A stretch of DNA of 11,988 nt from Vulcanimicrobiota bacterium (GTDB lineage: Bacteria; Vulcanimicrobiota; Vulcanimicrobiia; Vulcanimicrobiales; Vulcanimicrobiaceae). Positions within the stretch are counted from its first letter, which is position 1, and the number at the start of each line of letters is the position of its first letter. The notes under the pieces are model-generated. The model had not been told where the DNA came from. It ran no database searches and worked only from the letters and a program-made list of their open reading frames with translations. Of this stretch, positions 1-11,988 are shown piece after piece. The stretch is taken from contig PKZK01000013.1 in assembly GCA_003133025.1 (NCBI GenBank), positions 1 to 11,988 of the forward strand, read 5' to 3'. The position numbers were made by a program, and so were the translations under genes.

Positions 1-2
1 CG

Positions 3-1079
3 TATTGCGACTTCGCGAAGTGGCCGCTGCGCCGTTCGCAGGCCGACCGCTATCTCGCGGCGCTCGAAACGGAGATCGCAGCCGTGCCGGACTTTCGCGC
101 GACCACGCTCTTCCTGGGCGGCGGCACGCCGAATACCTACGCGCCCGACCGCATCGCCGCGCTCGTCGGCCTGTTGCGCGCGCGTTTTGCGTTGCCCGCC
201 GGCGCCGAGGTTACGATCGAACTCAACCCCGATCTCGAGTTGTGCGAAGGCTTTGCCGCCTATCGCGCCGCGGGCATCGACCGCGCCTCGTTCGGCGTGC
301 AGTCGTTCGTGCTCGAGGAATTGCGGACGCTGGGCCGGCGGCACACGCCCGGCGACGTGGCCGAAGCGGTGCGTCGCGTGCGGGACGCCGGCTTTGCGAA
401 CGTCTCGCTCGACCTCATCTTCGCGGTTCCGGGACAAACCGTGGCCTCGTGGCGGCAGTCGCTCGATGCGGCCCTCGCGCTCGAGCCTGAACACATCTCG
501 ACGTACGGCTTGACGGTGGAGGAGGGCACGCCCTACGCCCGCTGGTTCGAGCGCGAACCGGGCCGCTTCACCTCGCAGGATATCGAAGCGGAGCTCTACG
601 CTGAGGCGATCGAGCGCCTGACCGGCGCCGGCTACGAGCAGTACGAGATCTCCAACTTCGCCAAGCCCGGGCGACGCTCGGCGCACAACGCGAACTATTG
701 GGCCAACGGGGAGTACCTCGGGCTCGGCGTCGGCGCGGCGTCGTATCTGGGCGGCGTCCGCAGCGTGCGCACCCGCGATCTCTCGGCGTATTGCGACGCG
801 GCCCTGGCAGGCGTGCCCGTGCCGGTCGAAGCCGAGCAACTGACCGGCGATGCCCGTACGGGCGAAGCCGTCATGCTCGCTTTGCGCACCGCCGAGGGGG
901 TAGAGCTCGCCGCGTTTGCGGAACGATACGCGGTCGACTTCGGCGAACGGTACCGAGAGGTGTTGGAGGAAATGCGAACCGCGGGAATGCTGGAAGTGAC
1001 GACGACGCACGTACGCCTGACCGCGCGCGGCCGGTTCGTGGCCAACGACGTCTGCGCCGCATTCGTGGCGCCGGCCTGA
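3..1079 (+). CDS. hemW: Radical SAM heme chaperone HemW (HemN-like), 5'-truncated by the window edge
   Basis: The frame is open from base 3 and reads YCDFAKWP..., the end of the CxxxCxxC motif, so the true start lies upstream of the window and not at 84. Motifs include FLGGGTP, EVTIELNP, RASFGVQSF, DLIFAVPGQT, HISTYGLTVEEGT, YEISNFAKPG, HNANYW and YLGLGVGAAS. Confidence 0.9.
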   Translation, partial: YCDFAKWPLRRSQADRYLAALETEIAAVPDFRATTLFLGGGTPNTYAPDRIAALVGLLRARFALPAGAEVTIELNPDLELCEGFAAYRAAGIDRASFGVQSFVLEELRTLGRRHTPGDVAEAVRRVRDAGFANVSLDLIFAVPGQTVASWRQSLDAALALEPEHISTYGLTVEEGTPYARWFEREPGRFTSQDIEAELYAEAIERLTGAGYEQYEISNFAKPGRRSAHNANYWANGEYLGLGVGAASYLGGVRSVRTRDLSAYCDAALAGVPVPVEAEQLTGDARTGEAVMLALRTAEGVELAAFAERYAVDFGERYREVLEEMRTAGMLEVTTTHVRLTARGRFVANDVCAAFVAPA

Positions 1080-1081
1080 CC

Positions 1082-2164
1082 GTGTCGACCGCTTTTCTGC
1101 GCATCCTCTTCGCGGGCGTCTTCGCGGTGACGGGCTGGCTGCTCGGACGCGAGGCCTACACGCACATGATTTCGCTGCACGTGGCCAATCAACTCTGGTC
1201 GATCGTGCTCACGATCGTGGTGCCCGTCGCGGGCGCTCTGGCCGGCGTCTTTTTGGCGCCGCCCGCCCAAGCGCTCTTCGAGAACGAACTCAATGCCGTC
1301 GAGCGTGCCATGCAGCGCCTCGCACCCGCGGAGGTGATGGGCGGTGCAATCGGTCTGGTCGTCGGGCTGCTGGTGGCGTTCTTGGCCAAGAGCGTGCTCT
1401 TCGAATTCGTGGCCAACGCCGGGCCGCCGGGCGCCTATCTCGCCAACGTCTTCTATCTCTTGCTGAGCATCTTCGCGGCATATCTCGGTGCGCGCATCGG
1501 CGCAAAGCAGCAGTTGCCGGCGCTGCGGCCCGGCGAGGTTGCGAACGTCGAGCCCGCGCCGCCCGCGAAGCTGCTGGATACCTCGGTCATCGTCGACGGG
1601 CGCATCCTCGAGATCGTGCAGAGCGGTTTCCTCGACGGTCCGCTCGTGCTGCCACGCTTCGTGTTGCGCGAACTGCAGTTGATCGCCGATTCGCTCGACG
1701 GCATGAAGCGCGCGCGCGGGCGCCGCGGCCTCGAGGTGCTGGGCAAACTCCAAGACAGCGTGACGCTCGAAATCGACGAGCGCGACTTTCCCGATTCGGG
1801 CGTCGATGCGAAGCTACTCCGGCTCGCGCGGGAACGCGGAGCGAAACTCGTGACCAACGACTACAATCTCAACCGCGTCGCTCAGGTCGAGGGTGTGGTC
1901 GTGCTCAACATCAACGAACTCGCCGGAGCGGTCAAACCCGTCGTGCTGCCCGGTGAAGAACTGCACGTGAGCATCGTGCGCGACGGCAAGGAGCCGCATC
2001 AGGGCGTCGGCTACCTCGAGGACGGCACGATGATCGTGGTCGAAAACGGCCGCCGGCTGATCGGCGAAGACGCCGACGTCCAGGTTACGAGCGTCTTGCA
2101 GACCGTGGCAGGGCGGATGATTTTCGCCAAGGTCAAACGTTCTAGTCCAGTGCAGAATGGTTGA
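1082..2164 (+). CDS. yacL: Membrane-anchored PIN/TRAM domain protein (YacL family)
   Basis: GTG at 1082, 2 nt after the hemW stop. About four hydrophobic segments precede the PIN motifs LLDTSVIVDGRI, RGRRGLEVL, VDAKLL and VTNDYNLNRVA and the TRAM-like GVGYLEDGTMIVVE...VLQTVAGRMIFAK. The 698 start in the ORF track overlaps hemW. Confidence 0.9.
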   Translation: MSTAFLRILFAGVFAVTGWLLGREAYTHMISLHVANQLWSIVLTIVVPVAGALAGVFLAPPAQALFENELNAVERAMQRLAPAEVMGGAIGLVVGLLVAFLAKSVLFEFVANAGPPGAYLANVFYLLLSIFAAYLGARIGAKQQLPALRPGEVANVEPAPPAKLLDTSVIVDGRILEIVQSGFLDGPLVLPRFVLRELQLIADSLDGMKRARGRRGLEVLGKLQDSVTLEIDERDFPDSGVDAKLLRLARERGAKLVTNDYNLNRVAQVEGVVVLNINELAGAVKPVVLPGEELHVSIVRDGKEPHQGVGYLEDGTMIVVENGRRLIGEDADVQVTSVLQTVAGRMIFAKVKRSSPVQNG

Positions 2165-2181
2165 CTCGTTGGGGGGATACT

Positions 2182-2886
2182 TTGGCGCCAAAGTTTTGCG
2201 CCGTCGTAGTCGCCGCCGGTCGCGGCGTGAGATTCGGCAGGCCCAAACAGATGATCGACATCGCCGGCCATCCGCTGGTCAGTTGGTCGTTTGCGGTGTT
2301 CGGCGGAATGCCGGAGTTGGACGCGCTGGTGATCGCGACGGAAGAAGAGACGGTCGAGGCCATGCGCGGCTTGGCTTCGGCCTACGCGCCGCGCCTCGAA
2401 ACGAAGGTCGTGCGCGGCGGCTCCACGCGCCAGCAGAGCGTTCGTAACGCGCTGGCCGCGGTACCCGACCGCTGCACGGCGGTGTTCGTGCACGACGGCG
2501 CGCGGCCGCTCGTGAGCGAGATCGACGTGCGCGCGGGCATGGCCGCCGTGCGTCCGGGAATCGGCGCGGTGCTGGCCTCGCCGGTGGTCGATACGATCAA
2601 GGTCGTGGCAACGGGCACGCGGAGCGTGGCCAAAACCTTGGACCGTTCGGAACTCTGGGCCGCGCAGACGCCGCAGTTCGCCATGCTCGCCGACCTGATC
2701 GAAGCGCACGAGGCGGCAGCGCGCGACGGCGTCGATGCGACCGACGATGTGGCGTTGCTCGAGCGTCTCGGCTTGGAAGTGGTCGTCGTACCCGCCCGCA
2801 GCGAGAATTTCAAGGTGACCCACCCCGGCGACCTGAGCGTGGTCGAGGCGATCATGCGCGAACGCATCGCCCGCTTGGATTCATGA
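2182..2886 (+). CDS. ispD: 2-C-methyl-D-erythritol 4-phosphate cytidylyltransferase
   Basis: Motifs [46 protein letters not shown] and [13 protein letters not shown] at 2182 follows a GGGGGA SD-like run; 2161 is an alternative start. Confidence 0.93.
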
Positions 2887-3362
2887 GCCTGCGGGTCGGG
2901 CACGGTTTCGACGCGCACCGGCTGGTCGAGGGCCGGCCCTTCGTGCTCGGCGGCGTCACGATACCCTTCGAACGCGGCCCGCTCGGCCATTCCGATGCCG
3001 ACGTGCTGGCGCACGCGATTTCGGACGCGATCCTCGGCGCCTGTGCGCTCGGGGATCTGGGCCGGCACTTTCCCGATACCGACCCGCGCTGGAAGGGCGC
3101 CGACTCGCTGGTGCTGCTCGCGCACTGCATCGGCTTGGCCCGGGAGGCGGGATACGCCGTGCTCAACATCGACGCGACGGTGGTCGTCCAGGCTCCCAAG
3201 CTCGCGCCGCACATCGAGGCGATCCGGGCGAAGCTTGCCCAAACGCTCGGGATCGAAGCGGACGCGGTCGGCGTGAAAGCCAAGACTAGCGAAGGGATGG
3301 GCTATACGGGCGATGGAACGGGCATCGCCGCCTATGCGGTCGCCGCGCTCGAACGTCCCTGA
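2883..3362 (+). CDS. ispF: 2-C-methyl-D-erythritol 2,4-cyclodiphosphate synthase
   Basis: Motifs [41 protein letters not shown] and [14 protein letters not shown] overlap with ispD. Confidence 0.96.
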
Positions 3363-3373
3363 CCTCCGGCTCA

Positions 3374-3982
3374 ATGCATGAATCCGATACCTCGCCGACT
3401 CGCTTCCACGCGCCCGCCGCCGGCGCAACGCCCGAGCGCGCCCTCGAGGACGTCCGGTTGGCGATGCAGCGCGCCGGGTTGCTCGAAGATCCGGCGCCGC
3501 CCGCCGCCCTGCGCTGGATCGAAACGTTCTTGGAGGCCTTCGGCGACCGCCTGAGCGCGCCGGCCGACGCGGTGCCCATCGTGCGCGCTCTCCGCGCCGA
3601 GGCCGCGGTGGTGCCCGCATTGGAACTAGAACGGCTGCGCAACCGCCAGGTGCTGTTCTTCCTCGATACGATCGGACAGTACGTCGATGCGCAGCCCGAA
3701 CTCCGCGGGCTTCCGCTCGAGCACGACCTGCGCGAGATCGCCGCCGAGTTCGGCATCGAGCCCGCCGCCGCGGCGGCGGCGCTACGCATGGCGCTCACCG
3801 GCGAGGCCGATGGGCCGCCGCTCGAATTACTCTTCCCGCTGCTGGGCCACGACCGGATCATGTTGCGCATCGGCGCGATCAGCTCTCATCTGCTCCACGG
3901 TCGAGGCCTCGAGCCGATCCGTTACGGTCCCGACGGCAAGCCCTTCGAAACCCTCGCGGGAAAGAAGCCCGAACGACCATGA
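3374..3982 (+). CDS. Stand-alone protein resembling the C-terminal anticodon-binding domain of glutamyl-tRNA synthetase (no catalytic domain)
   Basis: LREIAAEFGI...LRMALTGEADGPPLELLFPLLGHDRIMLRI matches the GluRS C-terminal LRxALTG...GPxL...LLG...RL pattern. No HIGH or KMSKS motif. It occupies the ispF-gltX-cysE slot and overlaps cysE by ATGA. Confidence 0.75.
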   Translation: MHESDTSPTRFHAPAAGATPERALEDVRLAMQRAGLLEDPAPPAALRWIETFLEAFGDRLSAPADAVPIVRALRAEAAVVPALELERLRNRQVLFFLDTIGQYVDAQPELRGLPLEHDLREIAAEFGIEPAAAAAALRMALTGEADGPPLELLFPLLGHDRIMLRIGAISSHLLHGRGLEPIRYGPDGKPFETLAGKKPERP

Positions 3983-4677
3983 GTGCAGGCCGTGCGGGCG
4001 GGCCGACGATTTGGAAGATGCTGGCGGCCGATATCCGCGTGCCGGTCGAACGCGACCCCGCGGCCCGCGGCGTGGTCGACGTGCTGCTCTCGTACCCGGG
4101 CGTGCACGCGCTCATCGCGCACCGCTTCATCCACCTGCTGCACGGCACGCATCTGCCCTTGCTGCCGCGCCTGCTCTCGACGTGGGTCCGCTTTCTGACC
4201 GGCGTGGAAATCCATCCCGGCGCGCAACTGGGCGCAGGCTTCTTCATCGATCACGGCATGGGGGTGGTGATCGGTGAAACCGTCGAAGCGGGTCGCAACG
4301 TGACGATCTATCAGGGCGTCACGCTCGGTGGCACGAGCCTGCAACGCGGCAAACGGCATCCGACGCTCGGCGACAACGTGACCGTCGGCGTGGGCGCAGC
4401 GGTGCTCGGCGCGATCACGCTCGGCGACAACGTCAAGGTCGGCGCGGGCTCCGTCGTAGTCAAGGACGTTCCGGCGAACTCGACGGTCGTCGGCATTCCC
4501 GCGCGCGTCGTGTTGCAAGACGGACATCCCGTGCGCGCGGGCGCGCCGCCCCACGTCGACATGCCCGACCCCAACGCCGACGCGTTGCGCCGGCTGCGCG
4601 ACCGTCTGGACTCGCTCGAGGCGCGTTTGGCCGAACTGAGCCGTAGCCCGCAATCGTGGGACGATGTCGCGATCTGA
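3979..4677 (+). CDS. cysE: Serine O-acetyltransferase (short type)
   Basis: Motifs ERDPAAR, YPGVHAL, TGVEIHPGA, FFIDHGMGVVIGET, YQGVTLGGT, KRHPTLG and VGAGSVVVKDVP (hexapeptide repeats). Confidence 0.95.
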   Translation: MSAGRAGGPTIWKMLAADIRVPVERDPAARGVVDVLLSYPGVHALIAHRFIHLLHGTHLPLLPRLLSTWVRFLTGVEIHPGAQLGAGFFIDHGMGVVIGETVEAGRNVTIYQGVTLGGTSLQRGKRHPTLGDNVTVGVGAAVLGAITLGDNVKVGAGSVVVKDVPANSTVVGIPARVVLQDGHPVRAGAPPHVDMPDPNADALRRLRDRLDSLEARLAELSRSPQSWDDVAI

Positions 4678-6217
4678 GCGGCCGGGCGCATTGCGCCTCT
4701 TCAACACCCGCACCCGTTCGGTCGAACCGTTCGCGCCGCTCCGCGACGGCCGGGTGCGCATCTACGTCTGCGGCTTGACGCCCTCGGCCGAAGCGCACAT
4801 CGGGCACGCGCGCTCGTTCCTGTTCTTCGACGTGCTGCGCCGGTATCTGGTGCATTTGGGCTATCGCGTCGACCTCGTGCGCAACGTGACCGACATCGAC
4901 GATCGCAGCATCGAGGCCGCCCGGCAGAGCGGCGGCGACTGGCGCGAGATCGTCGGCGGATATTACGCTTCGTTTCAGCGTTCGATGCGTCGGCTGCACG
5001 TGCTCGATCCCGATCACGAGCCGCACGCCACGGCGTACGTGCCCCAGATCCTCGAGATGATCGAGGAACTCGTCGCGACGGGCCACGCCTACGTGGTGGA
5101 GGACGGCGTCTATTTTCGGGTGCGCTCGTTCCCGCGCTACGGTGCGCTCTCCGGCCGCAACCTGGACGAACTGCTCATCGGTGCGCGCATCGCGCCCGGT
5201 GAAGGCAAGGACGATCCGCTGGATTTCGCGCTGTGGAAGTTCGTGAAGCCGGGCGAACCGTCGTGGCCGTCGCCCTGGGGACCGGGACGGCCCGGTTGGC
5301 ACATCGAGTGCTCGGCAATGGCCCGCGAGCTGCTCGGGGAGCCGTTCGACATCCACGGCGGCGGCTACGATCTGATCTTCCCGCATCACGAGAACGAGAT
5401 CGCGCAGAGCGAGTCGCTCTTGCCCGCGCCGCCGATGGCCAACGTGTGGATGCACGGCGGCCTGCTGCTCTTCGACGGGCGCAAGATGTCGAAGTCGCTG
5501 GGCAACTTCGAGCCGCTCTCCGCGCTGCTCGATCGTCACGAGCCGCAAGCGATCCGGCTCCTTTTCTTGCAGACCGGCTACCGCAAGCCGATGAACTTCA
5601 CCGAAGACTCGATCGACGGCGCGACGACGGCACTGCGCCGGTTGCTCGCGGCCTACGACGCATTCCGCGCGGTGCCCGCAGGAGAGGCCGAGGGCGATCC
5701 GCAGGGACTGATCGACGAGTTCGCCCCGCGCTTCTTCGCGGCGCTCGACGACGACGTTAACACCTCGGGCGCGATGTCGGTGCTCTTCGAACTCGCCGCC
5801 GCGCAAAACCGCGTGATCGCGGGCGGAGCCGCATCGGCGGCGGCAGCCTTCATGCATCAAGCGATGGATCTGCTCGGCATCTCGCCCGTGCAGCGCAGCG
5901 CGCCCATCGAGGCGGCGGCGACCGTCAGCAGTTCCTTCCAGGTCGGCGGCGCCGACTACGTGGTCGAGGCGCCGCAAGACGTCGACGCGGTGCTCTCCGA
6001 CGCCGCCTTCGCGCGCTTGCGCGAGGCGCTCGACGGCGCGGTCGAACTCGACGGCGAGCCGAAGGCGCAGGCTGTGGAGTTGGTGATCGTAGCCCGCGCG
6101 CAGGCCAAGTCGGCGAAGGATTTCGCGCGCGCCGACCGGCTGCGCGACGCATTGAAGGCCGCGGGCATCGCCGTGACCGACCTCAAGAACGGAGCATCGT
6201 GGACCGTCGCAGGCTAG
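4664..6217 (+). CDS. cysS: Cysteine--tRNA ligase
   Basis: Motifs YVCG...[69 protein letters not shown] and ALDDDVNT, plus the C-terminal [13 protein letters not shown]. Confidence 0.96.
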
Positions 6218-6993
6218 GCTCGAGACGTCCTCCGCACCGCAAAGAGTCGCTCGACCTCGACGACATCGTTTACGGCGTCCACGCGGTCGAGGAAGCTCTG
6301 GCCGGAAAAGAAGAACTCAAGCGCATCCACGTCGGCGACGAACGCAAACGCGATCCGGCCTTGCGCAAGCTACTCGACGGCGCGCGCGAAGCGGCCGTGC
6401 CCGTGCGCTTCGAGAACCGGTCGTTCTTCGCGCAGTTCCCGTATCGCGCGCATCAGAGCGTCGTGGCCTTCGGCACGCCCTTCGACTACGTCACCTTGGA
6501 AGAAACGCTGAATCTGAAGGCGCCCGGCGGACGCCTCTACGTCGTGCTCGACCACATCACCGATCCGCACAACGCCGGCGCGATTCTCCGTTCCGCCGAG
6601 TGTGCGGGCGCGACCGCGGCGATCATGCCCGAGCGTCGCGCCGCCGGCGTGAACGCGACCGTGCGCAAGTCGGCGGCGGGCGCCACCGCGTATCTGCCGG
6701 TGGCCCGCGTCGCCAACGTGGCCGGCGCGCTGCGCGTGATGAAGAAGGCGGGCGTCTGGATTGCCGGCTCGGCGCTCTCGGACGAAGCCCAGGATTACTC
6801 CGCCGCCGACTTTCGGCGCGACGTGGCGATCGTGATCGGCGCCGAAGGTACCGGCATCTCGCAGGTCGTGCGCAAGGAGTGCGACTATCTCGTGCGCATC
6901 CCGCACTTCGGCAAGATCGAGTCGCTCAACGCGTCGGTCGCCGCAGGGATTTTGCTCTTCGAAGCCCGCCGCCAGCGCGCGACGGCCGGCTAG
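6199..6993 (+). CDS. rlmB: 23S rRNA (G2251) 2'-O-methyltransferase, TrmH/SpoU family
   Basis: Motifs VYGVHAVEEAL, LDHITDPHNAGAILRSA, KSAAGA, IGAEGTGIS and IPHFGKIESLNASVAAGILLFE. GTG start follows GGAG (6191-6194); the exact start is uncertain. Confidence 0.9.
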   Translation: MDRRRLGSRRPPHRKESLDLDDIVYGVHAVEEALAGKEELKRIHVGDERKRDPALRKLLDGAREAAVPVRFENRSFFAQFPYRAHQSVVAFGTPFDYVTLEETLNLKAPGGRLYVVLDHITDPHNAGAILRSAECAGATAAIMPERRAAGVNATVRKSAAGATAYLPVARVANVAGALRVMKKAGVWIAGSALSDEAQDYSAADFRRDVAIVIGAEGTGISQVVRKECDYLVRIPHFGKIESLNASVAAGILLFEARRQRATAG

Positions 6994-7003
6994 ATCTTTC
7001 GAA

Positions 7004-7945
7004 CTAGCCCTTCAACGGCGTTCGGCTGCGCCGGTACTGCGGCACGGTCGAGGCCTTGACGAATTCGACGAAGCGTTTGGCGAGCGGCGAGAGCGCGCGT
7101 TCTTTGAGCGTGACGAGCGAAAACTGGCGCCGCAGGTCGACGTTGCGGATGTCCACGACGTGCAGGCGGCCCTCGCGCACGCCGCGTTCGACGACGAGCC
7201 AGGATAGGAAGGCGATGCCCAAGCCCGCTTCGACCGCTCGCGCCACGCCCTCGAGGCTCGGCACGGTCAGGTGCGTGGCCAACTCGACGCCGTGAGCGGC
7301 CAATTCGCGATCGGCCACGATGCGCGTCGCCGAACTCGCTTCACGTGCGACGAGGCGTTCGTCGGCGAGATCCTCGACGCGGATCGAGCGCCGTTGTGAG
7401 AAGCGGTGGCCTTCGGCCGGAACGACGAGCACCAGGTGGTCTTCGCCGAAAGGGATCGTTTCGAAGGCTTCGTCTTCGTCGGAGATCGTGCCGACCGCGA
7501 GCGCGACGTTGATGCGGCGCGACTTGAGGTAGCGCCCGAGGCGCGCGGCGTTGGCGAAATGAACGCTGATCTTCGCGTCGGGATGCGCCGCTTCGAATCG
7601 CGCGAGCAGCGGAGCCAGTGCGTAGCTGCCGATCGTCAAGGTCGCGCCGATATCGAGACTGCCCGCACGCGCCGAGATGAATTCGCTCATCTCGCGTTCG
7701 AGCGCCGCGACGTCGTCGAGCACCGCGCGCGAACGATCGGCGAGAAAACGTCCGGCATCGGTGAGGATCGGCCGGCGCTTCACGACTTCGATCAACGGCA
7801 ACCCGAAGTGGTCCGACAAAGAACGCACCTGAAGCGCGACGGCCGGTGGAGTCAAGCCGAACTCCTCGGCCGTTCTTGCAAACGTCCCGAGCTCGGAGAG
7901 CCGCACGAACGTGTGCAGTTGCGCGAGGGTCAACGACGCCGCCAT
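7004..7945 (-). CDS. LysR-family transcriptional regulator (CysL/CbbR-like substrate-binding domain)
   Basis: N-terminal HTH TLAQLHTFVRLSELGTFARTAEEFGLTPPAVALQVRSL, followed by LTDAGR, IGATLTIGSYAL, REASSATR (REPGSGTR-like), VEAGLGIAFLS and LSPLAKRFVEF. Confidence 0.9.
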   Translation of the reverse strand: MAASLTLAQLHTFVRLSELGTFARTAEEFGLTPPAVALQVRSLSDHFGLPLIEVVKRRPILTDAGRFLADRSRAVLDDVAALEREMSEFISARAGSLDIGATLTIGSYALAPLLARFEAAHPDAKISVHFANAARLGRYLKSRRINVALAVGTISDEDEAFETIPFGEDHLVLVVPAEGHRFSQRRSIRVEDLADERLVAREASSATRIVADRELAAHGVELATHLTVPSLEGVARAVEAGLGIAFLSWLVVERGVREGRLHVVDIRNVDLRRQFSLVTLKERALSPLAKRFVEFVKASTVPQYRRSRTPLKG

Positions 7946-7990
7946 CTAGCTCACCGCGTTCGTGGATTCGCCGATGTAACCATGCCTTGG

Positions 7991-8015
7991 AAAACTTGAC
8001 ATGAAGCAAAGTTTT
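7991..8015. promoter_or_regulatory. Inverted repeat AAAACTT-N11-AAGTTTT, candidate LysR operator (T-N11-A)
   Basis: Perfect 7-bp arms at 7991-7997 and 8009-8015 with an 11-nt spacer. It lies 45-70 nt upstream of the LysR start and overlaps the -35 of the divergent promoter. Confidence 0.55.
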
Positions 8016-8023
8016 GGTATACT
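7996..8023 (+). promoter_or_regulatory. Sigma70/SigA-type promoter of the candidate ncRNA
   Basis: TTGACA (7996-8001), 16-nt spacer ending in TGn, TATACT (8018-8023). Near consensus with an extended -10; predicted start about 8030. Confidence 0.8.
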
Positions 8024-8029
8024 CATCTC

Positions 8030-8268
8030 ATCCTCGGTGTGTCAAGCTGCTTACACGTAAAGCCACGGTGCGTAGGGGCGCCGTTGGAGGATCGTTCCGA
8101 GCCGGATCTACAGCCGGAGCCCGGCTCGGGTCGAAACGGCCGGTGGAGGACCCCATGCAGGCGTGCTCGTTTCCGCACGGCGGGCACCCCGAAATAGGAC
8201 ATCCTCCGCCGGCTCGTTGGTTTTTCCTAAGACAGGCCGGGGGGCGGGGACTCCCCCCGGCCTCTTTT
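8030..8268 (+). ncRNA. Candidate structured non-coding RNA (~235 nt), family not recognised
   Basis: Bounded by a consensus promoter and an intrinsic terminator, with no credible self-contained ORF. Visible helices: 8097-8105/8121-8129, 8163-8171/8179-8187, 8069-8078/8151-8159 and 8086-8092/8201-8207. Confidence 0.6.
8234..8268 (+). terminator. Rho-independent terminator
   Basis: 11-bp stem AGGCCGGGGGG (8234-8244) / CCCCCCGGCCT (8253-8263), 8-nt loop, followed by CTTTTAT. Confidence 0.8.
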
Positions 8269-8283
8269 ATCAGCCCTTTCACC

Positions 8284-8312
8284 TTGACGCTCTTGCAGGA
8301 CCCTCCTATACT
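8284..8312 (+). promoter_or_regulatory. Sigma70/SigA-type promoter of sigH
   Basis: TTGACG (8284-8289), 17-nt spacer, TATACT (8307-8312). GGAG at 8375-8378 precedes the ATG at 8390. Confidence 0.8.
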
Positions 8313-8389
8313 AGTCGGGATGCGAACGGCTCGACGGGCTCCGGCCCGCGATTTCGCTCGCCTCGGGACCTATTGGAGAAACGACGAGT

Positions 8390-9037
8390 ATGGGGGTTGC
8401 GCAGAGCGCGCCCGACGCGCTCGAGTACCACGAGCGCGCCGACGAAGATCTGGTCTCCGCCGCTAAGAGCGGGGACAACCTTGCCATGGAGTTCCTGCTC
8501 AACAAGTACAAGAACTTCGTGCGCATAAAGGCCAAGAGCTACTTCTTGATCGGAGCCGATCGCGAAGACATCATCCAAGAAGGCATGATCGGGCTCTACA
8601 AGGCCGTCCGCGACTTCAAAGCCGACAAACTTTCGAGCTTTCGGGCTTTCGCCGAGCTGTGTATCACCCGCCAGATCATCACGGCGATCAAGACCGCGAC
8701 GCGCCAGAAGCACATCCCGCTCAACCAGTACATCTCGCTGAACAAGCCGATCTACGATGAGGACAGTGAGCGGACGCTGCTCGACGTGATGGCCTCCCAG
8801 AAGACTTCTGATCCCGAGGAGTTGGTGATCAACCAAGAAGTCTCCGAGGACATCAAGGAGCGGATCCAAGAGAACCTCTCCGATTTGGAATCCCAGGTTC
8901 TGCTTTCTTACCTCGAGGGTAAGAGCTACCAGGAGATGGCCCGGGATCTCAACCGCCACGTCAAGTCGATCGACAACGCGCTGCAACGCGTCAAGCGGAA
9001 GATCGAGAAGAACTTGGCCGAGATCGAGCTGCCCTAG
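8390..9037 (+). CDS. sigH: RNA polymerase sigma factor SigH (Spo0H family)
   Basis: KYKNFVRIKAKSYFLIGADREDIIQEGMIGLYKAVRDF, SFRAFAELCITRQIITAIKTATRQKHIPLN and KSIDNALQRVKRK are hallmark SigH sequences. Its position downstream of cysS-rlmB is also typical. Confidence 0.95.
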   Translation: MGVAQSAPDALEYHERADEDLVSAAKSGDNLAMEFLLNKYKNFVRIKAKSYFLIGADREDIIQEGMIGLYKAVRDFKADKLSSFRAFAELCITRQIITAIKTATRQKHIPLNQYISLNKPIYDEDSERTLLDVMASQKTSDPEELVINQEVSEDIKERIQENLSDLESQVLLSYLEGKSYQEMARDLNRHVKSIDNALQRVKRKIEKNLAEIELP

Positions 9038-9073
9038 CTCCTCGATTCCGAGCCAAAGGACACGAATGATCAA

Positions 9074-9101
9074 CAAGGGGGCGCCGCAAGGCGTCCCCTT
9101 G
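9074..9101. terminator. Stable hairpin after sigH (terminator or processing/stabilising stem)
   Basis: CAAGGGGGCGCC-GCAA-GGCGTCCCCTTG: 12-bp stem with one G-U pair and a GNRA loop. The U-tail is weak. Confidence 0.55.
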
Positions 9102-9156
9102 GAATGTCCGGGCCCGGATGGGTGTGTGGCCGGGAGACGCGGAAGAGGCGTGGGGC

Positions 9157-9229
9157 GCCGACGTAGCTCAGTTGGTAGAGCACCTGCCTTGTAAGCAGGG
9201 GGTCAGCGGTTCAAGCCCGCTCGTCGGCT
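9157..9229 (+). tRNA. tRNA-Thr(UGU)
   Basis: Acceptor GCCGACG/CGTCGGC, D-arm GCTCAGTTGGTAGAGC, anticodon arm CCTGC-CT-TGT-AA-GCAGG, T-loop TTCAAGC. CCA is not encoded. Confidence 0.96.
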
Positions 9230-9428
9230 CAGTTCTTTCGTACGCTCGTGGTGCGCCCGCGTTCCCGGTGCGCTGTGAGTGCCAACGCGATTGCCGCGAG
9301 CCACGCGAACGGTAACGTTTCTCAGCTGAACGAGGCCGTGAGGCGTCCTGCGTCCCTCAGCGGGGCCAATTACGCTCGTCAGTAGCCAACCGGTGACTTA
9401 GGTCCGCCGAAGTACGGCCGAAAAAGGG

Positions 9429-9434
9429 TATACT
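9429..9434 (+). promoter_or_regulatory. Possible -10 element for the two small ORFs
   Basis: TATACT in an AT-rich patch (AAAAAGGGTATACTAACAT). No recognisable -35. Confidence 0.4.
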
Positions 9435-9491
9435 AACATATGAAAGACCAGCGTCGGCCCGCTCTTGCAGGCCCCGCAGGCTGTGAAACCC

Positions 9492-9665
9492 ATGAAGAAC
9501 CTCGTTCCCTTCCCGAAGCGTACCCGTTCGGCCGAGCCCGGCAACGAGGATTTGCGCGCCGCGATAGCCGTCCTCCGGGAAGTCGTGGGTCAACTCAGCG
9601 AGCGCGTCGAAGTGTTAGAGGCTCGCGCCGCGCTCGGCGCGGTCAGCGTCCCGGTCAAGAGCTAA
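9492..9665 (+). CDS. Small hypothetical protein (57 aa) with a coiled-coil-like core
   Basis: MKNLVPFPKR...DLRAAIAVLREVVGQLSERVEVLEARAAL shows a heptad pattern and GC-rich third positions. The SD is weak. Confidence 0.6.
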   Translation: MKNLVPFPKRTRSAEPGNEDLRAAIAVLREVVGQLSERVEVLEARAALGAVSVPVKS

Positions 9666-9736
9666 GACCGAGCCGTTCGGGCACTGCGTCCGGCGTTTGC
9701 CGCGGCGCTCTCGGTTTTCGACCGAAGGAAACGCAC

Positions 9737-9958
9737 ATGCGGAAAATTGCAGACAAGTTCCAAAAACGCGACGCGACGATCGTGCTCAAGGGCATGGAGC
9801 GCATCGACCGCTGGATTTCCGAGGTCCAAGAGGACCGCGTGATCACCTATCCGGTCGGCGCTGCGTTGCTCACCCCGTCTGCGCGCCGGTTCCGCGAACC
9901 GGTCCGTTATTCGCAGATGCTCTCGATCGTCGAACTGGACCCGAAGCCGGTCCTTTAG
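9737..9958 (+). CDS. Small hypothetical protein (73 aa), possible Sm/LSm-like beta-barrel
   Basis: AAGGA SD at 9725-9729 and ATG at 9737. Sequence MRKIADKFQKRDATIVLKGMERIDRWISEVQEDRVITY...EPVRYSQMLSIVEL; codon usage matches the neighbouring genes. Confidence 0.7.
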   Translation: MRKIADKFQKRDATIVLKGMERIDRWISEVQEDRVITYPVGAALLTPSARRFREPVRYSQMLSIVELDPKPVL

Positions 9959-9967
9959 GCTGCGGCC

Positions 9968-11161
9968 TCAGCGGCGGCGGCGCGGCGCTTGGTGCGTCGT
10001 CCGCCGTTGCTGCGGCGCCGCTTGCGGCACGAAAGCCTTCTCGGGCAATTCCGGCGTCTTGGCGCGATCGATGCGCCGGCCCAGCTTGCGCTCGATCTGC
10101 GCGAAGAACTGCTCTTCCTCGCGGGAGACGAAGGTTATCGCATCGCCCGTCGCCTGCGCTCGCGCGGTGCGTCCGATGCGGTGGATGTAATCTTCGGGAA
10201 CCAGCGGCACGTCGAAGTTGACGACGTGGCCGAGTTCGACGATATCGATGCCGCGCGCCGCGATGTCCGTTGCGACCAGCACGCGATACTTACCGCGTTT
10301 GAAGTCGGCAAGCGCCCGCGTGCGCTGCGCCTGCGAGCGATCGCCGTGGATGCGCTCCGAAGGCACGTTGTTCTTGGCGAGCAGCGTCGCAAGGCGGTTT
10401 GCGCGCGCCTTGGTGCGCGTAAACGCGATCGCGCTGTAAATCGCATTGTCCTTGAGCAGCTCGAGCAGCAGATCGCCCTTGCGGTCTTGATTAACGCTGT
10501 AAATCGTCTGCGCGATGCCCTCGGCGGGCGCGCCCTGGACGACGAGATCGATGCGTACGGGATCGTGCAGCATCTCGCGGGCCAGCACTGCAACCGGCGG
10601 CGGGATCGTCGCCGAGAAGAAGAAGCCTTGGCGCTTGGCGGGCAGCATCTTGAGGATGCGGCGCACGGTGGGCAAGAAGCCCATGTCCAGCATCCGGTCT
10701 GCTTCGTCGAGCACGAGATACGCGATGTCGTCGAAGCGCGCCGTGCCCTGACCGGCGTGATCGAGCAGGCGACCCGGGGTGGCCACGATGATGTCGGTGC
10801 CGCGCTTGAAGGCGGCGGCCTGGGCGCCGAAGCTGACGCCGCCGAAGACGGCCGCGACGCTCACCTTGGTGTGCTTGGCCAGCGCCTGCAGGTGCTCGGC
10901 GATCTGGGCGGCCAGTTCGCGGGTGGGCGCCAGGATCAGCGCGCGAGTCTTGCCGCGAGGCAGTTGCGCCAGCGCGTCGATCAGCGGCAGGCCGAATGCG
11001 GCCGATTTGCCGCTACCGGTGGCGGCGCTGGCGAGGATGTCTTTGCCTTCGAGCGCGGGCGGAATGGCTGCGGCCTGGACCGGCGTGGGCTCGGTGAAGC
11101 CGAGTTCGCGGATCGCGCGCAGCAGCGCCGGCTGAAGGTTCAGTTGGTCGAACGAGGTCAA
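9968..11161 (-). CDS. DEAD-box ATP-dependent RNA helicase (RhlE-like)
   Basis: Q-motif GFTEPTPVQ, ATGSGKS, PTRELA, TPGRL, DEAD, SAT, HGDRSQAQR, ARGID and HRIGRTARA, with a short basic tail. Likely TTG start at 11161 (MTSFDQLNL) after GAGAG. Confidence 0.93.
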   Translation of the reverse strand: MTSFDQLNLQPALLRAIRELGFTEPTPVQAAAIPPALEGKDILASAATGSGKSAAFGLPLIDALAQLPRGKTRALILAPTRELAAQIAEHLQALAKHTKVSVAAVFGGVSFGAQAAAFKRGTDIIVATPGRLLDHAGQGTARFDDIAYLVLDEADRMLDMGFLPTVRRILKMLPAKRQGFFFSATIPPPVAVLAREMLHDPVRIDLVVQGAPAEGIAQTIYSVNQDRKGDLLLELLKDNAIYSAIAFTRTKARANRLATLLAKNNVPSERIHGDRSQAQRTRALADFKRGKYRVLVATDIAARGIDIVELGHVVNFDVPLVPEDYIHRIGRTARAQATGDAITFVSREEEQFFAQIERKLGRRIDRAKTPELPEKAFVPQAAPQQRRTTHQAPRRRR

Positions 11162-11228
11162 GTTGGGCTCTCTCAAATGTGCGCGAGTCGGTCGCTCATC
11201 GAAAGAACCGCGCGGTGTATGACACCTG

Positions 11229-11257
11229 AGTATCGCACGTTCCGGGTCGCCCGTCAA
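11229..11257 (-). promoter_or_regulatory. Sigma70/SigA-type promoter of the DEAD-box helicase
   Basis: On the - strand: TTGACG (11257-11252), 17-nt spacer ending in TGc, GATACT (11234-11229). Confidence 0.65.
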
Positions 11258-11369
11258 ACCGGCAGGCGTTTGTCCGGCCTCGCTCGTGTCGGCTCCGACG
11301 AGCTTGGGCAGCCGACAAGGACCTGGGGCGGCGTTCCCGTATCCTTGGGACGCTGGTCCGGACCGGTTT

Positions 11370-11457
11370 GGGTAGGTGGTCGAGTGGTTAAAGGCACCGG
11401 ACTGTAAATTCGGCGCGCGAAAGCGCTACGCAGGTTCGAATCCTGCCCTGCCCACCA
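11370..11457 (+). tRNA. tRNA-Tyr(GUA)
   Basis: Acceptor GGGTAGG/CCTGCCC, anticodon GTA at 11404-11406, long variable arm GCGC-GAAA-GCGC, GGTTCGAATCC, ends in ACCA. Confidence 0.96.
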
Positions 11458-11464
11458 GTCCGCC

Positions 11465-11538
11465 GCGGGCGTTGCATAATGGTAATGCCTCTGCCTTCCA
11501 AGCAGAAGTTGCGAGTTCGATTCTCGCCGCCCGCTCCA
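11465..11538 (+). tRNA. tRNA-Gly(UCC)
   Basis: Acceptor GCGGGCG/CGCCCGC, anticodon arm TCTGC-CT-TCC-AA-GCAGA, GTTCGATTC, ends in TCCA. Confidence 0.96.
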
Positions 11539-11674
11539 GGTGATTTTCCGAAAAAGCCTGTGGTTATGGGATCGAGCTAAAACCGCTGAGCGACGCCCGG
11601 ACCGCGCAGCCTTGAACGTGCGACTCCGTCCAACTCATACTGAGCGCGATGCTGTCTTTCTGAACAACTCGACT

Positions 11675-11988
11675 ACGCTGTGAGGCTCCATCGATTTCAG
11701 CGATGACGCGGGCCGGCTTGGCCCATATCGCGGCAGAATTCGACGGTTGGGAACCGCAACTCACCGAACTTGAACCAGTCTTCCGGCTTGTCCAAGGCTA
11801 CATACGTGTGCAGCGTTCCGCTAGCATAGCGGTACGCCAGAATTCCTTTGCCCGGAGCAAGGGCCATGAGCGGTCTACTGCCTATCGCATCCGCGCTGGG
11901 TTTGTGGCGCGAGTCGCCGTCGAGGAGGAACGTTTCGATGAACGAGATGCCTGTGTAAGCGGGCTTCGCATCCGAGAGAAGTGGGCGC
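11675..11988 (-). pseudogene. Disrupted FAD-dependent monooxygenase (TetX-like), 5' part outside the window
   Basis: The - strand from 11987 reads [72 protein letters not shown]. The expected continuation (SIDFSD...[20 protein letters not shown]) is on the + strand at 11684-11771. The C-terminal half is missing. Not in the ORF track. Confidence 0.7.

Follow-up and report, generated by a model that had tools for sequence, protein, structure and literature searches.

Why does the place where gltX, the gene for glutamyl-tRNA synthetase (GluRS), would be expected hold a gene of only 202 codons in a Vulcanimicrobiota bacterium? The window, by which we mean the whole stretch of 11,988 nucleotides that was analysed (GCA_003133025.1 PKZK01000013.1:1-11988), carries according to Pfam and NCBIfam a HemN-like radical-SAM gene, a PIN-TRAM (yacL-like) gene, ispD, ispF, the short open reading frame (ORF), cysE, cysS and a SpoU methylase gene, beyond which lie a LysR gene on the opposite strand and a gene for a SigH-like sigma factor. 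The slot thus has the neighbours that we take to surround gltX in Bacillus subtilis. A T-box-regulated gltX-cysE-cysS operon is the Bacillota arrangement, and the original prediction, made from the DNA of the window alone, had set the locus beside that of the Bacillota; the gene order is indeed Bacillota-like, the taxon is not, since the names on the close homologues (Candidatus Eremiobacterota, Baltobacteraceae, Vulcanimicrobiaceae or Vulcanimicrobiota) place the host in Candidatus Eremiobacterota. At Rfam gathering thresholds neither a T-box nor any other RNA leader was matched in the window, where tRNA gave the only match, and no leader was matched in the loci of 14 relatives. As foreseen, the ORF is intact, begins 11 nt after the end of ispF and shares an ATGA with cysE, whose ATG at 3979 runs into the TGA of the ORF at 3980-3982. 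A match to the glutamyl-tRNA reductase model NF000744 (E 0.0099; 14.8 bits, where the cut-off is 429) was taken as chance.

Table 1. Genes around the gltX slot and parts of the protein encoded in it, with positions in the window
Feature	Position	Strand	Remarks
ispF, upstream neighbour	2883..3362	+	PF02542, E 9.4e-66; TIGR00151
Free-standing GluRS-type anticodon-binding domain gene	3374..3982	+	202 aa and stop; ATG start, no internal stop
Leader, residues 1-19, variable	3374..3430	+	pLDDT below 50 at residues 1-3 and 5-14
All-helical cage, residues 20-175, GluRS domains 4-5	3431..3898	+	AlphaFold2, VIA
Best-conserved motif, residues 137-165, LRMALTG..GPPL..LLG..R	3782..3868	+	GluRS anticodon pocket region
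Conserved tail, residues 176-202, HGRGLEPIxYGPDGxPF type	3899..3979	+	pLDDT 75-82
cysE, downstream neighbour	3979..4677	+	TIGR01172, 228.9 bits; start overlaps the ORF stop (ATGA)
cysS	4664..6217	+	TIGR00435, 454 bits

The protein is recognised by the Anticodon_2 profile PF19269 above its gathering threshold (E 2.8e-8; 34.7 bits, with the cut-off at 23.6), residues 46-167 corresponding to positions 13-138 of the 141 in the profile, and it meets the gltX equivalog model TIGR00464 at positions 347-464 of 470 only (21.1 bits, far under the cut-off of 289.95). A Pfam search gave no match to the catalytic domain PF00749, which carries the HIGH and KMSKS motifs. An AlphaFold2 model built with 33 orthologues (pLDDT 88.6, pTM 0.81) has eight helices across residues 20-175 at a pLDDT of 92-98 and a less confident tail. 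Foldseek matched this model at E <= 1e-3 exclusively to bacterial GluRS, with a probability of 1.0 to GluRS chains, and VIA-align laid residues 15-177 onto residues 324-485 of T. elongatus GluRS (2cfo_A) with a Z of 15.8 and an rmsd of 2.5 Å over 159 residues. The top 26 VIA entries are 25 of GluRS and one of class I LysRS (Z 9.3-15.8), and the next entry falls to Z 4.1. The profile, Foldseek and VIA results together identify the ORF as GluRS domains 4-5 and nothing else, so that the original prediction of a free domain derived from a synthetase, resembling only the C-terminal part of GluRS, is borne out by structure as well as by profile.

The fold is thus common to the free domain and to bacterial GluRS of known structure (T. 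elongatus 2cfo, T. thermophilus 1j09/1g59), as are the RxALTG...P.L...LG...R motif and the equivalents of R435, L447, R458 and R462. Unlike a bacterial GluRS, the free domain has no catalytic body, is acidic, and carries a family-specific motif, PALELERLRxR, which is conserved and particular to the slot-gene family, as well as a conserved tail. Its Anticodon_2 score of 34.7 bits compares with 96.9 for the GluRS of the same genome, and this low score implies that the domain has drifted from ordinary tRNA-binding domains. The stretch ahead of the domain is unconserved in orthologues, ranging from 0 to 35 aa with a median of 13.

Could the gene be one half of a split GluRS, as the original prediction had allowed, or a product of faulty assembly or recent deletion? 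The window genome gives such doubts some footing, as it is a metagenome-assembled genome (MAG) of 265 contigs, 80% complete, for which reason counts inside it are weak, and its catalytic GluRS is itself cut across two contig ends. The two pieces overlap by about 73 identical residues, which makes them a single full-length gene, of the kind called type C below. In each of four closed relatives in which the free domain occurs (G004, G006, G009 and G023) a PF00749 search found one match, lying beside its own Anticodon_2 domain in a full-length GluRS, and hence no catalytic-only partner; nor did it find a second catalytic match of the GlnRS type in the closed relatives examined. A single PF00749 match is also what 126 of 151 sampled family genomes have. 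GatB is present, and so are genes for tRNA-Gln (CTG, TTG) and tRNA-Glu (CTC).

The junctions themselves recur outside the MAG. The stretch 2883-4700 is present at 0.75-0.99 of sampled words in 18 peat and permafrost metagenome runs, and DNA contigs of two other studies, spanning 2909-4268 and 2921-4039 with one mismatch each, bridge ispF, the ORF and cysE. Contigs from RNA libraries reach no more than 8 and 10 bins out of 30, and two exact ones (3148-3380 and 3628-3778) give a weak hint of transcription. One joint in a single X4 contig that skips 3348-3692, with a side of 24 letters, probably belongs to another organism and was disregarded. In 17 relatives the ispF and domain matches of the locus lie no more than 104 nt apart, which leaves no room for a catalytic domain. 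Taken with the full-length GluRS elsewhere in the genome, these results leave a split enzyme, an assembly artefact or a recent deletion with next to no credence.

The domain is also widespread and constrained within its group. A match to the ORF occurs in 37 of 41 relatives and in 23 of 24 genomes of the same family, the sole miss being 75% complete; nearly all genomes compared are MAGs. Over 153 pairs from 18 genomes (NG86, unpublished genomes left out, dS near saturation) the median dN/dS of the free domain is 0.21, against 0.19 for ispF and 0.27 for cysE, as expected of a gene that is maintained and not decaying. Two orthologues look damaged, one with a change of frame before the tail (G015) and one lacking the tail (G010). 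The subfamily is narrow, with 96 representatives among 1.84 billion at E <= 1e-3; more than 1000 homologous proteins are found at 90% clustering, under database names that include "hypothetical", "anticodon binding domain" and even "glutamyl/glutaminyl-tRNA synthetase". Weak short profile matches that might have been further free GluRS anticodon domains were set aside: they score 54-124 bits on the generic Anticodon_2 profile, many begin with the end of PF00749, and most are pieces of ordinary GluRS at contig ends.

Such constraint bears on whether the gene is a remnant without function, kept open only so that translation may run on into cysE and cysS (coupling or polarity). The ATGA overlap in the window would suit this explanation, as would the lack of any Rfam-detectable leader, T-box included, from which cysE and cysS could be driven on their own. 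The dN/dS and the 30 columns that are invariant across 33 orthologue sequences speak against it, and so does the spacing in other loci: in 19 of the 20 relatives' loci that have cysE a gap of about 5-70 nt separates it from the slot gene, the overlap recurring only in locus L011. Moreover, the domain is kept where cysE has gone, with cysS then lying directly 3' of it (G023, G140 and G002, loci L042, L025 and L044), and the independent deletions that produced bare domains all end at one same domain boundary. We consider a functionless remnant very unlikely.

How the catalytic half was lost can be followed in relatives. A full gltX with both HIGH and KMSKS stands in the slot in G012 and G013 of the same family, in a sister family (G025-G027) and in a more distant one (G033, G034, G039 and G040). 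Among longer homologues, from a search that scored only the 8000 candidates with the most words in common, 156 were found, and the best 120 of the 156 comprise 13 that are motif-intact (by a regular expression for HIGH/KMSKS only), 105 eroded and two cut at the N-terminus. The eroded forms are 430-490 aa long, and all have lost the stretch that corresponds to positions 110-150 of G012. Their pairwise identity is 0.78 in the C-domain and 0.57 in the N-part, the C-domain being the better conserved in 5460 of 5460 pairs; in the intact forms, too, the C-domain has the higher identity in 95% of 91 pairs. Such a preference in intact forms is the opposite of the usual synthetase pattern. Many of the relatives of 430-490 aa bear the name "nondiscriminating glutamyl-tRNA synthetase" and lack HIGH and KMSKS, so that, judged by sequence, they are probably not enzymes.

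A single genus, g24, shows the entire series within public genomes. Seven of its genomes have the order eroded gene-cysE-cysS and an eighth locus (G177) stops within cysE; in G125 and G182 the eroded gene precedes cysS with no cysE between them, and in G140 and G023 a bare domain is followed by cysS, within a genus of eroded forms. The catalytic motifs have been wrecked in different ways in different species. The dN/dS in g24 reaches 0.37 in the N-part as against 0.23 in the C-domain, and in 28 of 28 pairs the N-part has the higher value.

For the C-domain an IQ-TREE phylogeny was built on 71 rows and 187 columns, from which unpublished genomes, G015 with its frameshift and G013 with its long branch were excluded. 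One all-standalone clade (support 96/92) takes in 34 of its 36 standalone rows, that of the window among them. Its sister clade (99/94) consists of 23 eroded and two standalone rows (G023 and P0110), and the two clades are joined at 98/95; outside them lie the intact forms and P0149, a lineage that was eroded separately. P-numbered proteins come without genomic context, and the standalone status of P0110 comes from a gene call. The standalone state requires three changes, three of them forced by starred branches. An earlier tree of 27 rows, which included two unpublished genomes, agrees with this picture. A FastTree of 261 rows placed the eroded clade inside a standalone grade, which would mean many truncations; IQ-TREE, with the main standalone group as one clade, did not bear this out, and we therefore claim only that standalone domains arose at least three times. 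A stem of 1.67 changes per site (100/100) separates the family-type C-domains from those of the sister family, which implies that the C-domain had already diverged in intact enzymes.

On this phylogenetic placement the domain of the window lies in a large, old standalone clade. The original prediction had been staked on close relatives not carrying a full gltX in the slot with the short gene as a recent deletion or artefact; the full gene is literally there in G012 and G013, and the recent deletion or artefact is not. The two full genes do not tell against the free domain because the deletion is old, as the 34 of 34 standalone rows in one clade (96/92) imply, because purifying selection acts on the domain, and because independent metagenome assemblies contain it.

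The loss of catalysis in the slot goes together with a change in the synthetases encoded elsewhere. Type A is the slot gene, with Glu at the column of T. thermophilus (Tth) R358 and Gly at that of Tth T444; type B, encoded elsewhere and of the HVGG type, has Arg and Ser at these columns; type C, likewise encoded elsewhere and of the HVGT type, has Arg at the first and Ser, Gly or Ala at the second. Type C is Thermus/Pseudomonas-like, its top PDB match being P. aeruginosa GluRS, and carries a complete anticodon domain of its own. At thresholds of E <= 1e-150 for type B and E <= 1e-120 for type C, and in a tally of 61 genomes that includes three unpublished ones, every genome has either type B (6 genomes) or type C (55 genomes), and none has both. 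The type B genomes are G012, G013, G056, G062, G068 and G080, and type A is intact in all five that were checked; G094, from outside the sample, has the same pairing of A and B. Intact type A always came with type B (G012, G013, G056, G062, G068 and G094), and there were no further PF00749 matches there; in genomes with type C no type B was found, and the type A catalytic half had either lost HIGH and KMSKS or disappeared altogether. Where the slot gene is eroded or bare, type C stands alone in 8 of 8 genomes examined, and in 8 of 8 such genomes it has Arg at the Tth R358 column. We take it that a dual A and B system gave way to type C: B vanished and A lost catalysis, but the C-domain of type A was retained. 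Since this C-domain was kept after at least three deletions while type B vanished, it should have a role beyond its own active site.

What the retained residues are suited to is less straightforward. The columns that are invariant in the 33 sequences include R138, A140, G147, P155, L157, G158, R161 and R165; R138, G147 and L150 align without gaps with Tth R435, T444 and L447, which we take to be anticodon contacts, and R161 and R165 with Tth R458 and R462. The columns of Tth R417 and K426, which belong to a Lys-rich patch in G012, vary among free domains, and the patch before RxALTG is gone in the free forms (GLKKKEAF in G012, GIEPAAAA in the window), just as the Ala-rich stretch had been remarked on at the outset. 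The Tth R358 column, the base-36 discriminator, which was mapped via T. maritima GluRS1, holds Glu in G012 and R, S, G, K, Q, E, H, N, L or D in free domains. Intact type A genes (G012, G056b and G062a) have Glu and Gly at the two specificity columns; in the ORF of the window the Gly is there and invariant (G147), whereas the other column, a variable one, is occupied by Arg. Gly at the Tth T444 column occurs also in T. maritima GluRS1 and M. fumariolicum GluRS, so this signature is unspecific. With the specificity columns unconstrained, base-specific reading of the anticodon may have escaped selection. The free domains are, furthermore, acidic, with a net charge of -7 to -15 and a pI of 4.5-5.3, against 0 to -6 for the same domain in full-length type A.

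The tail, too, is strongly kept, with H175, G176, R177, G178, L179, G185, P186, G188, P190 and F191 at least 90% conserved, and it lies outside the coverage of most GluRS structures in VIA. The original prediction was right to single it out as extra; it is not peculiar to the free form, however, being found in the full-length G012, G027 and G029 and missing from G025, G026, G013 and G010. Because the full-length paralogues G012 and G027 have it, the tail predates the deletion of the catalytic half. A C-domain that had diverged, gained a tail and become better conserved than the catalytic half suggests that a non-catalytic function was already present in type A.

We are therefore confident that the free domain descends from a type A gltX and is selectively maintained, and we hold it highly likely that its function is non-catalytic; in this sense it may be called repurposed. 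The explanation that we prefer as a whole, to which we give a probability of about 0.5, has the following steps. In the ancestral slot enzyme, type A, the C-domain would have carried a non-catalytic function before catalysis was lost; the catalytic half would then have been eroded and finally deleted, coinciding with the swap to type C; the free domain would now act in trans by binding the anticodon arm of a tRNA, probably tRNA-Gln (or tRNA-Glu), and would serve the indirect pathway to Gln-tRNA-Gln, in which one GluRS and GatCAB work without GlnRS, for example by holding or passing on Glu-tRNA-Gln. The function may also take the form of binding a partner from the GatCAB pathway, a tRNA arm or such a partner being the most likely target.

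The step that names a specific tRNA arm is the more tentative part, with odds that we put somewhat short of even. It is favoured because the pocket motif is the best-kept part of the protein and because the ancestor looks like a GluRS2. According to PMC2978374, the Tth replacement R358Q relaxes discrimination and the double replacement E334R/G417T turns H. pylori (Hp) GluRS2 from preferring tRNA-Gln to being specific for tRNA-Glu; the effect of G417T is confirmed in PMC2777447. Hp E334 and G417 would correspond to Tth R358 and T444. The Glu/Gly pair of intact type A would then be that of the tRNA-Gln-specific H. pylori GluRS2, which is what suggests tRNA-Gln. In H. pylori, too, GluRS2 is a second GluRS beside another in a genome without GlnRS, as intact type A is here, and its E334/G417 resemble the Glu/Gly columns of intact type A as far as the presumed equivalence of numbering holds. 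In contrast to H. pylori GluRS2, type A went on to lose catalysis and survives as an anticodon domain only.

The acidic charge, the lost Lys patch, the free specificity columns and the low Anticodon_2 score all count against binding of tRNA. They favour instead a protein-binding adaptor or regulator that does not bind tRNA, with GatCAB, type C GluRS, CysRS, CysE or glutamyl-tRNA reductase as candidate partners, in the manner of HisZ, a dead HisRS paralogue that regulates HisG. A Gly/Pro-rich tail so strongly conserved and so foreign to ordinary GluRS, together with the conserved PALELERLRxR, would fit an adaptor well. Its position also might, for the slot gene lies directly 5' of cysS even in rearranged loci (G023, G140, G002, G125 and G182) and its stop overlaps the start of cysE in the window; this adjacency to cysE and cysS is nevertheless weak evidence, because it was inherited from the ancestral operon. 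Two runs that predicted a complex between CysRS and the domain scored 0.00, where the mark is 0.32, and this speaks neither for nor against binding. As the best-conserved block is still the inherited GluRS anticodon pocket, we regard an adaptor that has given up tRNA altogether as possible, if on the unlikely side.

A different partner in the same pathway is type C GluRS itself, on which the domain might dock or with which it might work as a specificity factor in trans for the glutamylation of tRNA-Gln. In all eight genomes examined, where neither GlnRS nor a second catalytic GluRS was found, the Thermus "discriminating" position of type C is Arg, and a possible precedent lies in the separated distal domain of E. 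coli GluRS: Dubois and colleagues reportedly found in 2009 that a C-truncated E. coli GluRS is stimulated by its own free distal domain. There, as would be the case here, a free C-terminal domain acts in trans on a GluRS core, but the E. coli domain was made in the laboratory and combined with a C-truncated enzyme, whereas the sole GluRS here is full-length and of another lineage. Type C, moreover, already has a complete anticodon domain, free domains vary at the column where base 36 should be read, and the R358 rule, as PMC3927822 states, does not hold universally. A specificity factor is accordingly improbable in our judgement.

Somewhat less so, though still rather unlikely, is a detached reader of the tRNA-Gln anticodon, a relic of a GluRS2-like enzyme, that would either license type C GluRS or escort Glu-tRNA-Gln to GatCAB. 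As a licence, the domain would let type C, with its discriminating-type Arg, glutamylate tRNA-Gln; as an escort, it would clamp the anticodon of the mischarged Glu-tRNA-Gln, keep it off the ribosome and deliver it to GatCAB.

Among known systems the nearest in architecture is GluQRS (YadB, 1nzj), an active enzyme that is a GluRS paralogue with the catalytic domain only, kept for a new role. The original prediction called the free domain its mirror image, and aptly: both are GluRS paralogues reduced to one half, with the opposite half kept here and no catalytic residues in it. HisZ, the HisRS-like domain of GCN2, Trbp111 and AlaX/YbaK are likewise derived from synthetases and have roles other than aminoacylation; the present case differs from them in synthetase, fold and domain. 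By analogy, the eroded relatives of 430-490 aa can be regarded as pseudo-synthetases in the sense of HisZ. Full-text literature searches turned up no account of a GluRS C-terminal domain that occurs free, of a helical-cage anticodon protein of this kind, or of GluRS paralogues in decay in Eremiobacterota. PMC5388404 mentions anticodon-binding domains that stand alone, as a general class.

The family is a natural experiment in which every stage has been kept, from the intact enzyme through the motif-dead pseudo-synthetase to the bare domain. It bears on how one synthetase supplants a dual system, on roles of GluRS2-type enzymes beyond the charging of tRNA-Gln, such as the formation of transamidosomes, and on whether GluRS anticodon domains once were, and still can be, separate proteins. 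If the reading as a detached anticodon reader were true, the free domain would be a natural minimal component of the transamidosome and living evidence of GluRS anticodon domains working as proteins in their own right.

Many of the eroded relatives of the free-standing GluRS anticodon-binding domain, proteins of 448-495 aa without HIGH and KMSKS motifs, carry synthetase names from their sources, either "nondiscriminating glutamyl-tRNA synthetase" or "glutamyl/glutaminyl-tRNA synthetase" (P0143, P0146, P0156, P0178, P0182 and P0198 in the protein databases, and others besides). These names are probably an over-annotation of pseudo-enzymes.

The domain gene itself is irregular in some relatives. 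The closed genome G015 (locus L027, 3004-3511) has a frame change just ahead of the tail, the conserved C-terminal residues 176-202, so that the gene appears as two matches, each in another frame, and in G010 (locus L026, 2992-3444) the gene stops short and the tail is missing. Local decay or an error in sequencing could explain these two cases, or the tail may be dispensable. In the relative G023 a regulator gene separates ispF from the domain gene, and in this lineage the eroded catalytic part and cysE have both been lost at the same locus. A single contig from the metagenome run X4 connects window position 3348 with 3692, skipping 343 nt; one side of this joint is only 24 letters long, and the contig is probably the sequence of another organism.

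Further along the window lies a SigH-like sigma factor gene, a position which agrees with that in Bacillus, where sigH is downstream of cysS. The region around it (8014-9230) has the lowest GC of the window (0.59 vs ~0.68), and the ~370 nt directly before the gene hold no convincing ORF. ARAGORN assigned three of the 51 tRNAs in the window's own genome, the MAG G000, to tRNA-Cys(GCA), one of them with a predicted length of 89 nt, which is unusually long for tRNA-Cys.

Coordinates and loci of the features discussed
Feature	Location	Remark
AAA_16 + LuxR-type regulator, 1023 aa	L042 (G023) 3533-6604	minus strand
SigH-like sigma factor gene	window 8390-9037	
tRNA gene	window 9157-9229	after SigH-like gene
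tRNA-Cys(GCA) genes, G000	C31:16408-16496, C153:5050-5122, C238:14803-14875	ARAGORN
gltX pieces, G000	C226:3727-4659 (L001), C198:5209-5961 (L003)	
Type B GluRS	L056, L060, L063, L070, L072, L073	
Type C GluRS	L043, L057-L059, L064-L066	

The sole catalytic gltX of G000 is of type C, one of the two GluRS types encoded outside the slot, and is split over two contig ends. Since an identical stretch of ~73 residues is common to both ends, two separate gltX genes are ruled out, and the split is an assembly break. Across a sample of 61 genomes of the family the two types are perfectly complementary, with type B in six, type C in 55 and both together in none. Type C looks Pseudomonas/Thermus-like, and the family may have acquired it horizontally.

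Follow-up and report, generated by a model that had tools for sequence, protein, structure and literature searches.

A lineage-specific insertion upstream of sigH that carries a LysR-type regulator gene and a divergent candidate small RNA

In the 11,988-base stretch of DNA analysed here (the window), which belongs to an uncultured soil bacterium of an Eremiobacterota-like lineage, a gene for a LysR-type transcriptional regulator, a divergent promoter, a candidate non-coding RNA and its terminator make up a single lineage-specific insertion of ~1.28 kb, which extends from 6994 to ~8270 between the genes rlmB and sigH (Table 1).

The reading of this insertion that we put forward, tentatively and with somewhat less than even confidence, is that it holds two divergent units, that LysR occludes RNA polymerase both ways at a core which the units share, and that the RNA acts in trans. 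The two units would fire from a single compact, pseudo-symmetrical control region. Leftward, lysR would be transcribed from a weak promoter whose -10 TATA is common to the RNA promoter P1, and rightward a self-contained structured RNA gene would be transcribed, with a strong terminator that insulates sigH. A LysR dimer or tetramer on the dyad would block RNA polymerase in both orientations, the outcome being negative autoregulation of lysR together with repression of the RNA. Binding of an effector to the CbbR-like effector domain would relieve or remodel this repression, and trans-acting control of its targets by the RNA would follow.

Table 1. Features of the insertion and of its two flanks, in window coordinates.
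Feature	Position	Strand	Basis
rlmB, 23S rRNA 2'-O-methyltransferase	6199..6993	+	TIGR00186, 208 bits (cut-off 160); Pfam SpoU_methylase
LysR-type transcriptional regulator, intact, 313 aa	7004..7945	-	HTH_1 and LysR_substrate
Perfect dyad AAAACTT-N11-AAGTTTT, T-N11-A type, candidate LysR operator	7991..8015	.	Inverted-repeat search, shuffles
P1, RNA promoter: -35 TTGACA 7996-8001, 16-nt spacer, extended -10 TGgTATACT 8015-8023	7996..8023	+	Sigma-70-type scan
Candidate lysR promoter: -35 TTGACA 8045 to 8040, 18-nt spacer, -10 TATACC 8021 to 8016	8016..8045	-	Read from sequence
Candidate non-coding RNA, ~240 nt, divergent from lysR	8030..8270	+	Promoter, terminator, fold
Intrinsic terminator: stem 8234-8263, 11 pairs (10 G-C), 8-nt loop, tail CTTTTAT	8234..8270	+	Terminator scan
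P2, sigH proximal promoter TTGACG-17-TATACT, right flank of the insertion	8284..8312	+	Promoter scan, conserved in relatives
sigH, sporulation-type sigma factor H family	8390..9037	+	NF006148, 362 bits against 208; TIGR02859, 341 against 294.8

Results

A single insertion between rlmB and sigH

The comparison set consists of 80 related loci centred on sigH, 1.24 Mb in all. The genes rlmB and sigH are syntenic in 69 of the 80, and in the loci that have both genes the gap between them has a median of 155 bp and does not exceed 355 bp in 51 of the 69; in the window it measures 1397 bp. The left flank of the insertion is rlmB, whose stop codon is separated from the lysR stop codon by 10 bp. When the whole intergenic region is used as an nhmmer query, relatives are matched only in the part that contains the sigH promoter and leader. 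These matches begin at 8244-8289, mostly at 8262-8282, and the cores of P2 (CTTGA and CCTCCTATA) show no variation in any of the 10 aligned sequences; sigH itself is 97-98% identical to two of the loci (L001 and L002).

A LysR homologue is found in none of the 80 sigH loci (tblastn, E <= 1e-3), and neither blastn (word size 7) nor nhmmer nor a covariance model finds the candidate RNA in any of them, the window itself excepted. The covariance model, which was built from the single sequence (R1), scores 245 bits on itself, and its best match in the 80 loci has an E value of 0.096. On the window's own minus strand R1 gives a hairpin match at E 0.041. Because both LysR and the RNA are missing from the 80 loci, because the rlmB-sigH gaps are short and because homology restarts at the sigH promoter, the block from lysR to the terminator is a one-block insertion. 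The original prediction, in which LysR controls the RNA, was to be given up if the RNA were kept upstream of sigH in genomes without the regulator; none of the 80 sigH loci, which likewise lack LysR, carries the RNA.

The rlmB-sigH junction is also an insertion hot spot, in which other genomes carry unrelated cargo.

A weak hint of an older linkage between LysR and RlmB is given by a LysR homologue (P0010, 67% identity) and an RlmB homologue (P0233, 71%) that each lie on a contig of 8,415 bp. This is the one pair of equal-size contigs among the LysR and RlmB matches beyond the window's own (192,254 bp) and a 2.77-Mb record, and ~0.07 such pairs would be expected by chance among contigs of at least 5 kb. 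The closest RlmB relatives (85-91% identity, on contigs of 2.6-17 kb) have no LysR match on a contig of equal size; their missing LysR partners may sit in the window's own 90% cluster, which holds 17 contigs for LysR and 4 for RlmB.

The regulator

The protein encoded by lysR has an HTH_1 domain at residues 7-66 (PF00126, 51.5 bits) and a LysR_substrate domain at residues 93-298 (PF03466, 163.7 bits). It therefore has the composition of a transcriptional regulator of the LysR type (LTTR), that is, HTH_1 and a C-terminal LysR_substrate or PBP2-like effector domain in ~300 aa, and since the domains are in place from residue 7 on, the start assigned at 7945 is sound. Homologues are found at 89, 82, 81 and 79% identity (P0002-P0005), and further ones at 60-71% identity are named Baltobacteraceae or Eremiobacteraeota.

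The regulator had been described as CysL/CbbR-like. This description agrees with the solved structures as far as CbbR is concerned, the closest being the CbbR-type 5y2v (E 8e-29) and the YeiE-like 8sbf, but it is not carried by the NCBIfam models, among which no curated cut-off for a LysR subfamily is reached: the score is 176.7 against 250 for the Sec-metabolism LysR model, 139.9 against 450 for CbbR, 128.1 against 480 for YeiE, 107.9 against 329 for OxyR, 74.3 against 288 for GcvA and 70.7 against 402 for the CysB family. There is no model for CysL among the NCBIfam results listed, and OxyR structures are distant PDB matches (E about 1e-13).

A sulfur or cysteine signal had also been suggested on the grounds that cysE and cysS lie nearby, and the comparison lends this suggestion no support. 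As many as 47 Eremiobacterota-type loci, all of them without LysR, have their genes arranged as cysE-cysS-rlmB-sigH or cysS-rlmB-sigH, and the adjacency of cysE-cysS is therefore a property of the site in which the insertion landed; the CysB family model, moreover, is among those whose cut-off is missed.

The shared control region

The start of the RNA, which is placed at ~8030 by the 7-nt rule, is predicted to lie 85 bp from the lysR ATG (7945). The 11,988-base window has 3 promoter-like sites (shuffle mean 1.1), and P1, with a score of 11/12 and the TG of its extended -10, ranks first among them. On the opposite strand, a second TTGACA box (8045-8040) is opposed to that of P1 (7996-8001), and the two boxes flank one GGTATACT element that is legible on both strands. 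The minus-strand reading of this element provides the -10 of the candidate lysR promoter, which has its TATA in common with the -10 of P1 and a predicted start at ~8009. This candidate would be a weak promoter, because its -10 lacks the final conserved T, and it is not called by the promoter scan.

According to PMC11495319, LysR genes are usually divergent from their targets over a bidirectional promoter in which the operators overlap, and they repress themselves by steric hindrance. In bacterial bidirectional promoters as described in PMC12825309, start-site spacings of 10-23 bp are typical, with 18, 10 and 23 bp common and with small variation. The present region resembles such promoters in its opposed -35 boxes, its pseudo-symmetrical -10 and its divergent start sites, which are predicted to be 21 bp apart (PMC12825309); it differs from them in the weakness of its minus-strand -10 (TATACC), and both of its start sites are predicted ones.

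The perfect AT-rich repeat that the original prediction placed over the -35 of the RNA promoter and upstream of the LysR start is indeed present in the sequence. Its two arms of 7 nt (AAAACTT at 7991-7997 and AAGTTTT at 8009-8015) are separated by 11 nt, so that T7997 and A8009 form the T-N11-A signature, and it lies 46-70 bp upstream of the lysR start. The left arm overlaps the P1 -35, and the right arm stops at the first letter, T, of the extended -10. Measured from the predicted P1 start the dyad covers about -39 to -15, with its centre at about -27, and relative to the predicted start of the candidate lysR promoter it covers about -6 to +19. Two more perfect 7-N11-7 repeats occur in the window, both of them GC-rich and intragenic.

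The components of a divergent LTTR target, namely the regulator, a short shared control region and a T-N11-A dyad, are thus all found here, and to this extent the expectation of an OxyR- or GcvA-type pair is borne out. It is not borne out by the position of the dyad. As PMC11495319 describes them, LysR regulators usually have their high-affinity, high-symmetry anchoring site between -80 and -50, and the activation sites over the -35 and -10 are weaker; the dyad is centred some way downstream of that interval with respect to the predicted P1 start. Because of this placement, the sequence suggests occlusion or repression in preference to classical activation. An RNA promoter 50-80 bp to the right of the dyad, for which the dyad would be a canonical anchor, was considered and rejected: there are no acceptable hexamers in 8030-8070, and the promoter scan finds none.

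Occlusion by LysR has to be weighed against the case in which the small RNA is real but is transcribed constitutively from its near-consensus promoter, the dyad is an incidental run of A and T, LysR acts on itself or on distant genes, and the regulator and the RNA are neighbours by co-arrival on one fragment. The arms could in fact be ordinary promoter features, that is, an A-tract upstream of the -35 and a T-tract before the extended -10; an 11/12 promoter that has an extended -10 can do without an activator; and the position of the dyad, over the promoter core and outside -80 to -50, fits this case as well. The window contains no second copy or near-copy of the dyad (the best match elsewhere is 10/14), and in 7900-8330 there is no other T-N11-A dyad with at least 5/7 pairs, so that no weaker LysR-type site is recognisable. 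The frequency of such repeats by chance depends on what is required of the spacer. If any length from 3 to 20 nt is allowed, a repeat of this kind turns up in 41% of shuffles, and the dyad is therefore beyond chance only if N11 is presupposed, as it may be beside a LysR gene. With N11 fixed, dinucleotide shuffling of the 444-bp intergenic region (1000 shuffles) yields a perfect 7-N11-7 repeat in 3.1% of cases, and shuffling of the 115-bp control region 7946-8060 (2000 shuffles) yields one in only 0.5%, which counts against an incidental origin. So does the location of the repeat next to a LysR gene, since a site of this kind is to be expected there; and an operator over a strong promoter is the normal layout for a repressor. 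We consider constitutive transcription unlikely, though an alternative to be taken seriously.

The candidate RNA and its terminator

In its predicted fold, which has a minimum free energy of -126.5 kcal/mol, the candidate RNA comprises a three-way 5' domain, a pair of long hairpins, a linker rich in U and the terminator. The z-score of the fold is -4.67 with the terminator and -3.05 for the body alone, and the body's fold is better than that of 200 out of 200 shuffles. The window has 7 terminator-like sites, and none is as strong as this terminator; its hairpin is worth about -30 kcal/mol, calculated as the difference between the folds with and without it, and the fold upstream of it is identical in the two cases. 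GC-rich sequence folds well in any event. In the RNA region each of the six frames has a GC content of 0.61-0.70 at third positions, as against 0.82-0.87 in eight real genes.

A small-RNA gene would be expected to have its own promoter and a Rho-independent terminator, to lie between genes and to lack coding signal, and the region shows each of these features. It shows no conservation or covariation, since no homologue is found in the 80 sigH neighbourhoods (1.24 Mb); the RNA is a single instance, and for this reason covariation gives no support. A search with Rfam release 15 at gathering scores finds only three tRNAs in the window, and no match for the candidate RNA. When the threshold is relaxed to E <= 10 over 7900-8450, the best scores are 18.5 bits against 80 for BjrC80 and 19 against 37 for SAH on the minus strand (E 0.27-0.37). 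SAH, BjrC80 and ar35 were rejected, the first because it is on the wrong strand and the other two because they are due to the terminator; all are at chance level. A comparison of the RNA and its promoter with a plasmid collection in distant mode gives no match. The RNA contains two CAUCCUC(C) motifs that resemble an anti-Shine-Dalgarno sequence, each of which an internal GGAGGA would mask, and its duplex energies with 7 translation-initiation regions in the window, relative to 300 shuffles, have z-scores from -0.98 to +1.07 and thus give no signal.

Taken together, the promoter-terminator unit looks like an independent non-coding RNA gene, for which it is a candidate. The prediction that the LysR regulator diverges from an RNA-like unit is supported on both sides, by the intact LTTR domains on the one and by P1, the terminator, the fold and the lack of codon periodicity on the other.

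It could be argued that no functional RNA exists, and that 8030-8233 is leftover DNA, for instance the decayed leader or 5' end of a former divergent target of LysR, which the promoter serves or once served, with a terminator that only shields sigH from read-through. The want of a homologue in Rfam or in the 1.24 Mb of related loci is what leftover DNA would predict, and so is its location in a hot spot that receives unrelated cargo in other genomes; the minus strand of the RNA region, moreover, also folds well (z -3.74). The promoter, which is close to consensus, and the strong, canonical terminator are nevertheless both intact, at the spacing of a small-RNA gene, and the fold of the body lies beyond all 200 shuffles. 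Since the open frames match no Pfam family or protein homologue, there is also no trace of a decayed gene. Leftover DNA therefore seems to us an improbable account, but one that retains some weight beside that of a structured RNA gene.

A third possibility is that P1 and the structured RNA form a second, LysR-gated promoter and leader of sigH, to which partial read-through of the terminator would add a LysR-dependent input. The RNA has the same orientation as sigH and is immediately 5' of it, and the end of the terminator is only about 14 bp short of the P2 -35. But sigH retains its own promoter and leader, which are conserved in relatives without the insertion; the terminator hairpin folds independently of the structure upstream; and the fold offers no competing antiterminator, whether the terminator is included or not. 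This makes a role as sigH leader very unlikely.

Finally, that the region codes for a small protein (an 84-aa minus-strand ORF at 8028-8282 or a plus frame from ATG 8155) is rejected as extremely improbable: two frames are open across the RNA region and a GGAGGA lies 5 nt upstream of ATG 8155, but codon-position GC bias is absent, neither open frame belongs to a Pfam family, the 84-aa minus frame has only 2 low-complexity matches, in giant proteins, among 1.84 billion representatives, the 81-aa plus frame has no candidate in a collection of 5.8 billion proteins, and the plus ORF crosses the sigH promoter as well as the terminator. None of the three ATG-start ORFs has an exact match in the protein collection, nor does an exact look-up of 10 ORF variants (one taken at 8017, not 8014) find any, although GTG and TTG starts may have been missed in that look-up, in which the first residue is read literally.

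Discussion

Known regulator-RNA pairs

In E. coli, the LysR-type regulator OxyR adjoins OxyS, a divergent small RNA under its control, and activates oxyS from upstream of the -35. In the window the dyad spans -39 to -15 of the predicted start, the OxyR model is not reached (107.9 bits against 329), and the RNA has no match in Rfam, among whose families we take GcvB and OxyS to be. The GcvA/GcvB system of Enterobacteria and their relatives is likewise similar in that a LysR-family gene is divergent from a small RNA, of ~200 nt, with its own Rho-independent terminator, and GcvA binds the control region that it shares with gcvB (PMC1557403). It differs in several respects. As reported in PMC1557403, GcvA activates gcvB and represses it together with GcvR, whereas the dyad here lies over the promoter core; and GcvA/GcvB is conserved over many genera, so that gcvB homologues are found, whereas the present RNA is a single instance. 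It also has no Rfam match, and the GcvA model gives 74 bits against its cut-off of 288. The VtlR/LsrB-AbcR systems of Rhizobiales, in which small RNAs are under a LysR-type regulator (PMC11495319, PMC11975290), are comparable to the control proposed here; they belong to another phylum and to other RNA families.

Significance

To our knowledge, Eremiobacterota (WPS-2) have no cultured model. Our search of the literature on non-coding RNA in this group returned nothing beyond a soil co-assembly study. The LysR-RNA pair, if real, would join a known kind, that of OxyR/OxyS and GcvA/GcvB. A more far-reaching proposal, which we regard as distinctly unlikely, is that the insertion is a portable, self-contained LysR-sRNA cassette, in which the founding member of a new RNA family, from an uncultured phylum, would be under the switch of a ligand-sensing regulator of its own that acts through an operator in the bidirectional core; having landed at a hot spot directly upstream of the sigH promoter and leader, such a cassette could couple a metabolic signal to sigH-dependent physiology.

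Should the RNA prove not to be real, the case would be a caution that, in GC-rich DNA, a good fold z-score together with a consensus promoter and a strong terminator is not enough to make an RNA gene. If both the RNA and its regulation by LysR are real, Eremiobacterota would have their first proposed regulator-sRNA pair. The case would then exemplify a LysR operator within the core of a bidirectional promoter, not upstream of it, and a regulator that travels jointly with its RNA target as one small insertion.

Insertion between rlmB and sigH

The plus strand of the window carries a Firmicutes-like row of housekeeping genes. Because the original prediction of a LysR-sRNA module would be contradicted by an RNA kept upstream of sigH in genomes that lack LysR, sigH was chosen as the query for a scan of a species-representative genome collection, which produced 80 loci. 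The closest of these belong to metagenome-assembled genomes titled Vulcanimicrobiota, Eremiobacteraeota or Baltobacteraceae; their sigH genes are 86-98% identical to that of the window and their other genes only 50-80%, so that no close relative of the window genome is among them.

Neither a LysR homologue nor a counterpart of the RNA was detected in any of the 80 sigH loci, the latter by blastn, nhmmer or a covariance model that represents the sequence and fold of the candidate RNA and gives 245 bits on the window and a best match in any locus of E 0.096. The RNA was therefore not found upstream of sigH without LysR; the two are jointly absent, which is compatible with a module whose presence is a single instance (n = 1). 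Both rlmB and sigH were found in 69 of the 80 loci; a median of 155 bp separates them there, with 355 bp or less in 51, compared with 1397 bp in the window. In an nhmmer search with the whole intergenic region, relatives match only from about 8262-8282 onward, and the part matched is the proximal sigH promoter P2 (TTGACG-17-TATACT) and the sigH leader, both strongly conserved. The left edge is equally sharp, the lysR stop codon lying 10 bp from that of rlmB. Compared with all the relatives sampled, the window thus has a single insertion from 6994 to about 8270, made up of lysR, the RNA with its terminator, and the control region that they share.

In Eremiobacterota, the short spacer between rlmB and sigH is a hot spot for insertions, with cargo that varies by lineage. 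In Bacillota-titled loci it holds yacP (Pfam-confirmed in L070, with same-size ORFs in L068, L075, L078 and L079), which is absent from Eremiobacterota loci.

Features of the window and cargo of the rlmB-sigH junction in related sigH loci (L numbers; positions in the cargo rows are those of the junction)
Feature	Position	Strand	Remark
HemN-like radical-SAM gene		+	first of row
PIN/TRAM (YacL-like) gene		+	after HemN-like gene
ispD, ispF		+	after YacL-like gene
Stand-alone GluRS-anticodon-domain ORF	3374-3982	+	between ispF and cysE; 202 aa; PF19269
cysE, cysS, rlmB		+	in that order, after the preceding ORF
Row yacL-ispD-ispF-cysE-cysS-rlmB-sigH	698-9037		Bacillota-like
rlmB-sigH junction	6994-8283
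Convergent rlmB and lysR stop codons	6988-7009
LysR gene	7004-7945	-
Untranslated stretch			444 bp, between lysR and sigH
Dyad	7991-8015		centre 8003
P1, predicted RNA promoter	7996-8023	+	-35 at 7996-8001; extended -10 at 8015-8023
Mirrored TTGACA	8045-8040	-
Candidate RNA	8030-8270	+
Recurring words in RNA	8098-8105, 8121-8128, 8208-8215; 8030-8035, 8200-8206; 8086-8092, 8144-8149
Terminator	8234-8270		about 240 nt downstream of P1
P2, sigH promoter	8284-8312	+	conserved block 8282-8312
sigH leader	8319-8389
sigH	8390-9037	+
tRNA-Thr, DEAD-box helicase, tRNA-Tyr, tRNA-Gly		helicase -	in that order, downstream of sigH
Cargo: periplasmic-binding-protein gene	L001 8510-9712; L003 377-1558; L004 8671-9894; L021 97-1164
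Cargo: AHSA1/MarR-type gene	L010 8968-10002
Cargo: methyltransferase and DUF2891	L012 8087-9768
Cargo: GGDEF protein	L051 8146-9738
Cargo: 8 kb of other sequence	L014 1669-10001
Cargo: yacP			Bacillota loci

Control region and predicted regulation

The perfect dyad AAAACTT-N11-AAGTTTT lies where it had been placed by the original prediction and, as was also claimed, overlaps the -35 of P1 (TTGACA); it further reaches into the extended -10 (TGgTATACT). P1 scores 11/12, the top of three promoter-like sites across the whole window. When the intergenic region is shuffled, 3.1% of the shuffles contain a perfect 7-N11-7 repeat; for the 115-bp control region the figure is 0.5%. Once the spacer may take any length of 3-20 nt, 41% of shuffles contain such a repeat, so the weight of the dyad depends on an N11 spacing being expected in advance next to a LysR gene. 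No second LysR-type site is recognisable in 7900-8330.

The control region is pseudo-symmetrical: a minus-strand TTGACA mirrors the P1 -35, and a -10 can be read from the element GGTATACT in both directions, TATACT to the right and TATACC to the left, so that divergent starts are predicted at about 8030 and 8009. Their predicted spacing of 21 bp is inside the range of 10-23 bp described for bacterial bidirectional promoters (PMC12825309). Relative to P1 the dyad extends from about -39 to -15, and relative to the putative lysR promoter from about -6 to +19. LysR-type regulators are described as having an anchoring site of high symmetry between -80 and -50, with weaker sites over the -35/-10, and as repressing their own genes at shared bidirectional promoters by steric hindrance (PMC11495319). 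LysR on the dyad would occlude both promoters, and an effector would relieve or remodel this arrangement. The perfect dyad on the promoter core, together with a P1 that needs no activator, argues for such occlusion and against OxyR- or GcvA-style activation; both start sites and the binding of LysR at the dyad are predictions from sequence.

Candidate RNA

The terminator of the RNA, the strongest in the window, has a stem of 11 bp, 10 of them G-C, and the tail CTTTTAT. In the predicted structure, the RNA stretch forms a three-way domain at its 5' end and two long hairpins; the z-score is -4.67 when the terminator is included and -3.05 when it is left out (in either case, none of 200 shuffles folds equally well); the z-score of -3.74 for the reverse strand is expected, because the hairpins are GC-rich. 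In the predicted fold, two CAUCCUC(C) motifs pair with internal GGAGGA, and a U-rich linker precedes the terminator.

Third-position GC in the six frames is 0.61-0.70, compared with 0.82-0.87 in eight genes of the window, whose codon-position GC pattern appears in none of the frames. The two fully open frames have no Pfam family and no relatives in the protein collections, which also hold no spurious ORF over any homologous RNA. The RNA matches no Rfam family, and its duplex energies with seven local 5' regions are not better than those of shuffles. Upstream structure is identical with and without the terminator, which hence folds independently of the RNA body; because of this, and because sigH retains a conserved promoter and leader of its own, a stand-alone RNA is ranked above a sigH leader.

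Complementary words recur in the candidate (CGAGCCGG once; CCGGCUCG, AUCCUC(C) and GGAGGA twice each), and alternative inter-module pairings are therefore possible.

LysR protein and its relatives

LysR orthologues of 89, 82, 81 and 79% identity exist, and a further series of 60-71% has the source names Baltobacteraceae or Eremiobacteraeota. A 52%-identical homologue is on a 2,979,520-bp record equal in size to the chromosome of L006, a locus in which LysR is absent up to 10 kb from sigH. Single contigs of 8,415 bp are listed for a LysR of 67% identity and for an RlmB of 71%; about 0.07 such equal lengths are expected by chance among contigs of at least 5 kb, and the match is a hint that LysR and rlmB are linked in another lineage too.

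The protein, described in the original prediction as CysL/CbbR-like, is CbbR/YeiE-like by its nearest solved structures and falls below all curated subfamily cut-offs, the best match being a selenium-metabolism-associated LysR model (176.7 bits against a cut-off of 250). The suggested cysteine or sulfur signal is not supported: cysE-cysS-rlmB-sigH or cysS-rlmB-sigH recurs without LysR in 47 Eremiobacterota-type loci, so that no effector can be read from the neighbourhood.

Neighbouring genes and the sigH leader

The 202-aa ORF has a GluRS-type anticodon-binding domain without the catalytic domain and occupies the slot of gltX in Bacillota; most closer loci contain it at 62-77% identity and two at 38-39%, and it matches no NCBIfam model. 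Where rlmB and lysR converge, their stop codons make up an inverted repeat of 6 bp (GGCTAG-N10-CTAGCC), and neither gene shows a T-run terminator there. SigH is a sporulation-type equivalog scoring above NCBIfam cut-offs; the phylum of the window genome is not known for sporulation.

The sigH leader, whose counterparts in L001-L048 lie about 75 nt before sigH, is structured and conserved: an outer stem GAUGCG...CGCAUC surrounds the hairpin GGGCUCCGGCCC, and a short U-run follows. Compensatory double changes occur in 10 of 13 predicted pairs (36 aligned sequences), and no Rfam match covers the element, which in Eremiobacterota may serve sigH as an attenuator or as a hairpin bound by a regulator. 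Conservation of the sigH promoter extends well past the hexamers: CTTGA and the spacer-plus-(-10) block GCAGGACCCTCCTATACT are (nearly) invariant in all ten aligned promoters (the window and L001-L006, L014, L017 and L024, whose other genes are only 60-75% identical), which suggests, from the alignment, a conserved regulator site in the spacer.

Relation to known LysR-sRNA pairs

Divergent LysR-sRNA pairs are already established as a kind. OxyR/OxyS is one, and VtlR/LsrB is a LysR regulator reported to control the AbcR RNAs. GcvA/GcvB is likewise described as an established divergent pair (PMC1557403). The candidate pair would work like these in outline, but it differs in the position of the candidate operator, in an RNA that belongs to no known family, and in being a single, lineage-specific insertion. 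The dyad of the proposed module, with its overlap of the predicted P1, is confirmed, and the interpretation is partly supported; if real, the candidate pair would join the known divergent LysR-sRNA pairs.

Follow-up and report, generated by a model that had tools for sequence, protein, structure and literature searches.

An uncultured peat bacterium (Vulcanimicrobiota bacterium, GCA_003133025.1 PKZK01000013.1:1-11988) carries, between the gene of a LysR-type transcriptional regulator (start at 7945, minus strand) and sigH (start at 8390), a gap of 444 nt equipped with its own promoter and terminator, and the question raised by this locus is what is transcribed from the gap and under whose control. 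The original prediction, made for the window (the whole stretch of 11,988 nt analysed here), placed in the gap a stand-alone structured RNA of about 235 nt, either novel or a divergent relative of the 6S and Ms1 RNAs, and the coordinates of the gap and of its signals are borne out. The best explanation, to which we assign a probability of about 0.55, is an independently transcribed, non-coding, structured small RNA that functions as a regulatory RNA and is the dedicated local target of the divergent LysR-type regulator.

Genomic setting of the locus

The window contains, in order, a hemN-like gene, PIN-TRAM, ispD, ispF, a short ORF with a GluRS anticodon domain, cysE, cysS, and rlmB (6199-6993), followed 3' of rlmB by the gene of the LysR-type regulator, the gap, sigH, and tRNA-Thr (Table 1). 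The regulator falls below every NCBIfam equivalog cut-off, with the best match at 176.7 bits against a cut-off of 250. SigH is assigned at the equivalog level and is found in 39 of 40 relatives, with full-length matches that are 88-98% identical across three families of the class. The four-fold degenerate sites of its gene, in contrast, reach no more than 73% identity even with the nearest contig, and by this comparison SigH is an unusually constrained sigma factor.

Two further ORFs of the window are reported as observations in their own right. The 202-aa ORF at 3374-3982, between ispF and cysE, occupies the place of gltX in Bacillota-like gene orders; its single Pfam match is to the GluRS-type anticodon-binding domain (Anticodon_2), with no catalytic domain and no NCBIfam match, and it may represent either a domain encoded on its own or a gltX gene that has been truncated. 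The 172-aa ORF at 9440-9958, after tRNA-Thr, has no match in Pfam or NCBIfam and lies in a region with 79% DNA identity to the metagenome contig L055.

This contig, retrieved by a metagenome scan with the LysR protein, is the one homologue found for the locus; its LysR is 94% identical and its cysS-rlmB-lysR-RNA-sigH order is collinear at 83.9% DNA identity. In other relatives, the arrangement differs. The distance from the end of rlmB to the start of sigH is 113-218 nt in 23 of 29 loci, a count that includes four unpublished genomes (G008, G018, G020, and G036), and in these 23 loci the sigH promoter lies directly 3' of rlmB; of the remaining loci, four have another gene in between and two are too short to tell. 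Because the same distance is 1,396 nt in this genome, the LysR gene and the RNA unit are, on this comparison, an insertion of about 1.25 kb between rlmB and the ancestral sigH promoter. The insertion is bounded on the left by the convergent ends of rlmB and the LysR gene, whose stop codons are 10 nt apart (6993-7004).

Table 1. Features of the rlmB-sigH region (positions in the window) and their identity to the homologous contig L055.
Feature	Position	Strand	Description	Identity to L055
LysR-type transcriptional regulator, 313 aa	7004-7945	minus, divergent from the RNA gene	Pfam HTH_1 and LysR_substrate	
Four-fold degenerate sites, lysR				111/182
lysR-proximal spacer				30/45
Candidate LysR operator	7991-8015		perfect 7-bp dyad AAAACTT-N11-AAGTTTT (T-N11-A type) over the -35 box and spacer of the RNA promoter	
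RNA promoter	7996-8023	plus	TTGACA-16-(TG)-TATACT, 11/12 consensus positions; same hexamers, spacing, and TG in L055	
RNA promoter and dyad				34/39
Possible lysR promoter	8016-8045	minus	TTGACA-18-TATACC; -10 region in common with the RNA promoter; inferred candidate	
RNA domain I	8030-8092	plus	closing helix AUCCUC/GGAGGAU around two hairpins (loops AAGCUGC and GUAGGG); RNAalifold	54/63
RNA domain II	8092-8134	plus	hairpin with apical loop ACAGCC; RNAalifold	36/42
RNA domain III	8135-8218	plus	long hairpin with conserved apex (8163-8187), then the U-run	52/84 (apex 22/25)
U-run GGUUUUUC	8219-8226	plus	probable first 3' end of the RNA; counterpart GGUUUGUUUG at the same place in L055	
Strong intrinsic terminator	8234-8263, to ~8270 with tail	plus	11 pairs, 10 of them G-C, then CUUUUAU	
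Segment from the U-run to the sigH promoter	8219-8283			27/65
sigH promoter	8284-8312	plus	TTGACG-17-TATACT, 10/12 consensus positions; conserved in relatives of two families	33/36
sigH 5' leader	8320-8389	plus	conserved nested hairpin	67/71 aligned columns
sigH, 215 aa	8390-9037	plus	NCBIfam SigH equivalog NF006148, 362.3 bits against a cut-off of 208	
Four-fold degenerate sites, sigH				64/88

Transcription signals

The two promoters and the 11-bp terminator of the original prediction are all recovered by a scan, and the gap holds two sigma-70-type promoter-like sites, against 0.1 +/- 0.4 in shuffled sequences. From the first of these promoters, the RNA would start near 8030. The second is the ancestral promoter of sigH, and the RNA unit is therefore not simply a sigH leader, in agreement with the earlier argument that a separate promoter frees the unit from such a role: in the relatives, the conserved promoter serves sigH alone.

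Two positions are candidates for the 3' end, namely the U-run at about 8225, which would give an RNA of about 195 nt, and the strong terminator at about 8268, which would give about 240 nt. The strong terminator is not conserved in L055, where few positions of the corresponding region are identical (Table 1) and the scan finds no terminator-like site. Because this second terminator is not kept, the end of the conserved RNA is placed at the U-run, and the RNA probably ends at 8221-8225, after its long hairpin; the strong terminator is probably a genome-specific back-stop to this earlier end. One RNA-library contig ends at 8227, beside the U-run.

On the opposite strand, a possible lysR promoter reads TTCACA-18-TATAAC in L055. 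In the window, its -10 box lacks the final T, and it was not flagged by the promoter scan.

A candidate LysR operator at the RNA promoter

The RNA gene is divergent from the LysR gene across a shared intergenic region, and the same layout is present in L055. The RNA promoter carries the T-N11-A dyad that characterizes the binding box of LysR-type regulators, and the dyad at 7991-8015 is thus a candidate operator. The dyad occurs once in the window, and no match is found in any of 200 shuffles; even with one mismatch allowed, the assembly contains no second site. The L055 copy retains both arms and differs at two bases of the spacer. The divergent LysR gene and this dyad, which together are the most informative neighbour of the RNA, had not been drawn upon in the original prediction. 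For LysR-type regulators, the standard layout is described as a T-N11-A dyad within a bidirectional promoter region that separates the regulator gene from its divergent target (PMC11495319). The gene gcvB is divergent from the gene of its activator, gcvA (PMC1557403), and oxyS is divergent from oxyR, with OxyR sites in the region between them (PMC8825220). The predicted start of the RNA lies about 27 bp downstream of the dyad centre, a position that suits repression as well as activation.

Conservation and non-coding status

Identity to L055 is 86-88% over the promoter, the dyad, and the 5' two thirds of the RNA, as opposed to 61-73% at the four-fold degenerate sites of the flanking genes. Taken together, domains I and II (90/105 identical positions) exceed in conservation both the four-fold sites (Fisher p 5e-5) and the spacers on either side (p 8e-8). 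In this alignment, the 5' two thirds of the RNA are conserved above the neutral rate; this conservation, like the covariation given below, is measured on two sequences only.

The conserved part differs from L055 by indels of 1, 1, 4, and 2 nt, which break every frame; L055 lacks both the ATG at 8155 and the GGAGGA in front of it, and the registers of the long open frames differ between the copies. Because of these three features, the region is, as far as the two copies tell, non-coding, and the earlier preference for a non-coding RNA over an ORF starting at 8155 is upheld. A small protein, encoded by the ORF from ATG 8155 or by the 150-aa frame 8014-8466, is scarcely credible even though a GGAGGA lies 4 nt before that ATG and long open frames are present on both strands, since in addition to the changes in L055 there is no Pfam match and the 8155 frame would run through the terminator and the conserved sigH promoter.

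Structure of the RNA

The plus strand of the segment 8030-8275 folds at -126.9 kcal/mol (z -4.48), and none of 200 shuffles is as good, in line with the structured RNA body of the original prediction; the minus strand of the same segment reaches a z of only -2.89. For the shorter segment 8030-8226, the z is -3.79, and for the L055 copy it is -4.70. The window copy and L055, each folded alone from the predicted start, adopt the same three domains.

The RNAalifold consensus of the two copies comprises 56 pairs, of which 45 are invariant, seven have one-sided changes, four have two-sided changes, and none is broken; all four compensatory changes are located in domain III, and the observed covariation, counted on a consensus that was derived from the same two sequences, is reached by 39 of 500 shuffles. 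At six consensus pairs, both copies have G-U, as is compatible with the plus strand only. When the window's own minimum free energy (MFE) structure is taken instead, 23 of its pairs are changed in L055, with 12 kept and 11 broken or gapped, and the stand-alone MFE structures of the two copies (A2 stretch) have 31 pairs in common, out of 71 and 68.

Five helices had been proposed for this RNA, two of which were seen to cross. Compared with the single homologue L055, two survive, namely CCGAGCCGG/CCGGCTCGG, which is kept with one G.A mismatch, and GTGCTCGTT/GGCGGGCAC, in which one pair has changed in a compensatory manner (U-A to C-G) and another on one side. The other three fail, including both members of the crossing pair. 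GTCG-AAA-CGGC (8130-8140) is not kept; in TGCGTAGGGG/CCCCATGCA, the 3' arm is not conserved, and GUAGGG is instead a conserved hairpin loop; and GGAGGAT (8086-8092), formerly paired with 8201-8207, has as its consensus partner the 5' end of the RNA, AUCCUC (8030-8035), the older pairing being weakly possible in L055. Because the crossing helices are not kept in L055, the pseudoknot or conformational switch that had been deduced from them is unsupported.

Distribution and expression

An Rfam 15 scan of the window at the gathering level returns three tRNAs only. A permissive scan of 7940-8400 (4227 models, E <= 10) returns seven chance-level matches, with the best at E 0.23 and scores far below the cut-offs (18.5 bits against 80 for BjrC80; 19 against 37, E 0.31, for SAH, which matches the opposite strand), and no 6S, Ms1, raiA, riboswitch, or T-box model is among them. 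With this check the RNA has no strong match to a known family in Rfam 15, no hallmark of SRP RNA, RNase P RNA, tmRNA, or T-box comes to light in these scans, as had been noticed from the sequence, and the RNA belongs, by the models of Rfam 15, to no described family.

In its own assembly (3.35 Mb, 80% complete), the RNA is single-copy by BLASTN. The same search finds it in none of 40 relatives and, among 400 genomes of the phylum, yields matches of 22-50 nt only, in eight genomes (E 5e-4 to 8e-3), which are judged to be due to chance. A covariance model built from the two sequences (R1) gives four weak hits in 150 genomes of the family (18.6-23.1 bits, with most of the model missing) and, in 150 genomes of the phylum, a single weak hit that is also among the former four. 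Plasmid and phage collections contain nothing similar to the RNA. A scan of genome contigs with the LysR protein finds relatives of 26-49% identity only, which is uninformative, and in 150 genomes of the class, homologues with up to 61% identity are present in 18, where the divergent neighbours are unrelated genes and nothing that resembles the RNA lies beside them. Among the genomes searched, the RNA is thus restricted to a narrow lineage.

Parts of the segment 7900-8420 are contained in 20 public runs from 18 studies of peat, permafrost, moss, and plant metagenomes, six of which are RNA libraries; ten of the DNA runs (X5-X14) contain 72-94% of its sampled words. Four RNA libraries were compared over 7500-8900, and contigs on the RNA are found in three of them, each from a different study; the contigs 8094-8301 and 8046-8258 are exact and 8077-8227 has one mismatch. 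In the fourth library, exact contigs occur only from 8329 onward, i.e., on the sigH leader and gene. The runs were chosen for containing this stretch, and stretches without RNA-library contigs (e.g., 7923-8045) were not counted as evidence on the start site. In one library (X16), a lysR contig has a similar depth (5.6 vs 4.6), and DNA carry-over is possible. Of the discrete transcript of about 235 nt that had been foreseen, three metatranscriptomes give a hint, in contigs that show no strand, ends, or level. Taken with the missing Rfam match, the conserved sigH promoter downstream, and the conservation above neutral of a non-coding sequence, these contigs support the proposal of a novel stand-alone non-coding RNA with its own promoter.

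The sigH leader and its possible pairing with the RNA

The sigH promoter and the leader of about 70 nt that follows it are conserved in two families, and a third family has a different leader. In the aligned leaders, which form a hairpin of about 60 nt (8313-8375 in the window; loci L003-L023), the sequence of the outer helix varies and its pairing stays (GAUGCG/CGCAUC, GAUGUGG/CCACAU, GGUGCGGGCGG/CGCCCCCACC), the internal loops CGAC and GCGAUUU are conserved, and the inner hairpin covaries (GGGC/GCCC, AAGC/GCUU). The same nested hairpin is formed in 17 of 18 leaders of relatives folded alone, with the unpublished genomes left out, and the RNAalifold consensus of 20 rows (including L017, from the unpublished G018) has seven pairs, two of them with compensatory changes. 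The leader has no Rfam match, and this modelled hairpin may be an undescribed cis-regulatory motif.

The segment 8098-8123 of the RNA, which runs from the 5' arm of hairpin II through its loop into the beginning of the 3' arm, has its complement in the leader segment 8335-8360 (inverted repeat I1), within the inner hairpin of the nested structure; a further inverted repeat, I3, is recorded for domain II. The complementarity to the leader includes a perfect stretch of 11 nt (8113-8123/8335-8345) and 21 pairs in all, with G-U pairs counted. A stretch of 11 nt is reached by 18 of 3000 random 73-mers of the genome, and the duplex, at -39.1 or -41.6 kcal/mol, compares with -34.8 +/- 3.6 kcal/mol for random segments, 4.3% of 600 of which are as good; in a G+C-rich genome, this significance is nominal. 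Duplex folding of the whole RNA against the sigH and lysR leaders gives z values of 0.1-0.8 and is uninformative because long G+C-rich duplexes saturate, and windowed tests were used instead.

All three substitutions that L055 has inside the duplex keep the pairing. Specifically, A8100G and U8358C together convert A-U to G-C, and C8120U gives G-U, while A8100G breaks the pair of hairpin II itself. The double change A8100G/U8358C, a single compensatory event, is the strongest hint and suggests that the RNA and the sigH leader may pair. On these grounds, we tentatively propose a lineage-specific circuit in which the ligand-sensing LysR regulator would act through the small RNA on sigma-H, with hairpin II pairing with the sigH leader; we regard this extension as doubtful, and clearly less probable than the existence of the regulated RNA itself.

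Alternative explanations

The complementarity to the sigH leader would serve in cis as well, and this is one of the arguments for reading the unit as a regulated upstream leader of sigH. According to this explanation, the LysR-controlled promoter would provide sigH with a second long 5' UTR, termination at hairpin III and at the strong terminator would be modulated in the manner of an attenuator or a riboswitch, and read-through would add sigH transcripts, the segment 8098-8123 pairing in cis with 8335-8360 and remodelling the conserved hairpin of the leader. The RNA lies upstream of sigH and on the same strand in both genomes, and the contig 8094-8301 runs 31 nt past the strong terminator. 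Moreover, two stretches of nearly the same sequence (repeat D1; 8080-8091 and 8139-8150) are both able to pair with 8201-8213 (repeat I4), as in an attenuator; this layout is nevertheless poorly kept in L055, where 8 of 12 repeat positions are retained and the pairing 8080-8092/8201-8213 is reduced to 4+5 bp, out of register, in a comparison of two sequences. Two tandem terminators close the unit in the window, no known aptamer class matches it (Rfam 15, E <= 10), and the intervening conserved promoter serves sigH alone in the relatives. We consider this explanation unlikely.

Similarly improbable, and to the same extent, is a transcribed relic, namely the 5' remnant of a former target gene of LysR of which the promoter and operator are left, either functionless or on its way to becoming a small RNA. 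In favour of a relic, one insertion brought in both the LysR gene and the RNA, the RNA has a very narrow distribution, and neither its 3' third nor its second terminator is conserved. There is also a precedent, in that small RNAs beside a divergent regulator are proposed, for OxyS and StyR-3, to derive from decayed protein genes (PMC8825220). Nonetheless, the 5' two thirds are conserved well above neutral and helices are kept through compensatory changes. Furthermore, the three frames have no Pfam match and no similarity to the genes divergent from the 18 LysR homologues of the class (best tblastn E 0.57 and blastn E 0.23, with the RNA's own locus, L036, excluded).

A 6S- or Ms1-like RNA that binds RNA polymerase or a sigma factor, as the original prediction had ventured, is very improbable. 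The unit resembles such RNAs in being about 200 nt long, highly structured, and adjacent to a sigma-factor gene. However, no model of these families matches even at E <= 10 (the 6S gathering cut-off being 46.4 bits), the fold consists of three separate domains rather than one long hairpin with a central bubble, and the RNA has no credible match in 150 genomes of the family, yet sigH is present in nearly all relatives; its place beside sigH stems from an insertion that is absent in the relatives searched. The genome, in addition, has another 6S-like locus: the segment G000:C13:18517-18690 (L032) matches the 6S RNA model over its full length at 35.8 bits, against the cut-off of 46.4 (E 1.6e-5), and is probably the divergent 6S RNA of this genome.

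Proposed mechanism and significance

The regulated small RNA thus remains the preferred reading, and it may function as follows. Binding of the LysR regulator would take place at the unique T-N11-A dyad that overlaps the promoter of the RNA, and probably that of lysR as well, and would switch the RNA on or off in response to a ligand. The RNA, in turn, would have a regulatory role, presumably in trans, by analogy with OxyS beside oxyR and GcvB beside gcvA. If the pairing with sigH is included, hairpin II (8098-8123) would pair with the leader hairpin at 8335-8360, in trans or in cis on read-through transcripts, and the pairing would open the structure of the leader and change the stability or the translation of the sigH mRNA.

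In enterobacteria, the combination of a LysR-type regulator with a small RNA is a textbook arrangement; to our knowledge, such pairs are barely documented outside the Proteobacteria, and the small RNAs of uncultured peat bacteria are essentially unknown. The locus would offer a clean and compact example of such a pair, with a single regulator, a unique operator, and a single RNA. If the RNA does pair with the sigH leader, a recently acquired regulator-RNA cassette would have been wired into a very conserved sigma-factor gene; if it does not, the RNA would be another orphan, lineage-specific small RNA of modest general interest.

Comparison with known systems

Leaders that contain riboswitches or attenuators resemble the RNA in that a 5' domain similar to a three-way junction is followed by a hairpin and a U-run, and purine-rich and pyrimidine-rich segments of the RNA could pair alternatively. 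They differ in that the RNA matches no known aptamer class of Rfam 15, has an independent, conserved promoter between itself and the next gene, and keeps the alternative pairing poorly in L055.

The 6S RNA (RF00013) and Ms1 are similar to the RNA in size and in the stability of their structure. 6S RNA forms a single extended hairpin, largely closed, whose big central bubble resembles an open promoter, and Ms1 is an actinobacterial RNA with an Rfam model. Conversely, the RNA at this locus matches neither covariance model, has another architecture, and shows a very narrow distribution.

Closer in organization is the gcvA-gcvB locus of Gammaproteobacteria, where a small RNA of about 200 nt is likewise divergent from a LysR-type regulator, and where GcvA drives gcvB (PMC1557403). 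Nevertheless, the RNA does not match the GcvB family, and its regulator scores 74.3 bits against a GcvA cut-off of 288. GcvB has a G/U-rich single-stranded seed, which has no counterpart here, where most of the conserved bases are paired or located in short loops.

The oxyR-oxyS pair belongs to the Enterobacteriaceae, whereas the RNA occurs in an uncultured peat bacterium of high G+C content whose gene order is Bacillota-like. OxyS measures about 110 nt, and the RNA described here is about twice as long and has no match to OxyS in sequence or in Rfam; the regulator is not an OxyR equivalog either and scores 107.9 bits against an OxyR equivalog cut-off of 329. In both systems, however, the gene of the small RNA is divergent from that of a LysR-type regulator, with the sites of the regulator, here the candidate dyad, in the shared intergenic region, and, like the RNA, oxyS is described as having its own promoter and terminator and as confined to a narrow clade (PMC8825220). 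Because it has no Rfam match to OxyS or GcvB, the RNA is, by sequence, an analogue of these two RNAs rather than a member of either family, and, by analogy of layout, it exemplifies a type of system already described, that of a small RNA gene beside the gene of a LysR-type regulator.
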